From contig OZ234494.1 in the NCBI GenBank assembly GCA_965153455.1, positions 9,920,001 through 9,984,000 of the forward strand: DNA of 64,000 nucleotides, in the 5' to 3' direction. The stretch comes from Sphagnum compactum (taxonomy: Eukaryota). The notes beneath the pieces are model-generated. The model was not told the DNA's origin, made no database searches, and worked only from the letters and a program-made list of their open reading frames with translations. Position 1 is the stretch's first letter. Each line of letters starts with the position of its first letter. The translations under genes and the position numbers were made by a program. This document shows, piece by piece, positions 1 to 64,000 of the stretch.

Positions 1-1511
1 CAACTTTTGTGTCCATCTTTCATGTTTTTTCATGTCATGAAGACTTTCCATTTGGGCATGTGTTTGTGCATGGTTAGGATTATGTTAAAGCTCAATGTGT
101 TCTAGTTTGTCATATTTCTCAAGCCTAAGACAAATAGAATGAGAAAATGTTTTGTAATGTCCGTTGTAGTGATTGTTTTTTGGTGGCAAGTTTTTGCTAT
201 TTTGCAATTTTTTTTGGGAAAAGAAACCTTGGAAAAATGCGGGTTCCCAATGTGAGAAAACACATATGGTCCCCCACTTCCCCACTTCACTGAAAGTTGC
301 TTGTTTTGTTTTCACATGAACTTGCTCCCTTGGCTTCATTTGGTGCAAATCGTTTACATGGTTCCAAATCACAATGTATGTATCAAAGACTATGCAATTG
401 AAACAAGGGTGATAGATGTAGAGAACTTGGGGTTTAGTGTGACTTTTTTGGTCCAGCTGGAGGTCCAATAATTATCAGATCTAAAACCCAATTGCAACAT
501 GTGATGCATAAATTTTGAGCTCTCCAATTTTGCTTGCTCTATGCAGAAAGTGTTTTGAGTTGATAGCTATCACAAAGATGAAAGGGTTGGCACTTAGTTA
601 CATGACCAAAAAAAATCCTCAAAAAGAACAGAAGTAATGAAAATCATTCAGGAAAAAAAAGTCATTTGGGATTTGCAAAATGGTAAGCAAGGGATCAATC
701 CCCAAATCCCCACATATGGTGCAAGAGATTGCAAGAGCACCCCTTAGTAAGATAATATGACATTTCCACAGTTCATGGTATGGCTTTTGTATGGCTTTTG
801 TCATCAGCCAGTGTCACTAATACCAATCCAGATACCGCTCCCTCCCAACACGGTCTTCCATAAGCTGGAAATCTACATCACAACTGGGCTCCCTTTTTGT
901 GAAAATTTACCTCTGTTTGAAGAGATAAGGAGCTGAAGTCAAAACTCAAAGCAGTCCCCAAGCAGCAATACAAGGCTGTGCAGCTATAGGAAAATTTCTC
1001 AAGCTGACATAGTCAGAGTAGATGTCTGGACATCAGCTACAGGTGCCAAAGAACTTGAGAGGCTGCAGTTCTCATCTGTGACAAAATTCAGAACACAGAA
1101 GCTCCACACAATGTGTTACACTGCCTCTGCAGACTGAGATTTTAGCAGTTCAGGACTGTAGAAAAAATGAATCATTCCAAGATGCATCTCCAGCCATGAT
1201 AAATGAAATTCAAGTACAATGTCTGCTTTGTAGGCCATCAGAGCATGATCCTTGATTCTCCTCAACAGCATCTTTCTTCTGAAACCATTTGTGCAGTAGC
1301 CGGTCAGGGCATGAGGCTCAAGAAGTTATTGCAGCTACGATGAGGTGTGGACCACAGAAGAATGGATCAAGTCTGGAGACATTAATGATTGAGAAGAACT
1401 GGCACCTGAGGTTTATAATTCTAAAACACAAATCTTACAAGAACCTGTAAATGATATTCAAAAGTGGTTGTGAGGAAGTAGCTCTACCAGCATCCAAATG
1501 TGAAGAACAGA

Positions 1512-2912
1512 TCAAAAGGGTTTCAACTTTTTACAGGACTTCTTGCAAACAGGTGAGCTTGGTCTCCAAGAAAGTGAGGACTCTGTGTCTGATGAGCTCC
1601 CATCTCTTGACGGTGCTCTCACATGCTTTGAGTAGCCCCTCGCATTCTTTTGGTGACTGTTCTCTTCCTCAAATCTGGAAGGTCTTGACACTTTCTCAAC
1701 CTCTTGCTCCTGGCTAATAGATGGCAATGAGGTGGCCACTGCTATTGTATCATCAAGGAGCAAGCTGAGCACATGGTTCGAAGTCCGTGTTCCACCAGAA
1801 GGAAACAAAGTCTGAGAAGCACGGGCAAGGTCATCACTACTGCAGCCTGTCTGCTCAGGTGGGTTTGGCGACGATTGATCCCCACCTTCTTCCAGTCCCT
1901 CTCCTTCTTTTCCTGAACTCTTGTCAGATGTTACAACCGATGACCCAGGTATAACAGGTGACTGTGCACGTATCTGCACCAATCGCATCAGAGCAGCTCT
2001 ACGTAAGTCAGCTGATTGGGTTGGATCATTGGGGGAGGGTGGAAGGCGCCCTTCTCCATCAGGAATCTTGACACGGGACTGTGATGAGCACGGAAGGGGA
2101 AGAGACGGGGTATAAGGAGGAGGAGTCTGCTGCCAAGGTGCCATTTCACTAGAATAGCTGGAGGTTGAGTAAGAGGGACGCTGACTCCGGCGTAGGGAAA
2201 CATGAGAGGAGGTTGCTTCAGTACAGGAGAGTGGCATATATGGAGAGAGCTCAGATGCCACACCCATTCGGTAACCCACACTATCATCACTGTCTTCAGA
2301 CATTGGTGAATCCAGTGTTGACAACTCATCTCTGCACATTGGAATGTAAGGGCAAATATGAGGTGATAACCAGAGGGATCCATCACATCCAATGAGGGAA
2401 GAAGGAAAAAAAAAAAACAACCATCACAAATCTGATGCAGTGACCCAAACACACATCAAGCAAAAAGAAAATGGTAACAACAACACTCTGTGGGGCAAAG
2501 GTGCAGGGAGAGAGTACCCATGGCTGGGAAAAGAAGAGGCAGATCGGGAGAGTGCTCCAGCCTCAGTCTGGGCAGGGGAAACCATATTTTCTGGCAAAGG
2601 CGGTGATGCTCGTTGAGTACAAGATTCAGACTCTCCCACTTTGAGTCCATTCAAACTCGATGCCATCACCTGTGAACCTCAGTGCTTCAAGTTACAACCA
2701 CAGGCTACCCTCTAGGAGTGAACAACATGAAGTCTAGCAGAATGCACTTTTGAGATCAACCATAAAGAGCCGTGGAAGGAAGTATAGTGAACACATGAGT
2801 AACCTACCTCTGTGAGATAGCGCTTGTGAACATGGTAATTGTCATAGTAGATTTCATCCTCAACCACCCGGCTCCTTTTCCCAGTTATTGCAGAACTTGA
2901 ATCTCGACCCAT
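1512..2912 (-). CDS. Conserved uncharacterised plant protein, 3 coding exons (2912-2808, 2669-2518, 2331-1512), 358 aa
   Basis: Exons join in frame across GT-AG introns (GAG|GTAGGT...CACAG|GTG; GG|GTACTC...TGCAG|A). Motifs KRSR..EDEIYYDNYHVHKRYLTE-VMASSLNGL, SPMSEDSDD and EGRLPPSPND..SADLRRAAL match from memory a conserved Ser-rich land-plant family of unknown function. Confidence 0.8.
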
Positions 2913-5900
2913 ATTGCTGGGCAAATCTGCTCCTCTGCAATAAAAATTCATAAGCCCCAAAATATCAGAAAAATAATAACCACCACCCCTGCCTCGCTGG
3001 TTCACACACCTGCCTTCTTAAGTATTGGCAGCAAAATTCTACTGCAATCTTCCTGATTCAAAATTTCAATAAACCTTGCCATGTATCAGAATTTCACAAA
3101 CGTTCCCATGCATCAGAAATTCACAAACTTTCCAATGTTTTCAAATGAGCTGAGAGGCTGGCAATGGTTAGACAGGTCTTGAGGGATTTCGATTCCAAAT
3201 GCACAAAACAAATGTCAGTTGAGGTGAGTAATATCCTTGAGCGATCTAGATCATGAATGCACACGAAATTTCAAGCAGTTCATGGTGCTTATTATGTGTG
3301 GCTGGTAAACCTTTAACTCCTAGAGCTTGCTGGGCTAACTGCAGGTCCGACATTCGAAATGCTAGGGTCTGCCATTGTGATTTGCTTCACTTTGCACGGT
3401 GGAAGGTCTTGAACCAAGAAACAGGTTTCTGTTCAGTGATGATATTATGGTCAAATTTTCTCAACAACAGATTGCCAGACTCTCAAGAATTACTTACCTG
3501 CTGCAACTCAGATACCAAAGAAATGTATGGGGGAAATGTGCAAGATCTACAAGCTGTTTTCACAAAGCCAGTGTTCTCTGGTCTCCGAAAGAAATGCTGC
3601 TAGGTACTAGGGAGATTGCGATTTAAAAACAAGGGACCAAAAAAGGTACTATTCTCTCTCTCTTCCCCTCCCCCGGATACCACATCTGTAACATCGAAGG
3701 CAAGAAGAGGCACGGAAGGAGTTGGAAGGCAAAACGTGTACATGGAACCGAGGCGAGGCTCCGAGCGACTCATCGGCATTCTTCTTAAGCGATCGGGCAG
3801 AGGGGAAAGAGACGAATCTCTCATGGCCAACAAGCTGAGAGCATCGGTCTGCCCTCGAGGTGTTCAACGTACCTCTTGACAAAGATTGAAACACAAAACC
3901 TCACGCAACAATCGTCATCGCTGTGAGCACAGTCCGTCGTCGACGTGTGTACACTACTGCAGCGTCGTCGTCGTCCCTCTTTAGCACGTCGAGAACTCGA
4001 AACCAAAACCCTCGTAGGGAAAAAAAAACACAAGGGAAGCGTCTAAACTGTCTCATTCGGCCCTTTTCATTTACGCGCACCAAATCTTAGACAACGCCAT
4101 CGCCTTGATTGCAGAAAAAGAAAAAAGAAGACAAGATCATGACCGACCCGCAACAGAAAAAAAAAAGGAGCAAAGATCAGATCCTCCATCCCCGCTACTT
4201 ACGAAGCTCATTAAAGACTCTTCTCCGACAAAGAATCTGGAGAACAACAGCAGCAGCAGAAGAAGGAGACGTGATGGAGTCGCCATAGCCAGACTGCACG
4301 GACAGCCTTTTGACTGGGTCGGTTTTTGTCTTGGGTGGGGTCCGCGTCCGTGTGCGCTGCGGGCGCCATCGCCATCGCCACTCTCACGGACACACACAGC
4401 GACACCAACGACGGAAACACGCACCGTGTGGAGCAGTCGCAGTGTTATTTTAGGAATTTTTGTTCGTAGCCAAAATGGCGATCATTCAGAAGAAGGTGTA
4501 CAAAAAGTGGCGAAATATTCAATCTTCGACAATACTTCTATATTTTTTGCTAAAATATGTAAAGAAAAGAAGATAATAAATGTGGAAAACTTTCCTTTCT
4601 TTACCCTAACTTTTAGCGACTGAAAGAAAACCTTTGAAATCGCCTTATTTTTCGAATTTTTATTTTCGATTTTTGGCGAAATTTTGCCAGAAAAAGAAAA
4701 CAGCGAAAAAGTCAAAATTTGCGGGTTTTGGTTAGGAAAATGGTTTTGGCTCAGCATAATTGCACAGTGTTCGGTGGCTGGGTAAGGCGCAGCAAGGTTG
4801 TGCACCTGCAGAAAAGAGTGTAATAAATAGGATCTGACTGCTGCTACTCACTGTTTCTCATTGGCCCATCATAATGATTGGTGCAGGCCGTTTACTATTA
4901 CCTAGTAGTCCTGCACTTATCTGCTGTCCCAGTTTCAATTTTATGGCTAAGGTTGCAAAGAAGTAAAATAACTAAAACTTGGATGTGAAAAATTATTTTT
5001 GCAAACGAGCACCTCTGGAGATGCTGGAATCCTCGATGTTGTTCATCTCATGATTTTTGAATGAATTTTTTTTCCCAGTTGAACCTATATAGGTATAATA
5101 CATGCTAAGCCTTGATTGCCATATTGATGTGATGATTTTGGAAGGTGAAATTTTGACATTTTATAAGGTACCTATCGATCTTTTTTTTGCATCTTTTTGT
5201 TTGTAGCTACAGGTTCATGAGTTGTCTTGTGTGGTGGATCCCGCAACAACCTCAATCTCGGCCCCCACCTTAGTGTTATGTTAACTTGAATTTTTTCTTT
5301 AGGTTTTGTTATACAGAAATTTCATGGGTAGAATTATTTATTAGGCTAGTTAGTATTAACACCATTGATGGATGATTAGCTCCAAAATCTGAAACAACAT
5401 AATTAGTGGTTAATTACAAAAGTAAGTTCTTTGAGTAAATCAAAATATTAATTGGATTTTGTTTTGGGTTATGCATGTTTTGAACATTTTGGTATTAAGT
5501 GCTGAAATGTTTCACAAATTTAGAAAAATTAAAAATCATTTAATTTATGCCAAAGATGCTGCATGAAAAATTAATGTTTTCTTAAGACCCAAGTTTAAAG
5601 TTATGGCTCACATTATATGATTTAGCAACCTGAGTTTAATTTCAGATGACTAAACAACTAAACTCTCAAAATGATTGAAAAAGGCTTTGGACCACTTGGT
5701 TTCGGTTTTGAAAGGACCTTTTTATTTTGGTTTTGGTTTTTCAAAAAAATTGATGCAACCACAAGTGTGGTTCTAAAGGATCATTCACATCTTATGTTAA
5801 TTGAATTGTAACTCAATCTTAGGAAACTCAAGAAGATGTTGGGTATTCACATATTACATGTTAATTATCAAAAGGAATATGAGGTAGCAACCTTGTTGAC

Positions 5901-6699
5901 AATGCATGGTAACTCATTGTTAAGATAGATGTTTGTTATAATCTAGTCTTTTCAATTGTTTAGATTTGTAATTTACTAGTCCTTGTTATGTAAGATCATA
6001 AAAAATGTGTTCAAACAACATTGTTATCTCTTATTTCATGTCATCGTAACATCTCTAACTATGTACAAATGAAGGTGCAACACAATATTGTAGTAGTTTT
6101 TTGCGAGAAATAAACACAATGCATTTTTAAAATGTCTTAGAAAATGATGTGTAAAGTAGAGTTCTCAATTGTTTTTGAAGTTTATATATTGCGTTTAGTT
6201 TTACGAAAGTGAACAACAACAAAGCAAAGTGTGATGAAGTTGTTTAGAACCATGATTTTGAGTTTCAACAATGAAACAAATACTCAAGAACGTTAGCCTT
6301 CTTTTGCATCTTCCATCTTCAAGTGCTACTTCACCATTGATGCACTTCATTTCTTGTAAACCAATTTTGTTACATTCATGATTCTTATCCTTCAATTCAT
6401 TTCTAAAAATCAATTTTTTGCACTTACGATTATGCTTCAATCCTAAAAGAATTATGCACAAACATAAATCACATAATATAAAATTATTGTTACAAATTAG
6501 AATTGATCTCATCGCTCATTTGTTTAAGATTGTTATGTCCCAATGATGATGAAATTTCAACAAGCAAGATAAACAAAGGAAAGAATAAACAAACTCCAAA
6601 TTCAATTTCAATGAAAATCTAATCCAAGAAACTTTACCAACCAAACTAGGAGCATGCAAAACTTCATACATTCCTTGAAGCAAATAAAGGAGAGCATAT

Positions 6700-6960
6700 T
6701 GCTACTCTTGGTCAAGGAGACCCTCATGATCAATTCCAAACAACAATAACAACATCGAAAAATGTTGTTGCACATGTGTTATGAATGCCTCATACTCCCA
6801 CCATACAATGAACAAACTTGCTTGTGAAGACAAGTGGGAAGCATTGAACATGACTTCAAGAGAATTCTCAACTACATGACAAAAATGGGTCACAATGCAC
6901 CTTATCGGTCATTGGGTCTTCAAAAAAAAACAACATTGCATTTTCCTTGTCACTTTGGTT
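6700..6960 (+). pseudogene. Myb/SANT (trihelix)-like DNA-binding ORF remnant of Harbinger element
   Basis: Frameshifted translation MNASYSHHTMNKLACEDKWEA / DFKRILNYMTKMGHNAPY resembles the CxxKW...dfKki.dY pattern of trihelix/Myb-like domains. Confidence 0.55.
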
Positions 6961-8149
6961 GCCAGATGCCATGATTATTTTTTTGGGTAATACATTGATT
7001 TATTAGCCTCCTCACATTAGAAATCTAATGGATGACTTGGACAATGTATATAGACCAACAAGAAGTTTCACACTAGAACATCGAATCAACTTCAATGGAA
7101 ATAGGCATATTGAAGATTGTGATGAAACAATTAAATGTGTGAAACAATATGGACCTAATAACTTTGTAGACAACATATTGGATGTTCATGCCCCCTCACA
7201 TTAGGGGTTTTTTTTCATTTTTTTGGTATAGCCACATGGGCAACCATTCACATGAAGATCTAGCCAAATTTGGTTACATGATAGGTAGGACAATAATTTT
7301 TTTGGGTAATAATGTTGTTTGTTGAATTGCAAGAGGTTGGAACAAGTGTTTTAAAATTGGCAAACCCAATCCAAAACCCCTAATTAATCTTTTTCCAATT
7401 TTTTTCCGAAAAAACCTTTGTAAGGGTTTCAACCCCAATGTTTTCTGCATTTGGTGAAATTTCCCATCAACAAACATGACTTCCCACAAGTTGCAAAGAC
7501 ACCTTATCAACAATCTCACTTCCAACTCCATAACAAAGAGGTTCAATGCTACCCCTACAAATCTTGGCACCACTAAATTTAGGAATTCCAACTTAAATCA
7601 ACAAGAAAGGACGAGATTTTGAGTTAATTAGTAGCATAAGTGTTGAAAAACAATATTCCTCAATTCACAAAAATAGGCCAAAGGCAATGGAGAAAGGAAG
7701 TCATATACTAATTGACTCCATTGATCACCTACATGCAACAAATTAAGCTTCATCATCAAAGAAGAATGATAAAAAACACAAGAATTTATGTTGCAAAAGT
7801 AGTTGGACTATTACATGTCAAGAAGCAAGGAAGTGAACCCAATGCATATGAACTTGGTGAATGCCATTCCTAGTTTCCCAACTGTGATGAGTTTGGCTTT
7901 TGCGAACAAAAGCAATGCCAATAAAACTACAACTTTTTTACAAAACACCAACAACCATCTAATAGGCACATGTTAAAGCTTCATTCCACATAGAAGTTCA
8001 ATGAGGAAGAATAACCATTTAATATGAGTCATTTTAAAATTCCTCTTCAATCATCAAATGATGACAATATAAAAAGTATGAAAACTACATGCAATTTTCA
8101 ATTAAGCTTCAATTGGAGTTGAATAATGACATTACATTTGATAAGAACA

Positions 8150-9330
8150 AATATCATGCATGTTTGATTTGATAGAATAAATAGTAAGGGAGGAAATTCA
8201 AGCCATGTGAAAACATTTTATTACCAACCAATGTAAATGGCCAATTCCTTTAAGTAATGATATGAATCACTCTTGGCCTTCAATGCCATATTTTGTTTAC
8301 TCAATATCAATTGGATGCACATGAAATATCATTCGAAGATGTCCTTGAGGATGTCCTTGTGACTCAATGTCAACAATGCACATTGGTCATTAATGTGAGA
8401 TTTTTTTTCTAACCTCAACATGTTGTGCAAGATGTAAGAACATATGAACCATCAAAAATGAAAATCACATGGAGTTTAGACTTTCCAAGTAATTCCTTGA
8501 AAGTTTTCTTCTAAATTCCAAATGGGTTCTCTATAATAAAATGCTTGCACTTGACATGTGATTTTGATTGTAAAACAACTCAAGTAAACTTTGTTGAAAC
8601 TCCTACTTGATGAAGTTCATAATCCAATAAGAAGGTAACATTTATTATCAAGACAATTGTATAGAAGAATACCGATACATGTGCCCATGTCAATCAAACC
8701 TCCATATTGAGCTTGTTTGTATAAAGATCATTGCCACGATAATCAAGAATCATTGACAAAACCAAATAGCCCCATGTAATAGACATTTATCAAAATCTTG
8801 TTAGAATTAACAACCACTAAATAAACAATAATGTTATATCCTCTTGTTTTAAAATAATAAAAATCATTTGCATAAGTTCCTATGGGTTTTGTAATTGAAA
8901 TGTGTATACCATCAATTGCTCCTTAAACACAAGGTAAGCCACACCAACATTTAAACTACTCCATGACCGGCCACTTGCATATTGGGCACTAAATCAAATC
9001 TTAATATGAAAAATTCATGGTGTACACAAATAAAAATTCATGAAGAACTAAAACAACAATATATTTACTAATGGCAATTAATTCATAATAAATGAATAGA
9101 TTGGCACTTTAAATGAGCTTGTAAATGGAATATGCCACTTAAATTGCCTTAGGAACAACTTTAAAATATTTGATATTGCATTTGACTATCAATTTGATTG
9201 CACTTTCTCAACAATTTGGAACAATGTGGATTTGGTCAATTGAAAATTTTCTAGTCACCTCTCATCATCATATTCAATTGTGAAAAATTAGGAAAACCAA
9301 GTGATAGATCTAGGTTTTACCCAATGGAAC
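8150..9330 (-). pseudogene. PIF/Harbinger (HARBI1-like, DDE_Tnp_4) transposase remnant
   Basis: Minus strand reads WCGLPCV*GAIDGIHISITKP (GAIDG at ~8908-8922) and IIENPFGI*KKTF (~8500-8538). These match the GAIDGTH and IERAFGxLKxRF motifs of Harbinger transposases. Confidence 0.8.
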
Positions 9331-11549
9331 TTTAAAAGTTTGAAGCTAATCTAAATCAATATTCATGCAAAGGTAATGTCAATTGATATTGACGCCATTA
9401 GTGACAACAATGTAATGCACTAAATATACATGAAATCAAAAGCAATGTTTACAAGTTGATTTTTAAACTCAAAAGAACTTACAAGTTTTATTTAAAGGAA
9501 ACTCTGAAGCAACTCATTAAAGCCCACAAAAAGAAACCATAGCAAGAATTTGAAGACCATCTAAATTACTATGAAAAAAATCAAGATGAACTTACAATGG
9601 AGAAACAACAATGCAACATTGTGAACATTGAATTAATACCTTAAAAAAAAAAAAAAAACATGATATATATGCAAACCACATTCAACAAATCAAATTTACA
9701 ATGCAACAAAATAAAATTTTTAGTAAATTCAAACATCTAATGTTGTAGCATAATGCAACAAATTAATAGTAGTGATGGAGAAAAACTGTAATGTAATAAA
9801 ATGCAATAATTTGGTAATAAAAGTTGTAAAATACCAAAACAATGAGGACTAAAAACACCAAAAAAGATGAAAACAATGAAATAAACTTGCAATGTAATAA
9901 TACACAATTGAAATCAAGAACATAATAACAATAGCAAAAGAAAACAAGAAATTAGATGGAAACAAAAATGATGTTGAGCAAAAGTTGAAAACAACCAATT
10001 CAAATTTTGGACATGGAGACCTTAGAACACAAAAATGAAATTATTAACACAAATAATCTAAAGAATTATTGGACATGGAGACCCTAGAACACAAATTTAG
10101 TTAATTAATATAGGTCTAAATGTCCATTCTCAAAATTTTAAGACTTTCAATTTTAGTCCTTTAAAAACATATATTCATAAAAATTGAAGTTTAGTTTAAT
10201 TTGAATTCAAATTTTCATTACAAATAGTTGAAGATACATTTTTTTGGGTTATTTTACAAGCTTTGTGCACTTATTACATACAACTAAAAATAAAAGCTTA
10301 CATGTATTACTAAAAAAATATAACCAATTGAAAATGGGGACTTGCTTCAAATAATTTTTTTAAAAGAAAAAAGGTGGTAATTGCCCTTCATGAACTTGGA
10401 CTTGCTAATAAAAATGGGGCAATGATTGGGTTCCAAATTTGGTTCTTTAGTACGAATAGGAAGCAATTGCAAGGTCCCATTCCAATTAGTGTTCCAAGGG
10501 GATTTTGGACCAAAGTTGTGTGGTTATTGGGAACAAGAATAGACCCCTAACAATTATCAAGGTCATTTTAAAGATTCATAACCATGGTTTTCATACACTC
10601 AAAGACTTGGTCCTAGTATATAAAAGCATCTCCACAAGATGCATTAAATTGACCCTATATATCAATAATAAAGGGTCCAACCATGCTAATAAAAGCCAAC
10701 CTTGCCCCTTTAGATGACTATTTAATTTGAAATATTCTTGAAATATTCTGACAAAAATTCTTAAAAAAAATTTGTGTCTTAATTTAAAAAAAATATTATT
10801 ATGTTAAGGTTTATATTTTAATATTTTTTATATTCATTTTCAAAAAAATTCAAATCATTTTACGAGTCTTTTTTCTTTTTCAAAGCATTAGTTAAAATGC
10901 TTTAAAATTTCAATACCAAATTAAATTACTACTTAAAAATATGAACTATTAAGAAGTGGTTACAAATACTTTGGTATTTGATAGCATGGTTGCATGGACC
11001 CTAAATGTGATCTTGTCCCCACCCATAAACATTAAAATTTACAACTTTAAAACAAAAAAATCACTTACAACATACATGGAAGCCAATTATAAACATCAAC
11101 AAATTGACAATAGTCATTTGTTTTGAAGGGGTTGATTTTGACCACAACATCCCATGCAAATTTGGTGCAAAAAATGAAATTTTATGCCACACAATTCATC
11201 CATATTTTAATATGGAGCTACAATTCATGTACTACAATAAAAGTCCTTTAATCGTGTTTTTCAAAAGAATCATATAACCAACCATAAAACCACCATTGCA
11301 TTGTTGGTTCTTTCATGAAAAGCATTAGTTATTTGAAGTTTTTGAAATAACCAAGATCATAGTCATTATTTGATTTTCTTTCCTCAAAGAATTAGAATTC
11401 ACAATTCTTTGATTTTGAAATATTTTAAAACTAGGACTAATAGTTATTTATAAATTCAAATTACCACACAATAATTTTTTGCACCTCTCATTCCCTTCCT
11501 ATAGGTCTTGGGAATCAACCAAAGAACTAACCCAATTAGTATTGATATT

Positions 11550-12609
11550 TTAAATTGCGTTAACATTACTTTGGACAGGTGTTAAACGATATATTAATGT
11601 AATAGATATGCTACTAATGAATAGGCCTCCACCAATGAGATCAACCAATAGTGCAATATGATGTTTATGATTTGATGTTATTGGATAGTTCCATATGGTG
11701 TTTATTGAGTTTTGAATGTCACTAATGAACAAATTTCCTATCAATGAATCTAGACGAAGGGTCCATATCGCAGATAAATTTCCAAAAATGTTGCCCTTCT
11801 CGAGAATTAATCCATTTGAATCATTAGTTTGTAATTGAAGATTACCATATTGCTCCAATGTAAGTAGCCAAGGCCCATTATGCTTATAGTCATTAGAAGG
11901 GATAATTCCCACAAAATTGTACCATCATTTATATTCTTAGATTGCAAGGTGCAATTGTTATCCAAGGTTAAATTGAATGCATTATTTTGCAAGGATGAAC
12001 CTTCATAAATGTAATATCCCACTAGTACATATGTTCGAATAATATTTCCCCAAAGATTTAAGAATGGTGGGTAAACATTCAGAGTTGGCAGTATTGTTGC
12101 AGTATTGACGTTGAATGAAGGTGACAATCCTTGTTTGTCAAAACTTAGTGAAGGATTAGTAGTTATCACATTCTATTTTGATTTTGGATCATTATCAGTA
12201 AAGCGCTTCAACGTGCCATCGTTTTTCAAAATTACATAATAATAACACCCATATGAATTTGTGTTAGTTGCCCAAATTGCACAATTTGAAAGATTTTTGA
12301 CTTGTGCATTTAGTGCACAAGTTGCATTGTAATAACCAAATTGCCACCTGGTTGCATCAAGAGTATACAATTGGTTTCCATTATAATAATATCAGTATGC
12401 CACACTTGATGACTACTTGCTAAATTGTTGCCTTGATACAAAACTAGGTCGCAATCACCTTGCATTACCAAGTAAAAATTTGCAGTATTGAGATATTGGG
12501 TTTGATTTCCAAAAAGGGCATTTCTAACAGTCAAAATATTGGAAGCCACTACTTCCAAAATGGATGTTGTTGAAATCAAAAGGAGGAATATAAGTATTGA
12601 TCTTAACAT
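11550..12609 (-). pseudogene. Bulb-type (GNA/B-lectin) mannose-binding lectin with signal peptide, two lectin domains and a C-terminal TM segment; frameshifted
   Basis: Signal peptide MLRSILIFLLLISTTSILEVVAS. Motifs LVMQGDCDLVLY, CILLMQPGGNLVI, VILKNDGTL, LTLDNNCTL and LTLEQYGNLQL (QxDxNxVxY-type repeats) are spread over four ORFs. Hydrophobic segment IALLVDLIGGGLFISSISITLIY near the end. Confidence 0.75.
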
Positions 12610-15600
12610 AGTGTAGTCCTTCCCATTCATAAGCTAGTTGAAGATAAACTTTTGATGGGATGCTATGGATTCACCAACTATGGTTGAAGACATTGGCACT
12701 TCCTTGGGCAAGAATATCCCTTAATTCACATAAGAATTATCCAAAAGAGAAGGAAGAAAATCTTGTTAGTTTCCTAACAATTTGATATCAAGAAATGCAA
12801 AACAAACTTTCTAGAATTTTCATAAACTTGGGTCGTCATGTTTTTTTTTTAAATGTAAAAATTCAAAGAGATTAATTCTCTTTAGAAAATATTGTGCCAT
12901 GTGAATTCAAACACATGATATTTACTAGATAGGCTATTATAATCCCTTTGCCAACAAGTTACAACTCCTTGTTTCATAGTTTTAGAAATCATGATCAAAA
13001 TGCAAATCTACATGTTGTAATAGATGCTTGGTATAAAAGTGATGAGGTAAAAATCCAAAGTTAATCTTACATTACATTCGTGAAAACTAAAACCATGAAA
13101 TTAGCTTGAAACAATGAAGTTCAAGGATCATGACAAGGGACATAACAATTTAAACAACAATATGAAATAAATTGATGTATGAAACATTTGAAAAATAGAA
13201 AATCTTGAGACCACATGAACCAACTACACAAGTAATGTGCTAAAACCTTGTCTATTAATAACTATTACACATTAATAGTTAGTTCATTCTAGATAACTAA
13301 GAAACAAATTCACACCACCAAATCCAACAATCCCCTTGGCCTGAAGAAAAAATCTTCAAACTTACACACAACCTTATTTTGTTCAACATTGAAAATAATG
13401 GTCCTTTTTTATCATTTCAATCAGTTTTTTAAAATTCTCACAAACCTACCACACTGTATTACATATTTAATGGTTAACTCATTCAAGATAGCTAAAAAAA
13501 CCAATTCAAACCACCACATCTCGCAATTTCATTGGCCATAACATTTTTTCTTCACACCTACACACAAAGTTTATTCAACATCCTCTTATAGTAATAAACT
13601 AATATTACACCTATTGGCTGTATACATACATGGTTAAAAATGGAAGGAAGAATATATGAACATTCAAAGATGGGAGTTTAATGAAATGGACACATTCCTG
13701 GATCGAAACTTCTATCAAAACTCTTGTACCAACTAATGTTCCTTCAAGTTTGTCCACTTTTATCCATGATAAAAAGATATTTTGGCATCATCTTTTCATG
13801 ATTCCAAGCTGCCAACAAGATATTTTGTGTGCGTGGAAAATGCTCATAAATTTGATAGAAAACAAACAAAAGAAATGGGGGTTGATCAAGATGAATCACC
13901 TTGGCAATTCTTGTTTATGATGTAGATGAAGTCATGATTAGAATTTTTTTTGAAGTGAGTTTAAAGAAGAATTTGATTACTTGAAGAAGAGTTAATATTT
14001 TTGCAATTATGTTGACTTGATTTCCAAATGATTGCCCTATTGTTGTTGTTGAGAAAGTAAGATGATTCTAATTAAGGTTTTGCAATTTGATTACTAGTTA
14101 GTAACAACACCCATTGATCCCTATAATTGGATATCCAGCAACAAGGAAGAAAAACTTCCACTAGAGGATGATGAAGAATAAGAAGAAGAAGAACTAGAGA
14201 AGTTTTTTGTTTCAAAAAATTTGCAAAAGGCTGCGTTCATAGTAAAAGGAGCCAAGGACTACGTGTACATGCATAAAATTTTGCACCCCCAAGACTTTGA
14301 AAAATGATTACATGAGTAGTAAGGATTAACATTTTAATGAAATCACTTTCAAAATGTTTGTATACTTATGAATTTCCATTAGAATGAATATTGTGCAATC
14401 TTGATATGTTTCATTGGTCATAAGTGTCTAGTAAGGAGTGGACAATTCAATGTGTATAGGGTGTTAAAATTTTTGAACATCCTTTATCTTATGTAAAACC
14501 AAACAGTTAATTTTGAGAAATTGTGGATGACCATATATTGATGATTATGAAAGCATGGTATCATTAAAATTTGAATATATGTTTTATTTTAATTATCCAC
14601 GATAGTCATTTTTTAGTGTCTAAATGTGCTTTTGATCACTAAAACTACATAATTTGAAAAACTTCCTCAAAAAGAAAACATACATTTTGGTATAAGCAAA
14701 GGCAAGGTTGCATTTTCATGAATATTGAAAATGTGCTATATAACATTATTTGTTTTTGTTGAATATGTTTTGCTCCATTTAGAATGATGTTAAAGAAAGG
14801 CATGTTTGATAAACTCAATGTATAATATATTATTGAAGGTTTGAAACACATATTATTTAAAAAATATTAACATGTTTACTTTTGTTGAAATCTACACATT
14901 TGATTTACTTGAAAATTATCATTAAAAAAAATAATTTAATTACATATTGTTTGAAAAATTCATGGAAACACATGTGAATTAAACTTTTTAAGTTGGCACT
15001 ATCATTCAATAATGGGCCCTATCCAAAACATGGAGGCCATGTTTTAAACTTGAAAAAGCACTGTCCTTAGAAAGGACCTGCGCACCTGAGGCCTATTGGT
15101 TCTTTTTCCTGTGAATGCACCCAAAAAAATTCAGCATTTGATGATAGTTTAATCATTGTGGTGGCGAACAAGCTTAATTGCATAAGCAAACAACTTTGTT
15201 CCTTTCTTGACATTGTGTTGTTTTTGGTAAAGTCTTCATTCCCTTTTTCATGTTGTGTTTTTTTAAGTCAAGTCTTTTTCCCTCATATCATATGCGCATC
15301 TCCTTTCAATAGACATTACTTCCATGCAACTAATTTTTAAAAAATATTTTTGAAAATTTATTTAAATGAAAATAGAATGTTTAAAATTGATTATGAAAAT
15401 ATATCTAAATTATTTTCAATTTTCATAAAATATTCTTTCAAGATTTTATTATTTCATAACATTTAAAATTAAAAAAAACATCTCTTTAATGTCACATGTT
15501 TCATAAAAAATATATGCCAGGACTTCTGGAGGGTTGTTTTCTTACACAGAAGTAAATATTTAAGTGGGTGCACAATTGTTTAGATTAATCAAGGTTGACA

Positions 15601-16665
15601 AAATGAGTTATGGTTTAGGTCAAACTAAACCAAATGAAGAGATGGGTACTAATATTCTAAAGTCATGAGGATCACCTCATCATGTGGGATGCTGATTCTA
15701 CACAAGACCAATTCATCCAAGTTTACTTTGAAGGAACAAGAACATTTGGGGAAGAGTTGTGAGTTACAAGATTATATTTTGTCTGAAGTACTTGATGGTG
15801 ACAAGTATTTGTGTAAATTTGTTCTCTCTCTTTACTAAATTGTGTCTTCAATTTCTTCTGTTGCAAGTTTAATATACACATGTTTAGCTTATGGGAAGAG
15901 AGGCACAGTAAATTATTTGTTCCGTGTAGTAGAGTTCTGAATCATCTCTTGTTTCACATGTACAGCAAAAATTTCAGCGCTTGCAGACTTCTGGCTTGGG
16001 CCCTTCACATGATTTCCACCTTTGATGACTATGGGAATTTGAACTGTTCATAAAATTTTGCTGTTCAGCTCTGGTTGCACAACAAACCCACAGATTTCTT
16101 GGCATTGAATTGGTAGAAAAGCAAGCATGACTAATCCTGGGAGCTTTGAATCAATAGAGCATACATATGAATCTTAAATCCTCCTAGAGTGTTGATCAGC
16201 TCTGCTGCCATAAAGAACCCACCTACTTGAAGGTGCTCCTCATTTCCTTTAGAGAAGCTGAAAGGAGGAAATTATAGAGATTGTGATGAAATTCTTATGA
16301 AACATGTGTCATTCAGGAAGTCAGGAAATTGTGTGTCAGCTGCTGATCAGTGGTTGGCTATATGATAAACCTGAAGGCTTGGCAAGGATTGTCTAGGTCT
16401 GAATTGGTGGGGTCGTGCAATATTACATAAACCACAATCATTGATTCCCTGGAACTAGATCAATGTCCAGAAAATTATGTGAAAGTTGAGTGTCCACATC
16501 CAAGCATTACAAGAGACACAATCAAATACTACACTGTGACAATGCGGTACCCTAGTGCAATCCTTCAACATCAGCTCGAGGTATACAGCCAGTAGTCAGG
16601 TTGAACAGAGAGTTCACTAGAGGTGGGATGGGTTACCATAAATTTATCCCCTACTAAAGGCATTA

Positions 16666-18646
16666 TTACTGCCAGAGAGAAACTGAGAATTCGTCGTCAT
16701 CATCAGGCTCCTGAACCACTGAGTTGATGCAACCAGACTTGAGGCTTGCATCCTCCCCATTCTGACACAGGAGCAAAACATCTTGAGGCAACTCGTGGGT
16801 CCTTGCAAATCTCAAATCATCTAACTGTTTGGCCTGATGCCACCATACATATGAGCTGTCATATGCCTCCATATTCAAGAAATTTTCCTGAAGAAGTGAC
16901 CCATCTGAACCTAGAGATGGATCCCACACACCTAGATCAAAGGATGCTGGGAGGAGTCCCCATGAATCCTGCAGGCCTAATGTTGCAGGATTGCCCAAGT
17001 TTCCATCATTCTCGAAACTAGGAAACACTGACTGGAAGCAGCAGGTAGGTGGATCTGGAACCTGCATGTCCTCCTCTGTGAGATACTCCGATGTTTGTTG
17101 TGTGATACAGAGGTCTTTGTCTTCCAGGATACCAGATTGAGGTGAGTACCCATTTACACCAGTCTGAGCTCGGATCTGACCCCAGCAGTCCAGGCTATGA
17201 TCATCCCCTGGAAGAAGCTCCTGCTCAGTAGTGCTGTAGTGTCCAAGGTTGCCTGGAAGAGGTTCCAGGTTTTCAAGTGGATCTGAGTTGACAAGGTCAC
17301 TGCAACCAGCAGAATCAGCTTCATCCTTCACATGCAGACTCATGCCTTTCTTGTCAGAGCTCAATCCAGTGGCCAGTGAAGTGCAACATCCTTGTACTTC
17401 ATTGACTGAGCTGCTGCTGCTTACAATATGATCAGGTTTCTTATTTCCAGTTTGCAGTACTTGAGATCCTTGCAGTGTTGGTTCGACTTTCCGGGGCTTC
17501 CTGGCTGCTGCTTCCAGAGCCTTACCCCTCCTGGCTGCTTCCCGAGCCTTAACCTTGACAAAGAATGTGATCTGATCCATGATTTCAGGGTCAGAATCAT
17601 CGAGTGAGAGATGCTCCGGTAGAGGGGAAAAGGAGTCTTTGGACTCTTGGAAATTGTAAGGGATGCTTTTCCCCGTGTAAAAAATCCCGGCATCGTATGC
17701 TCTGGCAGCCTCAAGGGAGGTTGGATACGTCCCCAGCCAAATCGTCTTCTTCCATCCCTTTGGTCGTATCTCCACCAGAAACCCTTTCACCCCTGGACGC
17801 ACACGGACGCCTCGGTACTCTGGCGGGGGATTTATTGACGCCGCCGCATGAGTCTCCACAATCTCAAGCTTCAAGGTACTCCCCTCTTGTGAAGCTGCTG
17901 GCGACTGGTGGAAGAAAGCTGCTTCATGGCCTGCAGTCAGATTCTTCCGTTGTAATTTAGCTTGATCTGAGCCCGTTGTCCCCACAGACCGCACCACGGC
18001 ACGCGCCGCGACTTGCACCCTGTTGCCAAAATTAGGTGACAATTGTTCAGAGATCGATCGTAACAAAAGATACGCAAAACATCGCGGCCATAGCAATCAA
18101 GACTGACAACACAACACTTGTCTGATTCAAGATCATCTTCTTCAGCCATAGATGCAAATACGTGAGGAGACGGACAAATTGGCCGTGAATGTAAGAAGAA
18201 GATGAAGCTTACAGTGAAGCTGGGCCCGAGCCGACGTTCTTCAAGGATGGTTTCCTGAGACCTGGTGCGATGATCTTCGGAGACTTGGTACTGCGGAGTT
18301 TGGCTGTGGAGTCGCTGCTGGCCAAGAGCGACTGCTTCGTGGCCAAAGGATGATGATGGCTCTTGGCCGTGGTGCGAAGCGCATTGAGTGACGACGTCCC
18401 AGCAGCAGCAGCGAGCTTACCATCAGCGCAGCATAGCCACGGCTTGACACCGAATTCCTTGGAGAACAACACCGTGGAAACCCGATCGAACTCGCGGCAT
18501 TCGCCACCACGTAAAGACGCAGCGGACGATCGCAGTCCGGTGAACAATTTGTCACATCCGAGCTTCGCTCTCCTGACGGCGAAATCATCAAACACCTGGA
18601 GCTCAGCCGTCCGCGGCTCCGAGGTACAAAGCTTCTGGTCCGGCAT
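16666..18646 (-). CDS. AP2/ERF transcription factor (single divergent AP2 domain), 2 exons (18646-18213, 18019-16666), 595 aa
   Basis: AP2 domain YRGVRVRPGVKGFLVEIRP..KTIWLGTYPTSLEAARAYD..YNF. Phase-2 intron CT|GTAAGC...CAACAG|G joins the two ORFs in frame. Acidic C-terminus ends in SLWQ (LWSY-like). Confidence 0.88.
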
Positions 18647-19008
18647 GTTGAAAGCTCACTCAATTTAACCAAACAAAGTCCCAAAAACACACCCCTCTGG
18701 TTCACAATCCCCCAGTCCCCGTCGTTTGCTTCGTTTATTCTCCCACACACCACCTAGCGTTCAAAGCTTCCAATCACACTCTCTTCAAAACCAACTGTAG
18801 AGCCCTCAACCACAAATCGATAGAACTCAATCCAAGTTTTCCATACAAAAGACCACTATGTTTTCCATCTGTTGCAACGCATGACATCTGAAAAAAAAGC
18901 TCTTGAACCTCTCCACCTTCACATATTTCCACATGGTACCTCACTGGGATCCAATGCCCCAAACCCCCAACTCTCTCAATCTCCCAACCGTCCTTCCTCT
19001 CCCCCGCC

Positions 19009-19067
19009 CTCTCTCTCTCTCTCTCTCTCTCCCTCCCTCCCTTCCTCTCCCTCTCTCTCTCTCTCTC
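19009..19067. repeat. Interrupted (CT/GA)n microsatellite upstream of the AP2/ERF gene
   Basis: Two (CT)n runs separated by CCCT units, ~360 bp upstream of the ATG. Possible GAGA/BPC-type element. Confidence 0.9.
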
Positions 19068-19339
19068 CCCTCTGTTCTGAGGTGTTTGATGAAATCTGCT
19101 TCTTTTTCGTGTATTTAAATCCAGAAGCATTGAGGAGTAGGCTAAAGCCCATGTGGGTAAGCCCAAGTGGGTCTAGAGGGCCACATTCCCCAAAAAGGGG
19201 CCCTTGGTTTAGGTGATAGCTGAGTCTGATCCCACGCTTTGGGAATGTGCTCCCCGCCCACCCTACCCATCGTAAAGCATGAGGCCAATGTTAGCATGAA
19301 CATAAACCATATGTATTTACCGAGATCATGTAAAATGTC

Positions 19340-19515
19340 CGAGAGGGTTCTTACACTTACTTCTTAAGAGTTGGAGGGATCTTACACCTATTATTAGTAA
19401 TGTATAAAATTTCTCTCTCTCTCACTTTGAAGGAGTACCTATACTTAAGATCAATTCCTTCTCTTTTCTTTTCTAATTAGGTACGAGGTTCATGGACATG
19501 AGGTGCCTTCCAAAA
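19340..19515 (+). repeat. Dispersed MITE-like repeat, copy 1
   Basis: GAGGGTTCTTACAC.TAC.....AAGAG..GGA.GG.ATCTTACA...AAGGAGTA...TTCATG.A.AT.AG.TGCC.TCCAAA is shared with ~23035-23185. A short inverted piece lies at ~35967-36000. Confidence 0.55.
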
Positions 19516-22500
19516 ATTACTGACACTAAGCAAGTTTCTCCAAGTATTTTCATGGCATGGGCATGACACAAATTACACAACTTTCCTTTTGACGTGGTGA
19601 AGTTTTTTACTCAGAAAAATATCAAAAGATGGGTCTTCGTTGGTCCAGGGTAATTATAGGCCAACAAGAATGTTTTGGTGACTCTCTAGGGAGGCAGGCA
19701 GAATCAGAGACCCCACACTCAAGAAGGGCAAAAGAGACTATAGGATCAATGCAGTTCTCATTTGGTTCCCAATTTTCAGGAATGTAGGTACTTTGTTTTC
19801 TTTGTATGTACTAAAGTTTGGCAACATATACAATGAGAGGGCTCTAACTTGTTATACAAAACCTAATTGCATTACCTATTTGAACTGTTGTTACTGGTTT
19901 GGAAGAAGGTTTAGTGGCCAGTTCTCTTGTAGACCCAATTCTCATGCAAAAATCAAGACATGTTTACATGCCACCAAAAAGCCATGTACTAGGTATGCAA
20001 CAAGCTCCTTGATCTTTAGTGCAGTTTAGAGTTTAGCCATCTGGGACTCCATTGCCTACCTTTGGCTGACAAAGGGCCAAATGGTGTCGTGGTGGTGTTC
20101 GTATGCATTTTGTGGTTTGTTTGCCTTTGTGCCACAAGAAGCCCCTAAAGGTGAAATTCTGAGTTGTATCTCGCTAATTGAAAATGTTTACTAGAGACCT
20201 TTTTGTCTTGGGTTCTTATCCCAGGAAAACAAACAAAAAAATAACGACTCCTATTCGCACGAGATTTTGATTCCATTCCAATGCTTTGTTTGACTTGTTT
20301 TAGCCCTCCTATGTACCCCAAGGAAAACACAACGTGTCAACATGTTGTGTTGCAAGTACGATATTTCTACATGCTTTTTGGTTGGTGACATCACGAACGT
20401 TTATCTGGATTATGTCCCTTGTTAAAGGGTTTGCTATATTTTATTCATTCTAATTTCTAGATGGTAACACCATGAGAACATTTTTAGCTGACTTAAGTTA
20501 GTTGCTTTTTATAAGCTCTCACTAAATTGTATTTCTTAGTTATATAACTTATACAATGGCATGTTTGTTTAGTGAATTATTAGACACAATAACAATAATA
20601 ATAATTAGGATTAGCAGGGAACCTTGCCTTGCAACTCAAGTAAAGTGCATTTCCCTGAATGGGACCCATGCATTCGTGTTACCATCTCTTGCACGGTGTA
20701 AGTAATGACTTCTTTTCATGTTAGTTTCATTGTTTTCATTGCTTGAGAGATACCATTGTGAAACATTGTGAAACATGTAGGTACCGTTTTGGGAAACCAT
20801 TTCTCTCCTTTCTCCCACTCATGAAGTAGGGTAGATTGCAAGGGGTATACCTTTCGTTTGCATTTGAAAGCACCTCCTTGTTATTCATGCATCAATATTT
20901 ACACAGACCTTCCACCATTCACATGCAGATCTTCCCCCATTTACATGAAAATTCTTTTTGTAATTCACAATTGGGAAGGCATGCAGATTTTCTTCCATTG
21001 GGGGAAGGGGCCTTCTCTTGGAAAGTCTCCCTAATTTTTGGGCCTACAATCTTTGAGGCTATAATCCTCAAATTTGAGCTCTGCGCTGCTGCGCACTACC
21101 AAAGACAGACGATGAACCTTTTTATTTATTATAATTATGTTTTCATATGGTTTTCAATAATTCATCCATTGTGTTTGTCAATGTCAAATTTACAGTACAA
21201 ATACTAAAGAAAAAGTTGAAATTTAACAGGATCTCTTTTACTTCATCCTCACAAATCAGACCTCCCAATTTTTTCATCCTTGCATGTGGGGCCTCTCCCT
21301 TCTTCATCCATGTTTTTCATCTTGGGTCAATGCTTTTGCTGTGTAAAGCTCATGGTTACTGAAAATTGAAACATTTATCACTCTCACCTCAAGTGTCCCT
21401 CATTTCGCTAAAGCCATGGTCCTAGGGCGGGCTTTACCTTGCACCTAACCATTCGTTCTATCACCATTAGAGGGTATGGGAACTTATATGTTAGGGAAAG
21501 CTGCAGGTTGGGTGCATTTCCAAAAATAAGGGTCCTGTGACCAGGTAGTGGTCAAGTTTGAACTACACATTTTGGCAATGTTCCTCCTCCAAGGGCTTAT
21601 AAACCCATATAAAGCATGAAAACATTGTCATGAACCTAAACATAGGTAAATTGTGACTTAAGTAAGGCTTCATTTTGCACTCATCACAAGCAATTTCAGA
21701 AGCAAAAAAAAAAATCAAAAAAATAATGCCCATCAGAAGAAATATCCTAAAAAAAAGGAACTTTTCACATGGAAAAGCAAAGTAAAAAATAGCTCATCAT
21801 AAAAAGGTAACCAAAAAAAGTACACTTATAATTGGATGAACGGCTAAAATGAACCAACACCTCCATTGGTAGGTTGGTACCTCAACCTTCTTGAGCAAGG
21901 CTGCTAAAAAATTAAAACCAAAATCAACTTGGGAAATGTTAAAATTTGACCTTGATTTAGTTTAATGATTAAATGTTTATAATGTTAATAAAACCCAAGA
22001 AAAGTAAAGGTTTTTCTTGTTTTTATCATGGTATCGTTGGAGATGTTGCCAACTAGTTCACTCATCCAAAGTATAAATGAAGTTAATAAAACATGTTTTT
22101 CTACTAAGTTATTAATAAGTTATGAATTAATTTTTATTTTTTTTATTTACTAAAACCCCAACCTTTTATCCTCTTTTCTTGTGTAAGCTTTCTAGACCTT
22201 TTGAGGATTCAACAAGTATGGGACAAGATCAACCTACATTGATGATACCTTCACCTTTGTATGGGAGCTGTTTTAGAGCCTATATTTAACTTGGGAAATG
22301 GTAAATTTGAACTCAAAAGTCTTGATTTAGTTTAAATATGGGATATTAATGGTTAGAAATAATTAAAATGTTCTTGGGGTCTTTATTAGTGTTGTGTGAT
22401 TATTAGAACTTTTTAATTATCGATGGTTTTGGTTTTTAAATTTTTCTTTAATCAAAGAACTGATATGGATTCAACTATTTCAGAATTAGAAAACTATCAG

Positions 22501-23034
22501 TTTTGATTATTTTAGAATCAAAGAACTGTAGGTTGCAGTTCTTTAAAAAACATTAAAAAATTGACAATTTTCCTTAAAAGATTGATAACGCATTGACAAT
22601 CATAAAGACGAGTTTTTGAAATATTCAAAAAAATTGAGAACCATCGTCATATACCAAAACAAATTCTTGTTTGGTTTGATAATTGATTCCGAGTTTGATT
22701 GGTTATCAAACTGTTTTTTGATTGAAGTTGAAAACTTTGGACAATTTGATGCGAATGTATTTATGTTTGAAGTGTGGTGCTACATGAATTTTTTTAAAAA
22801 ATAAAAAAATAATTCAGATTAATCCTAAAAAGTTCAAAATTTTCCTTGTTTTGGGTTAGTTTCATATTTTTTAATATTTACATTTTTGTGTGAAAAATCA
22901 AAAAATTGTCAACCTCTTGTCTGAAATGCATTTGTGAAAACCCATCACTTTCAAAAGCAAAATGAAAATGAACTTGTCACAAAAGGAAAAGTACATGAAC
23001 CCCTCGAACATACTCCAATGATTATGAGGCATAA

Positions 23035-23185
23035 GAGGGGAGGAGGGTTCTTACACCTACTCTTCAAGAGTGGAAGGGGATCTTACAAGTAGGCATAATT
23101 TCCCTCCTGCTCCTAAGGAGTAGGCGTAAGATGCATCGTTTTATGCAGGAGGAAGATCTTCATGAATATAAGTTGCCCTCCAAAC
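23035..23185 (+). repeat. Dispersed MITE-like repeat, copy 2
   Basis: Collinear similarity to 19340-19515. Confidence 0.55.
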
Positions 23186-23299
23186 ACATTAGGAAATTTC
23201 TTCATGTGCTTCGAGGTTTGTAAATTTGTTTCAATCCAGTACTATGATGAATCATCAGTTTTGTTCCTAGTCTAACACCTTTGATGACAACTTGCCAAA

Positions 23300-23590
23300 A
23301 GTTTGGAGTACCCAAACATGGGGGTGACTTGTAAATATAGGACAACAATTTTGGAGGTATCTAGTATCTAGTCCCAAATTTGGAAGCACCACCCATGTCT
23401 ACATAGCATCCAGGAAGAGCTATTTTGGAAATACATGAAGGTCTCAAATTTGGAAGCATAACAACCCATGTCTCCTTCTCATCTGTGACCTAACTCTTTT
23501 GGAAGTATGTACACGGTTTCCAATTTGGATGGATAACCCATCTCTTGACTGTATTTGTCATCCAGGACAATGGTTTTGGAAGTACCTAAC
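23300..23590 (+). repeat. Degenerate tandem repeat array
   Basis: Recurring TTTGGA(A)G(T/C)A units (about 8) and CCCAT(G/C)TCT units at irregular spacing. Confidence 0.5.
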
Positions 23591-24680
23591 CCGGATGAAC
23601 CTTGGGTTCCACAACAATTGTTTGGAATAACTGCATAATGAGATTTCTCTACTTGTTTAATTTCTTGATTTTTTTTTTTGCTGTTCGTTCTAATGGTTTT
23701 CCAATCGATTGACAAATTATTTTTTGAATTTGAAAAACTAATAATTGTTGCAAGACTACGAATGCACCAAGTTTGCTTATTTCGCGATCTAGTATTTATC
23801 TTAATGACATCAAACAATGTAGATATAAACCAACTATAAATCAAAGGTTAAAAGTTTCTCAAACATTTGAAAATGTGAGAATAATTTCTCGTACATGATT
23901 CAACTTGCCATTCAATAACTTTTTGTTCCTATTAGTGGTTGGATTTTGCTAATTTTTGCAATAGTTTGGAAATTGGGTCTTGCAAATAAGATTTTTGATT
24001 TTGATTTAAATACTATTGCCATAGTTATGGCATCGGCCACAGGATACCCCAAAACTACCTTTGATGACTCTACAAGTTGAGAGAGCACATGACCCGTTCC
24101 CCCATTCCCCACCCCTCACTTCGGTCCCCTCTCAACTTGTCACCAATTACAAATCTTTGAAAAGTTCACAACCCCAAACTTGGACAAGTTTCACATAATT
24201 CCAGTGATGATGGATCATTGGAGCTGGTTTAAGGGGTTTCAATAAGGGTGTCAATCCACATAATTCCACCTTCACAATTCCATGTCATAATAATTCCTTC
24301 ATATTTAATCTTTTCATATCATCATTCTTTCTATTGTGACATGTGGAAATTAACTGTTTTTATCCTCTCAAGCAACACAAACACATTTGAATTCAATTTA
24401 AGTCACAATTACATAAAATAAAAGGTTAAACTTTTAAAAATCTTATATCATTTGATGAGTTTTTTTGGACATAAATTCATGTAAATATTTTTGATAGGTG
24501 AAGATTGATTGAATCCCATGTTATGGAATATGGACATGAAAATGACTTCATGAATGAGCATGGAATTTTCTTTTAACATTTTTAATGATGAGAAATTTTG
24601 AAGAACTGGTATATGGGTGATTTTTTGGATTCTATCATCATATGATCCTCCTTGGACAATTCTAAAGATATTTCTTATCG

Positions 24681-24830
24681 TATTGTTGTCCCTAGGTATT
24701 TCTTAAGACAATTTCAGAAACAACAATCTCTCTTTCTTGGGCAACTTCAAAGACATTCCCTATGGTATAGTTGTCCCTAGGTATTTTCTAAGACAATTTC
24801 CTAATAATAACTGCCTCCTTTCTTACTAAC
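24681..24830 (+). repeat. Local tandem duplication, ~85-bp period
   Basis: TA(T)TGTTGTCCCTAGGTATTT..TAAGACAATTTC-like unit at 24681 and 24766. Confidence 0.75.
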
Positions 24831-26638
24831 TTTCCTAAATAACTATCTTGCTCCTTTCCTAACAACCAAACACAGACTCGATTGCCCCGCCGTACTATGC
24901 ACAGGTACTACTTCTCCCTTGCATGACAATAATGTAAGGTCCAAACCGCAAACTTCATAAAAGGCTTCGAACCTTCTATTGCCATATTGCAAATTTTCGG
25001 CCATGCCACCGTTCCCATGATACACAGGAATAAACAATAAACACCAAACCGATCTTCCTCACAAGGGGGGAATGTAATGTAGATGGGGACTTGTTGTTAC
25101 TAGCAAGCCTGGGGTCAATGCTTGTCACTAGGAAATAGAGGTTTTTGAAATGTGTGTAATCGCTTAGATCCAAGTGTCGGACAAGTCAAGTTTTTTGTGC
25201 TCCACGTGTTGTCAGTTAATGTGAAATCTGATTTGGGATGATTACTACTTTGGCCACATCACAAAATTGAAAGAAAAAGACCGACTGCAAAGCCAAACAA
25301 ACCTCCTCAAGTTGGTGTGATTGGTGAGGAGAGGTTGGCATTAAGGCTTGAGCCCTAATTCTTGGCTTGGGCCCAAAATTCTTTGCTTCGGATTCAAGGC
25401 ATATCTGTGGATTCATTAGAGAGTGAAATTCTTAAATTTGACTTCAAGCAACAAGTGTTAGGATAGAATCACTCATCAACAAACACAGGTACTGATTATC
25501 AAACAATTTTTAATATTTTCATCATTCATTAACCAAATTGAGTGATTTTTGTGTCATTGGATGTGCAAACTGGAGGGTTAGAAATGTTCTTTGAGCATCA
25601 GAAGTAAAGGAGCCATGCAGAAAACAAAAAAAGAGGGTGACTGATAATTTGTTTCGAACTTTTTGAAAACATTACCTCTAGACCTCTCTCTAGTTCTAGC
25701 CCCATCTCTTCCTCATTTTTATTAGTCTGTTTTGAGTGATTTAAAATCTGATGAGTGCACCAACTAGGGCTTTACAAAATTTCTTTGTATTCCCAAGTCA
25801 AAGATGTGACAATCAAAGATTCTGTTGTAATTCATCCACCATTGAACACTAAACCCCCTTACACCAAACACCCCATATCTTCTCACCAAATTGAGCAATT
25901 TTGGTGATGTTAAAAGTGATAGATGGAGGGTTACAAATGTTCTTTGAGTTTCAGAAGCAGAGGAACAATGCATGAGGATTCAACCTCCTTTGAGGTCTGA
26001 AGTGTTTGCTCACCAACTTATCTACTTTGAGTTCCAAACTGTTTGTTCACCAACCTATTTACCCTAGTTGTTAGATCGTGCAATGTGAAGACATGATAAA
26101 AAAAAATCCAATCTTACCAAATAACTTATTTAAGCCAATTGAACTTTTCAAGAAAGAGGGACATGGGGCATTGCAATTCCTAATTGTTTTCAACAATTAA
26201 TCAATGGTCACTGGTAGTGCACCAATGCTGAGCTCATGTATACAATATAACTTCTGTGTACATCTGTAATATTAGAAAAAATTTATTAAAAAAAATAGCA
26301 TGTGCCTTATAAAATAAAAGGAATTAGTTATTAGTAGGTTCAATTATTATGAAATAATGTTGATTAACTATCTTTTGATTGTATACGATGCTTACAGGGT
26401 CAATAAATTAATTGAGGCAAAATTGGCTTTAAGACATTTAAGTGAACATGGAGAAAAATGTTTAGAATTTTAAGTCTAACGTTTCTAACAATTAGGGTTT
26501 TAAACTTTAGGGTTATAGGGAGGCTACAATGATGTCTTCTTATATACTGCTTGGTTAGGGCTAAAAATGGGGGAAAGAAAGAAGGAAAGGGGGAAAAAAA
26601 AAGAGAGAGACTGGTGGGGAAGAAGAACCAAAGCTTAC

Positions 26639-26729
26639 GACGCATGAGAGGGAGCTTGCGAACACCATTAGAGAATATCTGAATGCTGAAGCCCAAAGCA
26701 GCCCCAACAAAAGTCGCAGTACCCACCAT
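26639..26729 (-). pseudogene. Exon 1 of mitochondrial complex I accessory subunit B14.5b (NDUFC2-like, cf. Arabidopsis At4g20150); exon 2 not found
   Basis: MVGTATFVGAALGFSIQIFSNGVRKLPLMR followed by phase-1 donor C|GTAAGC. Matches the recalled plant sequence pattern SATMVGALLGLGTQMYSNALRKLPYMRHPWEH. No HPWEH exon seen downstream. Confidence 0.7.
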
Positions 26730-29393
26730 GCTGCTGCCGCTACTACTGCTTCTTGTACTAGTACTCCTTGTTCTAGTTTCCTCTGCAACCGCTGCGTAAC
26801 TTGCGTCTCTGTGGAAGTTCTCAAACTGTGATATCTACCAGTCTTGGCAAGAAAAAGGAAACGTTCTATTCTCATCACCAGATTCGTCCCAAGTGATGAA
26901 CAAGAAGGGCTTGCTTGCCTCCTCCGTGTGAGCAGGGTTGTTTCCTTCTCAATTTTGTGCTGTGGCTCAAGTGGCGATCATCCAGGAGTATGTTTAGCCA
27001 AATTTGGTGATATTAACAATATGAAATTATTATTTTTTAAATCACCCTTTCACATTGTAGGCAATCGTGGTGAAATATGGTGATTTCAGAAATTTTCCCC
27101 CTAACTCCGGTGACTTTGCCATGTTTTTTCCACACAAATCCTTTGTATCATTAGAACTGGAGTTTCTTTATAAGCACCCAGAAAAAAATTTAGGCTGAGA
27201 TTCCTTTTGTGGGTCCTCCTCAAATAATTGACATAACATAATTTCATGTTATGGAAACCAATTTGACGATCCCAAATGGGATGCCATCTCCACGTGAACA
27301 AAACCTCTCTGGGCTTAACTCTCTGAAAGATATATGACATTCATAATGGGTACGAAAGATGGGTGAGTAGTGAGTACCAAAGGAGCATAGTTTTTTAAGT
27401 AATGTCTAATCATTGAGCTCTATTGAAAATTTTAATTTTAGGGTTTTAAACTGCATGTGGAATCTTGTGATGAAGTGAACCACTCTACACAATCCAAGAT
27501 TTATTTGAAGATATTCAAAAAAAATTACAAAGAAATAATCTATAGTGCTTTTGTCGATGTGCTTATGTAATTACAAAGATGCAATGAGGTAGTAGAAGTC
27601 ACAATGCTCTATTTAATTACAAGTAAGTTTTGGAACACTAGTGATGTGAATTCCACAAGTTATCTTTACATATGTCAACTTTGATTTATGTGGAGAAAGT
27701 AAGCGAATTAAATATACCCTACTACCTTGCCAGCTTTGCCACTAATTATATTGATTCCAGAAATGTTGGAATTTTCAAACATACTTTTTTTCAAAGAACA
27801 AAATTTTGTGAAGGAAATATTGAATCTTCAAGAATATTCTATTTGTCAAAATGAAAATTTCAAAATTAATTAATTATTTGACAGATGTGTGTGTGGAAGC
27901 TGCCAAGGTACTACAGTATACAACAAGAAGTTGAACAGTAAACAAATTGATAACAAGAAGGAACAAAACAAAATGAAAGAACATGTAAACATGAATCCAA
28001 TTAATGTGGAAATGTGATGGAAAATGAAAGATATTAAATGATGGTAATTCTTTGCATCCAACAGTTTTCCAATTCATAAGCATTCAATATTAGACTTGAG
28101 TCTTTTAAGTAAAACAAAGTAAATTTATAATCTCACGTGGACAATTGAGAACTTTAGTTTACTAAAACTAATTGATTTGTTTTATTAGAATGTTGTGTAA
28201 TTTGATATGACAATAGTGATGCAAGGTTTGTCGACCAAGTATGATTGCATTTATTTTGCACTTGAAAGCCTTCCATCTTTTCTCAAAGGTGAACATCTTT
28301 TAGCTACGATGATGAAAGAAACATGGTTGCCCAATTATTTTGCAAATGTTTCAAATTATCAATTATGGATGACCACTTTCGGTTATTATGGGGAACATGT
28401 ATCACATCTTAGCCACAAACAATGTGGTTTCAAATGTTCCAAGGTAAATATGAAGTTGCAAAAGGAATGTATTATATCTAATGACCATTTTCCAAAATTG
28501 CCAATTGCAAGTTACAGATCTAAAGAAATGTTTTGATATTATGAATGAGATTGACAAAATATCATTTAAAGATTATCCTTTAATTAATAAACTTTTCACT
28601 ATTATTCCTTCACCAAATGTATCAATATTTTATACCTTTGGGTATTCATTGGATTTCATCCCCATGGATACCCCCATCAACAAGGTTTTTTGTCATCAAT
28701 AATTAGCCACCTTGAAAATCCATCACATTCGGTCTTCCAAACTCTGTTTTTCCAAAAACCGCATACCCAAAAGTGGATTTCCCAAATGCCTGAACACTAG
28801 GGGTCGGTTAACCTTGTGCACATTCATATTTTAAGATGTGTTGGGTGGGTATTTGATCTTTTAATAAGCATCAGTTCCAGTTCTTTTGTATTTCAGACTC
28901 AGAGAACAATCAGTTTGGTATTTGGGGGAAATCAGAATTAAAGAATTGTCAGTTCTAATTATTTCAAAACCCTCAAAGAACCATTCTGTTGCAAGAAAGA
29001 ACTGGTGGACTTGGGGGTGATCATCTGATTTTTTCCAAAAAAAATGAAAACTGTGAATATATATCAGGACTGGGTATTTGATTTTTCTGAGAACTGCGAT
29101 TATGAACCCTAAGAACCGCCCTGATACTCAAAGGGAGTTTGATGCAGTTTCTAAGACCTGCCCAACTTGGGATTTGAAGTTTGAACTTGCCGTAAAGGGC
29201 GAAGCCATTAGCGCATGAGTTGCTTGTTTGTTTAGGTCCAAACAACTACTCAGCCTGGATTTAATGGAGTAAAGGTTTTTAATTCCTTACATTTTTGTGC
29301 TAAATTTGGGAATTGGATTAGATCCCCAAAGTTCCCAATAACAAGACACACATTGCTCACATTGATCCCAAGGCCACATCCCCCAAACAAATG

Positions 29394-29470
29394 GCGACCT
29401 CCATTTAAGGACCACCATTTGGGGACCTCTATTTCACGACCTCCATTTAGGGACTTCCATTTGGGAACTT
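29394..29470 (+). repeat. Short degenerate tandem repeat
   Basis: About five ~14-nt GACCTCCATTT(A/G)GG-like units. Confidence 0.7.
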
Positions 29471-30679
29471 TCGTATTGTCTGTGATATGTCGGCTTCACC
29501 TTCTTGCGTTGTGTGGAAGAACTCTTGATAGATACAAGTCTCTTGTGATTGAGGGAAGCTATTTGATCTTTGGGTACATCAGAATTGTATTGTTGTAGTG
29601 TCGCTATAGATGCTACAGTTGCACTACTAAACAGTTTGTCATCATCACTCATTAGTTGGTTGCTACCAGCAATGGATTCCAACAGAGCTCATGGAATTTA
29701 GTGTCTCCTTGGTTTTGAAGAACGGATTCATAACCACTACAATTGGAGCTTCCACCTGCACTAAATTATGTCATTTTTGTAGGTGTGTTTCTCTTAATGA
29801 ATGATGATGATAATTTTGTTCCAACTGAAATGACTTGTGGCTGTGATGTAGAAGAATGTTTCAGTAACAAAAACAGATTCATCTATGCAATTGGCACCCA
29901 TATCTACCTACCTACCTAGTATATATCACAAGCATCACCTACATAGTAACCATTTACATTCCCTACCTAATTACCTACTATACTTACTACCGTCGTACCT
30001 TGGGGGCTTCAGCATAAATTTAAATGTTTTTTTAATTTGTTGAAATTTTGAAAAAGTTGTTTGAAATGTAAAAGTTTGATCTTTGGTCGTCTTAAGAGAA
30101 GATACTAAATAGGGGTCCACCTGATCATGAAAAAAATTCAATTTTTTTGAAATAAATGTACCTTACAATAACTTTATTTCTTATTTTGAAAAACTAACAA
30201 AATGAAGGTTACATACTAAATGAAACAAATATATTCGATTACAATACAAATTTAATTTTGAAACTTGGTCACCACCAAGTTAGTATTGAAAACCTTCAAA
30301 TTCAAAGAAGTTGCACAATTAATAAAATTCAAATTTCATAATAGGCAAATAAACTTTATTGAACATTTCATATAAAAGTGAACCCGGTGGCCACCAGGTT
30401 GTTAAACACAAAGGAGTTCACCAAGAGTTTTTATACAAAATTTGAAAATAATAAATAAGTTATCACAAATGAAAAATCCACAGTTTGAAAGCATTTTTTA
30501 AACTCCCGAAAGAACATTGGTTTCAACCTTAAAAATAAAATCAATCCTTTTTAGTATTAGAACTTTTGTGATTGTCCATCATCAAATATGCAATTACATA
30601 GGGACAATCTCAAAATAAGAAATTGTAATGGCAAACATCACTTTCTCCCTTTTAAAGCTACAAGTGAAGTTGCATAGTT

Positions 30680-30801
30680 TGTGAAGAACAATTAAGTCTT
30701 TTAGTTTGTATTATTGAAAACATACAACATTCATTATTACTGTGAAGAACAATTAAGTCTTTTAGTTTGTAGTATTGAAAACATACAACATTCATTATTA
30801 C
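30680..30801 (+). repeat. 61-bp tandem duplication
   Basis: 30680-30740 and 30741-30801 are identical except for one base. Confidence 0.95.
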
Positions 30802-31339
30802 AAAATGTGAGTGAAGTTCACTAATTTCTTATTCACCTAGACCAGTAAATTCATTGCATCCCCATTAAGTCTCACTACAACCAATGAATTCATTCAAAAT
30901 CACTGCAATTAGTGAATTCAATAAAAATCCAGTGAAATCACTTGACATATAGGGTTATAAAGTTACAACAACCAAAATGGACATTGAAAACAAATGAAAC
31001 AATTCAAAATGCATACCTAAAAGGGCTACGTATTTCAAGCATCACCATTATCATTGTTCATGTACTGCAAGAACCAAAAATATAACTTCGCAAAATAGAA
31101 CTCAAACACGGTTCAATCAGAATATTTCACCATAATGTCATGATGAACTCAAACTGTCCTTGTCACTGGTAATCCAATCAAAGCTAGCCATAAACGAAAT
31201 GACAAGTCCAATCATACTTTTTTTTTTAACAAAAGTTGTCACCTAAAGGCACTACTACAAAATGTGGGTGCAGTTCACTAGTACTCATTCACTAGACCGG
31301 TGAATTCACTCAAAATCCAATGAAATCACTTGGCGTACA

Positions 31340-31790
31340 AGGACACCTTTTGTTATAGTGAGGAGTCAAGGGAAAAACCACTCCACTTTGGATTTCGAAA
31401 CACCTTATTGGGTTCATCATCAATTAATAACATTTGGTCTTCCTTCCCATAAGGTATACCACAACAAGCGTAATGCACATGTTTCAAATCCTTTAAATAA
31501 TAATAAGACTCGGATGTAATTATGACAAAAGTCTTGGAACATTGTTCACATCCTTAAACAAAAACAAATCGATCCAAACAAATTTATAACATCAACATTC
31601 GAAGAACTTCTAGCACATCCTCAAAATTCATACAAAACCAAATTCCAATGTAGAAGTTTTTAAATGTCATGGAAAGGAAATGTTCCACTCCAATTCTTCC
31701 AAACATTCGAACATTCCCTTGTAGAATAACATAATGTGGGAAATAACACAACACACCATTCATGTTGAAAATTAACATTTTTCTCGGTCT
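31340..31790 (-). pseudogene. NIF/FCP1-like HAD phosphatase-domain remnant
   Basis: KMLIFNMNGVL...RIGVEHFLSMTFKNFYIGIW and, after disruptions, EDQMLLIDDEPNKVFRNPK. These resemble the NIF motifs LVLDLNGxL, RPGxxEFL..F.vgiWS and NTLLIDDSPYKAxxNP. Confidence 0.6.
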
Positions 31791-32289
31791 AGCAACCTAC
31801 AAACATAGACATTGACACATTCAAATGCCTTTGATGATTGGATCTTCCCCCAAGGAAAGATTGAACTACAACAACAACAACACAATGTGTTAGCGAAAAT
31901 GTGACAACTAGATACACTTAAAAATATCAATTGACTAGAAAATGACAAAATGTTCTACAATTGATAAAAAAATTGCCTTATGGACACCAAGCCATTGAAA
32001 TTAGCAAGGATGATAAAATTTAAACAATTGGCCAACATGTGACTAATACAATCAATAATATGAAATGCTTAAACATTGAAAGACAAAAGACATGGTGGCC
32101 ACAAAATATATATATTGAAGGAAGATTGTTTAAAACTTTTTTTGAAATAATATTTATAAACAAGAATGCATGCCCAGTAGATTTTTAGGATTTAGTTGCA
32201 ATTTCAACATAAAATTTGGTAGATATATGTCACAATAATCATTTAAAGAAATTACAATTAAAATGACAACAAATATATTACATTTTATT

Positions 32290-32640
32290 TTTTTCAATTT
32301 TGCCTTTTATATAGTATGTTGCTTCACGCCTATCATTACAACTCTCAAATAACATTTTGTAATCAAAATCAGTACAACTTATACTATTAATGCTCCCAAA
32401 AGGATTACATTTTACATAAGTTTGAACATTAAATCCAGACAAACCAAACAACACCAAGTAAGGAAATACAATTGTGAACAATTCATGAGATATATCATAA
32501 CAAAAATCACCAAATGATTGTAAAAATATGGCACTATAGGAATCATTAAATATGGATTTATATGGCACATGATCTATGAACAAAATGTAGTGCCAAGCAT
32601 ATGGGAAGACAACATAGTAAGAATTAATCCAGCTAATCCT
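32290..32640 (-). pseudogene. Second NIF/FCP1-like fragment (C-terminal part)
   Basis: ILFIDHVPYKSIFNDSYSAIFLQSF resembles TLLIDDSPYKALLNPxYSAIF. Confidence 0.55.
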
Positions 32641-34274
32641 CACCTTGTGGCCGCCATGCATATGTGATGACAACATAGGAGCAATTGATCCAACTAATCC
32701 TCGCCTTGCAACCACAATAATTAAATCTAGGAAGAACTCAATGCATAATTTAAAAGAGCAATTTGACCATGTTCAAGGAAAAAAAAAGATAAAATGAATT
32801 ACAAATAGATTTGTATTAGTTAAATTCACCATTTTTTTGCAATTTAAGAAACCTGAATCGCATTTTTACATACAAGTTGGTACATTAAAGGATCACATTC
32901 CAATTGATTTTTTTCCAATAAATTTATGTACATTAATGGACTACATCTACTCATCTCATTAATATTTACCCAAAGTTAACAATGATGATTTTTCATTATT
33001 TAAACTATAAAGGTTTCAAGGTTTCCACAAGTTCAATATCCCAAATTTTCTCACCAAGTTCTTCCCTGAGGTCGCATTCATTTCTAGTTCTATCTTCCAC
33101 GTTGACTGATGGGGTTATTGATGTGTGCACAACTAACAAATTCAAAGAGGGATGCATGTCATCATTAGCTTGCACATGAACCAAAATGGGTCCATCTCCT
33201 TCTTTTTTTTGAACCATTGGTTATTTTGCATTGAATATTTTTGTTTTTGGAAGCTCATTTTTTATTGTTGGACAGCTTAGTGGATTTTTTTATCTCTATT
33301 CACATAACTTCACTTGCTTTTTGTCAATTGGAGGCAAACATAGAGGAATTTTGTTACCCTTTCTATCGTCTTCTTTTATGTTTTCATCATCTTCTTCCCC
33401 TCCAAATTGATGTCATCACTTGTTTGAATGCCAATTAATGTCATACAGAAAACATTCTGACTCATGTCAGTTACCACATCTTGTGTCACCATTCCAAAAT
33501 ATATACAAAGACATACCGAAAAGATGATATTGCAATTATTCCTTTCAAGATCATGCAAGATGATCTTAAAAACCTTACATTTATTCTCTTATGTTTGTAA
33601 GAAGATCTAATATGAAAAACCATACAACTGAATTAACAAGAATATCAAAACTTTAAAAAACAAATGACTATGTTTTTCATCTTGGACTTACCATGCAAAG
33701 ATAGGTCACAACTCCACTGGCAAAAATGTTCATGCATACCATCTTGCTACTCAATGTTGGCTCCAAACTTCTTGATAATGCCTCTAGGTAGATCTCATTT
33801 CAATATAGTCAGTAGTTTTTAGAAAACATTGAAACTACGTTTTCAATGAATGACGATGGTTTCTTGCTCCCCAAAAAATCAGCCTAGACTAACTTCCCAA
33901 TCCTCCAAATGAATAGGTAGACATAAAAGAGGACATGTTTTGTCATTGTTAAAGAACTCAAAACCTTTACTCTTGCTGCCATGTATTGTCCAATTTTGAA
34001 TCTCAACTTGGTGACATAAATGGATTTCATGATGGTTGACAAGATAAACTTGAATGATTCACGATCACACAAATAGACCACTATCTTGAAAATAACCTTT
34101 AATTTGAGTAGCATATTTAGCAAGGACTCCCGATCTAGGCCTTTCCAAACAATAGACATCTTCTTTGTTGTGTGTGTGATCGAAATGACAATGAAAGTAT
34201 TCATGGCTTCATCTTGCAAAATTGATATCGATTCCCTTTTGTCAATTACATCCAAAAGTTCCACCATGTCATTG

Positions 34275-34822
34275 ACTATTAGCGAGGACGTCAAGTCGAA
34301 GGGTGGGACACGTGTCCGTGTGCACGCGGGTGCGGGATGGCCTCTCAGCCGGCCTCGCGAGCTCCCGCGCATCACATCTCATTAACAGTTGATCTTAGGC
34401 TTTCTAATCTCCAACGAAGTGATTATGCGATGCGATGTGATGCGATCGATCTGCCATGTCGCAGTGCGGATGAGAATCAAGGAACCCAATGATCTGCCTG
34501 CCTGTTGTCTGCCGGCCAAGAATTTTTTTAAAAAAATTTCAGGCCGCCTCCTCCCATCCCTCTTTGACGGACAGATTCCACGCTTTCGCATCCACACGGC
34601 CGCGCTGCCTTCTGAAGTGAAGCAAAGCGGGGAGAAGGGGGTTGGGGGTCCCACCGCCCTGCTGCTGCTGATGTTATTATTCAATTGATATAATCATCAA
34701 GGACCTGGGGTGATATTTGAAGGCGGGTTTTTCTTTTGCACTCTGTATGAACCTTCTTCCTGAGTTGTGAGTGAGCTGCGAAAGGATCCAGATATGAGTA
34801 AAGATTTGAACTCACAACTCTG
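34275..34822. repeat. Outer inverted-repeat arm (pairs with 42982-43583)
   Basis: Reverse complement aligns at high identity. ORFs 34389+/43116- and 34382-/43120+ translate almost identically. Confidence 0.95.
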
Positions 34823-35194
34823 GTCATATCTCCCCACATTTAACTAAACTTCTGCAGGAGGAGACTTAGCCAAATGGGTCACAAAGACTATCATCAGATC
34901 AGACTGAATCCCTGTTGATGCTTCTTTACAAGAAATGACACATCCTGTTAGTCAGTTAGGCTGTGAAGGTTTTTTTTATCATGATGAAGCTTACAACGCT
35001 CTGTTCTTCTCTGTTTTTCTTCTCTTCTGCAATTGTTGTCCATGGTTGTTCTGTTCACTACAGAACCTTCTCCAGCTATGTAGTACAATCAGCTGTTATT
35101 ACTGCCAAAGGGTTCTTAATGGTTAGGTAGACTCAGTGCTCATCTCCCAATGTGATTTAAGAATCTAAACTCAGTACATGAAGCATGGTGAGGA

Positions 35195-35453
35195 GGTCGA
35201 TCGGCACACCCAAAACGCGCATGGTGGCCGGAAGTGCCATAATCCCTACTCCAATGACAGTGGTTGCCAGATTGAACACTGAACTTCCAACATTGGCGAC
35301 TGTAGTATCCGGCAGCTGTTCAAGCCTCTCCTGTTTAACCAGTCTCTCTTCATCATCTGTTAAATGAGGGCTTTGAGGGAGCAGAGGAAGCTCATCAACT
35401 AGCACTTTGTGCATATTTTCAGAAATTTCAATCAAAGAGACACCTACTGCCAT
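35195..35453 (-). pseudogene. Truncated amino acid transporter (AAAP/AVT6-like) N-terminus, probably Helitron-captured
   Basis: DELPLLP...ANVGSSVFNLATTVIGVGIMALPATMRVLG matches the AVT6-type motif AVFNLSTTIVGAGIMALPATMKVLG. Similarity stops after TM1, and no further exons were seen. Confidence 0.75.
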
Positions 35454-36796
35454 GAGAGTTTTTTATCAGATTACTGCATCTGTCAGAAAGCAGGCTATGC
35501 AATTATCCTCATCCAGAACCAGCAGATTCACTCACAAAGAAATGGAACCATATGAAGAGGTCCTAGAGTCTGGCATTTTATTTGGGCATTGAGTCTAAAA
35601 TAATGGTGCCTGGAACTGATTTGGGAGGGATGGCAGGTGCAGGAACTTGGTGGCATTGGAGCACCAACATTTCAAGTTCTTGATCTTGAAGGCAAATCTG
35701 TTGCCATTTTATGGGGCCAAGATCGGCTGAACATTGTTGCTGATCTTCTTTGTGGCTGGCGCCCTAGGCTCGGTTGCAGATCACTGGGTCCACATGCTTC
35801 CACAACTTCTAAACTCTTCTCCAAGTCAAAACTTTGATATTATTTAAATAATCATGGTAAGTTGTCATTTGCATTGCAGCAACACAAGGTCCTGTTGGAT
35901 CCAAGTAACAGTCAAGTTGGTGTCTTTGGTGAGATTGGACTCCTCGAGAGGGAAGGGGTGACGATGTTACACTTAAGGTGTAAAGAACCCTCCCCCCTCC
36001 TAATTTACTGCTCCTGATTTATCATACTCTTTAACAAATTCAGCATTAATTAAATTATTTTCAAATTAATTAAAATTTGAAAAAAGTAATTACCAAGAAT
36101 GCCAAAATCAACAAAAAAAAGTTTCTGGGGGTCAGATTTGGGATTTGAGAACTCAGGTCTATGGGGGCCAAACACCCATCACACACAGTTTAGACAAACT
36201 AGGATTGCTATATAGTCGTTACAGTTTGGTGTCTCTTGCTAATGATATTATCTATACTAAAATTTTCAAAAATCCAGAGCCAACGTTTAAGATTCTAATT
36301 ATTTGGTAAACATTTGCTGAATCCGTTCAGGGACTATGATATATATGTTCAAGTTCCCGATAATGCTTTTCTCATGCTTTAACTATGGGTAGAGCACATG
36401 AGTTGAGAACATTTGCAAAATGTGAGCCCAAACTTGGCTATTGTGTCGTTCTAGGTCCCTTACTTTTGGAAATGCCTTCACCCACTATATAGTCCAACAC
36501 CTATCCAGTCCAATACTACACAATAAGTTAATCACATTCAAATGAGAGAAGATGGATTTTGATAAGTCCATACAATACTGCTTTGAAATAGTCTCTCTCT
36601 CTCTCACACACTTTCTATTCTTCTCTATTGTGATCTTTGCAGGAATCAACAACACCTTGAGCAAATAAGTAAGTACAAACTAATAAGCCATGGACTTTCA
36701 TTTCCTCCGCCACCCCGGGGATTGATTTTGGCTCACATTTTGACACCAGTAGCGCTGCCTGCATAATTCTTCAGTTGATGTAGCTAGACTTCAACA

Positions 36797-37856
36797 ATGT
36801 CCACACACACGGCACCAACACAGAAGAGTGCAGGAGAAACCCCCCCCGCCCCCAAGATGCTCGAAGACATACAAGAACGTATGCGTGCACTCATTGCGCA
36901 ACATGGTAGTGTTTTGGCTGCTTTGACGGCCCTTCGACAGCACCTAGAAGCTCAACAGAATGACGAGCAAACTGACTCTTTGGAAAATCATGTTCCACAT
37001 ATTGATGTTCCAGCAGAATTCAATCAAGGCACGTCATAATCTGCACGTGAACGTCACAATCGCCTGCAGAGAGAACGTCATGCTAAGCAACGTGAACAAC
37101 CTTCTCTTCGCAATGACGCATTACAATTGTTTGGAGACGAAGATGCATCAGCCCCGGGACGATGGGATTGTGGAGAAATGGACACAATATGTGGATTCTG
37201 CAGCGCAAAAATGTGGATCAAAGAACGATCGGCAAAGTCGAGGAAGAACAACCCACAATTTTCTCTATGTTGCGAGAATGGCAAAGTTCTGTTGCCGAAT
37301 CTTCCTGCAACACCGCAAGAGCTGGAAGTTCTTTTAACCAGCAAAGAGAGCAGTGCCGTCAAATTTCGAGATCAGATTCGCATGTACAATTCGGTGTTGA
37401 CATTCACTTCGCTCGGTGCCAAAGTTGATGAGTCGGTAACAGGAGGCCCTGGACCATACTCCTTTCGCATTCAAGGTGAACTTTATCACAAAATCGGATC
37501 CCTATGTCCTGCCGAAGGACAACAGCCACAATTTGCACAACTGTACATTCATGATACGAAACGCGAACGTCAAAACCGCCATGCCGTTATGCCCTCGCTT
37601 GATCCAACGACTTTGGATCGGTTGTTGACCATGATGTACAATATCAATCCCTATGTCAAAGTGTAATGGCAAGGGATATGATGGCAACAGAAGGTGCTCC
37701 CATGGATCTGAAATTGCGTCTCATTGCGTCTCGAACAAAGGATGCCCGCCGATACAATGTGCCAACGGCCGATGAAGTCGCTGCATTGATGGTAGGAGAT
37801 AGTTCTAAGGTTGTAGACAGACGTGACGTCGTCTTTCTCAGCAAGCTGGCCCGTTT
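36797..37856 (+). pseudogene. Helitron Rep/Helicase N-terminal segment (Zn-finger-like CGFC...CC region), sense copy
   Basis: ORF 36797-37039 continues in frame past a TAA into ...LFGDEDASAPGRWDCGEMDTICGFC...FRDQIRMYNS..FTSLG..GPYSFRIQGELYHKIGSL..FAQLYIHD. A 4-bp deletion lies at ~37664, and the copy ends at 37856. Confidence 0.9.
37040..37856. repeat. Inner inverted-repeat arm (pairs with 41372-42193)
   Basis: 817 vs 822 bp reverse-complement match with about 15 substitutions and two small indels (counted by eye). Confidence 0.97.
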
Positions 37857-37904
37857 GCGATCACAATCAACAAGAGTCAAGGTCAGACATTCAACATACA
37901 GCTG

Positions 37905-40900
37905 ACCCGTGAAATAGCAACATACAGCTGACCATGGGAATAGACCGGAGACGGCAAATATACCCCAACGTTGTTGAATGTCTAACCTTGACTCTTGTTG
38001 ATTGTGATCGCAAACGCCACTCGAACTGGAAATTGACGATGACGCAAAACAAATGGCCAATCAGTCCCAGAGGGGGACATGATGATGCGGGGCATGAACA
38101 CACATTTGCCGACATTGTTTCCTGTAATGATCTCCGCTTCAATGACACGCTGACCCAATCTTTTGACAATCAACCTTGTACCATTGCAGAATCCTATTGT
38201 TTGATTGAGATTGTGCAACAAAAGGATTGGCACACCCACTTTGAGTTGCAGCTCATGATTTGCGATATTGCTGAATCGCAAAGTGTTTAGAAATTCCACC
38301 GGATACAATGAATCCATTGAAACTCCTGCAGTAACACTTGCACCTTCTTTTATTGGAGCCAAAGAATTTGCGCTCAGGTACGTGTGCGATTCTTCAGATA
38401 GCGATTCTAAAATTGCATTGTTGACTTCATCAACGTTAGTATTTTTGGGGGCTAGAATATTGCGTTGCATAAGATACATGGCATCCCTAGAGTGGCATCG
38501 GTGATCCGGATAGATGGTTCCGATTAATCCTCTTCAGCTGCAATCTTCTGCTGGCAGCCTCATATGGGATGGAATCTTGATCCAATTTGGATCGACACCT
38601 TCTTCTTCTGCAATGGCAGGAAGATTACCGTCTCCAACATTCAACACCCATTTGGCAAACTCTCGCTGCTCTTCAGAATTGGTTGCCATGACTCGCATGT
38701 TGATATGAAGACGAAGAATTGTAACATGTTGCCAAAGATGCGATCGAGGCAAGGAAGCACTGACAATGTCTTCTCGTCCCGCCTTGGGAACGACAGGCAA
38801 GATCTGCCGAAAAACGCCACCAAGGACCACAGTTTTCCCACCAAAGATTTTCCCGGTTGCTTGTGCGTCATCCAATTGCATCAAATCACGCAGGGTGCAA
38901 TCAACAGCTTCGAAAGCTCGGCGATGCATCATCGGTGCCTCATCCCAAATGATCAGATCAGCTTTACGCACCAACTCGGCCACTTTCATCTGTTGTATGA
39001 TGTTGCAAGTTGACTCATCGTGCAGATCAATCGGAATCTTGAATCTTGAATGGGCGATTCTGCCGCCCGGAAGCAACAAAGACGTAATTCCTGATGAGGC
39101 AACTGCAAGCACGATTTTGCCTTGCCCTCGTAGATGGGACAGAAGTGTTGTCCAAACAAATGTTTTGCTGGTTCCACCACTGCCATACACAAAGAACAGT
39201 TTGCCCTCTTTGTTTGTCACGGCATTCAAAATAGTTTCGTATGCGTTGCGCTGATCATCATTGAGCCTATCTTCTGCATTGTCTGCATCTGTGGTCAATG
39301 AATGCCGATCATAAGCCAACTCTTCTTCGACCAATCGGTTTCCTCCATGAACAAAAGGGATGTAATTAGACTTGGGAAGCGTTGGAAAATCTTCTAGGCG
39401 GTGTCCATTGCGCATGAGAACCTGATCGATCTCATATAATGCACGATCCTTTAGCGCATCCTCAAGAAGGGTAACAGTTGGATCAGCACGCTCGCAGCAT
39501 GTCATTGCTTCAATGTCATCGCTCAAAAACTCCCAATGTGCATCCCATAGCTGTTTGGGATTCGTGACCTCACAAAACATCAACATGGAGGCAAACATGT
39601 CACGCAGCTGTCGTCCTGAGGCCCAAACACCAGCTTCTTCCAAGGCTTGATCCCATTCATTGTCGTCTGCAAGCAAACCCATCGCAATGCATGCATCTTT
39701 GAATGTGTCGTGCACTCTTCCATCCACTGTCCGCAAATGTTCGTAGGATGTGGCACCTTTGACGCAGTTTAGCAGCATTCGCAAATAGTAACGTTCACCC
39801 GATGTCGGGTGTGCATAATACATGCGACCAATGGCAAAGCCTTTCTTGCGCAGTGTCCATCGCTTCAACTTCCGATTCCACACCCATTGCTGAGGGAATT
39901 AATCGAATGTAAGGCTTCGTGCAACTTTCGATTCTTGGTTTGTTTTGAACCATTCTGTGAGCATCGTTCTAGAAATGGCTGATCGTGTTGCCACTTCTTG
40001 CACATCATCGTCATCGTCAAACAGCACCATTTGCTGATTGGGCAAATGGTATTGCAGACGCTCAACGGTAGGAAACTGCTCATGCATATCAAACTTGAAG
40101 ATGCGCCACGTTGCTTCTGATGCAGATACATAGCGACAGTCGAGATATTTTTTAATTTCATCAGTTTCCACCACATTCCCTTCGGTGGCGTTGTCACTCT
40201 GGCGTGAGATCTCAACAGTTGCACGATCATGTCCTTTATATACGTACTTGAATAGATATTTGACTGCACGAATATTGTTGCAGACCTCAACGTTGATGTG
40301 CGCATCGTATTTGGTCGATAAATAGACATTGTGCGGTACCATCCAACGATTGTCCAATTCAATGCCATGAACCACAACTGTGTGCCCTGTATCTCTACGC
40401 CGATAAATAGGGTATCCGATTACATCCGTCACCGTCTCGGATTTGAACTTGCGTGGATATTATTTTTTGCATTTGCCTTCTTCTATGCACGGGGCATTTC
40501 GAAATGCAGCTCCACATGGACCATGCATCATGCATCTGGCAACCGTCTCATGCGCCAACTTGTTTATTTTTGAATTCGGAAGTTCAGCACTGATCATGCG
40601 GTCTACATCCTCCATCGTGTGTGGCTTGTAGTCTTCGGTAAAGAAGATGAGAATGTGTGCATGCGACAGCCCACGGTTTTGAAATTCAACAACATAGATT
40701 CCCGCAATCGTGCGTCCCAGAATATGGTTCTTGTGAATGTCATTGATCAACTCCTTCAGCTTGATTTTGAACACTCGGGTTACCAAATTGGGTCGATCCT
40801 GAGGTTGCTGTCCAAGTAACAACGTTCTCTTGATTTCAAGCCATTGGGGATTGCAAGTGAATGTAACAAACACATCCGGGCAGCCGGCCCATCTGCAGAT

Positions 40901-42193
40901 TGCCATGGCATCTTGATAATTCTGAACCATGTGACGTGGACCTACTGTGAAAGAAGATGGCAGAATGATCCTCTGTCCAATGGCAGCAGCACTACTGTCA
41001 CTTGCAGCGATGGCGTCTTGAAGGCTTTGATAAACATCCACGCAAAGTTTTTTTTGATTCAGGCGCAGATACTTCAAGCGTTTTTTTCGATAGCCGCATA
41101 AGCATCCACAATGCATCCGCATTCGGTCACCCCGAAGCAACGCAATGCCATCAGTGTCTCGATGTTGAAGTCGATAACCATAAAATTCCGCCATTGTCAC
41201 ATTGCAATGTTTTCTTTGAAGCTCAGATTCTCCCGCATGGTCTTCATCCAAATCTACATCAGTAACAACACCATTGAGCGGAATATTCGGATGCCATCCA
41301 TCCTCACCGTAAGGAAACAACAACGAATAATGTAGAGCCATGTATCCCACATGTAGTTCGGAAATGCGCTGAAACGGGCCAACTTGTTGAGCAAGGACGA
41401 CGTCACATCTATCTACAACCTTAGAACCATCTCCTACCATCAATGTAGCGACTTCATCGGCCATCGGCACATTGTATCGACGGGCATCCTTTGTTCGAGA
41501 CGCAATGAGACGCAATTTCAGCTCCATGGGAGCACCTTCTGTTGCCATCATATCCCTTGCCATTTTGAACACTTCGACATAGGGATTGATATTGTACATC
41601 ATGGTCAACAACCGATCCAAAGTCGTTGGATCAAGCGAGGGCATAACGGCATGGCGGTTTTGACGTTCGCGTTTCGTATCATGAATGTACAGTTGTGCAA
41701 ATTGTGGCTGTTGTCCTTCGGCAAGACATAGGGATCCGATTTTGTGATAAAGTTCACCTTGAATGCGAAAGGAGTATGGTCCAGGGCCTCCTGTTACCGA
41801 CTCATCAACTTTGGCACCGAGCGAAGTGAATGTCAACACCGAATTGTACATGCGAATCTAATCTCGAAATTTGACAGCACTGCTCTCTTTGCTGGTTAAA
41901 AGAACTTCCAGCTCTTGCGGTGTTGCAGGAAGATTCGGCAACAGAACTTTGCCATTCTCGCAACATAGAGAAAATTGTGGGTTGTTCTTCCTCGACTTTG
42001 CCGATCGTTCTTTGATCCACATTTTTGCGCTGCAGAATCCACATATTGTGTCCATTTCTCCACAATCCCATCGTCCCGGGGCTGATGCATCTTCGTCTCC
42101 AAACAATTGTAATGCGTCATTGCGAAGAGAAGGTTGTTCACGTTGCTTAGCATGACGTTCTCTCTGCAGGCAATTGTGACGTTCACGTGCAGA
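37905..42193 (-). pseudogene. Helitron Rep (HUH Y2)-PIF1 helicase, near full length but inactivated and truncated after helicase motif VI
   Basis: HUH motifs VFVTFTCNP, VEFQNRGLSHAH and KYLFKYVYKG. Helicase motifs YGSGGTSKT, IIWDEAPM, LGGVFRQILPV, TINKSQG* and HGQLYVAISRV. Stops at 41858, 40460, 39899, 38534 and 37982, plus a garbled segment near 41100. Confidence 0.95.
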
Positions 42194-42981
42194 GTCAAGT
42201 CGAAGGGTGGGACACGTGGCCGCGTGTCCGTAGCTACTGTCCGTCCGGAGTCAGGGGAAGGAACTTTCTTCCTTTACAATATATAATAATGTGTATCCAA
42301 AAAAATGGCCTCTTTAACAATTGCTTTTAGAGTTGCGCTCAGAATCCACTTTTTTAGAATAATTATAAATCATGTAGGTGGAGCTTTGTTTGAGGGGTTC
42401 AACTTCATATTTTTGTTGTAGAACTTTTCATTGAACTCTAAATCCAAATTGAGAAGAACATATGATTGAACTTGTGTTTGACCTTCTTTTCATGCTAGTA
42501 TTCATCAAAGTATGGTTTCTAGTTGTTGGCTGTTGGTTTCGGAGATTCAAAATGAATCATAATTTCATTTTGAATCATGGCCATCCTTTTCAAGAGTTTT
42601 GTGAACTCATACAAGACTTGAGGTCGGGTCTCCTTCCCCCTTGGCAAAATGATCATGTATTGTCATTATTTTAATAATGAGTCTTCTTGCTAGCTTCTTG
42701 AACCACTTCTCCTTCAGGTTGGTGAGGCAACGAAATGCTGATTTTTTTATCAACTTGGGAGGATGAGCTAGTGTCCCTCCCCAGGCAATTTGCCCATACT
42801 GAATTAAAAACTACAAACTTCATTTCCATTTAACACACAAAAAATATTTGTCATATATTATTACATATCCTCATATTAACAAATAAATAGAGTTCTAGGG
42901 TTCTAGCACATTACTTGTTTGTTTAATATTTGTTTAGTATTTTCCATTATTTTTTCATACATACACAATACAATACATACA

Positions 42982-43650
42982 CAGAGTTGTGAGTTCAAAT
43001 CTATACTCATATCTGGATCCTTTCGCAGCTCACTCACAACTCAGGAAGAAGGTTCATACAGAGTGCAAAAGAAAAACCTGCCTTCAAATATCACCCCAGG
43101 TCCTTGATGATTATATCAATTGAATAGTAACATCAGCAGCAGCAGCAGGGCGGCGGGACCCCCAACCCCCTTCTCCCCGCTTTGCTTCACTTCAGAATGC
43201 AGCGCAGCCGTGTGGATGCGAGAGCGTGGAATCCGTCCGTCAAGGAGGGATGGGAGGAGGCGGCCTGAAATTTTTTTAAAAAAATTCTTGGCTGGCAGAC
43301 AACAGGCAGGCAGATCATTGGGCTCCTTGATTCTCATCCGCACTGCAACATGGCAGATCGATCGCATCACATCGCATAATCACTTCGTTGGAGATTAGAA
43401 AGCCTAAGATCAACTGCTAATGAGATGTGATGCGCGGGAGCTCGCGAGGGCAGTTGAGAGGCCATCCCACACCTGCGTGCACGCAGACACATGTCCCGCC
43501 CTTCGACTTGACTCCGGACGGACAGTAGCTACGGACACGTGGCCACGTGTCCCACCCTTCGACTTGACGTCCTCGCTAATAGTAGCTATGTCCGTAGCTA
43601 CTGTCCGTCCGGAGTCGGGGGAAGGAACTTTCTTCCTTTACAATATATAA
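42982..43650. mobile_element. Non-autonomous Helitron derivative: inverted copy of the 34275-34822 end fused to a second copy of the 42286 terminus
   Basis: 42982-43583 is the reverse complement of 34275-34822 plus a ~55-bp internal insertion. 43590-43650 is nearly identical to 42226-42286. A perfect 20-bp palindrome GGACACGTGGCCACGTGTCC lies at 43533-43552. Confidence 0.8.
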
Positions 43651-45087
43651 TATGCAGTTGAGGCTTACCTAGAGGCTAAACTTTGTGGCTAAACTCTCAC
43701 CTAAATTGGGATTGAACTAAAAACCCTAAAAGATTAAGTGCCCCCCCCCCCCCTCCAAAAAAAGAAGAAGAAGAAGGAGAGACAGTTAGAAAGTGACGAC
43801 CTAATTCAAAAGAGAGGAGTTATTACGTAGCCCTAAAATGGCACATAAGTCACACTTTTAGTTGCCAAACTAGGCTACTACTCTTGTTGCTGGCTGTCTG
43901 TCTGTCAACTTTGTCTTTTTATTTGCCTTCACCGATGCGGTGCCAGGTGCATCTCAAATGAATTTCGTAACGTCCTGCTGGGATTGAAGCGACTAGTTCT
44001 TGGATCGCACTGATTTGTGCACTCTGAGCTGAATTCGTAATTTATTTATTTTTTGGTTTTTATGATCTGTGTCGCATGATCGTAATTCATCGTCTCGTGG
44101 AAATTACCCCACCCCTATCGACAAAGAAAGTGAAGAAAAAGGCAGTCGGTGTGAAGTTGATCGCATTATTGTGGAGGCGATGGTGATGGGAACTTCTCGA
44201 ATTTTCGTTCGTCCTCGTGCATAATTTGGGCGGTTTCTAGGTTATTTTTGTTTGGAGAAAGTACCAGTGTTGTAACTGTCGGAGGAGGAGGAGGAGGATG
44301 ATATGATTCTTGGTCTGCTTGTTTGTTGTCCGTTTTGCAGAACTCACGTTTTGTAAAGGTTTCTCTGCTGGATTCGCAACCAGAGAATGAGCAGAAACTG
44401 TGACTCGTGAGCAAACACGTTGCGAGCACAAAACAAAACATATTTGCAAGTGAAAGTGCCAGTTCGACCGACGCAGTAGTATATTCTGTGATCATCGGTG
44501 ACGACGGATTTTCTCTTTTTTTTGTTCGGGACGACGTTGCAGGAGACGGTGTGTGAGGCGGCCGCGGATTCGGATCGATTTGACAGTACACTTGCTGCAT
44601 GCAAGTTTTTTCGACGGTGCTCAAAATGCTCGAGATGCAGCAGCGAAGACAATTGTCGAACTCAGTTTTGTAATTTTCGGTCGAACATCGTGCTTCAAGG
44701 GATTACGAGATCTACAGCCGTGGCCCGTAACGTCGCGAGGCCGCATACCTACGTTGTCTGCATCTCCTGTTGTCTGCATGTCGTGGATCTGTAAACGTTT
44801 CTTGAGAATTCGACCCCGGAAGAGTTGCTTGTTTCGAGAACTCCACAACACCGGCGATAGGTGAAATATGAAATGTGTAGATTGAACTTGTTATCGAAAC
44901 TTACGCACCGGATCCCCTTCAAGTTACGACGGCGCGGAGGACATATAGATCTGCATCTCTTGGTCAATTTTGGCACAATCTTCCTTCTGAACAAAGTATA
45001 TGCATCGGCCCCTGTTACAATTGAAGTGGTGATCGGTTGCGTGCATTGCAGCACAGTAATACCATGTTTGACAGAAGCATTGCGTTA

Positions 45088-48000
45088 ATGTCCAACATCA
45101 TGGCACCAAACCAGAACGGAGAGACAACAAACAGCAACAATATCCTGCAGTGCAAAAGATCAGTTCCAGGCAGGAAGAATCTCAGTGCAGCAGCATCAGG
45201 CAATGGATGCATCGACTTATGTAAACAAGAATTGGAATCCATTTGTGTGGAGCAACAGCAGTCGATCAAGAGATCAACCTCCTGTGTCGATGCAGATCTG
45301 AAGCTACACTCCTCCAGCGAATCGGCCTTACTGCACTCGCGCCCGTGGCGTATTACTCTACAGGTGATGCACCTGCAGAGGACTTCGCAAAATGCTGTGC
45401 TGCTTCAGCGGTTTCTGTTATAGCATGTTGTGTGTTCTGTCGTCTCTCATATCTCGCGGAGACGTCCTTGCAGCAGCAGGATATACAGATCTAGTACTAG
45501 ACTTTCTGTGTCACACAAGTGTTTTTTTGCTTCTGAGAGTGTTCATGGCCTGACTTTGTCCAGTTTATTGATCTGGAGTACAAAGTTCCGCTGAAGGATC
45601 AGCAGTCAGAGTCATGGTGGAATTTCACAAACCCGCTGGTGCATCGCAAATCCTGCATGACTCGGGGAAAGGACAGGTACAAGACTATCCTCAACGGGGT
45701 ATCAGGAGTCGTCAGTCCTGGTGAAATGCTAGCGATGCTGGGGCCTTCAGGCAGTGGCAAAACAACATTGCTGAACATTCTCAAGGGCGGGAAGCAGCTC
45801 AAAGCGAAGAAGCAGCTCCAAGGCAAGATCCTGTACAACAATAAACCCCACAGCAAGGCTATAAAAAGAATCACGGCATTCGTAGCACAGGACGATGTCT
45901 TGTTCCCTCACTTGACAGTCAAGGAGACGCTGTTTTATGCAGCTCTGCTTAGACTACCACGAAGCTATTCACAAGAACAGAAGGTACTGGGACTCATGAG
46001 CTGCCTGTACGTTGTAGTAACAAAACCCAGTATTGTTAGCACGTCACAATTCCTGTAGTAAAGAATTGTGTTCTTTACAATGCAGATCAGGAACACTGGA
46101 TTTACACAGCTCATTGATGATTGGGTTCAAATTCTTTAACGAATACAGAAAATGTGTCACAACATTACCCTTTTCTACATTTCTTTATTAGTCCTTTTTC
46201 ACCATACACATGAACACAAAGTGAACATTGATCTTCACTAGTCCTATTTCACTGTACACATGGACACAAAGTGGATGATATTGATGGTATTGTGCAGGAA
46301 AGGCGTGTAGAAGCCATCATTGCAGAGCTTGGACTCGAGAAATGCCAGCATACAATGATTGGGAATACCTTCTTGCGTGGAGTATCTGGTGGAGAACGGA
46401 AAAGAGTGAGCATTGGCCATGAAATGCTAGTGGACCCCAGTCTTCTTTTACTTGATGAGCCCACTTCAGGTCTTGATTCAACAACAGCATCAAGGATCAT
46501 TGTTACCTTGCAGGAGTTGGCGAGAGGGGGTAGAACCATAATCACAACAATTCATCAGCCCTCCAGTAGAATTTTCCAGATGTTTGACAAGCTCATTCTT
46601 CTTTCTGGAGGTCAGCTCTTATACTATGGTCGAGCAAATGCAGCCATGGTTTACTTCACCTCACTTGGGTTTGCTCCTTCCTTTGCAACAAATCCGGCTG
46701 ACTTTCTGTTGGATCTTGCAAATGGTTAGTTTCCTTTGCTACCCATGTCCCTTGATTGCTTATGGGAATACATTATATAGATACATAATGCGCACTGGGT
46801 GAAGATGGCCAGTACTTGGATCAGAGTTTGCATGTGGGGATCATGTTCAGTTTGCTTCAGGAATTCCTCTTGAGTTTGGTTTCTTTCCAGATCATTGTCT
46901 GCCATCCTAATATTGAACTTGTTTTGTGATCAAACTTAGGGGTGGCACCTGACTTGACGCCAGTGACTGAAGAGAGTTCAGCTCAAGAAGTTGAAGGAGA
47001 AGAGGGGAGGACAAAGCAAACTCAAACCCAACAGCCCTTGCGGGAGACACTTATTGAGGCTTATAAGGCGATTCTGGCCCAGAAGACCAGTTCAGAGCAA
47101 GCTGTTTTAACAGAAGGGGAAACACAAGGTTTGTAACTTTTTCCCAGCTTAATTTCGTGAGGGTAGTTGCACATGTATGCTATGTTCCAACTTCCCAGTA
47201 TTGTGTTCTGCTTCTGACAATGTTATATATAGTCCATGCCGCTTGACATTGAAGCTTTGGGTCTAGATCAGCAGTTTCTTGAAACTTATTGTAAAGATCA
47301 ACCTCACCCTACTGATAGTACTTTTCCCTCCTTTGTTTACAACAGCATTATTGGATAAGAGGAAGTGGCCAACTACATGGCAAGAGCAATTTCGGGTACT
47401 GGCGGTGCGAGGGCTCAAGGAGCGCAGGCATGAAGCCTTTGCAGGTCTAAGGGTAGGTCAGGTGCTTGCCATCTCCATCATCTGTGGTCTGCTGTGGTGG
47501 CAAACTTCTACAGATCGAATCCAGGACCAGGTGGGTCTACTTTTCTGTGATATCATCAAAAATTTGTTCAGCGAATTGTTCATTTGAGCCAAGTCAGGAG
47601 ATAGGGTGGACAGTGGTCAGTACTAAAGAAAAATCAGTCCCTTCATGTTTTTTCTTAACTTTTCTGACACTCCTGTTGAACTCAGAATATGGGGTCTTAA
47701 CTAGTCTTTGAAGAATTATGACATATACCCATCACCCAGACACTTTGATGAACTTATATGCATACCTATCATACTTCAAGTTAGGCATCACCATATGATA
47801 TCATTCTACCATCTCACTTCGTATTTGGGGAAAGTATTTCATGCACGCTGTGAGTGACCTGACTCCTGGCTGTTGTATAATGAATGCACAGGTGGGCTTG
47901 CTATTCTTTATTTCAACATTTTGGGGATTTTTCCCTCTCTTTTCAGCCATCTTCACATTTCCTCAGGAACGAGCCATGTTGTTGAAGGAAAGGGGTTCAG

Positions 48001-49241
48001 GCATGTATCGCCTCAGTGCCTACTTCTTTGCCCGCATGGTGGGAGATTTGCCTTTGGAGCTTGCATTGCCAACAACATTTGTCACTATTGTGTACTGGAT
48101 GGGAGGTCTAAAGCCCACTCCAGTTGGCTTCTTCCTCACACTTGCAGTGGTTCTCTACAATGTGCTTGTATCTCAGGTGATGCTAGCCAACTATAAAAAA
48201 TTTCCTTTGTTCACAACTTTTAGTATTGTGAAAGCTCTTTTTCTGATCTAATGACATTCCATTTGCAACAGCAGGTTGATTGGATCTTGAAACACTATGA
48301 ATTTGTAAGATCCAATCTTAAAAAGATCTTAATGAACAGTTTGGAAAGGAGAATTCGAATCAGACTTTCAGATTTGATAAGCAATCAGAAGTCAGTCCTG
48401 TTACCTTTTGTTAGCTTCCTGTTCCAGCTCAGAGGTTCTACTGATTGAAATCTAGAGGCTTAATGATGATAGGGTTCAGGTGGCTAACAGACTGCCTGCT
48501 GTATGGATTCAAACAAGTTAACAATTGTCACAGTACCACCAATTAGCCTCCATTCATAAGTCCAGTTTTAGCTGTCAAGTTAGTTGTCCAGGACAACTTT
48601 GTTATGGGGTGATGCTCAGAGGAATGGTACTGAACAACTGGATCCTGGATGTCTGGTGCCACCAGGTTGTCCTCCTGACCATACAATGAGAGCCTTTTTA
48701 TGGAGTGTGAGACTGTCAGAGTATAACTTATTTCTCTATCTTGTTCAACAATAGAAATATCTTCAGATGAAATGAATTCAGGGATTCTCTGCATGTAGAG
48801 TGCATGTGTCTCTGAGAGGTGACAATACCATTCACCCATTTCTAAACCCCTAAAGTGTCCTTGTTTTTCCAGGGACTTGGCCTAGCATTGGGGGCAGCTT
48901 TGATGGACGTCAAGCAGGCAACCACAATGGCATCAGTCATCATGCTCACATTCTTGCTTGCCAGTGGCTACTATGTTCAGGTGACACCTGCATGGATTGG
49001 CTGGTTGAAGTATGTATCTTTCAGCTACTATTGCTTTAAGCTCCAACTTGCATCCCAGTACAGCCAGAACCAAACATACCCATGTCCTACAGGCCGATGC
49101 CTGGTTAAGGATTATCCAGCAATACATGTTGTGGGTCTGGATCACATAGGTCTTGCAGCCATGGCTATGGCCATCATGCTCATTGCATACAGATTCCTTA
49201 CATACATAGCACTCATGCGTATAAAAGGATATGAGAATTGA
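45088..49241 (+). CDS. ABCG (White-Brown) half-size ABC transporter, ABCG9/14/21/25-like; 7 exons (~45088-45363, 45564-45983, 46298-46724, 46940-47128, 47346-47530, 47892-48176, 48873-49241)
   Basis: Walker [10 protein letters not shown], signature VSGGERKR, Walker [26 protein letters not shown], and C-terminal ABC2 TM domain. All junctions are GT-AG and in frame. The start codon is uncertain (in-frame ATGs at 45064, 45088, 45100). Confidence 0.93.
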
Positions 49242-49449
49242 TGAAGTGAAGATTGCATGGATTTACTGACAACGAAAAACTCTGCAATCAGGCACCCTTT
49301 AAACCAATTGGAAATTCTTGGATTTTCTCCCCTTCAGAGATCCATGCCTACATTGGCACGGAAACACATATGTCACTCTCTAGCCAAATGGATTGGATCT
49401 TCTCCCATTCACGGATCCATGATATCTGCCTCAGGTCCCATCTCCAAAT

Positions 49450-49473
49450 TGTGTGTGTGTGTGTGTGTGTGTG
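49450..49473 (+). repeat. (TG)12 microsatellite
   Basis: Perfect TG run downstream of the ABCG stop. Confidence 0.95.
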
Positions 49474-51269
49474 ATTATTTGTTGTAAGCATCCATGCAGG
49501 ACAGATCAGCACAGTTTTGTGGTTTTATTATTTCTTTTTCTATTTTTATATGGAGACCATTGCATCAAAAGGTTTTTCAAGAGAGATATGAACTAGCAAC
49601 TCCATCCATTGGTAGTTATACTGAACATGGTTTTCATCTTCTCAGGATGATCCATTTTGAACCAGAAGTTTGTCACATGGGATTGTAGAGGTGGGAAACT
49701 GAAGAAAGAGGAAAGCAAGGATGTATGATGAAAAAGGGAATTTATTTATGGAGCAAGATTGTTGGTTTGATGAAACATGCTAAGAATAAGAGCAAACTTT
49801 GTATCACAGAGGGACCCTACTAGAGGCAATAGAGGCAACTTCATTGCCTCCACATCATCCAAGATGATCAGAACAATTCAGCCTGCTAATGAAATTTTGT
49901 CTCCAGCAAGTGAGCTTTTACCAATAGCAACAAACTGCAAGGGAACCTTTAGACTTTACACATTCAGAATGTATGATGATGATACAAAAACTCAGCTGCT
50001 ACATTCTCCATTTACTGTCATCTTCTTCTACTCTTACTGATCATCTGAACACCTTTGTGGTAAGAAGAGGGCACAATTTTCAGGGTTAAGCATTTAGAGC
50101 ACAACCCATCTAAAACAATACCTCTTCATAAGAACTGAGAACTTATCCATACTAATGAATTGATAGATGGCTTGATAATAAGGTGATGTTGATTCAGATT
50201 TGACACCATAGCCTCGGGAAAAGACAAAACCCAACCTAAAGAACAAAGAAAGAAAAACAGAGACAATAAACTGAGGAGCAGTTAGAAGAACAGAGGCAGT
50301 CAGTCACAAACATTTTCACAGAACTTCAGCACGACACCGCAATAGGATGTGCTACCATTAGCATCTGCACTGACTTCATACACCCCTATCTGTCACCAAT
50401 TTATCTTATAACAATTTACTAGTAGATAATTTTGACATATTTTCATCAAATCTTTTCTATTGCAAAGTCCTAAGTTGGTTTTTTTTTAATCTTGTTCCAT
50501 GTTTTTTTAGATTATTGGAAAGAATCAAGTTTGAATGTTTTCAAATATATTTTCTTAATTTTACTTTCTACTTGCAACATGTTTTCATCATCTCTTCTTA
50601 TAATCTAATATCATGCTTTTAGTTATTGAGCCTCAAAATTTTGTTTTTATGTAATTGCAGAAATAAAAAGAGACTCTGAGTTTTCTATAGAAGCTCGTCT
50701 CAATCTAGATCCTAAGAACAGAAAGAATATTCTCATTTTTAAATCTCTCTTCAATTGCAAAGTATCTAGTACCAACCAATATTTTAATGGTGGAAACCAA
50801 TGTTAGGCGGTTCTCACTTTTTTGTGAGAACCGGTCGGTTTCGGTTCTTACATTATGTTATGAGAACTTGATTGGTTCTCTATTTTTTTCAGGGGCCTGG
50901 TGAGACTCGACCAGGTTATCAAGATTTTTATTTCTCCAAATTCACCTGGTTCTCAAATAGGGTGGTTCTTGCATATATAATAACAATCAGTTCTCATGTC
51001 CAGTTCTCACAACCCAGTTCTCATTTTTTCGAAAATTAAAATTTACCTTTATAAATATTTAATTCGCTTTATCAATTAAAATAATTTTTTAAACTTAAAA
51101 AAGTTACTTTAAAATACATGAAAATTTGGAAAAAAAATTATTCAAAATTTACAACTCCACAACTTTGTCCCTTTCAAAAGCTCTTTCAAACTCATCTAAT
51201 TTTTCTTCTAAATTAAAATCACTCAATAGAATATGCGAAACTAAAAGGGGATTTACAACCTATCCTAAG

Positions 51270-53600
51270 ATCATTGTGCCAATTTTTGCTCACAAAAATA
51301 AATTTGTTCAAATTTTCTGATTATAAATGACATATCCTAAGACTAGTAAGGATTCCAACTAATGAAAATATTCTTCTATTTCAATTTGAGATCCAACTAT
51401 TCCTAAGATTTGTCTAACACAAAAACCACCTATAGAAAACATGCTTTCATGTTTTTCCCACCATTGTAGTGGACACTTGATGTTTTTAACATCCACTTGA
51501 TAACGCTTGAAAATCAAAAGCTCTCTATTCACCAATTCCATTGTTGGTTCACTTGTGGTACCTATCATTTCAAAAATATCCAAACTCATGTCCTCTTCAA
51601 CCCTTTGATCAACAACACCCCTTTAGATTCAACCAATGGATGCAAATGATAATAACATTTAAGAAGCGTAGAAAATAAACATTTTTTGTCATATTTTTCA
51701 ACAATTGCCTTACCTTGCTCATGACCAATAAGTGAGAACACAAAATGAAAAGTTTTAAACCTAAGGTCCAACATTAAAGAAAGCATATTATGGGCCTTTC
51801 TTTCTTCATTTTTTTTTTTAAAGAAAAGAATCCAAAACCTAAGCAACTTCCTTCTTATGTTGGAGGCCAAACATGACAACTCATAAACAACATTTTCATC
51901 TTCTTCCATTAAATTGTCAAAGGTTGTAGAATCAATTTCATCCCTAAATTTTAGACTCATAGATATGGCAAAATTTAATGCATCACTTAACAACCCCAAT
52001 GACCCCTAAACCAGTTTAGAATACAAGCAAACACAACAAGGCCAAGAAAATCAACAATAATGCAACAATTTTTCCATGTCAAAGGAGGTGATACTTTTAC
52101 ACTCATTCTCACAAAATTCTACTTGCTTTAACATAATATAATTTTTTATTTGAACCGCAATGCTTCATAGAAAAAGATAAATTTGTTGGCAAATCTACAA
52201 TAGCAAAAGAAAATGTTAGATTATGCACAATAACAAAAAAATGTGAAAAAAATGTTTAAATATGCAAAGTAAAAATTGAAAAAAATGTGCACACAAAAAA
52301 GTTTTAAAAAATGAAAATTTACCTTGTCTTCATTGGAGTATTCAATTTCTGAGGGGGAAGACCTCAATTCACACATGTTTTTTCTCATTCTTGCTTACAC
52401 TTTCCAGATTTTTTTTGTCAAATTATGCAGTTTTGCAAATCTCCTTGAGCAGATTTGATTGACACATATCACAAGTCTTTGCAAACTTTTTCCTTTGTTG
52501 TAGCATATTAGCAAGCCTTCGAAAATGCATGCCCAAAACAAATGCCCTAAAAATTTTCCTCCAAACCCAACATATCACAACTTACAATTGATTTTAGGGT
52601 TGTAGTCATAGTGTTCAAATTAGATCCCTCATTCTCAACACAAGCAATAATTTTTCTCCTCAATGCATAATTATCCAACAATTCTTTCAATTTTTTAACC
52701 AAAGTTGTATGTCCAATAGTATCTGTTGGCGCAAAAAGACCAAAGGTAATGTGTTTTGGCTTCCAATCATCTCCTTAGAAATTAATCACCAATGCAAAAA
52801 TATCATGTTTAGCTTTTAACATCCACAGATCAAAGCTTGCAGGTGCAAAATGGCATTCTACTATAATTGGTAAAACATATAATTGTTTAGTTTTTTCCAC
52901 TAATCCAAGCAATAATTCATTAAAAGTTATTTTTTGGAAAGAAAAACAATTCTTGGACACAAATGCATATTAAATCTTTTCAACTAACTACTTTCTACAA
53001 ATTGTAAAGGAAGATGGTTTTTGACAATTAAAAGACCCAAATCTTCCAAAAATCGCCTTTGTTGCACATCATTTTTCTTGAAAGGTTCTTTTGCAGCAAA
53101 AAAATTAGATATGGAGTTAGAAGAAATGTTTGGTTTCTTTCTAGAAGGTTGTCTTTCATCTTCTTTCAAAAGACAATTAACTTCTCTTTCAAACTTTTTA
53201 AAAATATTAGAATGATTTAAATTGACATGTTTTTTCAATGGAACTATACTATTAGTTGTGTTATATATGATTAGTCCTTTCCTAGCTTGAATTTTTGAAT
53301 TTACGTTCAATATTGGATTATTGTGACAAAAAATACAATGCACAATTTGAAAAACTATTACACTAACTTCTTTGTTATCATTCACACAATAAAATGCCCA
53401 ACACAATGCATTTATGTTACTTCCTCTCCAAAATACTCTTTGTGCATGTAACTTCTTTAAATTATTTTCATTCATTTATGGATTCCTACTTCCTTCTGTT
53501 TGAAAACTTCCCATTTCTTCAAGTTCTCGCAAAAGTTCATCTTCTATCCTTATTTCATTCATAAATACATCACGTGTATTTTCATATTTGGAAGACTATT
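51270..53600 (-). pseudogene. hAT transposase remnant
   Basis: BED-finger-like CWAFY..VHCIFCH..LKKHVNLNH, then SFDLWM (first catalytic D), LMLDLRFK, and dimerisation domain CPLQWWEKHESMF...QILGIVGSQIEIE. Multiple frameshifts. Confidence 0.85.
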
Positions 53601-53949
53601 CCATTATTAATTATTAATTCGATTTGAAATTAAGAATTATTGTTTTGATGAGTAGTGAAAAAAAATTAAATAATTATATGATCTTATCAAAGAGTAAAAA
53701 CTAACATTTACAAGCAATTACAAAATGCAATCTACCTTTCAAGAATTCACAAAAACAAAATACACATATTTCTAAATTTTTTTAAAAAGTTACAAGGATT
53801 ATGAGGTGGAAAAAGTATGGGGTTTTTGGGTGGATAAAATTATAATATATATGTAAGTTTAGAAAATCCTACAAAAATAAATAACAAAGCAAACGGATTA
53901 AAAAATTAGTACATATGGGGAAAAAAAATGAACTGAAAAAAAAACTCAA

Positions 53950-54680
53950 AAAATGGAAAAAATGGAAAAAAAATTCACCTCTAATGCTTGAATTGGTGTC
54001 AGAGCTCTAAGCTCTAACCTGCACATGACAAAAAAAGATGAAATACCATACAAACCAAGCAAAACAAAGCAACCATAGCACGAGAAAAACATCAACAACA
54101 ACACAAGAAGAACAACAAAGGTTGGGCTACCAAGTACCTGAAATGCGAAAGGAATAGCATCATTTGAGGAGTAACAATGCGAAAAGAATGGCATTGCTAG
54201 AAGAACGATAATGCGAAAAGAACAACGTGAAAAGAAGGACAACGCAAGAAAAGCAACAATGTGAAAAGAGTAAGGTGAAAGGAGTGACAACGTGAAAAAA
54301 GTAGCGGTGTAAGAGGAGCAACGCAAAAAAACGACAGTGCGAGAAGAGCAACACAAGAAAAGTGACAAGGCAAAAAGAATGGCAGCCCGAAAAAAAAATG
54401 CAAGAAAAGCAACACAACAAAGCAACAACAGTAACAATGACAACCCAAGAAAAAGCAACAATAGAACCTTGAAAAAGCAACGTGAACAACATGGGCAACA
54501 CAAGTAACAAGCAACAATGGCAACGCAAAAAAGCAACACAACAACATGAAAAAATAGTGCAAATAATAACAACAACGTGACAACGTGAGAAGATAACGTG
54601 AACAACAACGATGATGCAAAAAAACAATGTGCATAACCAACAAGCACAAGAAGAGCATAACAAGAGCACTAAAAGACCCC
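53950..54680 (+). repeat. A-rich low-complexity degenerate tandem region inside the hAT element
   Basis: Recurring AA(G)AGCAAC/AACGTGAAAA-like units. These explain the three overlapping spurious hydrophobic - strand ORFs. Confidence 0.75.
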
Positions 54681-55117
54681 CCAAAAAATCACTATGAAGA
54701 AAAATGAAGCCTGAGCTTCCTTTTTATACATTTTCTTTATCCCTAACCAGGTCGAGAACCAAGTCAGGATTCAAGAACTGCCCAACACTGGTGCAAACCA
54801 ATTACTTAGCAAGCATGAAGGTACTGGTCATTCTATTCCACCAAATAAGAATAAGTAGTCAATGGAGAAATCAGTAAATTCACCCTGTCTTTGGGCTTCC
54901 TTTCACCCCCTAACCCCTCTTTTAGTGATATCTCTAAAGTAAGGAAATTTTATTAAAACTCAGTATGAAATGCTGAGAAAACTCACTATGAAATGCTGAA
55001 CTCAGCATTTTAATGCAAAAGGTTCCAGAGGAATTATAGTAGTTGTACAGGTAGTAGGAGCAGCGAAAATATATGTAGCATCAGTGGAGGCGCTCAGGGA
55101 AAAAGGAAAAAGAAATA

Positions 55118-55167
55118 GGGTGAAACTCAGAAAACCGTCAAATTTGATGGTTTTCTGAGTTTGACCC
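55118..55167. repeat. 50-bp near-perfect palindrome
   Basis: GGGTGAAACTCAGAAAACCGTCAAA|TTTGATGGTTTTCTGAGTTTGACCC, 23/25 paired. Confidence 0.9.
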
Positions 55168-56471
55168 CCCTTGGATGCTACGGTTTTTTCAGATTCTCAC
55201 CCTGTTTATGACCAAACTCAGGGTACTGGTGCTGTCTTTTCCTGACTTTATGGATAACTCTAATGCCATAGATTAACCAACATTACTAAGTTTCTCTTAC
55301 TAGACAAGTAGTACTGCACTTGTTAACCAAAACTATGGTTTGACCTAATAGAGATTGAAGTTTCAAGGAAAGGCCTTGTCTGTTCAAAAGACTTAGTCCT
55401 GCTTGTCCATTGAACTCCCAAAGAAAACAACCGCCTTCTTGACCTAGTGAAACTCAGTAAGGACAACTGCAAGTTTTGCAAAACCCGAATAATGGAATCT
55501 ATAATGAGACAAACAAAACATGTTAATTCCTTCATGTTCTGGCTGACTAAAGTTGTCAAGAATGTCAATGTGTTTTCGGCCCAATAAACTTTGAGATATT
55601 ACTAAATCCAAGAAATTAAAAGAGAATCCACTAAAAGTATAACTTACCTCAGAAAACAATGTAAAGGTATACACCACACCACAAATAGGATCTAAACAAA
55701 CAATTTTAGTAAAATCAGGAATATCAGCACCTACTATATATCTACAAAAGCTTCTCACTAAGGATAACTAAGAAAACAAACTGGAACAGAATTCAACTTG
55801 ATAAGATGATCCAAACTCCCCTACTAAGTGGTAAAATGTAGCCAAATAGCAACCATTGGAATACAACTTCATTGGTTAAAGACCAACTGACAAAACATCA
55901 GGAACATGTTACATATGGAATCTTAGCCAAGAAGATATATCTTAAGCTGTTAAGTATCTAAAATCTGTATAGAGACTCCATCAAGCTTATTGTGTGCTTA
56001 CTACTTATCCTTCAACCAACTCAATTAAATCAAAAGCAGAACCAGTTAGCAGGCATGAATTTGCCCCTAATATCACTTGCTATGTCACCAGAAGCCCAAA
56101 TGATGGCACATCCACCTCTCCCTTCATCAGAAAGCAAGGTATAAAGAGGAAGAGGAGCAGTGTGTGCTTTTTAACAAATTGCTTCCAAGGCCAGCCATGG
56201 AGCTCCTAACTATCTGGAAATCAATTTCATGGGCCAAAAATAGATCTAGAAAGTCCTTTTCAACAAATGTTTTAGCCTGAGGCTAAAAGTTGTAGCTCAT
56301 AACTACCTGGACATCAAAATAACCTACCCATCAGCTAAACATAGGATTCCTAGCCACCATTCCAAAGAGGCCTATGGGCAGTTGTAATCTTGGGAGTCAC
56401 TCATAAACTATATCAGTGCATCAACTTCACCGTGACTGACAGTGACTAGCTGTCATTGCTTCCTCCCATTG

Positions 56472-56615
56472 CTGTCAGCTCCCTACAGTGGGGGTAGCTA
56501 AGAATATAATCCTGCCCCCAAATTGAGCAATCAATTATACAAAAATCTGTGTTCTAAGCTTCTGCCACATTTCCAGAAGCAAAGTGAAGACTTGAGCATG
56601 ATATCAGCTAGCACT
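56472..56615 (+). repeat. Dispersed repeat, related copy at ~60548-60660 in a SEC intron
   Basis: Shared TCAGCTCCCTACAG(T)GGGGGT and TTCCAGAAGCAA.G.GAAGACT...GCTAGCA blocks. Confidence 0.55.
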
Positions 56616-57223
56616 CAAGAGACATAGGTAGTCAAAAGTCAATAGTATCCTCATTCATGCAACAAGCTTGTGTGGGTAAGCTTCATTTTATTTTAGCTTG
56701 CCGCTGTAAACGCAAGCATTTCAGCCAAGGCACAGAGAGCCCTACCTAGTGGATGGTGGGGCCACCTGCACCCTGAACATATCCTTCAAGCACATGATGA
56801 CAAGTGACTACTTGGATGTACTACATCACTTTTGACACCAAAAACACACCAAAATGTGAGATGCCTGTAGATGATTAAAAAAACAGAACTCCACTCCAAC
56901 AATCAACCACACAAGATGGGAGGCTGGTACCGTCGAGTGACAGTTGTACATATGCTGTCAGTACTCCCTAGAAAAGTCTATGCTTAATGTGCACCTGCTT
57001 AGCAACCATACCACAAACTAGCGATAGTACCATTATCAGTTTGGTGGAGAAAGAAACTGTCCCAGGGATGACGTCATTGATCATGTTCACAAATCTGGGC
57101 AGCAATTGGATCTGGCTTGCTTGCAGTATGCCAAGTGTGATTCTGGGTAAAAACCTAGTTAAGCTAGTAAATGTGGTGGACTACTGGACAACCTGCAACT
57201 CCCTCTCCAGATTGAGCCAAATG

Positions 57224-60200
57224 TTATTGATCAAAAGGAAACTCAACATTATCTTCACGGACTTTGAACGGCTGTGGGTGACTGCCACTGCAATACAGGT
57301 TCCACATCTTGAAATACGCCCTCTCCAAGTTTTGTACCTGTTAAAACACCACCATATCACATATGTGTCCACTGACAGCACAATTGTACAGCCTTTCCAC
57401 TGCCTCCAAATTTGTATAACATGTGTGCATAGACCTCCATGATCAACAAGCAGACAAAAGGTCAAGGAGATTCCTTAGGGTGTCAAAAACTGGGATGTGT
57501 CATGCGCATATACTGCAATGCTCTGAGAACCAGTTCTTGAAAAGACTTAATGGACCAACTTTTGGAAGGAAGGATTACCCAGCGAGTTGTGTCAAACAAT
57601 GGACATGAAAGTCGGGCAGATCGCAGCTTTGAAGTTAGAGTCCTCAGCATTGTAGGATGTGTTGCCAACATCACTGCCCTCTCCTCATATTCTTGCATGC
57701 TGATAACCAAAGAAAACTCAATACCTAAGCCTCCCTTGATGGAATCATGTGCCAACATTCTATTTAAGAAGCAGCAATAAGCTAGAATGGCCAAGCAGGC
57801 AATAGAATTAATCCTGCATTGGCCACATACCTGCTAACAACCATCTCGTCACCACAACCAGCAGCATGACACAGTGACATTGCTACACGTGTTGCCATCT
57901 TCTCAAGTGGCAGGGTCACCATGGGAAGCCCTGCCCACAGAACATCAGTTCCTGTTGTATGGGCATTGCAAAGAGGCCTGCAACAAACAGACAAGGTCTC
58001 AGAAGTTACTTCCAATTGCCTCTCTCCACTACTATGGTCGTTCAGAATGATTGTGATAATAGCAAAGCTACCAGATTGTAACACGCCAAAGCCAATAGCC
58101 ACAACCCACTGACACCTGTAGCCTCTATTACAACGTCCAAAATCAAAAGCAAGGACCAACAACAGGACATTGTGGTGAACATACGTATCAAGGAATAGGT
58201 CAGCCAGGGCACTGCGCCTGATATGCTCATTTTTAGCAGCCACATCTGTGAAAATGATCTGCTCAGGCCTCACACCTTGTGCTGCTGCAACTGCAACCAA
58301 AAACATGTGTGCTTTCAGACCAGGTGCATTCTTGTGCCAGTATGGACACGTCTGAAAGACAAAAGATATGTGAGAGCCAAAACTGTACTCTTCTGACAAA
58401 AACACCACTGGAAAGATGCTCACATGCTCGTAGTCGAGTTTCCCCAGCAGCAGGAAAACGTAGGAGCCAAAGTGCACTATTTGGGACTCGCTTCAGAATC
58501 CTACACCTGTTAAAATAAACAAATTTCAAGTAAGGACAATTATGAAATTATCTTTGTGAAGTATTGAGAACTTCACCATATTTATGATATACACTAACCT
58601 GAATAAACTGAGAGATGGTGCAACAATAACTGAACAATTTCAGATCCAACAACATATCAGCATACAAGAAAGAAAGAACCAAGACAGCAGTTCAACAAGG
58701 AAAGACTGATGTGAAGACAAACACGGAACACATATGTAACACTATTCCCTCAATCCAGATCTGTGTAGTTCTAAAACATTGTCTCTTCAAGAATACCTAA
58801 TTACCAACTGTTTGCATAGCAACAGTGGGTATACAAGGTTCATCAATTTAGCAATAAGTGGAAGTGTTTTTCAACACCTGACATACTGTAACATACAACC
58901 AAATCATATGCATATATAAGGAGTAAATGTATGGTAGGCCACATTCATGGACAAATACAGGAAAAAGAATAGGTAGCACTCAATGATAATAAGACCTCAG
59001 AAAACTAACCAGGCTGAGAAGACATCAGCATCCATTTTGTACAACTGATTGAAACAGGCAAACAAAAACTTGTCTTCTGGTAGTCCATAATCGGCGCGCT
59101 TCATGCTGCTTAAAGGATCCAAGACATCCTGGTTTCTCTGAAAGTAGCCCATGCAAATCACTCTAAATGATCATACAAGAATATACTGACAGTGAGACCC
59201 CAAATCAGAACTTCTGCAGGGCAATTGAAATTTTGATACTTTGGTTTCCTTGTACACCTCATGCACAACACATTCATCTATGCAAAAAACATGAGGGCTC
59301 CATTTCCAGGATAACAATCTGGAGACTTCCAATATGCTTATGTATAAATTAAAAAATTAGCCAGAGAAGCAATAGAGCAGTCTATCAAAGACATGCTTTT
59401 TCTCTAATCTGCACTTGCTTCTAGATGAAGTGAAAAGCCCTACAGAGCTCATGAACTGTCAGAGAATCTGGTCACCTCATGCCTAAAGTTCAAGCCACTG
59501 ATGCTACCAACAACTACAGGTCACATGAGAAAGAACAAGATACCTTCAAGATAATCACCCACAAAAGTTGGATGTCAAATCTCACCTGCTTGTAGTCATT
59601 GACGAAGTAACAGTGTGGTAGGTGAACAAGCTTCTCTGAGTATATGTGTGAATACTGAGTTGGGGATACAAGCTGCACACCTCACATATAAACACTCAAG
59701 TCCTTCTCTGCTCTATCACATGGCAAAAGTAGAAATATGTAGAAATGTATAGCTGCAGACCTCAGGAATAAAACACTAAACACCTTCATGGAAAAAGAAG
59801 AAATATGCAGAAGCCTAAAACTGGTGCAACATCACTTCTTCCAATTCTTGGAAACTCATCAGTCAATACACATAAGCAAAGCCTCTTCAATAAGAATGCA
59901 CTCGAATCTTCAAGAAGGATCCCTCCCATTCAATTCCACTTATGGTCTACATACAAAATTTTAAGGGGTCAAACATCGTGCTCCAATTACATTTGAAAAC
60001 TGGAGGCTGTCAATAACCTACAATAATAAACAATTCATGAATTCAAATGACATACCTCATCTGTCACCAAATAATCTATGTACTCGGCGCCAGTGGTACC
60101 AGGAAAACCCATGTATGACACCTGGATGGGAGCTGGTTGCATTGCAAAAATTTCATTTCTAGCTCCCTGCATACTTGAACCAAATGGAAGTGGTCAAAAA

Positions 60201-63200
60201 GGGTTCAAGCTTTACTGCCACAAAGATATCAAGGTAGACACTTAATGAGGAACTCATGCGAGGGTTTGAGAATACAAGGTCACCCTTAACAAGGAACTCA
60301 TGGAATGGAGTTAAATTGAATGAAATATGCAAACAGAGTATCTTTCATAAGAACAGAGAAATCTCCATTCTCACAGTGAAAAAGAAACAGCAAGGGTTTC
60401 ACTTCCTCAGGGAGCCACAGAAAGAACCAAACTAGGGAAGACAAAAACAAACAAAAAACACATGCCGGTATGAACAAAAGTGCCAGTCTCACACCTGTTC
60501 AGGGACCATCAACAGTAGTATGTATACCACAACTTCCCCACTGACTTCATCAGCTCCCTACAGGGGGTGAAGGCCAGTGACAAGCACCAACCTACGAACT
60601 GAGTTTCTGCTGCAATTCCAGAAGCAACGGGAAGACTCAACCATACTACTGGCTAGCAACAGACCACAACAACAATGACCAGACAAAGAAACAAAGAATG
60701 AGAGAAAGGGAAAAGAAAAACTAAAGGAAAGGACAAACAGGGAAAGACTAGGAAAAAGTGGGCTTACAAGAAGCTCCCCACTTACAAGACCCGAAGCAAA
60801 ATCATTCAGAAAATGCCAAAAGCAGAAATTCCAAACAGGAATTTTTCTTTAAGATGCAACCCTCTAGTTCTCTTTAGAAGAACTTTGAAAGGGTAGCCTT
60901 TTGCCTTCAGAAAGACAATAAGACTGACCATCTGGAAGACAAAAAACTTCTTACAACTACAAAGTCTCAAGAATCTGTAAAACAGAGGTAGAGATGAGCA
61001 TAATTACCTTAGTATAGCCATTGAGATTTACCAGAATCTGAATCTGGTCATCACAGATCAGGTGAGCAATGGAATCTGAAGACATGGTAGAGACATCAAC
61101 AAAATGCTCAGCCTCAGCTGATATCCGCTGCCTCCACTCACTGCCATCACTCTGGCTTAAAGCATAACAGAACACCTGCAGCAACACAGACCTTTGATAA
61201 TCAGGAAACAAAAATTTACAGAGCCCTGCTCTAATTAACAAATGAATGTCACAATCTACAGGCAGGAAAGAAGAGACCATAGGTTAATCTACATACTACA
61301 CAGCCAAAATGAAATGTAAGACACTGAAAACTATGCACCAAAAGCAATCTATCATGCTTTAAATAGCTGCACAGGATAGTATTCAGATAATCCCAACAGT
61401 GCTCACCTCTACATTATCATGGTTGTGCATGCCAAAGACAGAACCCATGAGGTGAGAAAGTGGATGATTTCCAAAATCGCTGCTCACATACCTACCATCA
61501 GTTAAACCAGAACAATGATCTGCAAATCAGATGACCAGTATGTGACTCTAGAACCCCTGAAAAATACACTACAGTCATAGCCAAAGCCGATTAAAATAGG
61601 TACCACATATATATATTTCGAAGATTTTATAAAATTTGCAAGACAAGCTAATAAAGGTTGGACATACCCAACTCGTAGACGGCCACTACCCCCTTCACTC
61701 TTCACACAAGCAGCTCGAGGATGAGTAAATGTCTGTTCTCCAAACCTTGAAGCAATCAGGGAACAGTGCTCTGCATATTTACGACTGTTTAACAGCACCA
61801 CAAGCAGTCAGTCCAAAGTTACAGAATTCATTCCCTGCTCTTGATGACAAGGACATCTTTGGGCATTAGATTAACATATTTCTCTCTCATGCAACACTGG
61901 GGGGGCATTTTGTAGATATGAAGACACAAAAGAACATGTGACAAACCAATTTGCAGTTCTCTCAATTCTGAAGACTTATACCTTATCTCGAGAGCAAGCA
62001 TGGCATCAATTGGATATGCAATGGCATGGAAAGGCTGCACACTAGGAAGCACTCGCATCTGCATCAAATCAAAGTATAGAAACACAGATCAAGCTAAGTA
62101 AATCATACATATTAATTGCCTTGTCTGTCCGTCTGTCTGTGACCACTGGACGCAGAGAAAAGTGACGGGAAAAAGATAAGAGACAGGACCGAGCACCGGT
62201 CGACGACCGTAGGATGGAGAGCTTTCGGCGAAGAGAAAAATGTACGCAGCAGTAAAAAGCGCATGGGTGTTAAAATCATTGGCAAATCCATCATTGGCAA
62301 AAATATAAAAATAAAAACAAAATATCGACGTAGCTGACAGAAAGTCTGTCCGTCTGTCTGTGACCACAGGACGCAGAGAAAAGTGACGGGAAAAAGATAA
62401 GAGACAGGACCGAGCACCGGTCGACAACCGTAGGACCGGGCGGGGGGGAGCTCGACGGGTGCATTATGCACCGGGTTCACACTAGTATGTGAGTAAGAGA
62501 CACTCCCCTAAGCCATTGGTACAACCCTCCTATGAGGTGGCCTCTATATTTTTGCAGCAGCAGGCTGCCCAATTTTCACACATTCCAGTACTTTTTCCAG
62601 CCCAAGATGCTTAACAATTACAAGTTATATCTGGGTGTACCCACCTTGGTTTAAACACAAACTACCCTACTCAACATGGAAAGTATTGAGTAGACAAAAG
62701 CTTCAACAAAGTTGAAGACCAGACAGTGCTGCTTGGATTGCATGCAGTCACCAGCAGAAAGACATAGAGCAAAACCCATCAAAACCACAAAAATAAGAGC
62801 ATCCTCCAAGTGCAGGCTCTTGTGAACTTCAGAACATCCATCAACACATTGAGCCAATCTAGAAAATGAATCAAAAGCTTGGCAACAAAGCTATCACCTT
62901 GATCTGCCTTCTCACAACAGCCTCAATCTCAATGAACTTGTTATCCCGATCATCCCAGTCACATACACACTGCAATAATCGCACAAGAAACCACATCAGT
63001 TTCAATAAAAAAGTTCAAGTTTGTACCAAAACTGATTGGCAGAACTGAACCCAATCCTGTACATTCCTTCAATACAAGATCCAGACCCCAAACTAAAGTG
63101 GAATTTTAATCTTGAGCTCTAACATCACCAGTACAGAAATTGGTGAGCTCAAGAACACCTGAAGAGTGTGAAGCAAATTGCAGGTTGCCTCAGGAAAATC

Positions 63201-63866
63201 AGCACGAAGCACAAGTGCCTGCTTGTAACTCTTGATGGCTGCCTCCACATGACCACTGGTCCATGTATCCACAAGAAACAGGACATCAGCAACAACAAAA
63301 GATGATATCAGAGGATTCACCCAGCCTGCCTACCATGGGAAAAGGACTCTCAGGGTGATGTGGCCTCAAGGCTTTCCATCTGCAAAGTCAGGTCACCCTG
63401 ACCATCTCTAGAATAGTTTTTGGACTTGCCTCCCTTGGAATGTGAACACAGCCATATATGGACACACTCAAAGAATCTGAGATATATTGAGACCATACAT
63501 TGACATGATGACTGCAGCGACTCAGACAGGAGAATCTCATTAGTTTTTTTGGATAAAGCCCACTCCCTGTAAGGATGCAGAGCACACCCACAATGTACAA
63601 AAAGAGTATAGAAACAAGCAGATACAAATTACAAGCCTGATGGACTCCAGCTTGAGAGATAACCTGTCCTTGTATGCCGATGCAAGATTTGCATGCCCCT
63701 CTGCCATTGTTGGGCGAATTGTGACAGCACGGATGTAATCCTGAATTGCATCATTGACCCGACCAATCTCCTTAAGTGTATTTCCCCGATTCACCAGACC
63801 ATCAGCAGCCATCGGATCTATTCGCATGACCTCATTATAGCATGCTATTGCCTCCGCATAATGACC
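57224..63866 (-). CDS. SEC: O-GlcNAc transferase SECRET AGENT, 3' portion (last TPRs + catalytic domain); 15 exons in window: 63866-63664, 63255-63159, 62969-62898, 62058-61982, 61784-61668, 61491-61407, 61175-61008, 60166-60056, 59672-59586, 59137-59010, 58506-58424, 58290-58185, 57977-57831, 57699-57579, 57337-57224; 5' part lies beyond 64000
   Basis: TPR repeats ([31 protein letters not shown]), [87 protein letters not shown]-terminus [10 protein letters not shown]...EFPFDQ*. All junctions are GT-AG and in frame. Confidence 0.97.
62103..62485 (+). mobile_element. 383-bp non-autonomous Helitron in a SEC intron
   Basis: A|TC 5' end at 62103, hairpin GGTGCA-TTA-TGCACC at 62458-62472, CTAG|T 3' end at 62482-62486, no TSD. 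Internal 92-bp direct repeat at 62123-62214 and 62344-62435. Confidence 0.9.
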
Positions 63867-64000
63867 CTGACACAGAAATGAGAATATTGATATTCAGCAC
63901 TAGCTGTCTCCCCTGCCCCCACTCAATGTCCCACTCTACAATTTCACAAATAAGGAAGAAGTTCCATCTCCTTTCTCAGAATCAGCCCTAACAAGTGAAC

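Follow-up and report, generated by a model that had tools for sequence, protein, structure and literature searches.

The locus considered here has the shape of a transposon killer and, in our opinion, is probably the fossil of one aberrant Helitron transposition, in which the copy of a single donor was folded back on itself. It was found in the moss Sphagnum compactum in a window of 64,000 nucleotides (C2:9920001-9984000), that is, the whole stretch of DNA that was analysed, and was compared with a genome of 382 Mb in 702 contigs. Like known killer loci, the insertion carries a segment of an autonomous element that is duplicated in inverted orientation and includes transposase sequence; a silencing function of such a fossil is hypothetical. 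It is still being asked how plants recognise a transposon family for the first time; the natural triggers known so far, Mu killer as well as the Ac killers, belong to cut-and-paste elements. Thanks to the empty site, unique junctions and arm-specific variants described below, the idea of a killer can be tested directly in a rolling-circle element. Should the locus make no RNA, it is an ordinary but well-resolved fossil of a rearranged transposon.

The boundaries of the insertion follow from a paralogous host block on C8 (C8:12351485-12359816), which matches 26541-34277 and 42287-42781 of the window at 94-98%. In this paralogous empty site (L059), window position 34277 is joined to 42287 via 14 other bases, and 34278-42286 is therefore one insertion unit. 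In the window, the host block is bracketed by pieces of one C4 locus (26244-26352, 26446-26542 and 42768-42985). A precise insertion between A and T leaving the target unchanged was not seen, as the empty site has these 14 extra bases; it also carries C, not the canonical T, after the insertion-side A, and the paralog may have diverged here. Similarity to the family begins at 34275. The minus strand carries a family 5' terminus at about 42286 and a second one at about 43650. The former matches 21 family 5' termini among the fetched loci and begins with T after a host A, as is usual for Helitrons. Most of the sampled family 5' ends (L013-L064) start with TT and some with the canonical TC, and several of them directly follow CTAG of another copy. 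Neither the family 3' hairpin, sought at up to 3 mismatches, nor the CTRR terminus characteristic of Helitrons was found in the window; the hairpin together with CTAG is present in the sister copies L015, L017 and L022. A 3' hairpin was likewise sought in the window for a giant Helitron starting from the neighbouring fragment B1 and carrying the C8 block, and none was found.

The earlier note had placed the 5' end of the Helitron at 36251. This position is internal: it is the start of none of the 34 genome matches to 36130-36430, and 17 other copies continue across it, so it was ruled out as a terminus. Inverted ends of 550 bp (34275-34822 and 42982-43583) were also considered as terminal inverted repeats of a MULE-like element, and this assignment was rejected, since a target duplication was not seen, 42287 is where the empty site closes, and a sister relationship of B1 and the 5' region of half A is unsupported.

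Table 1. Parts of the fold-back Helitron insertion and the adjacent fragment of the same family (window positions)
Feature	Positions	Strand	Remarks
Whole fold-back Helitron insertion	34278-42286		about 8.0 kb; both ends 5'-derived, 3' terminus lacking
Half A, 5' region	34275-34822	+	first ~65 nt of the family lacking; 3-nt microhomology to host (34275-34277)
Captured host-like fragments	34823-35939	+	common to other family copies
Rep upstream region and first Rep codons	35940-37039	+	candidate ATG near 36858, then premature stop at 37037-37039
Arm A	37040-37856	+	Rep N-terminal fragment; frameshifting deletions after 37664 and at 37836
Sense piece of helicase C-terminus	37852-37896	+	45 bp, entered via 5-nt microhomology
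Turn-round point	37897-37907	-	short templated antisense filler, duplicated at 37923-37933
Half B	37903-42193	-	RepHel, starting at about codon 61 and ending close to the C-terminus; 1430 codons, one frame
Arm B	41372-42193	-	12 own substitutions, 11 of 12 C>T or G>A
5' terminus end	42194-42286	-	~65 nt terminus and 30-nt inverted 5'-region piece, joined straight to Rep
B1, neighbouring 5' fragment of the same family	42982-43650	-	670 bp, outside the insertion

On the plus strand, the insertion starts with a sense 5' half, running from about nucleotide 66 of the element to 37856. It is followed by the 45 bp of sense helicase C-terminus, the turn and 4.3 kb of antisense RepHel up to 42193, and is completed by 30 nt of sense 5' region and the antisense of the terminal 65 nt. 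Every internal joint shows 2-6 nt of microhomology or templated filler. The 45-bp piece is an inverted copy of 37972-38016 and forms a second short hairpin at the fold, and the folding predicted for 37780-38030 has an energy of -113.4 kcal/mol (z -12). Among the 40 scored of 223 candidates, 37790-37990 is spanned by the window alone, in agreement with the unique junction announced by the earlier note. Upstream of Rep, there are a TATA-like word at about 36484-36492 and intron-like signals, both candidates for promoter and leader elements only. The captured segment contains a minus-strand reading frame (35414-35157), which we take to resemble the N-terminus of an amino-acid transporter; no Pfam family was assigned to the captured frame at 35199-35414 or to 26660-26833.

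The palindromic join within the 5' terminus end occurs exactly twice genome-wide, here and at 43533 in B1, so both share a local template. B1 is 95.8% identical to the 5' region of half A. In its part 43480-43652, two template switches have placed an inverted copy of B1's own terminus, 28 bp long, and the 5' end at 42194-42286 looks like a loop-inverted form of this part.

The inverted repeat of about 820 bp and about 98% identity, noticed earlier, proved to be real. In self-comparison of the window, arms A and B are 97.4% identical over 822 columns, with 16 substitutions per 817 aligned bases and gaps of 4 bp and 1 bp in arm A; the longest perfect runs of the stem are 295, 148 and 135 nt. The core of some 3.5 kb of antisense Rep/helicase sequence was also borne out: the arms are separated by 3515 bp of antisense RepHel, in which Pfam recognised Helitron_like_N (E 3.8e-50), PIF1 (E 1.3e-84) and Pif1_2B (E 8.2e-21). 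This RepHel, having the HUH Rep and PIF1 helicase domains of Helitrons, is broken by 5 in-frame stops in half B, which is without a 3' end and has its own upstream region deleted. In half A, the premature stop lies directly before the arm, where 4 sister copies have a sense codon. RepHel cannot be made by either half.

Judging by sequence comparison, both arms come from one donor. They group together as sisters when 23 copies are placed on a tree (support 0.983) and share transversions at 37612 and 37728, one of them in the inner, less similar part, which are found in none of the 85 other copies fetched from 88 exact marker sites. The closest other copy, L013, differs by 3.4% from arm A and by 4.4% from arm B. 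Differences between the arms are distributed unevenly, with 4 in the outer 618 bp and 12 in the inner 199 bp, where the arms are 6.0% apart, a value near the median of 7.0% for unrelated family pairs. Since the split from L013, the ratio of shared to private changes is 8:4 in the outer and 1:12 in the inner arm (Fisher p 0.0036, the boundary being chosen after seeing the data). We infer that the arms split about as long ago as they did from L013 and that the outer 618 bp subsequently underwent arm-to-arm conversion. Over most of its length, half B differs from the family majority by 3.1-3.4%, and its load of CG/CHG deamination is like that of other copies. No excess of CHH deamination was found on arm B compared with the spacer (1/224 versus 19/986 sites); the mutation spectrum gave no signal as a trace of hairpin-directed methylation and was abandoned as such.

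In the event that we consider probable, RepHel would have joined the 5' end of the element to the host at 42286. The copying of one donor would then have turned near the helicase C-terminus, by a template switch or snap-back, and returned on the other strand, after which the free end would have been repaired into the host via microhomology at the cost of 14 host bases. Owing to microhomology deletions in both halves, at 37852-37856 and 42193/42194, each part of the element would have been left about once, except for the 820-bp overlap that forms the inverted repeat. Homogenisation of the outer 618 bp by gene conversion between the arms may have taken place later, and the locus would since have been methylated and have decayed as all other copies. 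Most likely, it does little or nothing today, having hairpin potential and no intact target. The idea of one event is based on the single empty site for both halves, the sister relationship of the arms with their two private shared transversions, the microhomology or filler at the joints and the existence of a pair of the same topology on C12. Besides the 6.0% difference of the inner arms, two points speak against it: the palindromic join common to B1 (43533) needs a second local template, and the insertion-side A is followed in the empty site by C and not by T.

As the inner arms are 6.0% apart, two sister copies of one donor lineage may also have been stacked tail to tail, with the palindrome trimmed by microhomology end joining and the arms partly converted; we regard such a history as possible and not very likely. 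Helitrons abutting tail to tail do exist in the genome, for example at L040:6700-6900, where a non-coding Helitron meets, with its 3' end, the inverted 3' region of a RepHel copy. Nevertheless, such a stack requires that both 3' ends and the terminal 65 nt of half A be lost, of 87 sequences only the two arms have the inner allele at 37728, and there is a single pair of host junctions.

Besides its probable origin as a one-event fold-back, the locus poses the question of function. According to the killer reading, plus-strand RNA started in the Rep upstream region would cross the fold and provide an 820-bp stem and antisense RepHel, whose siRNAs silence, or once silenced, the family in trans. 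This is unlikely in our opinion, although the layout does match Mu killer as well as the Ac killers. The likeness claimed earlier even turned out to be closer to Mu killer than was thought. Mu killer of maize has both ends from the mudrA side and an inverted duplication of about 1.3 kb of the transposase N-terminus (PMC3440606). Similarly, the moss locus is an internally deleted and partly duplicated autonomous element with both ends from the transposase-side terminus, an inverted N-terminal duplication of 0.82 kb and, still present on arm A, the upstream region proximal to Rep. Mu killer derives from a cut-and-paste element, is transcribed from a flanking gene and is reported to silence MuDR dominantly (PMC3440606), whereas the moss locus belongs to a rolling-circle element, has a 3.5-kb antisense spacer, is old and mutated, and is known from its DNA. 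The Ac killers p1-ww-id1 and p1-ww-id4 are described as inverted 5' halves formed by aberrant transposition with re-replication, id4 being seemingly driven by the element's own promoter, as was proposed for the moss locus (bioRxiv 10.1101/2020.01.07.897926). They differ in their laboratory origin beside an active Ac and in the dsRNA and siRNAs of 21, 22 and 24 nt that were measured (bioRxiv 10.1101/2020.01.07.897926), while the moss family has no intact member in 63 near-complete copies.

Several properties of the family are consistent with a killer. A median of 26% of the arm-A 21-mers match another copy exactly, and 59% do so at no more than one mismatch, and the perfect runs of the stem are long. 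All sampled near-complete copies are now dead: none of the 63 with at least 90% of RepHel, from 80 loci carrying the exact 20-mer, is free of stops, which number at least 2 and are scattered in position. In Physcomitrella, Helitrons were reported to be enriched among 23-nt siRNA loci, one without an obvious trigger (PMC2600652). The same source gives none of 52 Physcomitrella 21-nt loci, mostly rich in inverted repeats, as overlapping Helitrons (PMC2600652), which argues in the opposite direction. De novo and heterochromatic methylation in this moss is described as largely independent of RdDM (PMC6453930), so that no special trigger is needed.

Data on the activity of the family also weigh against a killer. 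Partners at another locus closer than 3.4%, the distance from arm A to its nearest copy, were found for 31 of 85 copies (10 of 85 have partners closer than 2.0%), so the family probably kept moving, transposition having probably continued in a subfamily that shares about 94-95% identity with the arm. With the inner arm taken as dating the locus, this points to transposition after the locus had formed; if the whole-arm difference of 2.0% dates it, the last activity would be roughly contemporary with it and would fit a killer. The Rep N-terminus of L038, L041, L042, L044, L046 and L052 contains 2-3 tandem units of 129 bp, while the window copy has 1, and the subfamily with 2-3 units is the younger one. 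Among the records listed from one unstranded RNA contig set of unknown genotype, with 3251 further pieces, none spans the junction, which is a weak argument. A present or family-wide silencing role is thus indirectly disfavoured by the lack of an intact target in 63 copies, the younger-looking copies and the missing CHH excess. Contigs of run X15 resembling RepHel, found without cover of single-copy flank, were rejected as evidence of family transcription, because DNA carry-over fits them equally well; runs X15-X20 contained only 0.08-0.16 of the words.

The family resembles canonical Helitrons, including Helraiser, in its RepHel, 5' terminus, capture of gene fragments and head-to-tail neighbours (PMC4778049, PMC5876387) and, through the sister copies, in the 3' hairpin with CTAG. 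The locus itself deviates from them by two 5'-derived ends, the absence of a 3' end and the 14-bp target deletion. Intermediates and arrays of Helraiser are head-to-tail circles and tandems, and no fold-back product is mentioned in the available portions of these papers (PMC4778049, PMC5876387). For wheat Xuan-Feng, head-to-tail circles or tandems and not inverted products were reported in the portion available (PMC13286980). In Arabidopsis, inverted repeats overlapping Helitrons are common, making up 18% of the gene-proximal set (bioRxiv 10.1101/2022.07.05.498814), so Helitron hairpins in themselves are already known. That study, in its accessible part, deals with effects on neighbouring genes and has no inverted RepHel duplication acting on its own family (bioRxiv 10.1101/2022.07.05.498814). 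Neither a Helitron killer nor a RepHel fold-back was found in the open-licence PMC and bioRxiv literature, supplements aside.

Further converging, nearly identical Helitron pairs were met in the hit lists, and the genome therefore contains at least 3 more. The pair on C12 (C12:12646.6-12661.8 kb; L038:2624-7503 and L039:2945-7826) has arms of 4882 bp at 99.3% identity and is a better hairpin candidate than the locus of the window. Its left half is a nearly full RepHel with 3 stops, and its right half is a 3'-truncated inverted copy; one end has a canonical 5' junction, and the other 5' end has inverted filler. A 1.6-kb insert was copied between the halves and matches C6 at 93%, with unrelated flanks. 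The pair on C6 (L078:7554-9345 and L079:680-2503) is 98.2% identical over 1824 bp, with 1 substitution in 1792, and that on C15 (L057:707-2233 and L057:8929-L081:455) has 1072 bp at 98.4% and 455 bp at 96.7%; both consist of non-coding Helitron 5' halves lying within Helitron piles. A bias of neighbouring Helitrons to inversion was suggested by 3 of 3 pairs within 20 kb being opposed among 88 Rep-marker sites and was rejected as a general rule. The C10 pair among these is only 87-91% alike and hence independent, and with the 5' marker (53 sites) four close pairs outside the fold-back locus are direct, direct neighbours being common. It is conceivable, if unlikely, that rolling-circle transposition of Helitrons recurrently yields fold-backs with one 5' junction made by the enzyme and one 5'-side junction made by repair (at least this one and C12, perhaps also C6 and C15), which are kept alike by conversion and would be the missing siRNA triggers in mosses, self-made killers shutting the family down. 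The recurring layout, if true, would add a product to the head-to-tail intermediates known from Helraiser.

The assembly was checked against contigs of four short-read runs over 33000-41360, with arm B, 42287 and B1 lying outside this range. In run X8, a DNA contig with a depth of 16.3 and 33 letters on its short side has 34290 joined to 37040 on opposite strands, which corresponds to the join of the window at 42193/42194. A contig of run X1 covers 37771-37876 with 0 differences, bears arm-A-specific alleles at a depth of 49.9 versus 48 in the flank, and crosses 37856 by 20 letters, below the 31-letter bridging rule. Both X1 and X8 differ from the window in the flank. Runs X1 and X4 also include contigs ending at 34277 and continuing differently, an insertion-free form coming either from the locus or from the C8 paralog; in the same runs, a single continuous contig covers 33000-34093 and mixes alleles of the two genome copies. 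Long inverted repeats are hard to assemble when their family has at least 88 copies, and the central turn (37896-37907) is absent among the contig pieces listed (there being 3251 further pieces), but a false inversion of one Helitron copy is highly improbable, because two private junctions occur in contigs of two other runs and the 16 differences between the arms follow a deamination pattern.

Two observations concern the surroundings of the insertion. The segment 21514-21644 matches the Rep upstream region (36344-36475) in inverted orientation at 71% and is an old repeat fragment. An ABC transporter gene (Pfam ABC_tran, 45537-49240) begins about 2 kb to the right of B1, and minus-strand read-through toward the fold-back could originate in the region upstream of this gene.
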